Made by a program: the position numbers and the translations under genes. Under the pieces are notes generated by a model. That model was not told where the DNA came from. It made no database searches and saw only the letters and a list, made by a program, of their open reading frames with translations. From Octopus sinensis (taxonomy: Eukaryota), in assembly GCF_006345805.1 (NCBI RefSeq), contig NC_043012.1:46314001-46378000 (forward strand): 64,000 nt of DNA, in the 5' to 3' direction. Each line of letters opens with the position of its first letter. Position 1 is the stretch's first letter. Positions 1 through 64,000 of the stretch are shown one piece after another.

Positions 1-19
1 TAAAAGATAGATTTTACGG

Positions 20-1760
20 ATGCTCTAAGGGAATCGTCAGTGATATTTTTTGGTTTCAGCGAGTTGCGTATATTTCAGCAGATTCCCTCTCTCGTTTGAC
101 TCAGCTGGGGTTGGTCAAGTACTACCTTGCAGCTCAGTAGTAGCAGACCACATGTCGGCATTCTTTTTTGTCTAAGGCCACCTAGTGTCCTTCTCAGTAT
201 CTTCCTTTGATAGAACCTATAGCCCTCTTCTTTGATGTGGCAGTAAATACAAGCCCGATCAGATTTTTCAAGAATATTCGACCCACAAATTTCGACAGGT
301 CGCTTCTATTGCTGCACATTGTGCTTGCCAGCCCTGATCTCTGCACTGCCTGGACAGCGTGTTATTGGTAGGATGCCAATGTGAAACTGTGTAAACAAGG
401 CGTGATGGTCGTAGAAGTGTCAATGAATTGGATTTCTTTACGGGTCTGAGAAAATTGATGACTTCCTTCCTGGAGTGGTATTTATTAGGCTAAATAGCTG
501 CTGATATCACGTATGCAACTACCCAAATAAGTGACCTTGAGTCCGGCGTTAGCAGCCCTCAGCTAAGTTATTAGGTCGGCTGCTGAGTAAATGTTGAAGG
601 GATAAGACAGTGTTTCACTTCTGCCCTGTAGGTGAACGTTCATTGACAGCTTAGATTAGAAATCTGATGCACTGAAAATCAGCCCGAACAGATGCAACAA
701 CTTGATATTACGCTGCTGCACTTCGTCCCACCTATTCTAGTCTCCTTGTTGGCTAATACGCATAATTCGGCTATCCTTCAATTCGCACTCTTTTTAATTA
801 TTTTTGTTTTTTCCTTTACACCAATCTGGTGGTTTGAAAAGTAGCCCAAAACTGATCGACCAATTACCTGAGTCGATATGAAAGGCGTCTGCTCAATCTT
901 TCGTTGCCATCTGCATGAACTAAAATGCCAGCTACTGTTACTTCTGTGTCACTGCGATCTACGAACTGCATGGCCTGCCTTATTCTTGTCACTAGGAACT
1001 CTTCTGAGAGGCCACTGAATTTTGCACATAAGGCGTTGGTAGACGATGATGTTGCTTAGGCGCCTAAGTAGGTTAACACACCACCTCAATAGACGGCTGA
1101 CACTCTTCTCCAAGGTTTCCATGTTTGACATACTGACGTCATATAATGACGGACCACAACATTCTGGGCAGGATCTCATGCTGGCATATCCAAGTTTTGA
1201 AGCGACCAGAAATCTAGATATGCCCAAATTAATAAACCATTTTCAAGGTTTTCATTGATTAAGCGGATGGAAAACATGTCCTTCAGTCTGATGTCAAAGC
1301 GTTTTATTAAACTTTTGATTAGTCGCTCTGTCAAGGCTGGAAGGTCCTCGACTTTGATGGGGTGAAGCTCATCCTCGCCCAAGAGATAAGCTACTCGAGT
1401 CTTTGAAAGATGCACTTGCCACTAGAAGCTGTTCACCTTGTTACAGTTAGGACTTCCATGAAGGCCCTTATTGGTGGCTATTACATGCTAGATTTCGTCT
1501 TGGAATCCTGAGACACCATCCCTAATTTCTTGATCATCAGTTTCTTTGTGATTACTAATAGAGTTAATGAGTTGATGCAGCGACTTAAGATAACCCATTT
1601 CCAAACTCTGCCACTCGGATAATCTAGAATGAGTTCAGTGATCGTCTTAGGGACGTGATGGCTTGAAGCGCTTAAACTACGAAGATCTTCATTGTATAAA
1701 GGCCGAATTTACGACGCTTGCATCGGGCAGAGGTCTATCATAGTCGATTCCAATATTTCT
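20..1760 (-). mobile_element. Degenerate, 5'-truncated HERO-clade (RLE-type) non-LTR retrotransposon
   Basis: Minus-strand frames give HERO-like motifs: PPIRAFMEVLTVT (~1440-1475; equivalent of the RT PPIRAFMDDLTVT motif), LYDVSMSNMETLEKSVSRLLRW (ORF 949-1227) and CRDQGWQAQCAAIEATCR (~300-350; C-terminal RLE region). Many stops and frameshifts. Clade assignment is from recalled family motifs. Confidence 0.75.
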
Positions 1761-1971
1761 CGAGTCACGTTTTAGATTAGAAAAGAGGAAAACCGCTTAC
1801 ATGATGGTGACTATAGTTTACAAATATCGTACCATGTGAAGACAGACACAAAAACACTCATTCGTTCACATATATGTAAAGACACATATGTACACACACT
1901 CTGACTATATATTTATATATATCTCTATATACACCCATATATACATACATATATATGTATATATATATATA

Positions 1972-2240
1972 TAATAATAGAGCAGTGTTATACTGTCAAC
2001 GTAACGTGGCAGCCCCATAAAGAGAATCACCTCACTGCTATTTAGCCCCAGGAAGCATCTACGCTTCCTGTCGGCTTTGACACATTTCCCCTGTCCTTAT
2101 GTTTACAAGGGGCAGACAAGCACCTCCACCCAGCTAAGCCTGCATCCAGAGACATATTTCTGAGTCTTGCTCGTCATCAGTCTGGAGTAGCATGGCTTGC
2201 TAGTTGGAAATTCCTATCTCGCCCTTGTAAACATATATAA
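1972..2240 (-). mobile_element. Short non-autonomous PLE-pLTR-like element carrying a minimal hammerhead, inserted in (TA)n
   Basis: ~270-bp unique segment between TA tracts; contains the hammerhead at 2145-2186. Its sense 3' end reads CAGT-ataac-ACTG-CTCTATTATT before the TA tract. Confidence 0.55.
2145..2186 (-). ncRNA. Minimal type I hammerhead ribozyme motif
   Basis: Minus strand: TCCAGA CTGATGA C GAG caaga CTC A GAAA TAT GTC^TCTGGA. Perfect 6-bp stem I, intact core, 3-bp stem II with C and A unpaired at its base, near-palindromic helix III (ATATGT, U-G wobble). Confidence 0.7.
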
Positions 2241-2322
2241 TTCCAGCGAAAATTTTTTGTATAATAATAAATAGATAGATATACACATACTTACATATGT
2301 ATGTATATGTATACACACACGC

Positions 2323-2374
<52 letters not shown>

Positions 2375-2411
2375 ATATAATATATATATATATATATGTG
2401 CGTGTGTGTGT

Positions 2412-2742
2412 ATAGTGAAGGCTCGTGGCTTAATGGTTAATGCAATCGGCTCATGGTCATAAAGTCGTGATTTCAATGGCGGATGATGCGTTCTTTACTT
2501 CAGCAAGATACTCTATTTCATATTACCCCAGTCGACTCAGCTGGCAAGGATGAGTAGTACCTGTTGTCCAAACGGCCAGCCTTGTCACACTCTGTGTCAC
2601 ACTGCATATCCTTGAGAACTGCGTCAAGGGTACACATGTCTGTAGAATGCTCAGCCACTTCCACGTTAATTTCACGAGCAAGCTGCTGTTCCATTGATCG
2701 TATCAGCTGGGATCCTCGTCGCCGTAGCAGACGGTGTGCTCC
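2412..2742 (+). mobile_element. tRNA-derived SINE (Octopus-type)
   Basis: tRNA-like head (TGGCTTAATGG A-box-like, decayed B box), core similar to the SINE at 61457 (CTTCAGCAAGATACTCTATTTCA...CCAGTCGACTCAGCTG); flanked by microsatellites. Confidence 0.7.
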
Positions 2743-3119
2743 CAATATATATATATATATATATAAATATACCTTGCTTCAGTTCCTGTCTATCAAAAGT
2801 AATGGTTCTACCTAGGTATTAGATTATGTATGCATATATTTACGAACTATTTATTACGCAATTATTTACTATTAGCAGGCGGCTCTGCGGATCGAACAAC
2901 TATGTACATATCGATACTGAGAACTATTTATATTTTTTTTGTAGTAAGACGACCAATTATACAAATATTATATACATATGTGAAAGTGTTTATTTATGTA
3001 TATATAATAGTATTTCATAAGCTGAGAGCTTATAGCGAACACTGCGCAATGACTGGAGAAAAATAGTCTAGTAATGGAACATATAAGCCCTCGACAGTGT
3101 GTATGCGTGTGTATATATA

Positions 3120-3169
<50 letters not shown>

Positions 3170-3269
3170 GTGTGTGTGTGTCTTTTTATTTAATATTATT
3201 GTTGCTTAATATATTTTGCTAAAATTGCGGTTTTTTTTTCAAATATCATGAGAAAAAGGTAATTAAAAT

Positions 3270-3600
3270 TCATTAAAATGTTACATTTATCGGCTCGTAT
3301 GTAGGCGCTAGAGTAACGAAAACAGCCGAAATGTTTGGTGTATCAAGAAGTACTGTCTCGATAGTAATGTCAGCATTTGAGAAAGAAGGAAAAACCTCCT
3401 CATCGAAACAAAACTCCAGAAGAAAACCAAAACTTTCAGAGAGGGACTGTCGAACTCTTACGCGAATTGTTAGAAAGGATCACAAAAATACAACTCCGGA
3501 AATTACTACAGAGCTTAATGACCACCTCGAGAACCCAGTCTCTACAAAAACTGTTCGCCGGGAGCTATACAAATTCAGATTCACACGGGAGGGCTGGAAA
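3270..3600 (+). mobile_element. Tc1-family transposase fragment (N-terminal DNA-binding region)
   Basis: ORF 3331-3612: ...FGVSRSTVS...RKPKLSERDCRTLTRIVRKDHKNTTPEITTELN...VSTKTVRREL, typical Tc1 paired HTH; no catalytic domain. Confidence 0.8.
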
Positions 3601-3863
3601 CCTTGGTGCTGACGATGCAGAATTGCAGCTGGTGCCAAGGTGGTAGGTCCGGGTTGTATGTAAGTCACAGGCCTGAAATTTGCCAGAAGGGCATACCTCT
3701 GGTGACAGCAATGCGGTAAATCATTAATCAATGAAATTCCAACGTTTTATTATTTGCAATTCTTACAATTTTGCAATATTGAAATAAGCTAGTACTTTCT
3801 TGCATTACGCAGTCACAAAGTTTATGGAGTTACAGTCCTGTTCCACAATTGACATATATATAT

Positions 3864-3934
<71 letters not shown>

Positions 3935-3938
<4 letters not shown>

Positions 3939-4439
3939 AGGTCACTTTCGAGTTCTACTGGTAATATGTAACCCAGTACAACCTGTTGCATGGTCGGGTC
4001 GTCGGCGACTAAACCGGCAACCTCACCAAGCTTACATGGTGATGAGGGTGTTTATTGGACACCCTGCAAGATGAAAAACAAAACATGTCAAAGGGCGGAG
4101 GAACTCTTCAGAGTCAACGGCCATCCAATAAATGTGTATTTTTTTTTCTCAAGGCTTAAGGCTGACAGACTCCAAGCCTTTGTTAGGGCATCCTTCTAGG
4201 AGAAGGTAACTCAGGTAACTGGGATAACTCCGACATAAAACCTGCGGCTCAGTGGTTACCGATGATGTTGACTTGTTCTTCTTTTCCGATTATGGCTGCT
4301 GTTGCTTAAGGAGTGGGATTGACACAGTGCGCAGCCTTTCCTCACTTTAAAAAAAGTCTTCTTGCACAGGAATTGCACGACAACAACATTGATTAAGCTT
4401 CGTGCAATGGGCATACTCGATAACGAGGGGGCAGCCACC

Positions 4440-4440
<1 letters not shown>
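3935..4440 (+). mobile_element. Interspersed ~500-bp GC-richer repeat, possibly from an RTE-type LINE 5' UTR
   Basis: Non-coding segment bounded by (TA)n on both sides. Contains a CCTTCT-agg-AGAAGG hairpin reminiscent of RTE 5' UTRs. Family assignment is a weak recollection. Confidence 0.3.
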
Positions 4441-4496
<56 letters not shown>

Positions 4497-4497
4497 G

Positions 4498-4566
<69 letters not shown>

Positions 4567-5838
4567 CATATATTTATATACGCGTAAATTTTATTACTGG
4601 AAAAATGGCAATGAAAACACAGGGCAGATTTGTATGCCAAAATAAAATAATAACTTAGTGAAATTCTGTTTTATGTATGTTTCTTATCTTTTAACATAAA
4701 TGTAAGGTAACTGTAGGACCTGAAATCGGGACAGTTCTCACGTTGTGTTGTGGTGAAAACAGGCAAAATATTCGCTTTTTGAAAATGTTAAGCATCTTTA
4801 CAACACTTAAGTGTTATCTTAATTGTTTCTCTCCTGTCAAATGAATACCTGATTATTGTTTCATACATACTCATTCACATGATTTCGCAGTTATATATTC
4901 TTTTTGATATTTTCTTGTTAGCCTACATCTGCAAGAATTTATATGTATGATTAAATTTATTTGCAGCAATGTGCGTTACATATATCACTCTACTATGAAT
5001 AATGATTAATTCTAGGGTCGTATAAACTGGTAAGATTAATACCTATACCAAATGCAGTGATTTCGTACCGCTTTCCATTACTTAACTTAATATCTGAGAT
5101 ATCAAACTTGCGTATTTCGTAAGTGATTTGATCTGGGAATATATGTTGAAACTGAGCCAATTATATGGTGCTAATGCACTTGTGACAATAATCATTCCAA
5201 ATGTGTATGTACCGTTATATTTCCTGCGTTATTTTCTAATAGTATTATTTATCATTAAGTATCAAACTATTTCGTAGTACAATAACAATCACACTTTTTG
5301 TATAATAAAAATTAATATTTTGTTTAATACTGCATATATTTGTTTGCAACGAATATTGATAACATCATGTTTTTCATAAAAGAAATGCATAAATCAAAAT
5401 CAAAATGAATATATACATAAACAAATGATGTAGAGAGCATCGTATTTTTCATATTGAATATGCGAAGTCAGTGGAAATATTTTATTTTTGTGTTCAAGAG
5501 CAACCGTAGCAGTTCTCTGAGAATTATAGTATAACTTATATTTTTCCATTACAGCACTTTTGAAGCTTCCTACCTCTGAAAGATTAAATATTCTTAATTA
5601 GACACGCCGTAGTGATTTTGTAGTTCTGTAAAAGGCAAGAGTAATCTGAAATTAATTCGCAAACGAAAAAACATAACATTGAAAATAATGCTTTTCCATT
5701 TTCATGAATAAATATCTATTGAAATGACTCACGCATATGATTACATCCGTATCATACATATAATGAATATAATATGGAAGATGTATAGATGTTTTGATGC
5801 TTGTACATATATACATATGTGTGTGTATGTATGTTTGC

Positions 5839-5883
<45 letters not shown>

Positions 5884-7463
5884 GTAAGATATATATATAT
5901 ATATATATGTATTAGTAGGAAAGATGCCGCAAATATGACATACATAGTGTCATGGTGCACAAATTTCAGAAGACCAGGAATTTTGCTTAGAGAACCATGA
6001 ACTCGTAAACATATATGGATATTTGATTCTTATTTATGTAGTAGGGAAATGGTTATATGAAGTAAGTGAGTTTGTATAAGACATACATCGAAACTAATGC
6101 ATTGCGAAGAAGGAAATGGAAACTGAATGCAATAGTGAAGACAGCAAACAAAGCACCATCTGAATGCTATAAACTATTTAGAATATAGTCCCAAACTCCT
6201 ATCAATATAAAACTAAATGAGAGGCTCTCGTCACGCCCCGTACTTGAAGCCAGCAACATTTGCAGCAAATACCGCGCTACTCTCTTTTAAAACGCTAGAC
6301 ACATGATATATTCCTAAAACCTTATATAAATGCGAGATGGATTCAAGTGTGATTGAATATCAACAAAGAAATATTCTGGAGTCTCAGCACGGTAACTTGC
6401 AAGAATAATTTTTCCATGTTACATTACATGTACAATAATACACCTTGTGCTTAATAAACGTCATTCAAATGGTAGCGTAAATTAATTGAATTTAGATGAC
6501 CACTGATAAGCATATTGTAGTGTAATGTGAATTGAGATATGTATGCTTTTCATATTAATGGCATAATCACTCGAAAGAACATTGAACCGGCTTATTTTTT
6601 GGCTCCTATTAGCAAAAATTGTTTGCTATACAAATATAAACATTTAATGTCCTTGTGTAATCATATATGACCCTTTGCTTACAAATTGTGGCTCAATCTA
6701 TATAATTTTTTCTGCCTACTTTTGCAGGTTATATGAATAAGTTCATAGTATCATTGAGAAAGACAGAAAGGCAGAAATTCAATTAGAAGGTAGCGGGGAG
6801 GAAAAAGACAAAGACCAAGAGAATATGAAGAAATAGAAAAAAGAAAGAAAAGCGAGAACAAGCCCAAACTGAAGAGAAAAGCAAAACAAAATGACATCAG
6901 ATGCAGTATGTGTAAGCTAGTTTTGGAAGACTAAGAGGTATCCTTTGAAGTATCGTTATAGAAGTGTTTCTCGTGCATTGATCAAAATTAATTTTCATCT
7001 TTTTAATTTCTTTTTTTTTTTACAAATCACATACGTTTTCAAATATATGGACATCTCATGGAAATGAAATCAAAGACCGAATTAACATCATCCACGTTTT
7101 GAAATGAATATAAACATATACAGGCACACATGCGCGCGCGCACACCCACAGAAGCACACACACACACACTAATATACTTGGAAATGTGCATAATTGTTAT
7201 GCATTATTTCATGTGCGCGTGTGCATACACGTGCATGTTGACACAAATATACATGGTTTTATAATAGCCTTTCTCTCTCTCACTGTTATATGCTAGTGTA
7301 TATATACATATATATAAAATAAATATAAGAGAGTGGTCACTATATGGCTCACTCTAGCACCAGTTAATCCAAAAGGTTTCAACCACAAAAATACATGTTT
7401 CCCATGAAAGTCAGTACGATTGTTAGCTCACACGGACAGGGCAAATAAAAAATAACAAAAATA

Positions 7464-9147
7464 CAGATTATTTTGGGACAATTGTTTCGCTATTAATGAA
7501 TTAAATGTAATTTTACTTACAAAAAAATCCACTTGTAGCTCGTCAGCCAAAACTATCTGGATGAAATCCACTCAATCACACGCCAGATTTTACCATAACG
7601 ATAAATACGCGTGTGGTTCAATTGATTACATCCGACGTTATAATTTAGATGCCCCAACTAACAGCGCGCCAAACTTTCACGGAAAACAATACTGCATTTA
7701 GAAATAAATGCAGCATAATTATAATTAATAATAAGGGTGAGAGAATTAGATACAATTTAATAGTATATCTATTCAACACCAGTGGCCTGTGCTCCGAGAA
7801 ACCTGGATTATTATAATATTTTATAATATATTATAATATTTTTACAAAATAAATATAGAGAGTGGTCACTATATGGCTCACTCTAGCACCAGTTAATCCA
7901 AAAGGTTTCAACCACAAAAATACATGTTTCCCATGAAAGGCAGTACGATTGTTAGCTCACACGGACAGGGCAAATAAACAATAACAAAAATACAGATTAT
8001 TTTGGGACAATTGTTTCGCTATTAATGAATTAAAGTGTAATTTTACTTACAAAAAAATCCACTTGTAGCTCGTCAGCCAAAACTATCTGGATGAATCCAC
8101 TCAATCACACGCCAGATTTTACCATAACGATAAATACGCGTGTGGTTCAATTGATTACATCCGACGTATAAATTCAGATGCCCCAACTAACAGCGCGCCA
8201 AACTTTCACGGAAAACAAATACTGCATTTAGAAATAAATGCAGCATAATTATAATTAATTAATAAGGGTGAGAGAATTAAATACTAATTAATGTATTCTA
8301 TTCAACACCAAGTGGCCTAGTGCTCCGAGAAACCTGGATTATTATAATATTTTATAATATATTATAATATTTTTACAAAAAATATAAGAGAGTGTCACTA
8401 TATGGCTCACTCTAGCACCAGTTAATCCAAAAGGTATCAACCACAAAAATACCATGTTTCCCATGAAAGTCAGTACGATTGTTAGCTCACACGGACAGGG
8501 CAAATAAAAAATAACAAAATACGATTATTTTGGGACAATTGTTTCGCTATTAATGAATTAAATGTAATTTTACTTACAACAAAAAAATCCCTTGTAGCTC
8601 GTCAGCCAAAACTATCTGGGATAAATCCACTCAATCACACGCCAGATTTTACCATAACGATAAATACGCGTGTGGTTCAATTGATTACATCCGACGTTAT
8701 AATTCAGATGCCCCCACTAACAGCGCGCCAAACTTTCACGGAAAACAATACTGCATTTAGAATAAATGCAGCATAATATAATTAATTAATAAGGGTGAGA
8801 GAATTAAATACTAATTTAATAGTATATATATTCAACACCAAGTGGCCTAGTGCTCCGAGAAACCTGGATTATTATATATTTTTAATATATTATATATTTT
8901 TACAAAATAAATATAAGAGAGTGGTCACTATATGGCTCACTCTAGCACCAGTTAATCCAAAAGGTATCAACCACAAAAATACATGTTTCCCATGAAAGTC
9001 AGTACGATTGTTAGCTCACACGGACAGGGCAAATAAAAAATAACAAAAATACAGATTATTTTGGGACAATTGTTTCGCTATAATGAATTAAATGTAATTT
9101 TACTTACAAAAAAAAACCACTTGTAGCTCGTCAGCCAAAACTATCTG
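7464..9147 (-). ncRNA. Four type I hammerhead ribozymes in the forward units of array 1 (~7464-7559, 7993-8089, 8522-8618, 9052-9147)
   Basis: Each is the reverse complement of the 9625-9719 motif (+ strand reads TTTTGG GAC AATT GTTTC GCTA ... TAGC TCGTCAG CCAAAA). All four cores are intact. Confidence 0.9.
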
Positions 9148-9624
9148 GATGAAATCCACTCAATCACACGCAGATTTTACCATAACGATAAATACGCGTG
9201 TGGTTCAATTGATTACATCCGACGTTATAATTCAGATGCCCCAACTAACAGCGCGCCAAACTTTCACGGAAAACAAATACTGCATTTAGAAATAAATGCA
9301 GCATAATTATAATTAATTAATAAGGGTGAGAGAATTAGATACTAATTTAATAGTATATCTATTCAACACCAAGTGGCCTAGTGCTCCGAGAAACCTGGAT
9401 TATTATAATATTTTATAATATATTATAATATTTTTACAAAATAAATATAACAGAGTGGTCACTATATGGCTCACTCTAGCACCAGTTAATCCAATTGTTT
9501 TCCGTGAAAGTTTGGCGCGCTGTTAGTTGGGGCATCTGAATTATAACGTCGGATGTAATCAATTGAACCACACGCGTATTTATCGTTATGGTAAAATCTG
9601 GCGTGTGATTGAGTGGATTTCATC

Positions 9625-9719
9625 CAGATAGTTTTGGCTGACGAGCTACAAGTGGATTTTTTGTAAGTAAAATTACATTTAATTCATTAATAGCGAAACA
9701 ATTGTCCCAAAATAATCTG
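9625..9719 (+). ncRNA. Type I hammerhead ribozyme (reference copy); predicted GUC cleavage after 9706
   Basis: CAGATAGTTTTGG (9625-9637), CTGACGA (9638-9644), GCTA, 42-nt loop, TAGC (9691-9694), GAAA, C-AATT-G, TC^, CCAAAATAATCTG (9707-9719). Stem I spans 13 positions with one G-U pair and one A.A mismatch; stem II 4 bp; helix III palindrome ACAATTGT. Confidence 0.93.
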
Positions 9720-10009
9720 TATTTTTGTTATTTTTTATTTGCCCTGTCCGTGTGAGCTAACAATCGTACTGACTTTCATGGAAACATGTATTTTTGTGGT
9801 TGAAACCTTTTGGATTAACTGGTGTTAGAGTGAGCCATATAGTGACCACTCTCTTATATTTATTTTGTAAAAATATTATAATATATTATAAAATATTATA
9901 ATAATCCAGGTTTCTCGGAGCACTAGGCCACTTGGTGTTGAATAGATATACTATTAAATTAGTATCTAATTCTCTCACCCTTATTAATTAATTATACATA
10001 TATGTATAT

Positions 10010-10047
<38 letters not shown>

Positions 10048-10061
10048 CTCTTCTACTCTTT

Positions 10062-10200
10062 ACTCTTTTACTCGTTTCAGTCATTTGACTGCGGCCATGC
10101 TGGAGCACCGCCTTAATCGAGAAACTCGACCCCGGGGCTTATTCTTTTGTAAGCCCAGTACTTATTCTATCGGTCTCTTTTGCCGAACAGCTAAGTGACG
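10062..10200 (-). mobile_element. SINE 3' fragment (Octopus tRNA-SINE type)
   Basis: GTTTCAGTCATTTGACTGCGGCCATGCTGGAGCACCGCC...CTTTTGCCGAAC; same family as 15830 and 33925. Confidence 0.75.
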
Positions 10201-10236
10201 TATACATACGTTTCTGTTTCTTCTTATATATATATA

Positions 10237-10276
<40 letters not shown>

Positions 10277-10640
10277 TCAGACAGATAGACAGACATACAG
10301 CATACCTACACATACATATATATGCATGCATACGTTTATACATATATCGCAAAAGTTCTGGTTGGAAGTCTTTTTTACAGGGCTTAGAAAAAACTGAAAG
10401 ACTGCTACAATACATGTGTCAATCTAAGAGGGAATTACATTGAATAAAATCATAATTAACTGTTCCTCCAGCATTTTCTTTTACCCAAAGCCCAGAACAT
10501 TTTAGCTCTCCATCATAAATACATACAAACATACATGCATACACTTATATGTGTTTACACATAAACGCACAAAGGGTCATTATAGAGAAATTTGGCAATG
10601 TTTATGTGTAAATAAATATCTAAAATTGTCTTTTTCTCAG

Positions 10641-10774
10641 GTATGGTGGAAAGGGATGCGCGTATGGCTTTCACATGTCTTGTGACGCGGGGAACCACGA
10701 TGCTGTTAACCCACTAATCAGTGTTCCAAGCCGATGGTTACAAATGAATGTTGAAGGTGAAGGACTTCATAAGT
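10641..10774 (+). CDS. Candidate internal coding exon of an unidentified host gene
   Basis: Pyrimidine-rich acceptor TTGTCTTTTTCTCAG|, donor |GTATGT, GC-richer than its flanks, open frame (x)YGGKGCAYGFHMSCDAGNHDAVNPLISVPSRWLQMNVEGEGLHK. 134 bp, enters in phase 2 and exits in phase 1. Protein not recognised. Confidence 0.5.
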
Positions 10775-10789
10775 GTATGTGACATATAG

Positions 10790-10935
10790 AAATTAAGCAC
10801 CGCAGACATCCTTCGTAAAGGACTTTCAATACAGGACCAAAAGAGCATCACAACACATCACAGTATATACCCAAGGCACACAGAGCTACGCTCGGTAGTG
10901 GAATGAAAGTACGTGATAAAAATAAGGCTACTGAA
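10790..10935 (+). mobile_element. 3' terminal fragment of an R4/Dong-type LINE
   Basis: Encodes TADILRKGLSI (cf. TAHILRKILSM at 33625). Its 3' UTR matches the reverse complement of ~38835-38930 and runs into an (AAT)n tail. Confidence 0.7.
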
Positions 10936-10943
10936 TAATAATA

Positions 10944-11040
<97 letters not shown>
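10935..11040. repeat. (AAT)n microsatellite
   Basis: Direct reading; explains the poly-L and poly-Y pseudo-ORFs. Confidence 0.95.
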
Positions 11041-11041
<1 letters not shown>

Positions 11042-12217
11042 GCCCTGATGCAGTAATAAATGCCCTGATGCAGTAATACATGCCCTGATGCAGTACCAGG
11101 CAGTGGCTCTCATGGCTTCTGATCTTAACTGATTGGAAGTGTTATCATGTACATTGTTTTGTCTTGGTATAAAAGATGGGCTACAGCAAATATTCTGCTC
11201 AATACCACAGATTTGCTTGTCAGTTGTTTGACCTTAACCAGTTGAGCATGTCCCTTAGTGGCTGACGATATGTGCATCTCTGATCACGAGCAGAAGTAGT
11301 GGGGGAGCATCATAGCCATGTGTTGAGAGGGATTCTTTTTGGGGTTTGAATAGTTCACCTCTGGAAACATGGGTGGTTCTTTCAACATCCATAAACAACC
11401 CTTATTCAGGGACAGTTTGAGCGGGATGGGCTACTCAACCTGAAGAAAATTCTAACTGGGCCCCACCTGCAAGGTCATGTGCTGTTTATCTTGATATGAG
11501 ATCATCATGTCGCGCACATATGGTTGTGATGCATGTGCCTGGTGTACCTTTATCAGACGGGTAGTCATGATGGGTATATTGGGCTTCGTATATTTTACCC
11601 CAGTGTCACTTTGATGGCATGAACTGCTCTCTCACTCAATAATAATAATAATAATAATAATAAATGCCCTGATGCAGTACCAGGCAGTGGCTCTCATGGC
11701 TTCTGATCTTAACTGATTGGAAGTGTTATCATGTACATTGTTTTGTCTTGGTATAAAAGATGGGCTACAGCAAATATTCTGCTCAATACCACAGATTTAC
11801 TTGTCAGTTGTTTGACCTTAACTAGTTGAGCATGTCCCTTAGTGGTTGACGATATGTGCATCTCTGATCACGAGCAGAAGTAGTGGGGGAGCATCATAGC
11901 CATGTGTTGAGAAGGATTCTTTGGGGTTTGAATAATTCACCTCTGGAAACATGGGTGGTTCTTTCAACATCCTTAAACAATCCTTATTCAGGGACCTTTT
12001 GAGCGGGATGGGCTACTCAACCTGAAGAAAATTCTAACTGGGCCCCACCTGCAAGGTCATGTGCTGTTTATCTTGATATGAGATCACCATGTCGCGCACA
12101 TATGGTTGTGATGCATGTGCCTGGTGTACCTTTATCAGACGGGTAGTCATGATGGGTATATTGGGCTTCGTATATTTTACCCCAGTGTCACTTTGATGGC
12201 ATGCACTGCTCTCTCAC
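11041..12217 (+). mobile_element. Two tandem copies of a ~555-bp SINE-like retroposon (11080-11637, 11664-12217), separated and flanked by (AAT)n
   Basis: Near-identical copies starting ATGCCCTGATGCAGTACCAGG and ending CTGCTCTCTCAC; no ORF; orientation inferred. Confidence 0.8.
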
Positions 12218-12220
12218 AGA

Positions 12221-12272
<52 letters not shown>

Positions 12273-12273
<1 letters not shown>

Positions 12274-13690
12274 GTGCTTTTCCGGGCACTCCATTCAAAA
12301 GCAAATCTAACATAATAACATCGGTGGAATGGGATAAAGGAACCCGTGGAAGACTTGAAGGAAATGGCATTTTAACAAAAATAGTCATAAAAATGTTACT
12401 ATCATACAAACTACAGTTTCTCTTATGCACGATGTCTGAGTGAGACGTTTGCGAAACACAGACGCGAAATCAAGATCGGAAAGTTTACAAATGATAAAAT
12501 ATAAATGGAAAAAAGCAGTAAGTACATAAACTGTTTAATTACGCATACACTCGAATGTCTACACAATCATATTACATACCCATACATCCCAATGTTTACA
12601 CACCAACGTGAAATTTACAGGGCACACATACACGCATATGAAAATACGTGTCACACACGAACCAAGAATCAAAAAGAAAAAACAAAACAGAAGATTTTGT
12701 AGTTTTCGAACTAGCACAGACAGAGTGAACAATTCATAAATTTAAAAACACCACAAAAATCTATGACTGGAGATAAATCTATCAACAAAAAAAACCAATG
12801 GAGAAAGAATACAGATTTGTTAGTCTTAAGAGGCTACGTTACATGCAATGTTTTCATTCAGAGGATTCGGTGGCGGTGTTGTCTCAAAAAAGTAATCCTA
12901 AACAGATAGATCCGTCCCCTAATGTCAAGCTCCAAGCTCGTCATGCCTCAATGATAAAAAAGCAAAACACAGACCGAAAATCCCCTCTCCCGGATCTCCA
13001 AGGATCCCGTACTCGAATGCTGAACCAAATTGGGTACGAAAAGTCAGCTACTGCTTCAAATATTCCCGAAATACAGGAACTGGAAGTAGCCCACAACCGG
13101 AATATTCCATTAGATGGCCATCCATACTCATCATCAAATAACCAAAAGAAAAATATTGAAAAATCCTCTAGGGAAGAAAATAAAGGAGTTCTTAATGCCT
13201 TCTATCATTCATGCCATGTATTTCTCCACAATTAAATCTGATACCACACAAACATACTTAAACTAGAGACAGAAACACCTTAAAGTAAGAACCTATATAA
13301 ACAGTAACAGACTGCCAGCTTCAGAAGAAACATTATGAAAACGAAATTACTAACTGAATTAGAGATTGACCAAATTAAACAATCAGTACGGGATAAAAGA
13401 AACGAAGTTGCAGCTAAAGAAGATAATACAGAGGGAATAATTATCTCTCAACGATTCTATATAGTGAAAAGAGTAGAAAACGCAACATTCCCACAAAAAA
13501 AACTTACTTAGCAAGAGCGTATTCAACACCAAATTTAGCTACTTAGGTCTGACATAGAATATTTAAGAAACATTCAGTGTGAGAAGACTATCGAACAACC
13601 GAAAATTTAGATTCCTCTAGGAAAAGAACATGTTAAAAAATACCCCCAAAAAGTTTTCTTAAACATTCCCTAGAACAATGCAATATGCAA
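12273..13690 (+). mobile_element. Degenerate 5' portion of an R4/Dong-type LINE
   Basis: Frames give REENKGVLNAFY and RRNIMKTKLLTELEIDQIKQSV, resembling the N-terminal region of R4/Dong ORFs; begins directly after (AAT)n. Confidence 0.5.
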
Positions 13691-14544
13691 AACCAAATTT
13701 ATGACACCTTAGCCATAACAACAACTTGAATTTTTTACTTGTTGTCTCTTGATGTCTCTGGATTAGACTTAGAGTCAACTTGTACAAATAAAAAAGCAAA
13801 AGTGAAACATATAATAAAAATAATAATATTGTTAATAATAATTAGTAATAGCAATAATAGTGAAAGTAATAAATGTAGTAAGAATTCAAAGATAAAATTC
13901 CATAATTGTAAACATAAATGTGGTGTTCGGAAGTTATTGCATGGATATGATAGATTGTGGTATAACCCACCATAGGTTCAAAATTTTTCAATACCATTAC
14001 CCTGCTTCTAGTGCATATGTCAGCATATCAAATAAGCACACCACTAGGTTCTCTGTTTGTACCATGCCTAATCTATACAAAAATTTTGTCGATATTAATC
14101 ACTGTAGTAAGGATAAAAATTCACCCAGCAATAGTAATAGCACGAACCCTAACAGTGTACTCCCTTACGTTCCGTCGATACTAAGCCGCAAGAATTATAA
14201 TAGCAGTGTTAATAGCATTGATGGCAACTATAATGACAGCAGTGGCGGGACTAATTGTAATCACCCTAGAAATAATAACAATAATTATAATGGTCTTAAT
14301 AATGAGTGTAGAAATAATGGTAATCATAATTATACGGTTAATGCTGGCAATTACGTTAATACTGACGTTAATTAATGGCAATGAAAAACGAATGACCATC
14401 ATAAGTTTAACAATTCATATACTAATAATATCAATAACTAATTGTTCTGGTGTCAGTAGTTATAGTAAATTCTTTTGCAATAACTACAGCTGTACTAATA
14501 GTAATACTAATCCCTTCTACTATCGGCGCAATGCCTGAAATCGA

Positions 14545-14700
14545 TCGCAGTGCTTGACTGACATCTATTTCATTGACCTCGAAAGGATTAAAGACAAAGT
14601 CGACCTCGGCGGAATTTGAACTGACAATGTAAAGACGGACGAAATGCTGTTAAGCATTTTGCGTCATCCAAACGATTCTGCCACCTCACCTTCTTATTAA
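14545..14700 (-). mobile_element. tRNA-derived SINE fragment
   Basis: GACCTCGAAAGGATTAAAGACAAAGTCGACCTCGGCGGAATTTGAAC is the reverse complement of a B box (GTTCAAATTCC) plus SINE body. Confidence 0.7.
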
Positions 14701-15829
14701 TAGTAATGGTAATCATATCGAGTATAATGTTTTGAGGGACAGTTGGTAGATTGAGCAGTAATATTGGTGTTTATAGAATGTCTAACACGTGACTTTACTG
14801 ATTATGATTGTGTACCACTTTATGTCGCCCACAATAATCTCAACACGATATTAACTGGTAATGAGATTAAACTCAGGTATTGTAGCGTATTTTAATACTA
14901 ATTATAAATTTATTCGATCATATTTAAGCTACTTTTAGTTCTAATGAAACATACTCATGGCTGTACTTTTGTATAATTTGTATTTTATAAAATTCAATTT
15001 AATAATAATTTGCTGTACCATTAGGTGAGGATATCTTTATATACACGCTTCATTTTGCTTAGTTTTGACCTTAAGAATTCTTAAAATTCTAGTAACATTT
15101 TCTTAATACTCTCCGTATTTTAACACCAATAAAGTAGTGATATAACTTCTACTGAATCTACATGATTTCAATATTTCCACACTATTGACTGAGAGACACG
15201 TTATGATTAACGTTTTCCTTTCATTTATTTTTTGCGGGGTATATTGTTTCTGTTTTTCCTTCTCTAGTCTTTCAATTTGTAACTCAATTACAGCTCACTA
15301 ACTGAGCTCTCTAAATTTCGATATTACCCAACATAAATTTATAAATCTATATCATACTGACATTCATCATTGCCTAAATTAAATTCATTAGTCTAGTATA
15401 AATATTTTTATACCAATACTGTCTGCTCATGTATGTACAGACTTCTATTTGATTTATCTGATTCTGTCTCTATATAAGTATCTATAGTTTATGATTATAG
15501 GCCCCGTGACAATAGATATATCAACACATTCATTGTTTCCGTTTCATTCCACTTCTTATAATTCTCTTCCTGTCTCTCCTCTGAAATTATGCAGTAACCC
15601 TCGTTACTCTACGTTTCTTTAAAATTATGCTCCTTTGATAACTTACTGGATTTCCTTCAATTGAAAGTGATATTCTACTAGTTCTTCAATAATTATTCGG
15701 AGCACTTTAGTCAAGATAACATAAAGAAAGAAATAAGTAATTCTAGGATTTATCAAACATGTCACTCTTTAATATACTAAGCATATAACATAGAGAGTGT
15801 ATGTACTTTTATTCATTTATAATTTGACT

Positions 15830-16010
15830 TGCTTTAGTAATTTGACAGCGGCCATGCAGGAGCACCATATTTGGTCGAGCAAATCAACCCTAAGATTTTA
15901 TCTATGTATGCCTAGTATTTATTCTATCGGTGTCTTTTGCCGAACCGCTAAGTTACGTAAACACACCGGTATCGGTTGTCATGCGATGTTGAGAGAACAA
16001 GCACAAACAC
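15830..16010 (-). mobile_element. SINE 3' fragment
   Basis: GCGGCCATGCAGGAGCACC...ATTCTATCGGTGTCTTTTGCCGAACCGCTAAGTTACG; homologous to 10062-10200. Confidence 0.7.
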
Positions 16011-16180
16011 ACACTCACACACACACATATATGTACGCACGAAGACATTACATCGCTAAAAATTGAAGTCAAAGATACTTCTGTACCACAGAATGCCAAT
16101 AATATCAAATTATTCAAATAGATGTAAAAGGTACCTTCGACTTCTATTTTTAGTGATGTGGGTACTCATGCAGTGCATTC

Positions 16181-16230
<50 letters not shown>

Positions 16231-16234
<4 letters not shown>

Positions 16235-16430
16235 GAAATTTATAGAAACACAGAAAACAAAGACAGGTGTAGAAACAACAAGCAAGTGTATTAGTCAGAC
16301 GCTCAGTAAGACGACAAAGTCTTTTACATTCCGAGCCTACGCTCTTCATCAGGAAAGAACACGATGAAATAAACGGAGAGATAATAGGAAAAAAAAAACT
16401 TTTGAAGTTAGCAGTCAATCATAGCGACCT
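16231..16430 (-). mobile_element. Short PLE-pLTR-like element with a degenerate hammerhead (~16317-16358)
   Basis: Minus strand: TCTTTC CTGATGA A GAGC gtag GCTC GGAA TGT A AAAGA. Stem II perfect, but GAAACGT appears mutated to GGAATGT and stem I is poor. Starts at a (TA)n tract. Confidence 0.45.
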
Positions 16431-16506
16431 ATATATATACATACATACATCCACACAAACACACACACACAGACACACACACACACAGACACACACAGAC
16501 AGACAG

Positions 16507-16538
<32 letters not shown>

Positions 16539-16869
16539 TAGAAGAAATGAGGTACTAAGTTTCATTTGAAAACCCTACTAGAATGGGAGAAAGCGCAAAT
16601 GATCTAAGTGATATGATATATATAAAAAATGTAATATACAAATAAGTATCTGTAAATATAAGCCATCCGATTTTCTGAGTACTTCATTTCTTCTAATATA
16701 TAATACCTGTACATCATCTCCAAACCTTCCAATATATATATATATATATATATAGAAGTACATATTTTGTATATATATATTATTATTATTATTTATTTGC
16801 CTATACGGCTGATAACTCGCTTGCCGCACGGTGTGTGACTGAAAATTTGGTATTCCCTTCAGTTTGAGA

Positions 16870-17220
16870 TTAACCTGACATGTGGTTCGAAGAGGGCGTC
16901 GTTACAGCACATACAGCAAGGACCATAATCCAACTGCTGAAGCATATTTTTAAGGGAAGAATAATTTCCCGTGGTTCTGACATACGCTCGTCATCACGTT
17001 CTCCAGACCTGACGGGTTTTGACAACATCCTATGGTGCAATCTCAAAGAAATAAATATGTTAATGAGCCTTAAGTGCTTCAACAACTTAAGAACAATATT
17101 CGGGCCGAAATTGGAGCACTAAAACCTGAAAAATTAAGAGCTGTCAGAAAATACTGTCGAAAGGGCTCAGTTGTGCGAAGCAGAAAACGGTCGTCACTTA
17201 CGAGATATGATTTTACATAT
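16870..17220 (+). mobile_element. Tc1/mariner transposase C-terminal fragment (WPPRSPDL type)
   Basis: WFEEGVVTAHTARTIIQLLKHIFKGRIISRGSDIRSSSRSPDLTGFDNILWCNLKE matches the WFQQDGATAHTA...WPPRSPDLTPLDFFLWG family pattern; catalytic residues mutated. Confidence 0.75.
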
Positions 17221-19664
17221 ATAGTGTAAATTCATTTTCCATATGCACTGTATATGAGACAAGTGCATTATAAATTTGAGACAGAAACTTAAAGGAATCA
17301 TTACATAATCAAAAACTTTTTGGACTTTTGGCCCAACATATATATGTGTGTGGGTGCGTGTGTTGTGTGTGTGTGTACGGATGTATGTATATATGTGAGC
17401 GCAGGCAGAGTGAGGATTTAGTACAACATAAAACTTTGGATGCTGTAAATAAAAACTGCTACGTTCTCTCTCATATATAGCTGTTCTTTATATGCATAAT
17501 TATCAATTTGTAAACAAAATATAATTAGAATTTATTGTACATTTCCTCCGGTAATATTTAACGCTTATACTTGCATTTTTTTTTCCGGTTAGGAATCTTC
17601 CTGTAACAAATATGCCTGGATCATATTTTTTCACAACGCCATAAATACAATTTTTTTCTGTGTTACTACGTTTTTCAAAGCTTTATTTGCGTATGCAACA
17701 TTTCATAAAATATTTTGTCATAAAATGTCTTGCTTTGGATACATGGTTTTGCCTATTAACTTTCTTTCTGTCTGTCCATTTGAGTGTGTGTGCTTTGTGT
17801 GTGTGTGTATGTATGTGTGTGTGTGTGTAAATACTCATATAATCAAATACACATTCTTGTAAATTCCGAATTCTATTTGTATACTGCTGTCTGTATAATA
17901 TATCATCCGATATCACATTTCAATTCGTTTAAGTTAAAATTCATATTTTTGCGCTGCATATTTCAATTCTGAAAACATATTTCCATGATGTTCTAAAATA
18001 AAAAAAAAGAAAATGCAAAATTCGTATTAAATAAATGAATAGTGATATTTACGAGGTCATCAATTTATTGTGATTTTGAAATATATTCGCCCTTTCAAAT
18101 GCATTATATCTAAATCACAAACAGAAAGGAAATACATATTTAAAAAAAGCAAGCAGTCTATATTCTATGGATGCTAGGGGATAGGTAAAACATGGAATTT
18201 GCAAAACATAGTTCAAATTCTCATTGTTACCGGTCTCTTGTGGTGCTGTTTTAAATATTTCTCTGCAGTTAAGAAAACAAAATATCTCATCAGTCAGTAA
18301 TAATTTACTTATTTCAACAAACTCAGGAGATTCTTCCGGGTGTGTCTGAGTTGTATTCAGCTACTTCAGCTATTTACTTGCTCATCTGTTACAGAAAATG
18401 ACGGCAAGTAGGTGCACAGTACCGTATGCCATTAGAATTTTTAGAAAGTTCCATATTTAAGAAAAAAAAATGGACACATTTAATGTAATTAAATCAAAGA
18501 AGATAGCATGAAAAATGATACTTAAGTTGGTGCTGAAATATTTAAAGTCGTATCAAAAGCTAATTAATTATAATTATGCGATGAGGGAAAGACAACATTA
18601 GATTATTGATTGATACATTATTTTGGCTTGTATAGAAGAAAGCTTTTTGATGTTCACAACATTAAATATATTACCAATGATTTAACTCCGTTTTTGAGAT
18701 TTTTCTCTCAGTGACTCATTTGATTAACTATTCAATTTTTTCGCTAACTCACGAAAAATATGGAAAAATAATCATGTCCCCTAGTACTTGCGCAAGTGCG
18801 GCAATTCAGTCTAATAAGACTGAAATATGGCCGAATATATCCGCGACACATGTCGAAGTAATGGAAATTATATTCAATGAGATAATCTTATCTTTTCATC
18901 ACTACACAATTACTTGTTAATGGCGTTTATATTATACAATGACACAAACACACGCACATTCACGCGTACACACACATTCACGCGTACACACACATTCACG
19001 CGTACACACACACGCACACACACACACACACACATCCACGCACAAACAGAAGGATAGTAACTTGCTTATTGTTTTCGATGCAGATGACGTTCGTAGATGA
19101 TTTTCTGCCATGATTTCTCCATAGTAATTTTTTGATGGTCATAGCGACCTATATATATACATACATACATCCACTTGGCAGTCTGAGGAATTTTTCACTT
19201 GGCAGTCTGAGGAAGGTGAATTGTCTACTTAATATTTCATTTTTCTTTTACTGTTGTTTCTGTTAACCCTCTTGTTTCATTGTCAACCCTCTCAACCCTC
19301 TTGTTTTATACGTATGGGCGAGATAACTGCTTTTATAATTCTTAGTTTATTTTGCATATTTCTTTTCCGTCTTTTCATTGGGTTGAACTAACTTATTAAA
19401 GCTTATCAATTTAATGTTTCAATGTTCAAAATAATCTGTAGTATGGCCTCCTAACATTTGGCTAATATTCCTCTGAAATTTTTTTATTATTGTAGCATAG
19501 CCAAGTTTCTATTAATCCATGCATTCACTATTTCACTTAGAATTAAGTTTAATTTGTCTTTTACTAAAATAATAATTGCGTTTATTTTGATTGCTCAGAC
19601 GCTGGTCGAGCGGATGTTGACATTCTGTTTCAATATTTTATTGATTGCGGATTTGTATGCATAT

Positions 19665-19731
<67 letters not shown>

Positions 19732-19795
19732 ATATATATATATATATATATATATTTAGAAATGGATGCGCGACGTTCAATTAAATAATAATGTA

Positions 19796-20554
<759 letters not shown>

Positions 20555-20560
20555 CATATG

Positions 20561-21056
20561 CATATATTGGTACAGGACGTCGCTTACCGTGTAAACAGCA
20601 TGAGGTACGAAAACGAACGAGTTAAATACACAAACAACGAGAGAAAAAGTGAAAAATAGGACAATTAAACACAGAGAACGACCCTTCATCAGTTGTCGGC
20701 TGAATATATTTCTCTCAGCGTTCAATACGTTCCTCGCATTTTGGTCTAACGACTCTCCATGTTTGCTTTCTTTCGGTCTCTTTGTATGTCTCCACTGTCC
20801 TGTCTTTGTCCCCAACTTTGACCCTCCATAAATCCAAAATTTTATTTTGGAATTTGTGGGTGCAACTGTCTGTGAGACTCAAATTGTTGTTGAATGCTCG
20901 AAATGAGGAGTAGATAGACAGCCGAAATTGATGAAGGGTCGTTCTCTGTGTTTACTTGTCCTGTTTTCCATTTTCTCTCGATGTTTGCGTATTTAACTCG
21001 TCGTTTTCGTACTCCATGTTGTTTACACAGTTGGCGACGTCCTGTACCCATATATG
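20561..21056. mobile_element. Fold-back/MITE-like element with ~140-bp imperfect inverted arms in (TA)n
   Basis: CATATATTGGTACAGGACGTCGC...GACCCTTCATCAGTT mirrors AATTGATGAAGGGTC...GCGACGTCCTGTACCCATATATG. Confidence 0.8.
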
Positions 21057-21607
21057 CATGTATGTATGTATTCATACACACATACATCAATCCATCCATA
21101 TATATTTATATATATATAATATATATATAATTAATCAATATAGGGTGGCAAAAAAATTCAGCAGAAATTATTTGCCACCAGCGGCCTAGTAGGAAAAAAG
21201 TAAATAGTCAGAGACAGGGTAAATGTTTTTAAAATTTTCTCCTGGTTTACGGAATTAATATTGTTTGCGGTTGAAGCCTTGGCTGCTATTTCTAGTGGGT
21301 TGAACGGCCTATTATGGCCGTTCCTAAATTTTGCTAACCCAATCGAGAGAACAATGAAGAAACAGATACGAAAAATACAACCTCCGAAATTGTCGAAAAC
21401 CTTGGAAACTTATGCGAAACAATTAGAACATTTTTCTCTAACAACGCTAACCAAGGACCTCCAAACGCGTCAATATATGGGATCAATACTCTAACAACAT
21501 ACCAAATGAAACACCACATAATACCACAATGGAACAAACACTCAGAGATAGAAAGTTCGCCTTTTGGAAGATGATCCAAAACAACAACAAGCGGATATAT
21601 ACGAAAA

Positions 21608-24600
21608 ATGGCTCAACGGACCCCGTTAATCCTCCCACGTAAATTCCAGTTCAAAGCTATTACAGAAGAACCTGAAACACAAAGACACCTCAGGGAGAGA
21701 ATGGCACTGGAAAAAATGAAAATGGAAATAGAACTTCTGAAATTGAGGGCCCAAACGACTGAGGATAAAATAAAATCCACCGATGAAGATATCAACGAAG
21801 AAATTCGCAAAATGACCCAAGGCCCAGATCAAGAGAAGTTCTCCAAACTATGGAAAGAGGACTGTGAAAAAGAAGAACTAAAATCTCTCCAACGCTGGGA
21901 GAAAAGCGCCACTTGGTTCTCAGACTATGAAGCCGTCTTTCAAACAGAGCACGCCTCCAACAACCCTTTCCAGAAAATAAGAAAACCAAAACAACACCCA
22001 AACACCGATACACACCTGTCTAAAAATCGGAACCTTCACTACTATCAAAAAAAAAAAAAAAAAAAAAAAAAAAAGAATACAGGACCTAACCCTAACTCTG
22101 TAAGCAGCCAGCGATACAATATCAGGAATACCCCCACTTCAAGCAGAGAAAGGATAAATCAACACCCACAGCATAGACACTGCAACCTCATCCCCACCCA
22201 AAGGAGTTACCAACGAAATCTTCGTCCCATTAACCGGTTAAAACAACCATGCACAACAAACCCACACCACTTGCAATGATTACCAACGAAGGCCTCCTAG
22301 AACACCACACCCGAATATGGGATATCGGGATGCTCTCCTCAATACTGCTCCAAGAACACACACCATAAATCACAACAGGAGACCCCTAATCAACAAAGAA
22401 CAACTATATACTAGTTACCGTCCCAACCACCGCATTCATTTTTTAGACCCAATACGCAAACACAGAGACACAAGATAGCACCAAACAAGCAGGAGGAACC
22501 AAAAATAATAAAAATTATTAATATAACTCACAAGGAACTAACAGCAAACCAAATAAACATACTTTCAAAGGACTCAAGTTTACACCCACCCCACAACACC
22601 CCAACTACAAAAATGAAAGAAGACATCGCAGAATTCTGCAGAAAATTAAGACTTACTGAGGAGCTATACGATAAATACAACGAGGACGAATCGTTAGCCA
22701 GAAATAGGAGTAACTACACCCCCTCGAAAGGTAAGAATAAACACTTGATGATTTCTGTGACCACATATCAAATTACCCATATCAACATATGCACAAACAA
22801 AAACACAAACCAAACTTCAGCAAAAAAGAATGGGCTGAGTTGAACAAATTAAAACTAGATAAAACAATAACAATCAAAGAGGCCGATAAAGGGAGTGCTG
22901 TTGTCTTAATGGATACGACATTTTACATAACTTTGGTACTTTCTATGCTGGAAGACACAACATACTATGAAAAGGCACAAAACTACAGTCAACAAAAAAT
23001 AATGAGGGAACTAAAATCCATATTAAACCATACAAAGCAGGGCTCACCGACAAAGAATATGATTATATGACCAATTTCACAAGTAAAACTAGCCAATTCT
23101 ACGGTATACCTAAGATCCACAAAAGTGAAAAAATAAGCAACGCATGCAAGATAGCTACAGACAAAATAATTAAAGTCCCTAATCCTAATGACCTCAAATT
23201 GAGACCCATAATAGCAGGTCCCGCATGCGAAACCCACCGCCTCAGTAACCTTTAGACACCCTGTTAAAACCACTCCTCAAACATGTCAAAAGCTATATAA
23301 GGGACGACTTAGATATGCTCAATCACCTACCGAATACTATAAACAAAAACACCATACTGGTATCCTTCGATGTAGTCAACCTCTACTCCAATATCCCCCA
23401 CAAACTAGGACTAGAGGCAATCCAATTCTGGCTAGAGAATCATGCCAACGAACTACCACCCGCATCAAAAAGAATTTGTGATAGAAGGGGTTAAATTCAT
23501 CCTGGAAAATAACTTCTTCGCCTTCAATGACAACTTCTACCGACAAAAATCGGGGACTGCGATGGGTACACGAATGGCCCCCCCTTTGCCAACCTAGTCA
23601 TAGGATACCTAGAGATCAGTCTGTATCGTAAGGTTCTAGAAAGATATGGCAGCCCTTTCTCCATCTACATAGAAAACAACTGGAAGAGATATCTAGATGA
23701 CTGTTTCATCCTTTGGCATAAAAATATAGAAAAACTCATAGAATTCCAGAAAACTTTAAACGGACTGGACGTAAACATCCAATTCACGATGGAATATAGC
23801 CAACAACAACTCCCCTTCCTCGATATCCTCATTAAGAAAGCTAATAATATAATAGAAACAGACATATACTATAAGCCTACAGACTCTAAGCAATATCTTC
23901 CATTCAATTCATGCCACCCCAGACACACCAGGATGAATATCCCCTTCAGTCTAGCAAAAAGGATATGCACTATAGTCTCTAACGCAAACACAGAGACACA
24001 CGACTACAAGAACTAAAAGATACCCTAATCACCAGGAACTATCCACCTTCACTTATTGACAAGTGCATTCAACGTGCCCTTCAACTTAACATCAAGGAAC
24101 TGAGACATCCCAAATCCAAGAAAAACTTACAACCAAAAGCCTTACCATACATCTCCACACACAACCCTCTCAATAACGAAGCCTTCGACACCATCCTCCA
24201 CACATACCCCTCCTAAAAAAAGACCACAGAATGAACACAATCCTCCAAACACACACGATCATAAAAAGCAAAAGACAGCCTAGATCCATGAAAAGTCTCC
24301 TTACACAAGCCCGAATTCACTCTTCAACACAGAAGCCGACAGTAAAAAAATGTGGAAGACCCAATTGCGGATATGCGACTATCTTATTGAGGGATCAGAG
24401 TTCTCCTTCAAACAGGGACAACGGTTTACAGTGAAAAGCAACTTCACATGTGCTTCGGAGAACCTAATATACTCACTAACCTGCTCCGGGTGTCAAGAGC
24501 AGTACATAGGCCAAACAAAAAATGGTTTGCGTAAACGAATGGCCCTGCACAGATCCCAGATAAAAATTCCCCAAAACAGAAAAATAGCTTTTAGCCAACG

Positions 24601-24757
24601 CATAGATACTTGCGCCAACAAAAAAACACCAAACTTCAGAATTTTCCCCCTCTACCAATTTAGGGACGATACAACCTCAAGACAACGAATAAGTAAAGAA
24701 AATCTCTTTATTACAAAATACAAGCCACTTCTTAACGGGTCTACGACAAACAATTAA
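21608..24757 (+). pseudogene. Frameshifted PLE polyprotein: N-terminal extension, reverse transcriptase, GIY-YIG endonuclease
   Basis: Motifs IKEADKGSAVVLMD, FYGIPKIHK, LRPIIAGP, LVSFDVVNLYSNIP, GTAMGTRMAP, WKRYLDDCFILW, LPFLDILI, YYKPTDSKQYLPFNSCHP, and NLIYSLTCSGCQEQYIGQT...RMALH (GIY-YIG). Several frameshifts. Confidence 0.9.
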
Positions 24758-24889
24758 TATACCTCAACTTTAGAATAAAAGAAAAATATATATACACACA
24801 CAAATATTACACTCCATAGAATCCATTACTAATCAGCCCCTTCATAGCTATATTTACACCCATTCATATTCTCCCTTCTCTGTTTTTTT

Positions 24890-24890
24890 T

Positions 24891-24926
<36 letters not shown>

Positions 24927-25145
24927 ATCATCATTATCATCATCATCGTCGTCATCATCATCACCACCATCATCACCACCATCTTCTCCTTCTCCTCCTT
25001 CTTCTTCTTCTTCTTCTCTTCTTCTTCATCATCATCATTATCATCATCATCGTCGTCATAATCATCACCACCATCACCATCATCGTCATCTTCTCCTTCT
25101 CCTTCTCCTTCTCCTTCTTCTTCTTCTTCTTCTTCTTCTACTTCT
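24890..25145. repeat. Low-complexity (TTC)/(TCA)/(CCA) tract with an internal ~125-bp duplication, in the PLE 3' UTR
   Basis: The block CTTCTTC...TCATCATCATTATCATCATCATCGTCGTCAT...CACCACCATC...TTCTCCTTCTCC occurs twice. Confidence 0.8.
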
Positions 25146-25500
25146 CCACCCCCTACCCCTTAACTTTGTCACTAATGTTTTTTAGTATAACACCTACGCT
25201 AATTCTATAAACAAGCCTGTCAATATAAATATTCTCCTGAATTGAACTGAGACTGCCAGCCGCCACTGACCATTCAAAATACGACCATCAGGGCACTCCC
25301 AGATTCTCCCACCCCCCTTTCCTCACCAGCCCTCTTCCTCTACTACCCTACCAAGAACTCACAACGACCTCGAACACACAAGTGCAAACAAGGGAGTCAG
25401 AGAAAGGCAGAATGCCACTTATATCTGAACACTACTATAGAAATATTCCTTTAAAAAAACTTTTCTTCTAATTTTTCTAAATTTAATTATTTAATCGTTA

Positions 25501-25538
25501 CAGTTGAAAAGGTCTCAAAATGACCGAAACCGGTACTG
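25501..25538 (+). ncRNA. Minimal type I hammerhead, U3-A8 core variant, in the PLE 3' end; predicted GUA cleavage after 25535
   Basis: CAG TTGAAAA GGTC tcaaaat GACC GAAA CCG GTA^CTG. Stem II 4 bp, helix III palindrome ACCGGT, stem I CAG/CTG with a short extension. Confidence 0.7.
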
Positions 25539-25650
25539 AAATGTTCACTATAAAATTATTTTAGCATTTTCTATTTTTGACTTGTTTTTTCATATATATA
25601 TAATATATATATATATTGTAAAAAGGAATTAAAAAAATATTGCATCTGTT

Positions 25651-25699
<49 letters not shown>

Positions 25700-25759
25700 G
25701 AATGATGTGCTATTAAAACTTACCTCGAACTAGTTATGTTTTAACATCATGTCCCATAA

Positions 25760-26086
25760 AATAGTCATAGTGTGTTCCTGCCACTTTTGTAAGCGAGTCG
25801 AGGACCCTCTGCGATTCGCTCTAAATGTCGCTCTAAATGCAGTGTTAAAACTGCAACCCTTCAGCTGCATTTTCATCTAGGGGAAGAGATGGAAGTTTGC
25901 CGGTGCTAAATATGGAGGATGCCGAACTGATACCATGTTGGATTTTGACGAGAAACTTGCGAGTGAGGAGAGCTCAGTCACGAGCTGCATTGTCGTCGTG
26001 AAGAATGTAATTTTTCGTGCTCCACAAATATGGTCGTTTTCGCCGAATCTTCCCCAACAAGCACTCCAAAATACGCAATAGAACAC
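25760..26086 (-). mobile_element. Mariner transposase C-terminal fragment
   Basis: SKSNMVSVRHPPYLAPANFHLFP*MKMQLKG resembles HPPYSPDLAPxDFxLFPKMK. Confidence 0.7.
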
Positions 26087-26306
26087 TAGATTGACGGACT
26101 GACTCCGGAGGACGAATTATTCTTTGAATCTGGAATAAATACATGGCAGTTCAGTTTGTTTGATGTGTAATAAAGATATAATGTAATGATAGTAATCTGG
26201 GACATTAATAAATGACACCTGTAAAAAATCTCACACCACCTGAAATGCACTTCGTGTATGTTCATACGCACACATACACACACACACACACACCACACAC
26301 ACACAC

Positions 26307-26359
<53 letters not shown>

Positions 26360-29300
26360 CAGCACACACATATCTATGTGTGTGTGCATACATATAAACA
26401 TCCTTTTACAAAGGTTCATGCATATATGAATGCATATGCGTCTGTATCTGAGGGAGTACCTTCTCTTTCTATGGATCGTTTCAATAATTACATCACTTTT
26501 GCAGCGCGCCTGAAATAAACGAACAAGCTCACTTTAAAATTCATCGTTGCCCCCCCCCCCCCCCACCACCACCACACACACAGACAAACACGCACACAGA
26601 CACACGCACACACACACTCACACAGACATTTTATAGTAGTTGAGCAATTACCTCAACGTTGTAGCTTTATACTTCATATCACTGTTGGTGTTTACAGCAA
26701 TGTGGTAGTCGCCTACGACATTTCCCAGGTTTCACCCGAGAACTAGCAGTAATGAAATGGAAAACCCCCAGAAAATGCTTTAGACAATGACTTTCTAATA
26801 TTCAACATTATTTCATTTTTATTTTGGCACCAGTAAATTTTATTAATTGCTCCTGGTTGTATTTTTAAGTAGACTGGGAATTATACATCCATGGAAGTTG
26901 TATGCAAGGCATCGTTCACATGAGATGAAATGTATAACACTTTATGGATATGTGATTATTTTAGATCTATAGAAAATGCATAAAGCTATTCCCTGTCATT
27001 TCTATCTTAAATATCGTCACAAGATATTGATATGAGCTGAAACTCTTACATACAACATAGTAGATGTCTATCAACATACGTTTCTGGGTGTTCATCTATA
27101 TTGATTTCACGGCAGTCAATATTATTAATCATCTACTGGAAACGCTTGTCACCACCACCTCAATCCTTCAAGTGTGACTACTTTTTAATTGCTTCTGATG
27201 TTTCTGTATGTCAATCCGTACGAGATGAGCTGATGAGAAAAATATAGGCGATGTTTAAATATAAATGGATGTATTCGCCATGGAATATGAGATTTGGATG
27301 ACTTGGCAGAGTAGAAGAAAATGATAATATTTACAACAGAAATTTACTATTCAAAGACAACTGTCATTCGGTTATTTAAAGTGGAGCTTAGAGAATCAAA
27401 AACCATGTCTGTTGTCATTATAGCTCAGCTTTAGTTATTGAAGTAAAAATTATTTCGTGTGTTCCACGTCCCCAGCTAACTCCTTCGTGGCAACTCTTAA
27501 CCAGAGGTCGGTTGGCATGAAGCCTTTCTTAGCTCCCTTGCACATTTAGGTCAACTGGATCATACCTTATTGAGTATTGGACCAAATTGTATCGTTTGCT
27601 TTATAAATACTTGCATAAAGGACAATTGGTTGGATTCTTTGATAGATTTGAGTCCATTAGTTTTCGGTAAAATATATAGTTAAAACGAAGATGATGGAGC
27701 AAAATTATGAACTGATTTTACGTCTTCACTTGAGACTGTATGTGAAGTCGGTCCGTGAACCTTTTGATGTATTACTGTACCAAACAAAAGTTTGGACGCT
27801 TTGATTCGAGAATGCTACCAGGCAATTGTAGCTATCTTTTGAAAGCATATTTGCATCATATAGGGATTTCACGATTTGTGTGAACTATAATGGGCTAAGG
27901 TTACTCACTTATTACTGTATTACAGAGTTCAGTTACCGTTCGAGAATAAGTTCTGTAGACACAGATTCTTCAGTGTCAATTGTAGAACTATATTCCACGC
28001 AATTATTATCAATAAGTTACCCTGACGGCAAACGGAAAGTAAATTGAAATATTTTCTCTTGATGGAGAGATAATTCACAAAGAAAAAACAATTTTTTTGT
28101 CGAGCATTTGTTTGCTTGCAGTCAATTTAGAAACAAAATCTTATTTGAAAGTTTGTTATGCAGTGTATGTTTGAAATACCTATGAGTATGAGTCAATTTC
28201 CTTTCAGTTTCTCGTTTCTCCAGCCTTATATATATAGATTTAGGATAATATAATGATGCGCTCAGAAGTGCTCCTACGATTACAAGGCACAGCAATCATA
28301 CATTTGTCTTAAATGTATGAATGATACACTAAATAGTATAATAAATGATCCTCTATATCCCAAAGAAATATAGAAAATACTACGAGTTTACAAGATAAAA
28401 GTCGTGTGTTAAGCAAGTGAGGAGTTATGCATGTCGGTGTTTCTGTTTTCCTTTCTCTCCAAGTGTTGGGATACTATCGCCCATACTCTTGTCACAAAGC
28501 TTTGCAAGGCGGCACTTTTCTCCGTTATAAAATTTATAGTTTGTAGCTTGAGATACTTTTCTTTTATTTTAAATAAAACATTGCTCAATAGAGGTGGAGA
28601 AACTATCAAATTATATGTATATTCAAGCAGAGGAGAATCATGAACATATAAATAGCATGAAATATACATGGAAAAATAAGAACATTACAAGTATATCGGG
28701 TCGCACAACATTATACACGAAATATAGCTCTACTAGGTGCTGTCCACAATCTACACAAGATAAATGTCTGTTCAATACGAAAACACAAGTGAACAATACA
28801 TATTATGTTCAATGGGCACTTAACGGAAATAAAAAAAAAATTATTGTCATATCATATTCACGAAGGTAGCTCTACTAATGAATATAGCTAAAACTATTCG
28901 TCACTATTATCACCTAATCAAATAACACAGTACATACGCTTATAAAATTGATGTTGAAAGCTCTAATAGCAACAACTCACACAGCCTCTACATATTTCTC
29001 ATCAGTTGGTATAATGCAATCCCAACATCATGTACTTTACACAATCGTTACTTTACGATAAAACACTTAACACACATTAGACAGTACATTTGAATCACAA
29101 ACATCACCCAGCAAAAGAAAACATCTTTTTGCAATAGGCACAACATTATAAAAAACAATCAATCCAAATCACACTTCAAAAACTGTTCTACAACACTTGC
29201 AGAATACTAAGGTGTACCTGGCTGTATCAGAGAAGCTCAAATTAAACTGTTTAAAACATAATGACTTCGATAATATAAACAAAATAATAATACGTTAACA

Positions 29301-31654
29301 AATATTTAAAACATAGCTTCTATTAATATGATGGGTATTTATTACATTAAAAAATTACGGTGGCGATAATTTGCTGATGGAAAGACGAATGATTGCAATA
29401 GGTTGCTTTTATAAATTTCTTTTTTGCAAATTTACAAGAAAACAAAACGTTAAAGAATGTTTTTCAAGCAACACTTCAGCAAAGGAAATCAAAGTTTGCT
29501 ACTCACTGTAATTGGTCTATTTACTCCAATGTACAACATACTTTAAGTCTTCATATATGCTTTTTAGAGTATCACTTTTTTACCTTCACTGTTTTATTTT
29601 TTTATAACAACAATTACCTTAGTTTAATGAGTGCCTATCCTATGTTGAATGACTGTCCTCCTATAGAAACATTGTATGTGTCACTATTGAATTCTTTACG
29701 GTGTTGTATTATTTTTCTTTTATTATTTATTTGTAATTTTACAACACTGTTTTCATTTTATGTGCTATAAAAGAATGATTAGAAGCATTATAATTGCACT
29801 TGAAAATTGTCAAAGATGTTTCATTAAAAAAAACTGTTCAATTGAAAAGAGTGATAAAATTGATAAAAATAGACAAAACATCCGTGAATATGACGATATT
29901 TTAACAAATAAAAAGTATAGCTTGTAATATTATTTTAAAACTAACAGTAGATTTGGTGGCACTTGCTGCAAACAAATGCCAATTAAAATCTAGGAAAAAA
30001 ATGTTCACATTCCCACAACGATGGACAGAGAAATATACAAAGAAAATAAAATATATAGTAATAACATATTAACATATGCACATCCAAAAGCACACGGTGT
30101 TGCAAAGAAAAGAATAAAACATTTCAATTGCAATTATGAAAACCAAAGTATCCCGAGGATAATGATGATGATTTGTGTGCAGAAATAGTTTTTCTTTATC
30201 AGAGCAACATGCAACCAAAAATATGTAGTGTGGGTGAATTAAAAGTTTAGAGGAATGTATAGACAGTTTTTGAACCGTCTTTGAGGTTTTTGACGTACGA
30301 AGTCACGCTATAGCGTTAGTGACGGGGATTAGAGCTGAACATGTATCGTAAACGTTAAGGCTACTGTTAAACACATTAATTTATTGACCTGAATGTAGAA
30401 AATTCTCATTGAAACGAAACGATTTAAAATTCAGTTTCTCAATAGATGGAAATATTCATATACAAAAGTAGGCATAGACACACACGTGTTCTCAAGAAGC
30501 AATAAAGTGCTGTACACATACACAAACATACACTTCTGTGTGTGTGTGTGTGTATGTGTGTGTGTTAAAACGTTACTAATTCGAATTAGATAATATAAGA
30601 GTTATCCGTTATTTAGAACTTTAGGTATATCTAACTTCCATTCAGTTATTGAACATAGTATGTCCTTATATTTTTGTTTGGTTCTATATAAAATTCTATA
30701 AATTACAGAATGTAATTGTACATCCGAGAGTACAGTAAAAGTGGATATCCGGTTAAATTTTCTATTGTAATATAAATTGCGTGAAATTTGAACGTGTTCA
30801 CTAGCATATACTATGTGCCATGCGGTAATTGTTACGTTCTTGATAGCATAATCACCTTTGAACGTCGGATAATCAAAAGAAAAAATAATTCGATCCATTA
30901 TCGATTACCAATGTCAAATTGTAGGCAGAGCAAACTGAGAACTGCGTTTATGTTCGGTAACTTCGTTTGTATATAACCCTAAAACAAAGGAGTTTTCTTA
31001 TTTTTATTAACAGAGAAATGAAGAGGGAAAGAGAAAGGGAGAGAGAGCGAGAATGAGAAAGACATTGCTTATAAACATAGTCAGGGTGCTTGAGGAAGTG
31101 CACTAATTCGACTGCTAAGGTTCAAGTAAGTACATGCATGATTATTAGCACGCTTATATGAAAGCTTACACACATGCATACACGTATACCAAATGTTATG
31201 CAAGTTGGAATACTGTTTCACATGTATGTACACACCGTCCATTTCAATCATACTAGTATCACCCGTCTCAAGAAAGGAAAGAGGGAGAGAAAACAAAACG
31301 ACAAAAAACGCTAATCAATTTCTTTAAAATATTAATGTATATCCTAGATCATATTTCGTATATCGTATATCTGTTTACTTGTTTATATATCTATTGTATG
31401 TGCTTATGGATGTTGTTCAGCCCTAAAATGATCTGAAACGGTGCTTCCTTTAGAAAAAGGATTTTGGTTTTCGAATTCTGCGTCCCAAAGGAAAGGACGC
31501 CCATGAATAATAATAAAAATATATAATTTTCTACGAGAAATAACTTAACTTTTAGATAGACAACTCTCCTATTCTCTATCATCGTCAATGTATCTCTCAA
31601 TATATGCCTACCATACGTTTTGACACTCATTGTCTTTGTATATGTGCGAGGAGT

Positions 31655-31800
31655 TTTACAGGGCTTAAAAGCAATGAAGGGCCGCTGCAATACGTGTTTG
31701 CCTGAGAGGTTAATACGTTGGATAAAATCATAATTTACTGATCCTCCTGGGTTTTCTTCTACCCAACGTCTGGAACTTTTTCAGCAGCCCCTCGTAGTGC
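31655..31800 (-). mobile_element. Mariner-type terminal fragment
   Basis: Minus strand begins TACGAGGGGCTGCTGAAAAAGTTCC, a TA plus CGAGGGG TIR start like that at 58942. Confidence 0.45.
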
Positions 31801-32023
31801 CTATTACGCACAAATCCTGTTTTCTGATTGGGTAAAAGTGATCAAGCTTTAAACTTCCGTAACATTTTCAAAAATTTTTGTGGAATTAATGAATCAGTAA
31901 CTCGAATACAGCGTAAAAAATTAAATCATTAAAAAAATTTGAAACTTTTCACTTAATTTTAAAATTTCAAACTCTTTGACAGCAAATCAAAATATCTCCC
32001 TCTCTTTCTACACACACACACAT

Positions 32024-32076
<53 letters not shown>

Positions 32077-32081
32077 ATATT

Positions 32082-32115
<34 letters not shown>

Positions 32116-32449
32116 ATTCAGAGAAGAATACAGTGTACGTTCAAACACAAAAGAGATACCGAAGAATAGGATATCTGACACGCTAGAAAGAGCAGTTAAA
32201 ACTCCAAGCCACTAAACTAAGAATTTTTAGATGAATATTCTTGCTACCCTAAGATTTTAATTAATGATAAAATGTTTTTTGGCTACTTCTGGAAGGAAAT
32301 CGGCAATTTATTTATTTAGTGCTGGTTGAGTTACCGCATCTGCGCGGTCAATTCGAAAAATTAGAACCTATAGACACGTGGCAGGTTATTTATCGCTCCG
32401 TGCCTGACGGAATATACCTATATACCTATAGTTTTTTGACAGACAGCAG

Positions 32450-33832
32450 CATACTCCCTAATGAACAGAAAGGATGTAAACGTGGATCCTACGGTTGTAA
32501 AGATCAACTACTCATCAATAAGATGATCTTAGATGATTGTCACAAACGACACAAAAACTTATCAATAGCCTGGATAGACTATAAAAAGGCTTTTGGTAGC
32601 CTACCACATAGCTGGATTAAGAAATGCCTATAAATGTATAAGATAGCACCTACTCTGCGAAACTTTTTGTCTGTAAGTATGAGATCATTGAGAACCACAC
32701 TAAATTTTAACAACGACAATGAATCTCTAAATGCTGGTGATGTAAAAATTTCATGTGGCATTTTCTAAGGTGACTCACTATCACCACTCCTCTTCTGTTT
32801 AGCCTTAATACCTCTCTCAAAACTGCTCAATGACGCGCAGTACGGATATAAAATATTTGATAAAAATATAAATCATCTCATTTACATGGATGATTTAAAG
32901 CTCTTTGCAAAAAATGACCAACAACTCAAGGGCTTACTAGCGATTGTCAAACAATTCAATGATGACATCAAAATGCAATTTGGCCTCGATAAGTGTGCAA
33001 AAGCTACCTTATCAAGGGAAAAATGACAGAAACATCTAACGTTAACCTACCAACAAGAAACTACCAGGCCAACATATTAAAGATCAGCAGCAGTCCAACT
33101 TGTCGTGTAAGCCAGCAACAAAATGAAACCATTGATCATGTGGTCTCCAATTGCAGTCTTCTAGTGCCTACAGAGTATCTCAACAGGCACGATAGAGCTG
33201 CACAATATATTTACTGGGTAATCTGCAAAAACCTGGATTTGCCCCATGAAAAAAAACTGGTGGGAACACAAACCACCCCCAGTGCTTGAAAATGACCTCA
33301 TTTCACTCCTCTGGAACTTCACCATTCAAACTGGCAGAAAGATAGATGCAAATAGTCCAGACATCATATTGAAAGACTTCAAACAAAGAACATGCCTCCT
33401 CACTGTCCCAATCGATATAAACGTATCTGTCAAGACCTACCAAAAACTGAGCAAATATAAAGATCTTGAATTAGAAATCAGCAAAATGTGGAACCTGAAG
33501 ACTAAAACAATACCTGTTGTCATAGGTGCCCTGGGAATGATAGCAAAAGGGGCTGACAGCTACCTAACTCAGATACCAGGAAACCAAAAAATGGCAGAAA
33601 TTCAAAAGATAGTGCTCAGGGGAACTGCTCATATCCTACGCAAAATACTCTCTATGTAATCTCAAGGTTTAAAACAAACATTTTTTCTTTTTTAGACATC
33701 CACCAGTACAACACAAAAAACAACCAAATATATGGCACACTAGGCATAACAACAACGTGAACTTCCAACCTGTTGTCTCCTGAGGACCCTGGGTGAGACT
33801 TGGAGCCAACTTGTAGAAATATAAAGCAAAAG
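32450..33832 (+). mobile_element. R4/Dong-type LINE, internally deleted (RT, CCHC, RLE, 3' UTR, (AAT)n tail)
   Basis: EQKGCKRGSYGCKDQL, AWIDYKKAF, GDSLSPLLF, HLIYMDDLKLF, CR...ETIDHVVSNC, RHD, PDII, KLSKYKDL, PVVIGALG; followed by (AAT)n at ~33840-33922. Confidence 0.9.
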
Positions 33833-33838
33833 TCAAAC

Positions 33839-33923
<85 letters not shown>

Positions 33924-33924
33924 G

Positions 33925-34220
33925 TAGCTTGCTTACCAACCACATGGTTCTGGGTTCAGTCTCACTGCGTGGCAACTTGGGCGAGTGTCTTCTACAATAG
34001 CCTCGGGCCGACCAAAGCCTTGTGAGTAGATTTGGTAGACGGAAACTGAAAGAAGTCCGTCGTATATATATATATATGTGTGTGTGTGTCGTGTGTGTGT
34101 GTGTGTGTGTGCGTATGTGTGTGTGTCTGTATTTGTCCCCCAACATCGCTTGACAACAGATGCTGGTGTGTTTACGTCCCCGTACCTTAGCAGTTCGGCA
34201 AAAGAGAACGATAGATTAAG
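33925..34220 (+). mobile_element. tRNA-derived SINE with internal (TA)/(GT) microsatellite
   Basis: GGTTCTGGGTTCAGTCTCACTGCGTGGCAACTTGGGCGAGTG...GGAAACTGAAAGAAG...TTCGGCAAAAGAGAACGATAG; complementary to 10062 and 15830. Confidence 0.8.
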
Positions 34221-34278
34221 ATCTGAAAAATTCTCGTATTTCTATTATGAATATTACCCTGACGGGTACTCAGCTAGT

Positions 34279-34338
<60 letters not shown>

Positions 34339-34648
34339 ACGAAGAAGGAAAATACTACTTGGGTACATTTTAATCTTCCTTTATATAACTACATTAAAAG
34401 AAGAATGTTTTGGTTTTGTTACACATGTTCGGGTTTTTGAAAAACCTTATCAAAGATAGTGCGGTCAAGACTTGCTTTCTATAGAAGTGGCTGTAGCAGT
34501 CGAATAACTAGGAGCAGTAGTAATAATAGACGTCGTTCTGAAGTTGTCCCCGCTGAGGTTTTAACAGAAATCGGGTTCTTCGAACCTTTGTCTTTATTTC
34601 TTATGAATAACTTGAATATCCATATATCCATATATATATATATACACA

Positions 34649-34715
<67 letters not shown>

Positions 34716-34799
34716 CATATACAGTTATGTATACACATACATACATATGCATTAAAATGCACATGTATAAAAATAAGTCTCAGTTTGCGACTTTAAATA

Positions 34800-35885
34800 A
34801 TTTTGACTAGGTCGATACTTTCTTGTGAAATGCATCTCCTTGGTAATCCGTTCATTTTGGCTAGCATTGTCTTTTGAATTTGCATAATGGAAAAGTTGAG
34901 AATTTGTGAAATTTGTTGGATGCACATTCATCGATATGCTGGCTGAGAGGTATTTTCCTGTATCCCTGGTTGTCTAAGTTCTTGTGTATTTCGTTTAAAT
35001 ACTCGTTGGATCGTATTGTCGATTAAGGTTTGTGGGTAATTCCTATTGATGAGTGTGGTTTTCAATTCCTGGAATCGTGTGTAACGGTGTTTTCATCTGA
35101 TACTTTTGTGCATATTCTTTTGGCTAAACAAAATGGGATATTCCATCCTGGTATGTCTCGGGTGGCTAGAATCAAATGGCAGGTACTGTTTCGAGTCCGT
35201 GGGTTTGTAATAAATATCTGTCTCTGTTTTGTTCCCGACTTTCTTAATAAGGATATCTAAAAACGGTAGTTGTTCCTGGTTGTACTCTATTGTAAATTGG
35301 AGGTTTTCATTTATTCAATTTAGAAGTGTTTGGAATTCGTTAAGTTTTTTAATACATTCATTCAAGAGGATGATGCAGTCATCGTGATATTTTTTTTGGT
35401 TGCAATTCTTTTGAATGTAGATTGAAAAGTAATTTACATATTTCTTTGGTATATTCTAATTTCCAGATAGCCCATTACCAGGTTCCCAAAGCAAGATGCA
35501 GCCTGTGTTCCTATTGCTGTCCCCAATTTTTGTCGGAAGTAGTCATTGTTAAATATAAAATATTGTTTTCTGGGATAAATCTTAGTCCTATTATGAGTTC
35601 TTTTTTAATGCGAGACAGGGGTTCATAGGTATAATTGTCCGACCAGAATGTGAAAGCTTTTATTCCTAGGGTGTGGGGAATATTTGAATAAAGTTTGACT
35701 ACGTCGAAGTACACTAGCAGTGCTTTCTCATTGGCCGTTTTGGGTCGCTGGTTGAGCATGTCCAGATTATCTCTTATATAACGCTTGATGTGTTTGAAGA
35801 AGGGCTTCAATAGAGTGTCCAGGAAGTAGCTGAGGCGGTGGGGTTTGCATGCTGGACCTGCTATTATTGGGTTTAGTTTCATGTC
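34800..35885 (-). mobile_element. Penelope-like element fragment (RT), same family as 21130-25590, with deletions
   Basis: KLNPIIAGPACKPHRLSYFLDTLLKPFFKHIKRYIRDNLDMLN...FDVVKLYSNIP closely parallels ~23200-23400. Confidence 0.85.
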
Positions 35886-37392
35886 ATCAGAAAGTAAGAT
35901 AACCGGAGGCTTAACATCATTTAGGAGCTTTCAGAAAGCAGGCTTGAGAACACTAGTGATGGGCAGCAATGCTTGACCTGGTCACCTCTACGTACGATGG
36001 CACCTCTGGGACCATTCAGCGGGCATGATCCCGGCCCGTCAAGCAAGGCCATGAAAGAGAAGCAGAAACAGAAAGACGATGTTTCTCCTGCAAAACTTAC
36101 TTTGTGCTAAATGCAATGAAAGCATTGTACTTGTCAATATCTTTTTAGATGTGACGTAGTTTTGGAAGGCATATATTGCTTACCCTCAGGCTATTCAACT
36201 GTGTACCTGTTGTGTATCACATTTGCGCGTTTGCTTCTAATTTAATCCTTCTAAATACATCGTTGTATTTTATATATTTATCAGTATCGCCCTTTTTTTA
36301 AAATTTCATTTTGTTACACTGACAATGTAATATTCAAGTTATTATATTTCTAATAGGCTTTGACAGAGCCTCTTTCACTTGTACCCAGCAGTTTTCTCGG
36401 ACATCGCCTCGCCTCTCAACATATCTTTTCCTTTTATAATTTAACATATACCATTTGGAAGCGTGCTAAATATGTACGCCATTATGCATAAATGTAATAA
36501 ATGCAAATAAATAAACGCTTTACAAAAACAATTATTTATATAAGAAGAGGAAAAACTTGCACAAATGCAGACATTCCCATGAAAAAGTTTATTTGGAACC
36601 GTATTAGATTCATCCTAAATGAAGTCATTCAAAGTAAACAATGGTTATGTGTCCTTTGTTTTAGAACATATGGTATTTTACTTCAATTTTCATATTTCAA
36701 ATGCATTCGCCTACTGAATTAAAAAGTCACTCAACGTATTTCATTACTGAACGCAAGAACTTTATCCCAATATATCTGTAAGATTTTACGAGATGATAAC
36801 TCAGTCATTCCATCTTGTAGGAATTTTATTTCTACGTCAACAACAAAATGTAAAAATAATCATACTTAACATCTGTTCTGTCTCGCATCTCTTTTCAAGC
36901 AGAACCATTGCTTGAAATCTGCATGGACTTAAATCCTATCATTATTCACAAAATTATTTTTAGTTTTCTATTCCTTTCAAAGTGAATTAAAAACTTTCTA
37001 ATTCAAAAGCACCAAATGCAATATAATGTGTATCGATCTAAAGATTTCAAATACAAATCCTATTAATAGCGTTGTGAAATCTTCTTCAGATGTTTGTGTC
37101 AACTAATGCTAAATAGAAATCTCATACCAATAATTAAAAGCATTTGCTAAAGTAATTCAAAGTATGGTGAAACAAAATTTTAGTTGGGATCGCTTTTCTA
37201 TTTCTTAAGCTATTTGAATAAATCCAACTCTCTTGTGTAAATTATAGTAATATACATCCGTACATACCAATATACACATACGCAGGAATACATACTCAAA
37301 AAATGCATGTATATAAATAAATTACACACACACATTCACGTACACACACATTCAACACTTACGCATATTAACACATATGCACATTAACACAT

Positions 37393-37472
<80 letters not shown>

Positions 37473-38159
37473 TATATATATATATATATAATATCTCTTT
37501 ATTTTATCCCTGATTTCCTCAGTCTTCAAGGCCGCTTAACCATTGACATGGAGTATGATTTGAAATCAGAATAAATAGATATCACATGGCACCCCAGGAG
37601 ATGCTTTGGTTATATATTTATCGATCTCTGAATGTATGAAAACAGTTGATCTTGACAAGATTTGAACTCAGAGCACAGAGAAGTGGATCAAATTTTGCAA
37701 GAACCTTCAATCAAGCATCATTAGTGACCACAGGTTTTCACAGGTCCAATTAGTGTGTAAATTATGTTAGTATACACCTATGTAGTTGTGTAATAAAGAA
37801 TTCGTCTCGTAATGAAAATGTAGATTCTTAATAACATTCTAAAATCAACTTCAGTCAAGTTACGTCAAATTTTATGTCGGACAGGTGTTCATAGGATGAC
37901 AAAAAATTTCTGAAAAATGTAGGAACATATAAACATGTCGCCTCCGCAATTGCAATCGAAAATATTGAGCTTGAAGCTCTATTTTAACGCGCAAAACATT
38001 GCTTAAGTAACTTTATTCTGATCTACACTTTTATTGATGATAACCTGCTGAATTGAATTTGACGGGCGGAAATATATATTTTTACATGTATACATAAGTG
38101 ATTCTGTGTGTGTTTGAGTGAATGTATATATATATATATGCAAGTGTCTTGTATTACAG

Positions 38160-38430
38160 CGCCGAGTAGTCCAAAGTCTCGTGATAGGATTAAGTAGACG
38201 CAAACTGAAAAAATGCCCGTCCTATGTGTGAATGTGCTGGTGTTTATTACTCACACCGCAATAAAACCGATATTGTTTTGTTTACAGTTCCCTGACGTAA
38301 TAATTCGTTAAATAGACCGATTGAATAAATACCAGCCATAAAAAAAAGAACTGTGGTGGATTCGTTCGTCTAAAAGCCTTGAAGGACATGTCTAAGACCG
38401 GCGGCAGTTAGATGACTGAAACAAGTAATT
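38160..38430 (+). mobile_element. Old degenerate SINE
   Basis: Remnants CAAGTGTCTT..., GCAAACTGAAAAAATGCCCGTC and GCAGTTAGATGACTGAAACAAGTAA. Confidence 0.5.
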
Positions 38431-38751
38431 CACACATAAAGGTCAGTGTTGTTTGAGCGCGCGCGTGTATATATATATATATATATATGTACATACACAC
38501 ACACACACATATATATATATAAGAAATGTTATGTTACGTTTTTTGTATTGAAAAATATATTCAACCGATGTGGTTCAATTTGTTTGTCTCAATTTTCTGA
38601 TTATTTAAATTTTATATATATACATATGTGTGTGTGTGTATGTATGGGTGTATATATATATATGAACATATATATGCATATACATACACACACATATATA
38701 AATGAATAAATATTCAAAAGGAATAATCGTAAATATATTATTATTATCATA

Positions 38752-38812
<61 letters not shown>

Positions 38813-38834
38813 TATTATTATTATTATTATTATC

Positions 38835-39655
38835 ATCATTCAGTAATTCTATTTTTATAGCGTGCTTTCACTTCACTACCGAGTGCAGCTCTGTGTGCCT
38901 TAGGTATGTGCTGTGATTTGTTGTGATGCTCTGATGGTTATTGTATGGAAAGTGTTCTGCGTAGGATGTGTGCAGTGCCTAGTAGTGCAATTTTCTGTAT
39001 GTTATATGTGTTTGTAAGTCCTGGTGTTTTTGTTATGTATTTGTCTGAATATTTTTTTTATCATGCCTAATGCACTTACTATGATAGGAATTGTTTCTGT
39101 TTTTAGATTCCACATTCTGGTTACCTCTATTTCCAGGTCTTTGTATTTTGAAAGTTTCTCCATTTCTTTTAGAGACACGTTGTCATCTGCCGGTATTGAT
39201 ACATCAATTAGAAAGCATTTTTTTCTTCATGATCTCTGACAACTATATCTGGTATGTTGGCCTTAATTTCTCTGTTTGTGTGTATCGGCATATCCCAGAG
39301 TATGGTTGCTTTCTCGTTTTCTGTGACCTTTTCTGGTGTATGCCTATACCATCTTTTTTCTGTTGTTATTCCATAATGTTTGCATAGCTTCCAGTGTATG
39401 TAGGTTCCAACTTTGTCATGTCTGTGAATATATTCCTTCTTAGCTAGGACTGGGCAGCCAGAGATAATATGATTTATTGTTTCTTGTCCATCTCCAAATA
39501 TTCTGCAGTTACTTGTTATATTTCTTTTCACTACATGTTTTTGGTAATTTCTGGTTGGGAGGCTTTGGTCTCGTGCTGCAATTAAAAATCCCTCTGGCTC
39601 TGCTTTGAGTCCTGAGCTTCTCAACCCTTGCTGGGATTTTTCTTTGTCTATATTT
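38835..39655 (-). mobile_element. R4/Dong-type LINE 3' part (CCHC plus RLE), between two (ATT)n tracts
   Basis: GLKAEPEGFLIAARDQSLPTRNY...CRIFGDGQETINHIISGCPVLAKKEYIHRHDKVG...PDIVVRD; tail (ATT)n at ~38750-38830. Confidence 0.9.
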
Positions 39656-39686
39656 ATTACTATTATTATCATTATTATTATTATTA

Positions 39687-39746
<60 letters not shown>

Positions 39747-40614
39747 ATTATTATTATTATTATTATTATTAACAGCGGTAAATCTAAATAATTGATAATA
39801 ACAATAACAATAATTTTAGTGGCAGCAAGCGATATTAGAATTAAACAGATGTACATTAAATTCTAAATTATATTAAAGGGTACACGAAGCACCAGCTTGC
39901 TATACTTTATTCTATGTTCTCTTAGCTGCGATGATGTGTTAACTTTCACTCGTTTGCCCGATTTTGTTGGTCCGGTACATATTTGTACGGAGATTAGTGG
40001 TTAAGTTGGGAGTTTTTTGTTCCACATTATAGCAAGCTCGTGTTTCGTGTACCTTCTAATATAATTCACACACACACAGACACACACACACACACATATA
40101 TATATGTATATATGTATATATGTATATATGGATATATATATATGTGTGTGTGTGTGTATGTATATATACATATATATGCATATACATACAGCATACACAA
40201 TAAAAGACACATAAATTTACACACTTACACATTCGCGGACGCAATTTTATATATCTAAATCGATTGGCGAATATTATCTCCGAGATACAAATTCTGGATT
40301 CAGTTTTAGGATCTTCAACATCATAAAAAGGAAACTGTTTGACTTAATTACAATTGTAGCTATAATTAATTGAAGTTTTCCACCAATTGTGTTGCATATA
40401 GAAAACTGATAATATATACATACCAACACATTTATTCTCACGATGCTTGTGTTTCGACAATTTTCCAAATTCTTTTGTTGAGATATTTCTATCAGTGGGC
40501 ACTGTCATCAATTAATAGGTTTTTTTTATCATACATAGATCTTTCATTACGATGTTTGGCACGTTAACATTTATTTCTCCCTCTATATATCCTATTATCC
40601 TTTAGGATGGTAAC

Positions 40615-40880
40615 ATTCTCACCTAGAGTGGTTGGCTGTGGATGGTGTTCATACCAGTTCACAGTGTACTAGATATCATAGTTAGGGTATATTACTCATG
40701 GCAAGTTGGTTATCACAGAGTCTACACATCGGGGTTTCCTTTTTGTGCGTGATATTAGCTTGATAGTTCCAGGTAGAGAGAGCTTGATTTTGTGCCGCTA
40801 GGATAACGACTGTTTCGGCTTTCAAGCCAGTGTTCTGCAGGCACTGATGTTCATCAGCATCTCCGTGCACTGACCAAACC
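40615..40880 (-). mobile_element. Short R4-type LINE fragment
   Basis: GLKAETVVILAAQNQALSTWNYQAN...CRLCD. Confidence 0.7.
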
Positions 40881-41507
40881 ACATATTTTACTTAAACAGA
40901 AAGGTGAAAGCGGGCAAATGAATAAAAATTCTAAAACCCCGTGCCAATGAGGGAAATAATCGAAAATTGTAAAAGACAGATATACCATATCACCGTGATT
41001 TCGAACTTTGCGAAAGAACTTCAACTTCAGCGAGTCTTACTGTCCCCAACATACTGCCGACAAGTGTCTCTCTATGGCCTTCTATACAGCGATTATAGTG
41101 TGCAAAATGGACTACGATCTCGTGGACATTATAGATGTTGAAGAGATTCGATGACGTTATGGATAATTTCCAGAAACCTCTTGTCTGTGGGTGTGACCAG
41201 AGGCATTGCCGGTTTGGGATATTCTCTAAGTCGATTGTATTGATTCAGACAATGTTGAAGGGGACGTCCTGAGGTAACGATTTGGCAGAAGTGTCACAAT
41301 CTCTTGCACATCAAGTGGGCCAACAACCAAGGGAAATGACAGATACAGGAGTGGTGTTATGAAATATCATTACCTAGAAAAATATCAGAGAATCAGTCAA
41401 CGAAGAAAGGAAAATATATGTAGTACAGTATTGTTTCTAGTTCGCGGATTTTCGCATATCGCGAGGGGTTTTGGAAAGTAAAACCCGCGATAGTCGAGAG
41501 TTTACTG

Positions 41508-41538
<31 letters not shown>

Positions 41539-41542
41539 ATAT

Positions 41543-41594
<52 letters not shown>

Positions 41595-41683
41595 ATATAA
41601 AACTTCTATAATTATAAACATAATTATGATTATAGAATATTTGTTTAACTTTGTCTATAATGGTTATTTTAAAGTATCGATCT

Positions 41684-41750
41684 ACTTGGTAAAATTATTA
41701 ATTAATTGATTAATTAATTAAATTAATCAATTTTACCCTTTTATTATTAA
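41684..41750 (+). other. Isolated terminal stem-loop of the AGGGT/ACC family (3' end of a PLE-related element)
   Basis: CTT GGTAAAATT (41688-41696) ... AATTTTACC (41729-41737) CTTTTATTATT; perfect 9-bp closing stem. Confidence 0.5.
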
Positions 41751-41984
41751 TTTGAAATTATGTGTATATATATATATATCAATTTATGTGCCCGTTTATT
41801 TGAACATCACTTGTATGTTATTGAAGTTGACTGTGGTACTTACCTCTGTTGATATATCTATATCTTTAAATGCTTGCGTAAGTGCCTATCTGCATTTTTG
41901 TGCGATTATGTATACATAAAATATGTGTATGTATACTTACATACACACACACACATATATATATATCCTTAAAATCCTTAAAAA

Positions 41985-42629
41985 TGTTTTAGCCCGAAGG
42001 CCGCGGCCATGCTGGGGCACCACCGCTGAATGAGCTACACTAGTTTGTGAATCCACCTCTGATACGTGGCACTTGATCAACAACGGAGTTCGATGCTGCT
42101 GCCCGCATCCGTGTCTCCTGTCGTGAGGTAGGTTCATCTGGGACTCCCAACAAGAAGAGATCCAGTTTAGTTTTAAAGAAACCCACATCCACACCATGTA
42201 AGTCTCTCAGGCATTTAGGGAGGATGTTAAAGAGCTGTGGTCCTCTGAAACCCAAGCTGTTGCAGTATCTGGACCTGTATTTTGATGGTGATGTTGGAAT
42301 CCTTGGCCAACGCAGCGGCGCCCCGTTCTGCGGTTGGAGTAACTTTGAATGCCAAAGTTTGGGACAAGACCCTCCAGGATTTTCCAGATGTATATCACTG
42401 CTTATCTCTCCCGCCTTCCGCTCCAGGGAGAAGAGGTTTAATACTTCAGTCTTTCCCAGTAGCTGGCATTTTGCATTGAGACGATTTTCTTTGTGTAGCT
42501 TCTCTGAGTTGCTTCGAGTTCTGCTGTTTGTTTTATATTGTGTGGTGACCAAAGTTGGGAGCAGTAGTCCAAGCGGCTGAGGACAATGTTTTCCATAGGA
42601 CCATCAGTGTCTCCTTCTCTCTTGTTCTG

Positions 42630-42630
<1 letters not shown>
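41985..42630 (-). mobile_element. CR1-like LINE 3' end
   Basis: LNLFSLERR..YQVIYIWKILEGLVPN and SLGFRGPQLFNILPKCLRDL...FKTKLDLFL...PDEP across two frames, then a 3' UTR. Confidence 0.75.
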
Positions 42631-42690
<60 letters not shown>

Positions 42691-42884
42691 GATAGATATA
42701 TAGATATAATATATACATATATATGGTATATATATTATATACATACATTATATATATGTATATATATATACATACATATATATATATATGTATGTATATA
42801 TATATACATATATATATATGTATGTATATATATATACACATATATATGTATATATATATTATATCTAATATCTATCTATCTATT

Positions 42885-42934
<50 letters not shown>

Positions 42935-43243
42935 TATATACATACATATATATATATATATTATATATAATTAATTAATACGGGTGAGAGAATTAGATAC
43001 TAATTTAATAGTATATTTATTCAACACCAAGTGGCCTAGTGCTACGAGAAACCTAGATTATTATAATTATTTATAACATATTATAATATTTTTACAAAAT
43101 AAATATAAGAGAGTGGTCACTATATTGCACACTCTAGCACCAGTTAATCCAAAAGGTTTCAACCACGAAAATACATGTTTCCCATGAAAGTCAGTACGAC
43201 TGTTAGCTCACACGGACAGGGCAAATAAAAAACAACAAAAATA

Positions 43244-44394
43244 CAGATTATTTTGGACAATTGTTTCGCTATTAATGAATTAAATGTAATATTACTTCAA
43301 AAAAATCCATTTGTAGCTCGTCAGCCAAGACTATCTGGATGAAATCCACTCAATCACACGCCAGATTTTACCATAACGATAATACGCGTGTGGTTCAATT
43401 GATTACAACCGACGTTATAATTCAAATGCCCCAACCAACAGCGCGCCAACTTTCACGGAAAACAATACAGCATTTAGAATATAATGCAGCATAATTATAA
43501 TTAATTAATAAGGGTGAGAGAATTTATACTAATTTAATAGTATATTTATTCAACACCAAGTGCCTAGTGCTACGAGAAACCTGGATTATTATAATATTTT
43601 ATAACATATTATAATATTTTTACAAAATAAATATAAGAGAGTGGTCACTATTTGCTCACTCTAGCACCAGTTAATCCAAAAGGTTTCAACCACGAAAATA
43701 CATGTTTCCCATGAAAGTCAGTACGACTGTTAGCTCGCACGGACAGGGCAAATAAAAAACAACAAAAATACAGATTATTTTGGGACAATTGTTTCGCTAT
43801 TAATGAATTAAATGTAATATTACTTACAAAAAATCCATTTGTAGCTCGTCAGCCAAGACTATCTGGATGAAATCCACTCAATCACACGCCAGATTTTACC
43901 ATAACGATAATACGCGTGTGGTTCAATTGATTACATCCGACGTTATAATTCAAATGCCCCAACCAACAGCGCGCCAAACTTCACGGAAAACAAATACAGC
44001 ATTTAGAAATAAATGCAGCATAATATATTAATTAATAAGGGTGAGAGAATTAGATACTAATTTAATAGTATATTTATTCAACACCAAGTGGCCTAGTGCT
44101 ACGAGAAACCTGGATTATTATAATATTTTATAACATATAATATTTTTACAAAATAAATATAAGAGAGTGGTCACTATATTGCTCACTCTAGCACCAGTTA
44201 ATCCAAAAGGTTTCAACCACGAAAATACATGTTTCCCATGAAAATCAGTACGACTGTTAGCTCACACGGACAGGGCAAATAAAAAACAACAAAAATACAG
44301 ATTATTTTGGGACAATTGTTTCGCTATTAATGAATTAAATGTAATATTACTTACAAAAAAAATCCATTTGTAGCTCGTCAGCCAAGACTATCTG
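43244..44394 (-). ncRNA. Three type I hammerheads in the forward units of array 2 (~43244-43337, 43771-43865, 44298-44394)
   Basis: Cores intact. The first copy lacks one G of TTTTGGGAC, so stem I is one bp shorter or there is a sequencing error. Confidence 0.88.
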
Positions 44395-44646
44395 GATGAA
44401 ATCCACTCAATCACACGCCAGATTTTACCATAACGATAAATACGCGTGTGGTTCAATGATTACATCCGACGTTATAATTCAAATGCCCCAACCAACAGCG
44501 CGCCAAACTTTCACGGAAACCAATACAGCATTTTTGGCGCGCTGTTGGTTGGGGCATTTGAATTATAACGTCGGATGTAATCAATTGGACCACACGCGTA
44601 TTTATCGTTATGGTAAAATCTGGCGTGTGATTGAGTGGATTTCATC

Positions 44647-46559
44647 CAGATAGTCTTGGCTGACGAGCTACAAATGGATTTTTTTGTAAGTAATATTACA
44701 TTTAATTCATTAATAGCGAAACAATTGTCCCAAAATAATCTGTATTTTTGTTATTTTTTACTTGCCCTGTCCGTGTGAGCTAACAGTCGTACTGGCTTTC
44801 ATGGGAACAGGTATTTTCGTGGTTGAAACCTTTTGGATTAACTGGTGCTAGAGTGAGCAATATAGTGACCACTCTCTTATATTTATTTTGTAAAAATATT
44901 ATAATATGTTATAAAATATTATAATAATCCAGGTTTCTCGTAGCACTAGGCCACTTGGTGTTGAATAAATATACTATTAAATAGTATCTAATTCTCTCAC
45001 CCTTATTAATTAATTATAATTATGCTGCATTTATTTCTAAATGCTGTATTTGTTTTCCGTGAAAGTTTGGCGCGCTGTTGGTTGGGGCATTTGAATTATA
45101 ACGTCGGATGTAATCAATTGGACCACACGCGTATTTATCGTTATGTAAAATCTGGCGTGTGATTGAGTGGATTTCATCCAGATAGTCTTGGCTGACGAGC
45201 TACAAATGGATTTTTTTGTAAGTAATATTACATTAATTCATTAATAGCGAAACAATTGTCCCAAAATAATCTGTATTTTTGTTATTTTTTACTTGCCCTG
45301 TCCGTGTGAGCTAACAGTCGTACTGGCTTCATGGGAAACAGTATTTTCGTGGTTGAAACCTTTTGGATTAACTGGTGCTAGAGTGAGCAATATAGTGACC
45401 ACTCTCTTATATTTCTAATGCTGTTTTGTTTTCGTGAAAGTTTGGCGCGCTGTTGGTTGGGGCATTTGAATTATAACGTCGGATGTAATCAATTGAACCA
45501 CACGCGTATTTATCGTTATGGTAAAATCTGGCGTGTGATTGAGTGGATTTCATCCAGATAGTCTTGGCTGACGAGCTACAAATGGATTTTTTGTAAGTAA
45601 TATTACATTTAATTCATTAATAGCGAAACAATTGTCCCAAAATAATCTGTATTTTTGTTGTTTTTTATTTGCCCTGTCCGTGTGAGCTAACAGTCGTACT
45701 GACTTTCATGGGAAACATGTATTTTCGTGGTTGAAACCTTTTGGATTAACTGGTGCTAGGTGAGCAATATAGTGACCACTCTCTTATATTTATTTTGTAA
45801 AAATATTATAATATGTTATAAAATTTATAATAATCCAGGTTTCTCGTAGCACTAGGCCACTTGGTGTTGAATAAATATACTATTAAATTAGTATCTAATT
45901 CTCTCACCCTTATTAATTAATTATAATTATGCTGCATTTATTTCTAAATGCTGTATTTGTTTTCCGTGAAAGTTTGGCGCGCTGTTGGTGGGGCATTTGA
46001 ATTATAACGTCGGATGTAATCATTGGACCACACGCGTATTTATCGTTATGGTAAAATCTGGCGTGTGATTGAGTGGATTTCATCCAGATAGTCTTGGCTG
46101 ACGAGCTACAAATGGATTTTTTGTAAGTAATATTACATTTAATTCATTAATAGCGAACAATTGTCCCAAAATAATCTGTATTTTTGTTATTTTTTACTTG
46201 CCCTGTCCGTGTGAGCTAACAGTCGTACTGGCTTTCATGGGAAACAGGTATTTTCGTGGTTGAAACCTTTTGGATTAACTGGTGCTAGAGTGAGCAATAT
46301 AGTGACCACTCTCTTATATTTCTAAATGCTGTATTTGTTTTCCGTGAAAGTTTGGCGCGCTGTTGGTTGGGGCATTTGAATTATAACGTCGGATGTAATC
46401 AATTGAACCACACGCGTATTTATCGTTATGGTAAAATCTGGCGTGTGATTGAGTGGATTTCATCCAGATAGTCTTGGCTGACGAGCTACAAATGGATTTT
46501 TTGTAAGTAATATTACATTTAATTCATTAATAGCGAAACAATTGTCCCAAAATAATCTG
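44647..46559 (+). ncRNA. Five type I hammerheads in the inverted units of array 2 (44647-44742, 45179-45273, 45555-45649, 46085-46178, 46465-46559)
   Basis: CAGATAGTCTTGG CTGACGA GCTA...TAGC GAAA CAATTGTC^CCAAAATAATCTG; cleavage after 44729, 45260, 45636, (46165) and 46546. The fourth copy reads GAAC, missing one A of GAAAC. Confidence 0.9.
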
Positions 46560-46727
46560 TATTTTTGTTGTTTTTTATTTGCCCTGTCCGTGTGAGCTAA
46601 CAGTCGTACTGACTTTCATGGGAAACATGTATTTTCGTGGTTGAAACCTTTTGGATTAACTGGTGCTAGAGTGAGCAATATAGTGACCACTCTCTTATAT
46701 TTATTATATTATATATATATATATATA

Positions 46728-46773
<46 letters not shown>

Positions 46774-46786
46774 CATACACACATAT

Positions 46787-46828
<42 letters not shown>

Positions 46829-47986
46829 TATATTATTATTTGATTGAACGCCACGCATCCATTTCCAAGTAAGTTTATATATATACATACAAAATCTCTT
46901 CGATTTGTGACACATCAGTTAGCGAGACAAATCGTTGGCAGGAAATTTATTTAAGTAGAGTTTAATATTTGTCTGGTTAAATACTGTCTTCTATTTAGGC
47001 AATTTGTTTCAGCTTTGTGTAATGAGACTTAAGTGATGCATGAAGATAGCTAGATGATAATTGGTAAGATTCTTGCATCAGCGTTAGATGGTAGTTATAG
47101 GAGACGAATTAATGACCCCATTGGAAAATATCTACTTTGGAAAACTACAATATAAGCTTCAGGCAATGATCAATACATCGGTGAATTTGTAGCAAATGAA
47201 AGCGTTATTAATTAATTTGACAAATACTGGGATATGGAAGGCAGTAAAAAGACATTAGAAGTTATTAGAGAGCATTTCATTTAATTTTGAGCTTTGTAAA
47301 TAAACGCTTATATCAATTCTGCGACTACATCTGTATATATTCGAAGCGGTTAGTGGAGATATAACCAGGTATTTTAGAGCATTCAGATGATATAAATGGG
47401 TAACTTTTCGTGGAGAGATTTTCAAATTAGTTAATATAATTAGAGATTTAGATGATTAAGGCTGGTGTTAATTCGGAGCGTTGAATGGAACTGTAATTGC
47501 GCAAAGGTGTTAGATACCTAGAAAAATAAGATAAATTCATGTGACATCTATTGTCAAAAAAAAACAACTTAAAATTAATTATGCAGATGTAATTTGACGG
47601 TGATTGTGTTTGTGCACACACACACGCACACACACACACACACACACACGCACACACACGCACGCACACACACACACACATATATGTATTTAATATGAGG
47701 ATATTTAGACCTCTTATAGGGGTAGTCTTATCCAAGAGAGCCTGGTTTAATAGATTATATATCTTCAATAACAAATTATAAAAAAAAATAGTACTAGCAA
47801 GTTTGAAAAAGGAGCGATTCAATGTATATATATTAATTTGTTAATTAATTAGCATTGCCTATAAATTGTTTTGCTTCACACCTAATTTAAATTATAAAAC
47901 ATATATAATAATATAAGTTTTCATTTTAACTATCATTGGTAGAAGACTTTCAGGGCAATATGGACATTACATTTTGAGCAGATGAT

Positions 47987-48031
<45 letters not shown>

Positions 48032-48199
48032 TATATATATGCATGTCTGCGTATTTATGCGCACGTGTGAGTGTGTGAGCTTTTTGTGCCTTTTTCGGGA
48101 AAGCATTCATGAGGTATATCGATTATACAATTTCACTTACTCATGGTCTAACCCTCACAGTCGATCTATCGACTCGAGCATTTGTGGATTTGGGTAATC

Positions 48200-48950
48200 C
48201 GTGGAAATTACTCTATTTGATTACAGGGTTGCATATATAATATTCCTCCTTGTCTGTGAGGGAATCTTGGAATTCATTGATTTGTCTTCTGATTTTATTC
48301 ATTATTGTTTTTTCTGAGTGTCTTGGTTCTTCCTTGTAGTAGGTTTGGTTTGTTAATATCTCCAATATTTTATCTTTATAATAGTCTTTGTCCATGATTA
48401 CTATCCCCTCTCCCTGATCGGCTTCTTTTAGGATGATTAAATTGTCATTCTTCAGTGATTGCAAGTTTTCCTTTTCTTCTTCATGAAGGTTTAGCTTGCA
48501 TCTGTGGGATTGAAATTGTGTCTATATACGCGTCGAACTATTTGTCCTTTCCCTTGCAGGGGGTGAAGTGGGATTTAATTCTGACTATTGGTTCTTCATT
48601 TAAATGCTTACTGCTGAGGTGGTGGAGGTTGAAGTGTTCAATATCAAATTTCAGTTCGATGAAATTAGGGGTGGATGTCGGGGTAAACTTGAAAGCTTTT
48701 AATAGGAGGTTCATCTCATTCTTGTTGCGGTTTCTATTTGACAATTTTATGAACTTCGGGTGTATATGTGCTGTGTGTTCATTTAAATTATATGTTTTAT
48801 CGGGTCTGGTATTATCGCGTTTCTATTTTCTGATTTCGGGGTTCTGGTTCCCATGTAGATGGGAGGATGGTTGATGTATTTTATGCGAATTCCGTTGGTT
48901 ATAAGGCATTTTTTCTTCCCATCTTCCGTGTTTTTCTCCCCATTCAGGAT
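48200..48950 (-). mobile_element. Penelope-like element fragment (region upstream of the RT core)
   Basis: LLLKAFKFTPT and LKNDNLIILKEADQGEGIVIMDKDYYKDKILEIL (the KxADKG...VxMD motif). Confidence 0.8.
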
Positions 48951-49068
48951 ATATGGGATTTTATGGGATATATATATCCAAACACAGACACATAAACAAA
49001 TGCATATCTTTATATAAATAAACACACACACACATACACACACACATATATATATATATTTATGTATG

Positions 49069-49125
<57 letters not shown>

Positions 49126-49179
49126 TATATAATATATTGCCCAATTGCCACTCAGCTGGACCACACAACCACTCATGCG

Positions 49180-49223
<44 letters not shown>

Positions 49224-50620
49224 TAAATCTTAGAGAATAATAACTATTCCAGTTTATCAGGATATTCACTGTTTTACATTTTACAAATGCAATGTAAACA
49301 GTATCATTTATAATATTATTACATATTTGGAATTTTCAGAGTATTTTATTTTAGTTATGTTATTCCCATAATACTTAGTGCATGACAGAGTGAGCAGCCA
49401 TTTACGCAGGAACGAGAAGGAGTTAACATTATGTCGATAAGTATTCTTCCCGTGTTAATTTACTAGATTTTTTTACTAGTTTAATTCAATAAATTTATAA
49501 CGTATATAGTGATTTTTACTAAATAATCTTTTTAGATATTATTAACTTACGTTTGACATAAAAATAGTCATTTATACTTGTATATATAGGGGTAAATCTT
49601 TCACTAAATTATCAATTCCCGTAATGTTTATATAGACAGGTTGTAGAATTCGAAAGAATTCCTTAGGTTTAGCAGTTTCTATATATATCGGTATCATAAG
49701 TAAGGCGTTTAAAATTTTTAATTTTTAAAAATATATTTGTAATTTTTATATTCTTATATTTTATTCATAATCTTATTTTTCTATTTAGTATAACTTCTAA
49801 TATGTATTTTTAACTTCAGTCCTTTAATAATAATAACAATAAGATAAATAGCTTGAAGACGCACTGCTGGTTTTATGTATTAGGTATAGCCTTGATAAAC
49901 ACCCCACCAGCTCAGAAATATGAGTAGCGTTGATTAGAAATATCTTTTTGCTCAACAGACTAATAACAAGTACGTTATTTATATTTTCAAATAATTTTAC
50001 TGTATTTTATAGTAGTTTTTTTAAATGCTTATATTTTTTTATTGGATATAACTTTCGATGTGTATTCCATACAATAAGGTCATCCTGAAATAGGAGTTGA
50101 GGTTCTACTGGTAAAATCCCAAATTTGTAATAATATATATATAGTGAATCCGAGCAAAGAAGAACAAACATGAAAAACAACAACGCGGGGACGTATCATC
50201 AGACAGTCAGGAAAGGAAAAAGGATTTAACGTTTCTTCTTCAGAAATAGTGGAAAGTGCAAAAGAAGGGAAGACGAATGACAATCAAAATAAGCAATTAG
50301 ATATCAAGAGATGATGCAGTACGACATCAATTTAAATGCAGTGCCATCATCAGCTGCACAAATAAATAGAATTTTCACCAGTTGGACACATTAATATAAT
50401 TTTTCTCAAATACTTTAAACAGAGCAAAAATATGGAAGAAGTTCATGCTGTCGCTATTGTAACTAAGAATAGACTACACTTCGAAGAATGGCATGAAGCC
50501 CACTGGGGTCATAGCTTGTAAAGGATTGTGGTTCATTTCTAATTTATTTGTCCTTTTACCAACTAACTAATCTAAGACTAGAGGACTGTCTGCACATATA
50601 TATATATATATATATATATA

Positions 50621-51224
50621 TGTAGGTCCCGGGTTGATTCGGGGTTAACCACAGTAAATAAGGTACTCAATACATAGCAGAGTAAAATTAATTTATTATA
50701 TAGAAGGAGCTTCTACAGGACTAGAACTGTTTCATTCAAGAGAAATCTTCAGGAAGCTAGTTAACAAGAATTGTATTGGCATTTATACATTTAGGCAGGT
50801 TTAAAGGGGTGTTGGTGGGGGACTTTTGGGGGTAGGCATAGCGCAAAATATCATACTTGGGGGAGTGGTCAAGGAGTCAGTGTTAAATTAGATAGAAGAA
50901 TAAATAAAAAAATAAAAAAATAAAAAAATCTATAAAAAAAAAATAAATAAAAAAATAAAAAAATAAAAAATTTTTTATATATAGATTTTTTTATTTTTTT
51001 ATTTTTTTATTTATTCTTCTATCTAATTTAACACTGACTCCTTGACCACTCCCCCAAGTATGAAATTTTGCGCTATGCCTACCCCCAAAAAGTCCCCCAC
51101 CAACACCCCTTTAAACCTGCCTAAATGTATAAATGCCAATACAATTCTTGTTAACTAGCTTCCTGAAGATTTCTCTTGAATGAAACAGTTCTAGTCCTGT
51201 AGAAGCTCCTTCTATATAATAAAT
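50621..51224. mobile_element. Near-perfect palindromic insertion (~240-bp arms, left arm 70 bp longer) in (TA)n with a hammerhead-like motif in each arm
   Basis: 50691-~50930 mirrors ~50980-51224 with only 1-2 differences outside the A-rich centre. CTGAAGA (51163-51169) TTTC tctt GAAT GAAA CAGTT CTAGT. Confidence 0.8.
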
Positions 51225-52255
51225 ATATATATATATATATATATATATCACACTAGAATCGACGTGGACTCTTATTGCTGGATGTGATATGACCATATAC
51301 ATTCAAATATTTCTCAGCTGCTTCTTTTAATGTTTTCTTCTGTTCAGTTAAGGCACGCAATAGTTACAACTCGCTATAATAAACAAACCCAAAAATAGCC
51401 ACAAAATAGTTAATAGACAAACAAATAGTAGCATCTAAACCCGTTATGGACAAACTGTACCTCTCGTGACTTTCTGAACAGCACGCCAACGAAAAATAAT
51501 ATCTAATTCTTTAAAAAGTGCAGCCGACATTATGATAATCCATCACTCTTGCGGCCCACTTCTGGGAAAAGTCTGCACGTACCGATTTAAACTTCACGGA
51601 AGGACATCAACTCATGAAAACTAGAGCTCGATGCACAGTTAATTGCCTACACACAAATATTACTGTATTGTGCGTGAGTGAGGCTGTCTGTCTGTACTTA
51701 TTTATGAGTATTTCAATAGTTCAATACTAGATATTTGATGATTAATTTAGGGCGATTTACATAGCTAAATTGCTACCTAGCTAAATAGGTTTTAAACTGC
51801 CCTTGAACAAATGTGGCATACGTAAATTTTAATAACACAAAGGTAATAATTATCTATTGCTGTGCTACTTAAACAAGCAATTAATTTTAGAATTTGCTAC
51901 ACTAAGCGGCATCTTCATTATTTTCACTGTTCATAAAATATGAATATTTCATTTATTTCAGAGCAGCCGCAAGTGCAATGTTATATTTTTAAGTGTTATA
52001 CTAATTGCGTGTATATTAAATTTAAAGCAAGCATATTGATATAGTCTCAAACACACAATACTGTCGTTTAACTTTCTACAAGTGTACCATACAAGCACAC
52101 ACATTTATGTACACACGCATTTCTGTACACACATGTGTGTATGTAAGTATACATATATGCATGTATACATACATGTATGGTAAAATAGAAGCTAGAGATA
52201 AATTGACAAAGACACAGGCACACGCACGCACGCACACTCACACACACCAAGATAT

Positions 52256-52787
52256 AGAGTTGGGGTAGACAGGACAGACGATTTTGAAGTGCCTATTACT
52301 CAGCCTCGGGTGTAGGGACATATGTCCGAAAGTTATCATTCGGTCCGTGGTTTCTTAGATATTTTTTTGCAGGTGAAGCCATGGAGCTGTGGATGATAGA
52401 GCATCGCGTGTTTATCTACGTGTTTACCTGAGTTACACGTCAGGCAAACTTTCATAGAGAATCCGAATCGCTCTTCGAATCGTTCTGTAAGGCGTATTTT
52501 GCATGAAGACTTACGTTTCCACCCGTACAAATTGGTCATTGAGCAACACATGAAACCATGGGACCATTCACAGAGCAATGCTGGAGAGAGAGTGGGGGTC
52601 AACGACCAAGAACGCCTTCAGAAATGCATCAATGCAAATCGACACAACATGATGCATATTGTTTTCCACACTTCATTTTGCCAAATGTTAATTCAATACG
52701 AACACATTGATGTAAATAAAATTTGTTTGCAGCTAGATTTAATGATTTTGTGAATTGTTCAAAAACGTCTGTCCTCTCTACCGCAGC

Positions 52788-52790
<3 letters not shown>
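52256..52790 (+). mobile_element. Internally deleted Tc1/mariner element with degenerate TIRs
   Basis: Left GGTAGACAGGACAGACGATTTTGAA vs reverse complement of right GGTAGAGAGGACAGACGTTTTTGAA; TA flanks. Transposase start (MELWMIEHRVF), RSVRRILHEDLRFHPYK and end (ERLQKCINANRHN..HIVF). Confidence 0.8.
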
Positions 52791-52857
<67 letters not shown>

Positions 52858-53348
52858 GACATAGAGATTACAAAAATAGGGATTCTCTCTTTGAAACTGA
52901 TAATTTTGAAAATTCTTTTCGATTACAGAACGCCCTGCTCTCTCATGTATCCATATTTAACATTTCTGGGCGATCTGATGAACAATACTCGAGTTATAAT
53001 CGCACAAGAAACAGACAGACCGGGATTTATATATTAGATACACACAAACTTATATTAAATTATTGTTAAACATTGAATTTGAATTACTTTTAATTTTTAC
53101 TCGGGATGTAACTTCTGAATCAGGCAATTGTGACCGAGAGAACGTCTGCTACAAATGAGGTTTTTGTTTTCACACGGGTAACCTCTAAGACGATCGCTAG
53201 AAGCAGGACGAAAATAAATTAACTGCGACCAGGTTCAATAAGAGGAGCCAGAATAATTGGGTGTAATTACATACTTGAAGTCAGCGTTGGCAGAAATTAA
53301 ATCAGCTTGCAAAAACACGCTCACTTTACTAAATTTATACTCGGCCTG

Positions 53349-53423
<75 letters not shown>

Positions 53424-53434
53424 ATCTATCTATA

Positions 53435-53481
<47 letters not shown>

Positions 53482-53496
53482 ATATCTATCTATCTA

Positions 53497-53559
<63 letters not shown>

Positions 53560-53565
53560 GGACAG

Positions 53566-53634
53566 GAATGTAAAGACTCATGATATTGTGACATGGTATT
53601 ACGACAGAGTTGGCGATACACGAAACAGCATCAG
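53566..53634 (+). CDS. Candidate 69-bp symmetric (phase 2-2) coding exon
   Basis: CCCTGGACAG| ... CAG|GTAAGC (strong donor); open frame (x)[22 protein letters not shown](R/S). Acceptor has a poor pyrimidine tract. Confidence 0.35.
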
Positions 53635-53774
53635 GTAAGCAAGCATATACACAAACACGCACATACACATACGTATATAGATGTGTATATATTTATATAT
53701 GCGTATATATACACACATACACACACACACGTACACACGTACACATACACACACACACGTACACACGTACACAT

Positions 53775-53822
<48 letters not shown>

Positions 53823-54904
53823 TATATACATATATATGCATACGTAGATATATGTTTTTGTTTATGTGCGTGTAATCTATATATGACACCTTCAGCAGAG
53901 CAATGTAGGAATGTTACTGTTTCTACATACTGTATTATAGAAGTGATACGGATACTTTCCAAGCATGAAGAGCACGAATAAACTTATATTTTACTGTAAA
54001 AATACGAACATATCACTAAAATGAGGGTTAAATTTTAATTTAAAATCAATAAGGTGGTTATGTTCTCAAGCATATATACATAAATATACAAGTACATACA
54101 TATATATATGTTTATATTTACAAATGTGTATGTGTGCATGTTTGTGTATGCGTGCATGTGTGTGCGTGTATGTGTGCATGTGTGTATGTGTGCATGTTTG
54201 TATGCATGTGTTTTGTGTATATGCTTGCCTAACTGATACTGTTTGGTGTATCACCAGGTCTGTCGTAGAACCAGCTCTCAATATCATGACTCTTCACATT
54301 CCTATATAAGGATATGATTTGTGAACGTCTGTTTTTCCTTATTAACTACGTCTCTACAGGTAGCTACTGATATATTAAAAAGAAATGGGTGTATTAATCG
54401 GTATACTACTTTCCGCGCATACTTTCCCCCCAAATTGCACGCATTTAGTAGCCCATAAATTTGCCAACTTGAATCCTTATAAATTTTCTTTTCTAGACAA
54501 GGAAATACTTTGAACTTGGAAGGCTCGGTAAATTTGACAAGTATATGGTGTTTGAGAAGAACAACAAACACAACAACAGCAGCATCCAAATAAAAAATAG
54601 CAGCAGCACAACTGGAGTTTACCAGAATCAATCGCTGTTTAATATGCAGCAACGCTAAATCATTATTCGCAAAAGTATCGAATAAGAAAGAACAAAAAAA
54701 ATTAATAATAAACATCCCGTAAAATGCTGAAAGACACGTAAGTAATACTCTGTAAAATTTACTGATATTTGCAACCTATAAATGATGTATTACAAATGCT
54801 TGCTGAAGCTTCTCACGGAAAGTGTAAACACTGCCACTGAAGCACGGTCCATATCAACAGAATTCCCTCCGTTTGCATGAAACATACATGCACTAACACA
54901 CGCA

Positions 54905-54937
<33 letters not shown>

Positions 54938-55078
54938 TACACATACACAGCCACACGCAGCTTACAAGCACACACATGCAAACAGACACAAACACAAAAC
55001 TGTAATGAATATTTAGTGTTGTATCATCCCACAGAAGCTTCAATTGGTGAATGCGTGATGGTCGTGTTTTATTTATAT

Positions 55079-55120
<42 letters not shown>

Positions 55121-55125
55121 TAACC

Positions 55126-55194
<69 letters not shown>

Positions 55195-55759
55195 TGTTTC
55201 TTTTAATATGAGTCCTGCGGGAATGGGCTAAGTTTAGTACCTATGATCATTTAGGGCTATCACTATTAAGAATGTTCTGAAAACCAGTAATTTTACAGTA
55301 CCTTAATGCATGCACGGTGTTTTAGATGAGATAGTAATATCACCTTATTGCAGATGCACTGGCATAGTATAATGTAATGCAACCCATCGATATGTTGTTG
55401 TGAGCATTAAATTTTATCAATTACAAACATTTTAACTTAAGTGTCAATTACATTGTAATCCAGCCGAACGTTGTGAAAAGACAACCCAAAACTTCAGACT
55501 GCGATTACTGTTTGTAATTCTGCTAGGATTGTATATCTAGAAATATTCGTTTCAGCCCTAAAATTGCCATTTTACTCGTATATAGCACCATCATCTTCAT
55601 CACTTTATCGTAAAAAAGTGGTTTGTAATGGTTAAGGCGGATTGAATGAACCGGAGACATTTTACGCCTTTCTCTTTCCTATCAACGTTGTCAATAAAAG
55701 GCCAGAAATTGAGTTTCTGTACCGTTACTCGATATTCTAGAATTAGCAGCCAAGTAGCT

Positions 55760-57100
55760 CTCTACTTGCACTCAGCCTGACAAACCTCGCTTGACCTCAC
55801 ACTGTAGATTTAATAAGCAGATCAGCAGATTCAGCCGTGGCGCCACCAACACCAACAAACATACCGACACCGAGTTTCCCCCAAACACTTCTTGGAATCC
55901 GAAGATGTCCCACTTCCCGATGCGGAGCGGGTGGACATCAAAGGTGGAGAGTTGGAGCGCCATGAGGAGTGGATGTTAAAAAAAAACGGAAAAAGAGACA
56001 GAAAAGAAAACAAGCATATAAACAAATCTTCATCCACATGGGCAAATCCTCATCCACACATGAAGTAGAACGAACAAAATCAAACCTACAAAACCAAATA
56101 AACCCAAAACTAACAAAACAACGACACACAACCTCTAACACCTGAAATACAAGCCGTTCCACACACGCAACAACAACAACAACAACAATCATAACTACAA
56201 CCCCCACCACCATAGCAACATCCACAACAACAATAACAGCAAAAACAACAACAACAGACGAATTAAAGACACTAGCATTACAAACTACATGGCAATAGGC
56301 ACCAAAAAACAATGACTTATTGAAGTACATAATAATAACACACACAAACATTACACGAAAAGATTTTGTCACACTTACAATCTCCCTAACTGAACACATA
56401 CAAATGATTCAAATAATACAAAACACATGCACGCACTTAAAAGCTCAATTCTTACAGGAAATCGGAGATTTTCTTGGGAATATCACTGTGATAATTCTTT
56501 GTGATTTTCTGTGGAAACACTCCAAGCCAACAGGAGGGACGGGCAATCCACATCCCCAAACAAAACCAAAACAAAAAGTTTTCCTTTTCTTTTTCTGACA
56601 ACATCATCGTGTACAGAATCGGCAGCATGAATGTACGTGGCATTGGAAACAGGGTCACCTGTTCAACGACCTCAGGGAAATGAATGTTGACGTGGTGGCC
56701 ATTGTTGAAACCAGAATTTCCGACTCACGATATTTCCAACCTATTTTCAGTGGCAATGAGACGTACGCGTTCCCAAGTTTTCGGGAGCGGGAGGCGAAAT
56801 CCCCATGATAGTTCGGAAAAATCTGGATCGTACAATACAGACGATCTTCCCGTATGCGGAAGGTTATTCGGTGGTCGTGGAAGTGAGAGACAGCGAAGGA
56901 TATACTTTCAGGCTAGCTGCTGTGTATACCAAAACAGAGGCAAGATGACAAGATTTCTTCAGATGTCTCGAAATCGTCCGCTCTTTAGTATTAGTAGGGG
57001 ATTGGAATGGAGTTTTAGATGTAAGACAGCATTGTGTTGATTTAGCAGATAGGAGAGGAGGATGCAAAAGCCTCACAAATCTGCTCAGACGATTTCATCT
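55760..57100 (+). mobile_element. L1/Tx1-type LINE 5' part (ORF1 remnant plus APE endonuclease start), cut off at its 3' side
   Basis: IGSMNVRGIG, DVVAIVETR, RLAAVY, LVLVGDWNGVLD (APE motifs) at ~56620-57030. Confidence 0.75.
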
Positions 57101-57104
57101 GTTG

Positions 57105-58350
57105 CTATTGATACCTAGATTAGAACGCATTCTTTTCTTGATGATCTCTGACAACTATACCTGTCCTATTGACCTCAATTTCTCTATCTGTGTGTTTTGG
57201 CATATCTCATAGTATGGTTGCTTTCTCGTTTTCTGTGACCTTTTCTGGCGTGTGCCTAGACCATCTTTTTCTGCTGTTATTCCATTGTGTTGGCATAGCT
57301 TCCAGTGTATAAATGTCTCAACTCTGTCGTGTCTGTGAACATATTCCTTCTTAGACAGCACTGGGCAGCCAGAGACAATGATTTATTATTTCTTGTCCAT
57401 CTCCACACAATCTGCAGTCACTTGTTATGTTTCTTTTCATTATATGCTTTTCGTAATTTCTGGTAGAGAGGATTTGGTCTTGTGATGCAATTTAAAATGC
57501 TTCAGTCTCTGACGTAAGTCCTCATTGTTGAGATTTTGCTTTGTCTATTTCTTTTGCGTTTAGTTTAACCCAGTACTTTCTTGCCATCTTTTTATCATGA
57601 TCTGCTACTGTTTCAGTTTTAGTTTGGATTTCAGTTGTTTTATAGCATTTTTGTTTCTTCTTTTTTTCATAGTTGTTTTGTAGTATGACTTGTTTTTTGT
57701 ATTTGTCAGCTTCCTTAAAGCCTGAAAATAGTCTTATTGCTTTGTTCGCTTATGCGGCTTTTTGTATTAGTTTTACTTCCTTCTGGAGTAGGTATTTTTG
57801 TAGTCCAATGGTGGTTAATTTGTAATAGTTTTCTAGCTGTATAAGGTCTGTACCACCTTCTATACGTTGTATATATAACCTTTCTCTATCAGATTTTTGG
57901 TGGTCAATCCTAAATGCTTTCATTATTTTTCTCGTTTTCTTGTCTATTTTAATTAGTTCATTTAGTATCCAGTTAAGGATATTGTAGCTGTAACATATGA
58001 CTGGAACGGCTAGAGCGTTGCTACCTATTATCATGTTTTTCGCATTGAGTTCTGTTTTCAGTTTTAATCCAATTCGTCTATAGTATTTATTTAAAAAATT
58101 TTCTCTCACATTTGCGTGTGCTGTATCGTATCTAGTTCATTGATTCCTAAGTAGTTGTATGTCTGGCTTTGATCTATTTCTCTTATTTCATTTGCTTTAT
58201 CTTGTATGACGTTGCTAATTTGAACTCTTCTCAAGGTTGCTTTGACACCTTTTTCTAAGCCAAATTTCATGTTTATTTCGTTGGTAAATCCATGTACTGC
58301 CTGTAGTAATGTTTCAGCTGTTTATCACTTGTATCGTACAGTTTTAATTC
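57105..58350 (-). mobile_element. R4/Dong-type LINE fragment (post-RT region to RLE start)
   Basis: KYYRRIGLKLKTELNAKNMI..LAVPVICYSYNILNW...IDKKTRK...RLYIQRIEGG and KKEYVHRHDRV..IHWKLC; homologous to 38835-39655. Confidence 0.85.
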
Positions 58351-58943
58351 ATCCACATATACAAGAGGTGGCTGCTTGTTTTGCCGAAATAATTGTATCC
58401 ACATCCAGTTCTGTTTAGCATGTCAGATACATATATATATATATATATGTATGTATGCATGTATCTATATATGTAACTCAATCCACCCCATACAGCATAA
58501 CGTTTCGTAGCCTTCTTAGAAGCACCTAGCTCCTCAACCCCGGTTGAACGAATGGATACGATGGAGGAAGTTTCTAGATGGCTACAGAAACTAGGCAGCC
58601 ATTCGTCACAGCGGGTCAAATGGTATTGTTTGAAGTGAGATCGTCATTCCAGAGATGCATTAAAATTTCTTGGACTGCGTGGATGGATAGGAAGCTTGAG
58701 GCAGCAAGCTATCTGGCCGGTCTTTCTAGGGAATCGCATGCAGAGTGGGGGGTGTATATGTGTGTACAAGATGTATGAGTGCTTAGATGTCGGTGTCTGT
58801 TGCTTATACCTATGTATCTGCTACATATTTTGGGTGGGGGCATGTGTATAATCATGCGTGTGGGTGAGAGTTGTGGGCATCACCCCGTTAGTGTGTATAT
58901 GTGTGTTTGCAAGGGAGTGTGTACTTAGGAGTGAGGGTACGTA

Positions 58944-60232
58944 CGAGGGGCGTTCAATAAGTAATGCCTCTGACCCACTTCCCATAACAGTAGAGCAACG
59001 AAACTTGGCACAATTATTAGTCTTTTTCTACATAGAAACCACCCAGAGTTACGCATTTCTCCCATCGTTTGATGCAGCTCTGGAGACCGTTTTTGTAGAA
59101 GACCCCAGCCTGGTCCTCCAACCACGACGTGACTTCAGAAATCAAGGCTGCATCATCTGGGAAACGCCTTCCTTTCAAAAACAACTTCATGGCTGGGAAG
59201 AGGTGAAAATCAGAGGGTGCAAGGTCAAGAGAGTAGGGAGGATTGGGGAGGAGTTCATAGCGGCACGCCTGTGCTTCTGATCGGGCGACACACGAGTTGT
59301 GGACCGGAGCGTTGTCCTGCAGGAGGAAGATGCCTTTGCTGATCTTGCCCCGCCTCTTGATTTTGATAGCTTCTCTTAATTTCTTCAAAAGTGAAGCATA
59401 ATAGGCTCCTGTAATTGTGGTACCCTTTGCCAGGAAATCTGTCATCACTACTCCGTCCTGGTCCCAGAAGACTGTGAGCATGACCTTGCCAACGGAGGGC
59501 TGTACCCTTGCCTTCTTTAGAGGAGGTGAGTCACGGTGCTTCCACTGCATTGACTGGGCTTTGGTCTCTGGATCATAGTGATGGACCCAGGTTTCATCCT
59601 GTGTAGTCTTTTGAAAAATTTTGACTCATCTTCTTGGCACATCTCCAAATTCATCCTCGAGCACTCGACGCGTTCTTGCTTCTGGAAAGGTTTGACCAAC
59701 CTGGTACTCCATCTGGCAGACACCTTTTGCATATGCAAATGGTTATGAATTATAGTTTCCACAGACCCGGTACTAATCTTGACCTCATGGGCTATTTAGC
59801 GTATAGTTATGCGTCGATCTTCCAAAATGGCAGCATCAAATTGACGGACAGATGCCTCATCAATGGCAGAAGGGGGGCGACCAGATCTGGGATCTGTTTC
59901 CACAGAGTTCCGACCATGTTTGAATTCACGATGCCAGCGTTTTACAAGGTCATATGATGGGGCATCATCACCATGAGTTACTTTCATTTCATCAAAAGTC
60001 TCCCCTGATGTGCGTCCATTCAAATACAAAAACCGGATCACTGCTCGACACTCAACAGGCTCCATTTCACACTTGACTCAGTTCAAACACCTGTAAATCA
60101 GAAACCACATTTAGTTCAGAGCTGTAATTTGCCAGTTTATCTATGGAGATATAAATGTTTGCACATGCACAATTTCAGCTAGATCAAACAACTGCAAGTG
60201 GGTCAGGGACATTACTTATTGAACGTCCCTCG
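58944..60232 (-). mobile_element. Full-length (~1.29 kb) mariner transposon with a frameshifted transposase
   Basis: TIRs CGAGGGGCGTTCAATAAGTAATG and CATTACTTATTGAACGTCCCTCG; TA on both sides (58942-58943, 60233-60234). ORF pieces 59796-60065, 59517-59762 and 59017-59550 include QDNAPVH and PPYSLDLAPSDFHLFP. Confidence 0.95.
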
Positions 60233-60599
60233 TATCAGTCATGTGTGAGTACTCACGTACGCGAATATATGGATGTATCCTTCAGCTGTGTATATCGGCT
60301 GAGTTTGTGCCAGTTGTATGCGTGTGTATGTAAGTGTGTTTCCGACTGTGTGTGTGAATATGTGCCTGTTGTATACACGTGTGCGCGTGTATGTGTTTAG
60401 GATGCATGTATTGGTATGTGTTCGAATGGATGGTTGGTGAATGAGAGTATGCACATTTCTATATATGTATGTGTACGTATGAATGCCTGCATATTTGTCC
60501 GGAAGAATATGTAAGCAGGTGTGCGTGTATTTGCATCCGGTGAGTGTGTGTTAGTGTACATGATTGAGTCTCTTGTCGAAGACGACGTATGAGCGATTA

Positions 60600-60760
60600 G
60601 TTTTACCGAACAAACTGCACAAGTGGTTTGTTTACAGTGATCAAAGCCCCATCAAGTCAACGTCGTCTGAACAGGTGTCATGCGTCAGGTGGCGAAGTGA
60701 TCGTAAAGCAACATGACATGGAGTGTTTTGTTCATGAACACAACGTACTACAACGTCTAC
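60600..60760 (-). mobile_element. Degenerate SINE fragment
   Basis: GCAACATGACATGGAGTGTTTTGTTCATGAACACAACG is the reverse complement of the SINE core at ~61535-61570. Confidence 0.55.
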
Positions 60761-61404
60761 TCATTGAAATCACAATCTAGCATGATCCACCACCCTTCTC
60801 CACTAGGCCATGCGCCCTCACACACACGCTCACACACATACCCACACACGCACGCACACACACATACCCATATACAAATCTGAGTACTTTTGGAATTTGA
60901 GTGTTTGAATATGAAAGATATATGTCTTAGTGTGGTTCCAAATGCATTGCTGGGAATGACGGAGGAAAGTGGCGCTGGGTTGATGTTTCGTGGTTTTAGG
61001 AGATAAAAACTTGTTTGTATTAGGGGCGGGGGAAGAAATAGAGGAAAAGCATACATGCATAGATGTATGTTTATATTGGTGTGTGCGTGTACCCACGTGC
61101 ATGGAGAGGGACATAGGTTTTTTATAGGGGATGCAAAAGGTCGGAATGTCAGCCTGTGTTTTGTGTAGGCATCGATGGTAAGAAATACTGTCCTTGACTG
61201 TGAAGCAGCCAGGGTTAAGGCGCAGTCAGTTTTAAGTGGGTACGGTTTTCATAGCGTCTATTGTCATTAATAGCAGGCGCGAAGGCATTCTTGCTCTTCG
61301 TTCTGACACTTGAAACTCCGAGTACTATTATAACAACTTACTCTTTGTTCTGAATTATAACGTACATAAATAATCCTCTATTTATCTAATATCGAGACTC
61401 ATCC

Positions 61405-61456
<52 letters not shown>

Positions 61457-61770
61457 GGAGGCGCATGGCTCAGTGGTTAGAGCGTCGAGCTTACGATCGT
61501 GAGGTTGTGAGTTCGAATCCCGGACCGGGCTGCGTGTTGTGTTCTTGAGCAAAGCACTTTATTTCACGTTGCTCCAGTTCACTCAGCTGTAGAAATGAGT
61601 TGCGACGTCACTGGTGCCAAGCTGTATCGACCTTTGTCTTTCCCTTGGATAACACTGGTGGCGACTACTGGTCTTCCATAAAAACAACCTTGCCCAGACT
61701 TGTGCCTCAGAGGGTAACTCTCTAGGTGCAAACCCATGGTCACTCATGACCGAAGGGGGTCTTTACCTTT
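61457..61770 (+). mobile_element. Well-preserved tRNA-derived SINE (Arg-like head)
   Basis: A box TGGCTCAGTGG, B box GTTCGAATCC, ACG at the anticodon position; the anticodon stem does not pair and a SINE body follows, so it is not a tRNA gene. Confidence 0.85.
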
Positions 61771-61920
61771 TATTATTATCGTTATTATTATTATTATTTT
61801 TGTTGTTGTTTGTTGTTGTTATTATTATTGTTATTATTATTATGTAATAAATACATATATATATGTATACAAACATATATACATACACACGAACGCACGC
61901 GCATACACGTGCAAACACAT

Positions 61921-61952
<32 letters not shown>

Positions 61953-63359
61953 TGATTAACACTTAAGTATGCATATATTGGCAATTAAACCATAACGCAA
62001 TCAATTAGAAGCCATTTAAAAACTTTGTTCAATCCGAGTTTCACTTTCATGGCGTTCTCCCTATCTTTCATGATTTCAAATCGATAAAGCTTCACCCATC
62101 TAATAAATATCAAATCTTATAAACCTGTCACTCTTTTTGCCTATGATTTTTTTCTTCTGGAACAAATCAGTTGGATTCAGATCTGCAGAGGGCTGCCCTC
62201 GGTCATGTCTAAAATTGTCTAATGCTCGTTGTGAGTCACGACGGCGCCCCTACGACAACACGAAAGACTTCAATGCACAAGAAAATTACATGTCAAAAAT
62301 AGTTGGAAATTCATTTCTTATTCTATAAATTTTAAACAAGATGTGAATATTTATGTTTTGAATTATGAACAGAAGCAAGAATTCTGGTGAAGAAGTAAAA
62401 ATGACTGCTTCCTTTCGTGTTATTCCCGTGCATACTGTGTATGAATGACAGGAGCTTGAAGAACTGTACATTTTGACTTAACATTGAAGGAATGCAGCGT
62501 ATACTCGATAATGTTTGATGTACTGTGAAATTGTGGAACATTTTAAATAAAATATTTACGATCTCTGTAACTCTGAGGCTTGTTTATGAAAATAATGGGT
62601 GTTCCTCCCAAATTACCTTGACACACATGTATGTTGTACCGATAAATTTGCTAAAACGAAATGACCCAGATAGTAAAAAAACATACTTCTAAGAAAAAAT
62701 ACCTGACTTTGCTCAGATAAACACGCACCCGCGAGCACTCGCACACTTGAAACTGACTGTGTAGAAAATCAATCAAATGATTGTCAACAAGTAGATTAGA
62801 TGAAAAACAGACAGGAGAAGAAACCGAAGGATTTATGACGTCCCTCGTACTTCTAACAGAGAAAGACAAAATTTCAAAATGTTATTTCCTCATCAGAGGA
62901 AATTGAAAGTAAAGCTGTGAAAGTAAAGCCATGAAATTGATGATATATTTAATTTTGTAATGTAGCATAATAGCAAACCGATGTTATAGATAAACAATCT
63001 CAAAGATTTATTTCAATAATGATTATGAGAAAAGTAATACAGCCGTTTCACAAACATCTAAGAAACATCATCTACAGAATAGATAACGAAATGCTTAACT
63101 GATATAAATGATAGAAGAGATTAATTTATTGTAACTACAGTTATATTAGAGGCAAACTTTCTGGATATTTAGATTTTTCCTTTTTTTTGTCATGTTTGCT
63201 AGAAAGATAGCGAAACATATGGCTTAAGAGATAAAACCTTTTAATCTTCATTTAAATCAAAACTACTGTACTCATACTCACACGCACTTCTCTTTCTCGC
63301 CCAAAATGCCTACACTTATATATACGTACGGTTAAAACTGGAAGTAGAGATAAATGCAT

Positions 63360-63860
63360 AGGTTTATATATATATGTATATATGTGCGTGTGTGTGTTTT
63401 CGTGTGTGTATGTATGTATATATATATGTTTATTTATATATATATTATTCATATATGAATATATATATATGCACACACATATTTAACCTACATAAATGCA
63501 AACATACATACAAGTGTATATATATATATATATATATAATATATATATATATATACATATATACATACATATATATATACATACATATATATGCATATAT
63601 ATATATTTATGTATATATGTGTGCATATAAATATGTGTATATGTACACACAGACACATATAAATACAAAGATAAATGTATATATGTATATGTGTGTGTTT
63701 CTGTGTGCATGTGTGTGTGTTTGTATGTGTGTGTGTATTTGTGTGTGTGTTTCTGTGTGCATGTGTGTGTGTTTGTATGTGTGTGTGTATTTGTGTGTGT
63801 GTTTGTAAATGTGTATGTATGCGTATGTGTGTCCGTATATACACGCAGACACACATAAAC
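63360..63860. repeat. Compound (TA)n/(TG)n microsatellite field, representative of dozens in the window
   Basis: Direct reading; source of the YI/HT/CV pseudo-ORFs. Confidence 0.95.
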
Positions 63861-64000
63861 GAACATATACAAAATTATCCAGTAAGTTAACAGGATATAT
63901 TTGTCATATTTAAGCATATACAGTAGCCCATTGCGTGTGTATATGTATATATTAGTGTGGTTACACTTGTGTAGGTGCGTACATGTGTTTGCATGTATGC

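What the first reader, a model, noticed from the sequence alone, without database searches (positions are those of the whole stretch)
7316..9996. A ~530-bp tandem repeat in which every unit carries a type I hammerhead ribozyme (retrozyme-like array)
Seen: each unit has CTGACGA-GCTA...TAGC-GAAA-C-AATT-GTC^ closed by a 13-position stem I (reference 9625-9719), and all 5 cores here are intact. Established: tandem units with type I hammerheads characterise newt satellite 2, Schistosoma Sm-alpha and metazoan non-LTR retrozymes, whose multimeric transcripts self-cleave to monomers that can circularise; published units are mostly ~150-400 nt. Inference: this is a large (~530-nt) cephalopod retrozyme family that would otherwise be labelled a satellite. 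I cannot tell whether it has been described.
Basis: partly seen in the sequence, partly recalled or inferred. Interest (0 to 1): 0.92.

Follow-up and report, generated by a model that had tools for sequence, protein, structure and literature searches.

The report
Hammerhead-ribozyme retrozyme arrays in an octopus-like genome
The ~530-bp repeat really does carry a hammerhead self-cleaving RNA motif in every unit and fits the known class of animal "retrozymes"; its two copies here are each built as two opposed chains inserted into TA microsatellites, which hints at how such elements are copied.

Summary
Five intact type I hammerhead (HHR) motifs lie in 7313-10004 at a 528-531 bp period. None is expected by chance. 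Rfam Hammerhead_1 aligns over its full length at 30.1 bits, below the gathering score of 34, because helix II carries a 38-nt insert.

- The array is not one head-to-tail run. Four units lie on the minus strand and one on the plus strand, joined head-to-head at 9494|9495.
- A second, independent array at 42966-46710 has the same design and eight more motifs, one with a 1-nt core deletion.
- All four outer ends abut (TA)n tracts and fall at the same two AU-rich monomer positions (~163 and ~293).

The unit is non-coding, 33% GC and strongly self-paired (z -4 to -8). Helix III is 2 bp with a palindromic AAUU loop, so the ribozyme probably acts as a dimer.

Best reading: a non-LTR retrozyme family in an octopod-like genome, inserted by twin, both-strand target-primed reverse transcription as described for Penelope-like elements. 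Relics of such elements lie in the window.

Cleavage, circular RNA and the mobilising enzyme are untested. It is a new member of a known kind, of moderate interest.

The parts
7313..9494 (-). Array 1, minus-sense chain. It starts 5'-truncated at monomer position 104 (window 9494), runs leftwards through 4 cleavage sites (9065, 8534, 8006, 7477) and ends at monomer position ~163 (window 7313) against a short TA tract.
   Evidence: the repeat finder; monomer alignment; blastn of the monomer against the window
9495..10004 (+). Array 1, plus-sense chain. It starts 5'-truncated at monomer position 321, has one cleavage site (after 9706) and ends at monomer position ~293-295 against (TA)n.
9625..9719 (+). 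Reference HHR domain. Parts in order: stem I 5' strand, CUGACGA, helix II (GCUA/UAGC plus an extension hairpin of about 40 nt), GAAA, helix III (A-U, C-G, loop AAUU), GUC^, stem I 3' strand.
   Evidence: Rfam RF00163 30.1 bits, E 3.7e-6; RNAfold z -4.5; constrained folds
7464..7559 (-). HHR domain, core intact; cleavage between 7477 and 7476.
7993..8089 (-). HHR domain, core intact; cleavage at 8006.
8523..8618 (-). HHR domain, core intact; cleavage at 8534. The distal 2 pairs of stem I are lost and the helix II extension is altered.
9052..9147 (-). HHR domain, core intact; cleavage at 9065.
42966..44533 (-). Array 2, minus-sense chain. It starts at monomer position 310 (window 44533), has 3 cleavage sites (44311, 43784, 43256) and ends at monomer position ~289-293 (window 42966) against (AT)n. 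HHR domains: 44298-44394, 43771-43865, 43244-43337.
44534..46710 (+). Array 2, plus-sense chain. It starts at monomer position ~337, has 5 cleavage sites (after 44729, 45260, 45636, 46165, 46546), contains units of 531, 376, 529 and 381 nt, and ends at monomer position ~163-165 against (TA)n. HHR domains: 44647-44742, 45179-45273, 45555-45649, 46085-46178, 46465-46559.
46098..46165 (+). The only defective core: GAAC in place of GAAAC, a 1-nt deletion in the GAAA box. This may be an assembly error.
   Evidence: single-base indels are frequent among the copies
45261..45636 (+). Short (376-nt) unit lacking monomer positions 156-302. The deletion lies at a TATTT microhomology. A second short unit is at 46166-46546 (381 nt).
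   Evidence: alignment; blastn
10005..10047 (.). (TA)n tract abutting the right end of array 1. The left end abuts a short imperfect TA tract at about 7296-7318.
42632..42965 (.). (AT)n microsatellite abutting the left end of array 2.
46710..46824 (.). (TA)n microsatellite abutting the right end of array 2.
22789..24757 (+). Context, not part of the repeat: a frameshifted relic of a Penelope-like element. [quoted passage not shown] A second RT fragment lies at 35511-35882 (-).
   Evidence: Pfam GIY-YIG E 2.4e-5; fragments 57-78% identical to each other; full-length relatives of 712-773 aa carry RVT_1 plus a C-terminal GIY-YIG

Best explanation
The 531-nt unit, with a 376-381-nt deletion form, is a non-coding, non-LTR retrozyme-type element of an octopod-like genome.

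Inferred life cycle, following the published model for animal retrozymes:
1. Multimeric transcripts are cut after GUC by the type I hammerhead in each unit.
2. Helix III is only A-U and C-G closed by the palindromic loop AAUU. Cutting therefore most likely needs two neighbouring hammerheads that share an 8-bp intermolecular helix III (a double hammerhead).
3. The unit-length RNAs would be circularised by a host RNA ligase.

Shown here at the DNA level:
- Each of the two arrays consists of two 5'-truncated multimer chains joined head-to-head, with their RNA-sense 3' ends pointing outward.
- The four outer ends fall at only two AU-rich monomer positions (~163 and ~293).
- All four ends abut (TA)n.

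Inferred from that: each array is one insertion made by target-primed reverse transcription from both strands of a nicked (TA)n target (twin priming) on multimeric or circular retrozyme RNA. The most likely enzyme is a Penelope-like element RT/GIY-YIG protein, which in vitro cuts and extends both strands of AT-rich DNA and starts reverse transcription inside the RNA.
For: Motif:
- 13 copies, 12 of them intact; 0 expected by chance.
- Full-length alignment to Rfam Hammerhead_1, E 3.7e-6.
- G10.1-C11.1 pair, GUC cleavage triplet and type I topology are present.
- 97.3% of cells are paired in the proposed structure, against 26-40% in slid controls.

Dimer:
- The helix III hairpin has no stability on its own. 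The ACAAUUGU self-duplex gives -6.4 kcal/mol.
- The double-hammerhead fold (-56.0) equals twice the monomer MFE. The single active fold is 5.6 kcal/mol worse than the monomer MFE.
- Published metazoan type I HHRs have the same 1-2 bp helix III with a palindromic loop and act as dimers (PMC4209133).

Retrozyme features:
- No ORF longer than 66 aa.
- GC 0.33-0.37; circular folds have z -4.2 to -7.8 and are 66-69% paired, with stem I and helix II formed.
- Two loci with unrelated flanks.

Insertion signature:
- The inversion junctions differ between arrays (104|321 against 310|337), carry 1-3 nt microhomology and are not symmetric, so this is neither a segmental duplication nor a fold-back artefact.
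- Chance that both 3' ends of array 2 fall within 6 nt of those of array 1 is about 0.0012.
- TA tracts make up 3.3% of the window.
- Both chains of array 1 carry all of the array-1-specific bases they cover.

Literature:
- PLE insertions are partial tandems plus an adjacent inverted 5'-truncated copy, with a microsatellite target bias ((TA)n in the Naiad clade) (PMC8557442).
- A Poseidon PLE protein cleaves and extends both strands, prefers AT-rich DNA and initiates internally (PMC11167929).
- Retrozymes are proposed to be PLE-dependent (PMC7229834; preprint 10.64898/2026.07.22.740005).
- PLE relics are present in the window.
Against: - No RNA evidence of any kind is available here.
- The Rfam score is 30.1 against a gathering score of 34, and the motif is not detected at window scale.
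- There are no compensatory changes. The 3 fixed differences in the HHR domain (3 of about 96 nt) are no rarer than elsewhere (8 of about 438 nt), and one of them creates an A.C mismatch in stem I of array 2.
- A competing GACGA/UUGUC pairing is favoured by the energy model.
- The antisense strand folds almost as well as the sense strand (z -5.7).
- The unit has no similarity to the PLE relics in the window, and those relics have no HHR nearby.
- The two 3' termini are about 130 nt apart, not the 30-40-nt 'tail' described for PLEs.
- The plus chain of array 2 mixes variant and deleted units. One monomeric circle copied round and round cannot explain that.
- The shared termini lie in TA-like sequence, so DNA-level microhomology with (TA)n could mimic them.
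- There are only two loci.
Confidence: 0.68

Rival explanations
1. This is an ordinary satellite or minisatellite that carries a hammerhead relic. The arrays grew and were rearranged at the DNA level by unequal crossing-over, inversion and microhomology-mediated recombination with neighbouring (TA)n tracts. RNA plays no part today.
For: - Array 2 shows a mosaic of unit variants, with full and deleted units alternating, which is typical of unequal exchange.
- The HHR domain is no better conserved than the rest of the unit, and there is no covariation.
- The termini lie in TA-like monomer sequence that could recombine with (TA)n or seed it.
- The 2026 preprint itself invokes local amplification.
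Against: - 12 of 13 cores are intact.
- Two loci with unrelated flanks independently show the same unusual design: head-to-head, 5'-truncated in the centre, the same two termini outward, with different junctions.
- The class of repeat (type I HHR in each unit) has been shown to be transcribed and circularised in a coral, a mussel and the axolotl (PMC7229834).
Confidence: 0.17
2. It is a retrozyme as above, but it is mobilised by a LINE (for example an RTE or CR1 type, both abundant in octopus genomes) through classical twin priming, not by a Penelope-like element.
For: - Twin priming is established for L1 (established knowledge, not tested here).
- LINE-type RT relics (zf-RVT) lie in the window.
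- A SINE-like element also sits between (TA)n tracts next to array 1, so TA tracts may be general insertion sites.
- The unit has no sequence similarity to the PLE relics in the window.
Against: - Type I HHRs, tandem-plus-inverted insertions and microsatellite targets are hallmarks of PLEs.
- Both-strand extension has been shown for a PLE protein.
- Retrozymes co-occur with PLEs and resemble their pLTRs in Xenopus.
Confidence: 0.12
3. It is a chance motif or an assembly artefact, for example palindromic chimeric long reads.
For: - Many single-base indels among the copies suggest a noisy assembly.
- Inverted duplications can be read artefacts.
Against: - No motifs are found in shuffled or random sequence, and the Rfam alignment covers the full model.
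- The arms are not symmetric about the junctions (104|321 and 310|337).
- Two separate loci carry array-specific diagnostic bases.
Confidence: 0.03

Closest known systems
Metazoan non-LTR retrozymes (Acropora millepora, Mytilus galloprovincialis, Ambystoma mexicanum; Cervera & de la Pena 2020, PMC7229834)
   Same: - Short non-coding tandem units, each with a type I HHR.
- Low GC; no LTR.
- The predicted circle is highly self-paired and leaves the HHR free.
- A mollusc example is already known (mussel, 350-390 bp).
   Different: - The unit is 531 nt, against the 170-400 nt first reported. It is within the 51-972 bp range of the 2026 preprint, and a 376-381-nt form also exists here.
- Helix II carries a hairpin extension of about 40 nt, which drops the Rfam score below gathering.
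- The arrays are head-to-head pairs of chains.
- No RNA data are available here.
- I found no paper describing HHR repeats in cephalopods.
Newt satellite 2 / amphibian HHR_Amex1
   Same: - Type I HHR in each unit of a tandem repeat.
- Very weak helix III capped by a palindromic tetraloop, so activity is as a dimer.
   Different: - Unrelated sequence.
- Helix I (13 positions) and helix II are much longer here.
- The canonical loop 1 and loop 2 are replaced by internal loops.
Penelope-like element pLTRs and their insertion architecture (PMC8557442, PMC4209133, PMC11167929)
   Same: - Type I HHR.
- Partial tandems with an adjacent inverted 5'-truncated copy.
- AT-rich or (TA)n targets.
- More than one reverse-transcription start site.
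   Different: - No RT/EN ORF between the repeats.
- The HHR is of the canonical kind (helix III present, no extra base between positions 9 and 10.1, long helix I), not the minimal PLE kind.
- The termini are about 130 nt apart, not 30-40.
- No similarity to the PLE relics in the window.
L1 twin priming
   Same: Two cDNAs primed from the two target strands give an inversion, with both RNA-3' ends outward and a microhomology junction in the middle.
   Different: - No poly(A).
- The template is a repeat or a circle.
- The enzyme class is unknown.
Plant LTR retrozymes
   Same: HHR-bounded non-autonomous retroelement that yields circular RNA.
   Different: Plant elements have type III HHRs inside LTRs, together with PBS and PPT. 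Here the HHR is type I, and no LTRs were found; PBS and PPT were not searched.

Membership tests
Hammerhead ribozyme, type I (Rfam RF00163) | Conserved core CUGANGA ... GAAA ... UH with a non-G at position 17 | tested here: met
   12 of 13 copies have CUGACGA, GAAA and GUC. One copy has GAAC.
Hammerhead ribozyme, type I (Rfam RF00163) | Three helices around the core with helix I open (type I), and a G10.1-C11.1 pair at the base of helix II | tested here: met
   - Helix I has 12 pairs in 13 positions.
- Helix II is GCUA/UAGC plus an extension.
- Helix III is A-U and C-G with loop AAUU.
- 97.3% of cells are paired, against 26-40% in slid controls.
Hammerhead ribozyme, type I (Rfam RF00163) | Covariance-model score at or above the curated gathering score | tested here: not met
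   The score is 30.1 bits against 34, E 3.7e-6 in a 111-nt search, over model positions 1-45 with a 38-nt insert in loop 2. There is no hit in the window-scale searches.
Hammerhead ribozyme, type I (Rfam RF00163) | Helices supported by compensatory changes | tested here: inconclusive
   No pair changes on both sides. The copies are 94-99% alike.
Hammerhead ribozyme, type I (Rfam RF00163) | Site-specific self-cleavage; tertiary contact between helices I and II | not testable with these tools
   This needs transcription and cleavage assays. The internal loops (CA/AA in helix II, A.A in helix I) sit where loops 2 and 1 would be, but that is inference only.
Metazoan non-LTR retrozyme | Short tandem units, each with a type I HHR | tested here: met
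   Period 528-531 bp, or 376-381 bp for the short form, with one motif per unit.
Metazoan non-LTR retrozyme | Non-coding, no LTRs, GC below 50% | tested here: met
   The longest ORF is 66 aa and is not shared between units. The arrays end directly in (TA)n. GC is 0.33-0.37. PBS and PPT motifs were not searched specifically.
Metazoan non-LTR retrozyme | Dispersed at many loci as a mobile element | tested here: inconclusive
   There are two loci 33 kb apart with unrelated flanks and different internal junctions. Genome-wide copy number cannot be obtained with these tools.
Metazoan non-LTR retrozyme | Predicted circular RNA is stable and highly self-paired, with the HHR free to fold | tested here: met
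   Circular MFE z is -4.2 to -7.8, 66-69% of bases are paired, and stem I and helix II are present in the MFE. The antisense strand is also structured.
Metazoan non-LTR retrozyme | Expressed as unit-length linear and circular RNA | not testable with these tools
   No transcriptome is available.
Penelope-like-element-type insertion | Partial tandem with an adjacent inverted 5'-truncated copy | tested here: met
   Both arrays are head-to-head with truncated 5' ends, at monomer positions 104|321 and 310|337.
Penelope-like-element-type insertion | AT-rich or microsatellite target | tested here: met
   All four ends abut TA tracts, which make up 3.3% of the window. The left tract of array 1 is only about 20 bp.
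Penelope-like-element-type insertion | Optional 30-40-bp tail between two adjacent RT start sites | tested here: not met
   There are two recurrent termini, but they are about 130 nt apart (positions ~163 and ~293).
Penelope-like-element-type insertion | The unit is similar to a PLE pLTR | tested here: inconclusive
   There is no similarity to the two PLE relics in the window, and no HHR lies beside them.
Plant LTR retrozyme | Type III HHR within LTRs, plus PBS and PPT | tested here: not met
   The topology is type I and there are no LTRs.

The most novel reading that the evidence does not exclude
The two arrays are direct genomic footprints of both-strand target-primed reverse transcription of retrozyme RNA into (TA)n microsatellites. 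There are two defined internal start sites on the RNA, and the two cDNAs are joined head-to-head. If this design recurs genome-wide, it would be the first structural signature that identifies the machinery mobilising animal retrozymes (Penelope-like RT/GIY-YIG). A 2020 review says the repeats themselves give no clue to this (PMC7761336). A by-product would be that read-through transcripts of such arrays fold into 0.5-1.5-kb dsRNA hairpins.
Probability: 0.35. Interest if true: 0.65.

Novelty: new member of a known kind. Interest (0 to 1): 0.45.

Why it matters
- It would add cephalopods to the animals that carry hammerhead retrozymes. It would also show that standard annotation (Rfam at gathering threshold, repeat finders limited to periods of 500 or less) misses them and labels them as satellite.
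- The main point is that which retrotransposon copies animal retrozymes is still open. Insertions with defined 3' termini, inverted twin chains and (TA)n targets make that question testable by a simple genome-wide census in octopus assemblies, and by biochemistry with a PLE protein.
- The long helix II and the palindromic helix III give a natural test case for dimer-only hammerhead activity.

Tried and rejected
- **Rfam at window scale.** Rfam at gathering on the whole window, and at E<=10 on 3.4 kb, gave no hammerhead. The motif was recovered only in a 111-nt search.
- **Rfam on fetched loci.** Rfam at gathering on the two fetched loci also missed a canonical-looking HHR at L122:373-418. So a null result at that setting means little.
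- **Collection scans, exact pattern.** Scans of metagenome, prokaryotic-genome and viral collections with the exact pattern gave 0 hits.
- **Collection scan, looser pattern.** This gave 124 matches, none with helix I or II pairing, so all are chance.
- **Covariation.** Uninformative.
- **Conservation of the HHR domain against the rest.** No difference.
- **Similarity of the unit to the PLE relics in the window.** None.
- **Other checks.** No HHR outside the arrays with a relaxed descriptor. No tRNA-like part.
- **Annotating the PLE RT pieces.** Pfam, NCBIfam and PDB searches gave nothing, and two word-indexed protein searches gave almost nothing. The exhaustive HMMER search plus Pfam on full-length relatives settled it.
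- **Exact-protein look-ups.** Look-ups of window ORFs, to identify the source assembly or other arrays, found nothing on record. There is no homologue of an array ORF.
- **Full-text search for the sequences.** No paper.
- **Explanations rejected.**
  - Segmental duplication: the flanks are unrelated and the junctions differ.
  - Snap-back or missed-adapter palindrome: the arms are not symmetric about the junction.
  - Rolling-circle copying of one monomeric circle for the plus chain of array 2: the units differ and alternate between full and deleted forms.
Full report
**1. Observation**

The stretch 7000-10400 was read directly. The pattern CTGANGA-GCTA-N(30-60)-TAGC-GAAAC-AATT-GTC occurs 12 times in the window, against 0 in 100 dinucleotide-preserving shuffles. 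Five of these lie inside the reported coordinates. A relaxed regular expression finds a 13th copy (46098-46165) whose GAAA box has lost one A.

A generic type I descriptor was also run. It required stem I of at least 5 perfect pairs, helix II of at least 3, helix III of at least 1, and UH. It finds only the five motifs of the first array, and none in 100 Markov-1 random windows. The second array fails that strict setting only because of one A.C mismatch at the fifth pair of stem I.

Unit spacing is 528-531 bp. Tandem Repeats Finder could not report it because its longest period is 500.

The copies fall in two arrays:

| Array | Window span | Minus-strand motifs (cleavage site) | Plus-strand motifs (cleavage after) |
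|---|---|---|---|
| 1 | 7313-10004 | 7477, 8006, 8534, 9065 | 9706 |
| 2 | 42966-46710 | 43256, 43784, 44311 | 44729, 45260, 45636, 46165 (defective core), 46546 |

**2. Rfam**

The whole window at gathering threshold gives nothing. A 3.4-kb stretch at E<=10 also gives no hammerhead. When only 9615-9725 is searched, RF00163 Hammerhead_1 aligns 9632-9712 over model positions 1-45. The score is 30.1 bits against a gathering score of 34, with E 3.7e-6 for that small search. The alignment puts a 38-nt insertion in loop 2.

So the miss is explained by the speed filters and the insertion penalty, not by a bad core. Formally, the curated threshold is still not reached.

**3. The ribozyme**

On the sense strand the domain reads as follows:
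- **Stem I:** 13 positions, made of 12 pairs including one G.U, plus one A.A mismatch.
- **Core, first half:** CUGACGA.
- **Helix II:** G10.1-C11.1, then C-G, U-A and A-U. A CA/AA internal loop follows, then an 8-bp extension and a 5-bp tip.
- **Core, second half:** GAAA.
- **Helix III:** A15.1-U16.1 and C-G, closed by AAUU.
- **Cleavage site:** C17, cleavage after GUC.

RNAfold recovers stem I and the extended helix II (z -4.5). In the 13-copy alignment, 97.3% of cells are paired, against 26-40% when partners are slid. No pair changes on both sides, so covariation says nothing.

Helix III has no stability as a hairpin. ACAAUUGU is an 8-nt palindrome whose self-duplex gives -6.4 kcal/mol. Three energies matter:
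- The single active fold is 5.6 kcal/mol worse than the MFE, which contains a competing GACGA/UUGUC pairing.
- The double-hammerhead fold of two copies is -56.0 kcal/mol.
- Twice the monomer MFE is also -56.0 kcal/mol.

The literature describes canonical metazoan type I hammerheads in the same terms: helix III of 1-2 bp capped by a 2-4-nt palindromic loop, active as dimers in tandem transcripts (PMC4209133; PMC7229834). This hammerhead lacks the extra base between positions 9 and 10.1 that marks the minimal PLE hammerheads. It is therefore of the canonical, retrozyme kind.

**4. The unit**

Cut at GUC^, the monomer is 527-531 nt. A short form of 376-381 nt lacks positions 156-302, a deletion at a TATTT microhomology.
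- It has no ORF above 66 aa, and the small ORFs differ from unit to unit.
- It has no tRNA-like part.
- GC is 0.33-0.37.
- Circular folds of four monomers have z -4.2 to -7.8 and are 66-69% paired. The hammerhead domain (stem I plus helix II) forms as a separate arm.
- The linear sense fold has z -6.1. The antisense fold has z -5.7, so the structure is not specific to one strand.

**5. Architecture**

Chain coordinates below are in monomer coordinates, where position 1 is the first base after the cut.

| Array | Chain | Starts (monomer pos.; window) | Cleavage sites crossed | Ends (monomer pos.; window) |
|---|---|---|---|---|
| 1 | minus | 104; 9494 | 4 | ~163; 7313 |
| 1 | plus | 321; 9495 | 1 | ~293-295; 10004 |
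| 2 | minus | 310; 44533 | 3 | ~289-293; 42966 |
| 2 | plus | ~337; 44534 | 5 | ~163-165; ~46710 |

Each array is therefore two 5'-truncated chains joined head-to-head by 1-3 nt of microhomology, with the RNA-sense 3' ends pointing outward.

The four outer ends use only two sites:
- Site A lies after ...CUCUCUUAUAUUUAUU.
- Site B lies after ...UUAAUUAAUUAUA.

The two sites agree to within 0-2 nt between arrays, and each array has one end at each site. Two further numbers bear on chance:
- For uniformly placed ends, the probability of this coincidence is about 0.0012. It is larger if ends are restricted to TA-like sequence.
- All four ends abut TA tracts, which cover 3.3% of the window. The tract at the left of array 1 is only about 20 bp.

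The arrays are independent:
- The flanks are unrelated.
- The junctions differ.
- Eleven fixed differences separate the arrays.
- The plus chain of array 1 carries the array-1 bases at every diagnostic site it covers.

Segmental duplication is therefore excluded. So is a symmetric fold-back or missed-adapter artefact, because the arms are not symmetric about the junctions. A single event per array is the simplest reading.

**6. Mechanism**

Shown: the motif, the fold, the non-coding unit and the array design.

Inferred, in three layers:
- **From the published retrozyme model** (PMC7229834): multimer transcription, hammerhead cleavage, ligase-mediated circularisation and reverse transcription.
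- **From the design:** priming from both strands of a nicked (TA)n target at two AU-rich sites of the RNA, with the two cDNAs joined in the middle, as in twin priming.
- **From the literature, on the enzyme:**
  - Penelope-like elements insert as partial tandems with an adjacent inverted 5'-truncated copy, and are biased toward microsatellite targets ((TA)n in the Naiad clade) (PMC8557442).
  - A purified Poseidon protein cuts and extends both strands, prefers AT-rich DNA and starts reverse transcription inside the RNA at two sites (PMC11167929).
  - Retrozymes co-occur with PLEs and resemble their pLTRs in Xenopus (preprint 10.64898/2026.07.22.740005).

The window itself holds two relics of such elements:
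- One is at about 22789-24757 (+). It has a Pfam GIY-YIG hit (E 2.4e-5) and, by eye, a DKG motif, RT motifs and a CX4CxxC linker of the Neptune type.
- The other is at 35511-35882 (-).
- The two are 57-78% identical.
- Their full-length relatives of 712-773 aa carry RVT_1 followed by a C-terminal GIY-YIG.

Points against the PLE link:
- The unit has no similarity to these relics.
- No HHR lies beside the relics.
- The termini are about 130 nt apart rather than 30-40.
- A SINE-like element also sits between TA tracts next to array 1, so TA tracts may attract other retroelements too.

The plus chain of array 2 mixes two sequence variants and alternates full and deleted units. It was therefore not copied from one monomeric circle. 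A heterogeneous multimeric template, or later unequal exchange, is needed.

**7. Source organism**

The closest relative of the RT fragment (67% identity) is encoded on CM046618.1 of GCA_001194135.2. A published paper names that assembly as Octopus bimaculoides (PMC10700109). The 20.7-kb locus around it shares a SINE-like repeat with the window at 86-88% identity and PLE sequence at 72-75%.

Penelope elements and SINEs are abundant in octopus genomes (PMC8967140). An octopod or close relative is therefore likely. The species was not determined, and look-ups of window ORFs found no record.

**8. Comparison with what is known, and novelty**

The class is known: type I hammerheads in short tandem non-coding repeats, including in a mollusc (mussel). 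The reported length range now spans 51-972 bp, so 531 nt is not exceptional.

No paper in the searchable library links hammerhead ribozymes or retrozymes to a cephalopod repeat, and none prints these sequences. [quoted passage not shown] 2017. Prior description cannot be excluded.

I file this as a new member of a known kind. Two points of added value are the long helix II, which hides it from Rfam, and the twin-chain insertions with defined termini in (TA)n. Those insertions bear on the open question of who mobilises animal retrozymes.

**9. Caveats**
- The evidence rests on two loci and includes no RNA data.
- The copies differ by about as many single-base indels (54 columns) as substitutions (58). 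This suggests assembly noise, so the one defective core may not be real.
- Three of the four chain 5' ends fall within monomer positions 310-337 (p about 0.03). This is unexplained. It could be a template 5' end or a reverse-transcription stop.

Noticed in passing
window 42966-46710: A second array of the same family, outside the reported coordinates. It has 3 minus-strand and 5 plus-strand hammerheads joined head-to-head at 44533|44534, and is flanked by (AT)n at 42632-42965 and (TA)n at 46710-46824.
   Followed up: yes
window 45261-45636 and 46166-46546: Short units (376 and 381 nt) lacking monomer positions 156-302 alternate with full units. The 5' parts of the units in this chain fall into two sequence variants in a mosaic order.
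   Followed up: partly
window 46098-46165 (+): One hammerhead has GAAC in place of GAAAC. The copies differ by many single-base indels in homopolymer runs, so this may be an assembly error rather than a dead copy.
   Followed up: partly
window 9494|9495, 44533|44534: Three of the four chain 5' ends lie within monomer positions 310-337 (p about 0.03). This could be a template 5' end, a transcription start or a reverse-transcription stop.
   Followed up: partly
window ~22789-24757 (+) and 35511-35882 (-): [quoted passage not shown] A CX4CxxC linker, read by eye, suggests the Neptune type. No hammerhead was found beside them.
   Followed up: partly
window 10048-10212: A SINE-like element sits between two (TA)n tracts directly to the right of array 1. 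Weaker copies lie at 15823-15963 and 34186-34220. It is 86-88% identical to a repeat in an Octopus bimaculoides locus (L121:19281-19436 and 19691-19822).
   Followed up: partly
window 59017-59550 (-): A mariner-type transposase relic (Pfam Transposase_1, E 2.6e-22).
   Followed up: no
window 39208-39672 (-), 32993-33289 (+), 32319-32633 (+): LINE-type reverse-transcriptase relics, with weak zf-RVT and RVT_1 matches.
   Followed up: no
L122:373-418 (+): A canonical-looking type I hammerhead (gcgtca-CTGATGA-GTCT..AGAC-GAAAC-GCGC-GTC-tgacgt, with a palindromic helix III) lies 9.6 kb upstream of a PLE-like gene in assembly GCA_905397895.1 (organism not checked). Rfam at gathering threshold did not report it.
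   Followed up: partly
window 7313-10004 and 42966-46710: Because the two chains of each array are inverted copies, a read-through transcript would fold into a 0.5-1.5-kb double-stranded RNA hairpin. That could be a source of small RNAs against the family.
   Followed up: no
whole window: (TA)n tracts are very dense: 53 tracts covering 3.3% of the 64 kb.
   Followed up: partly
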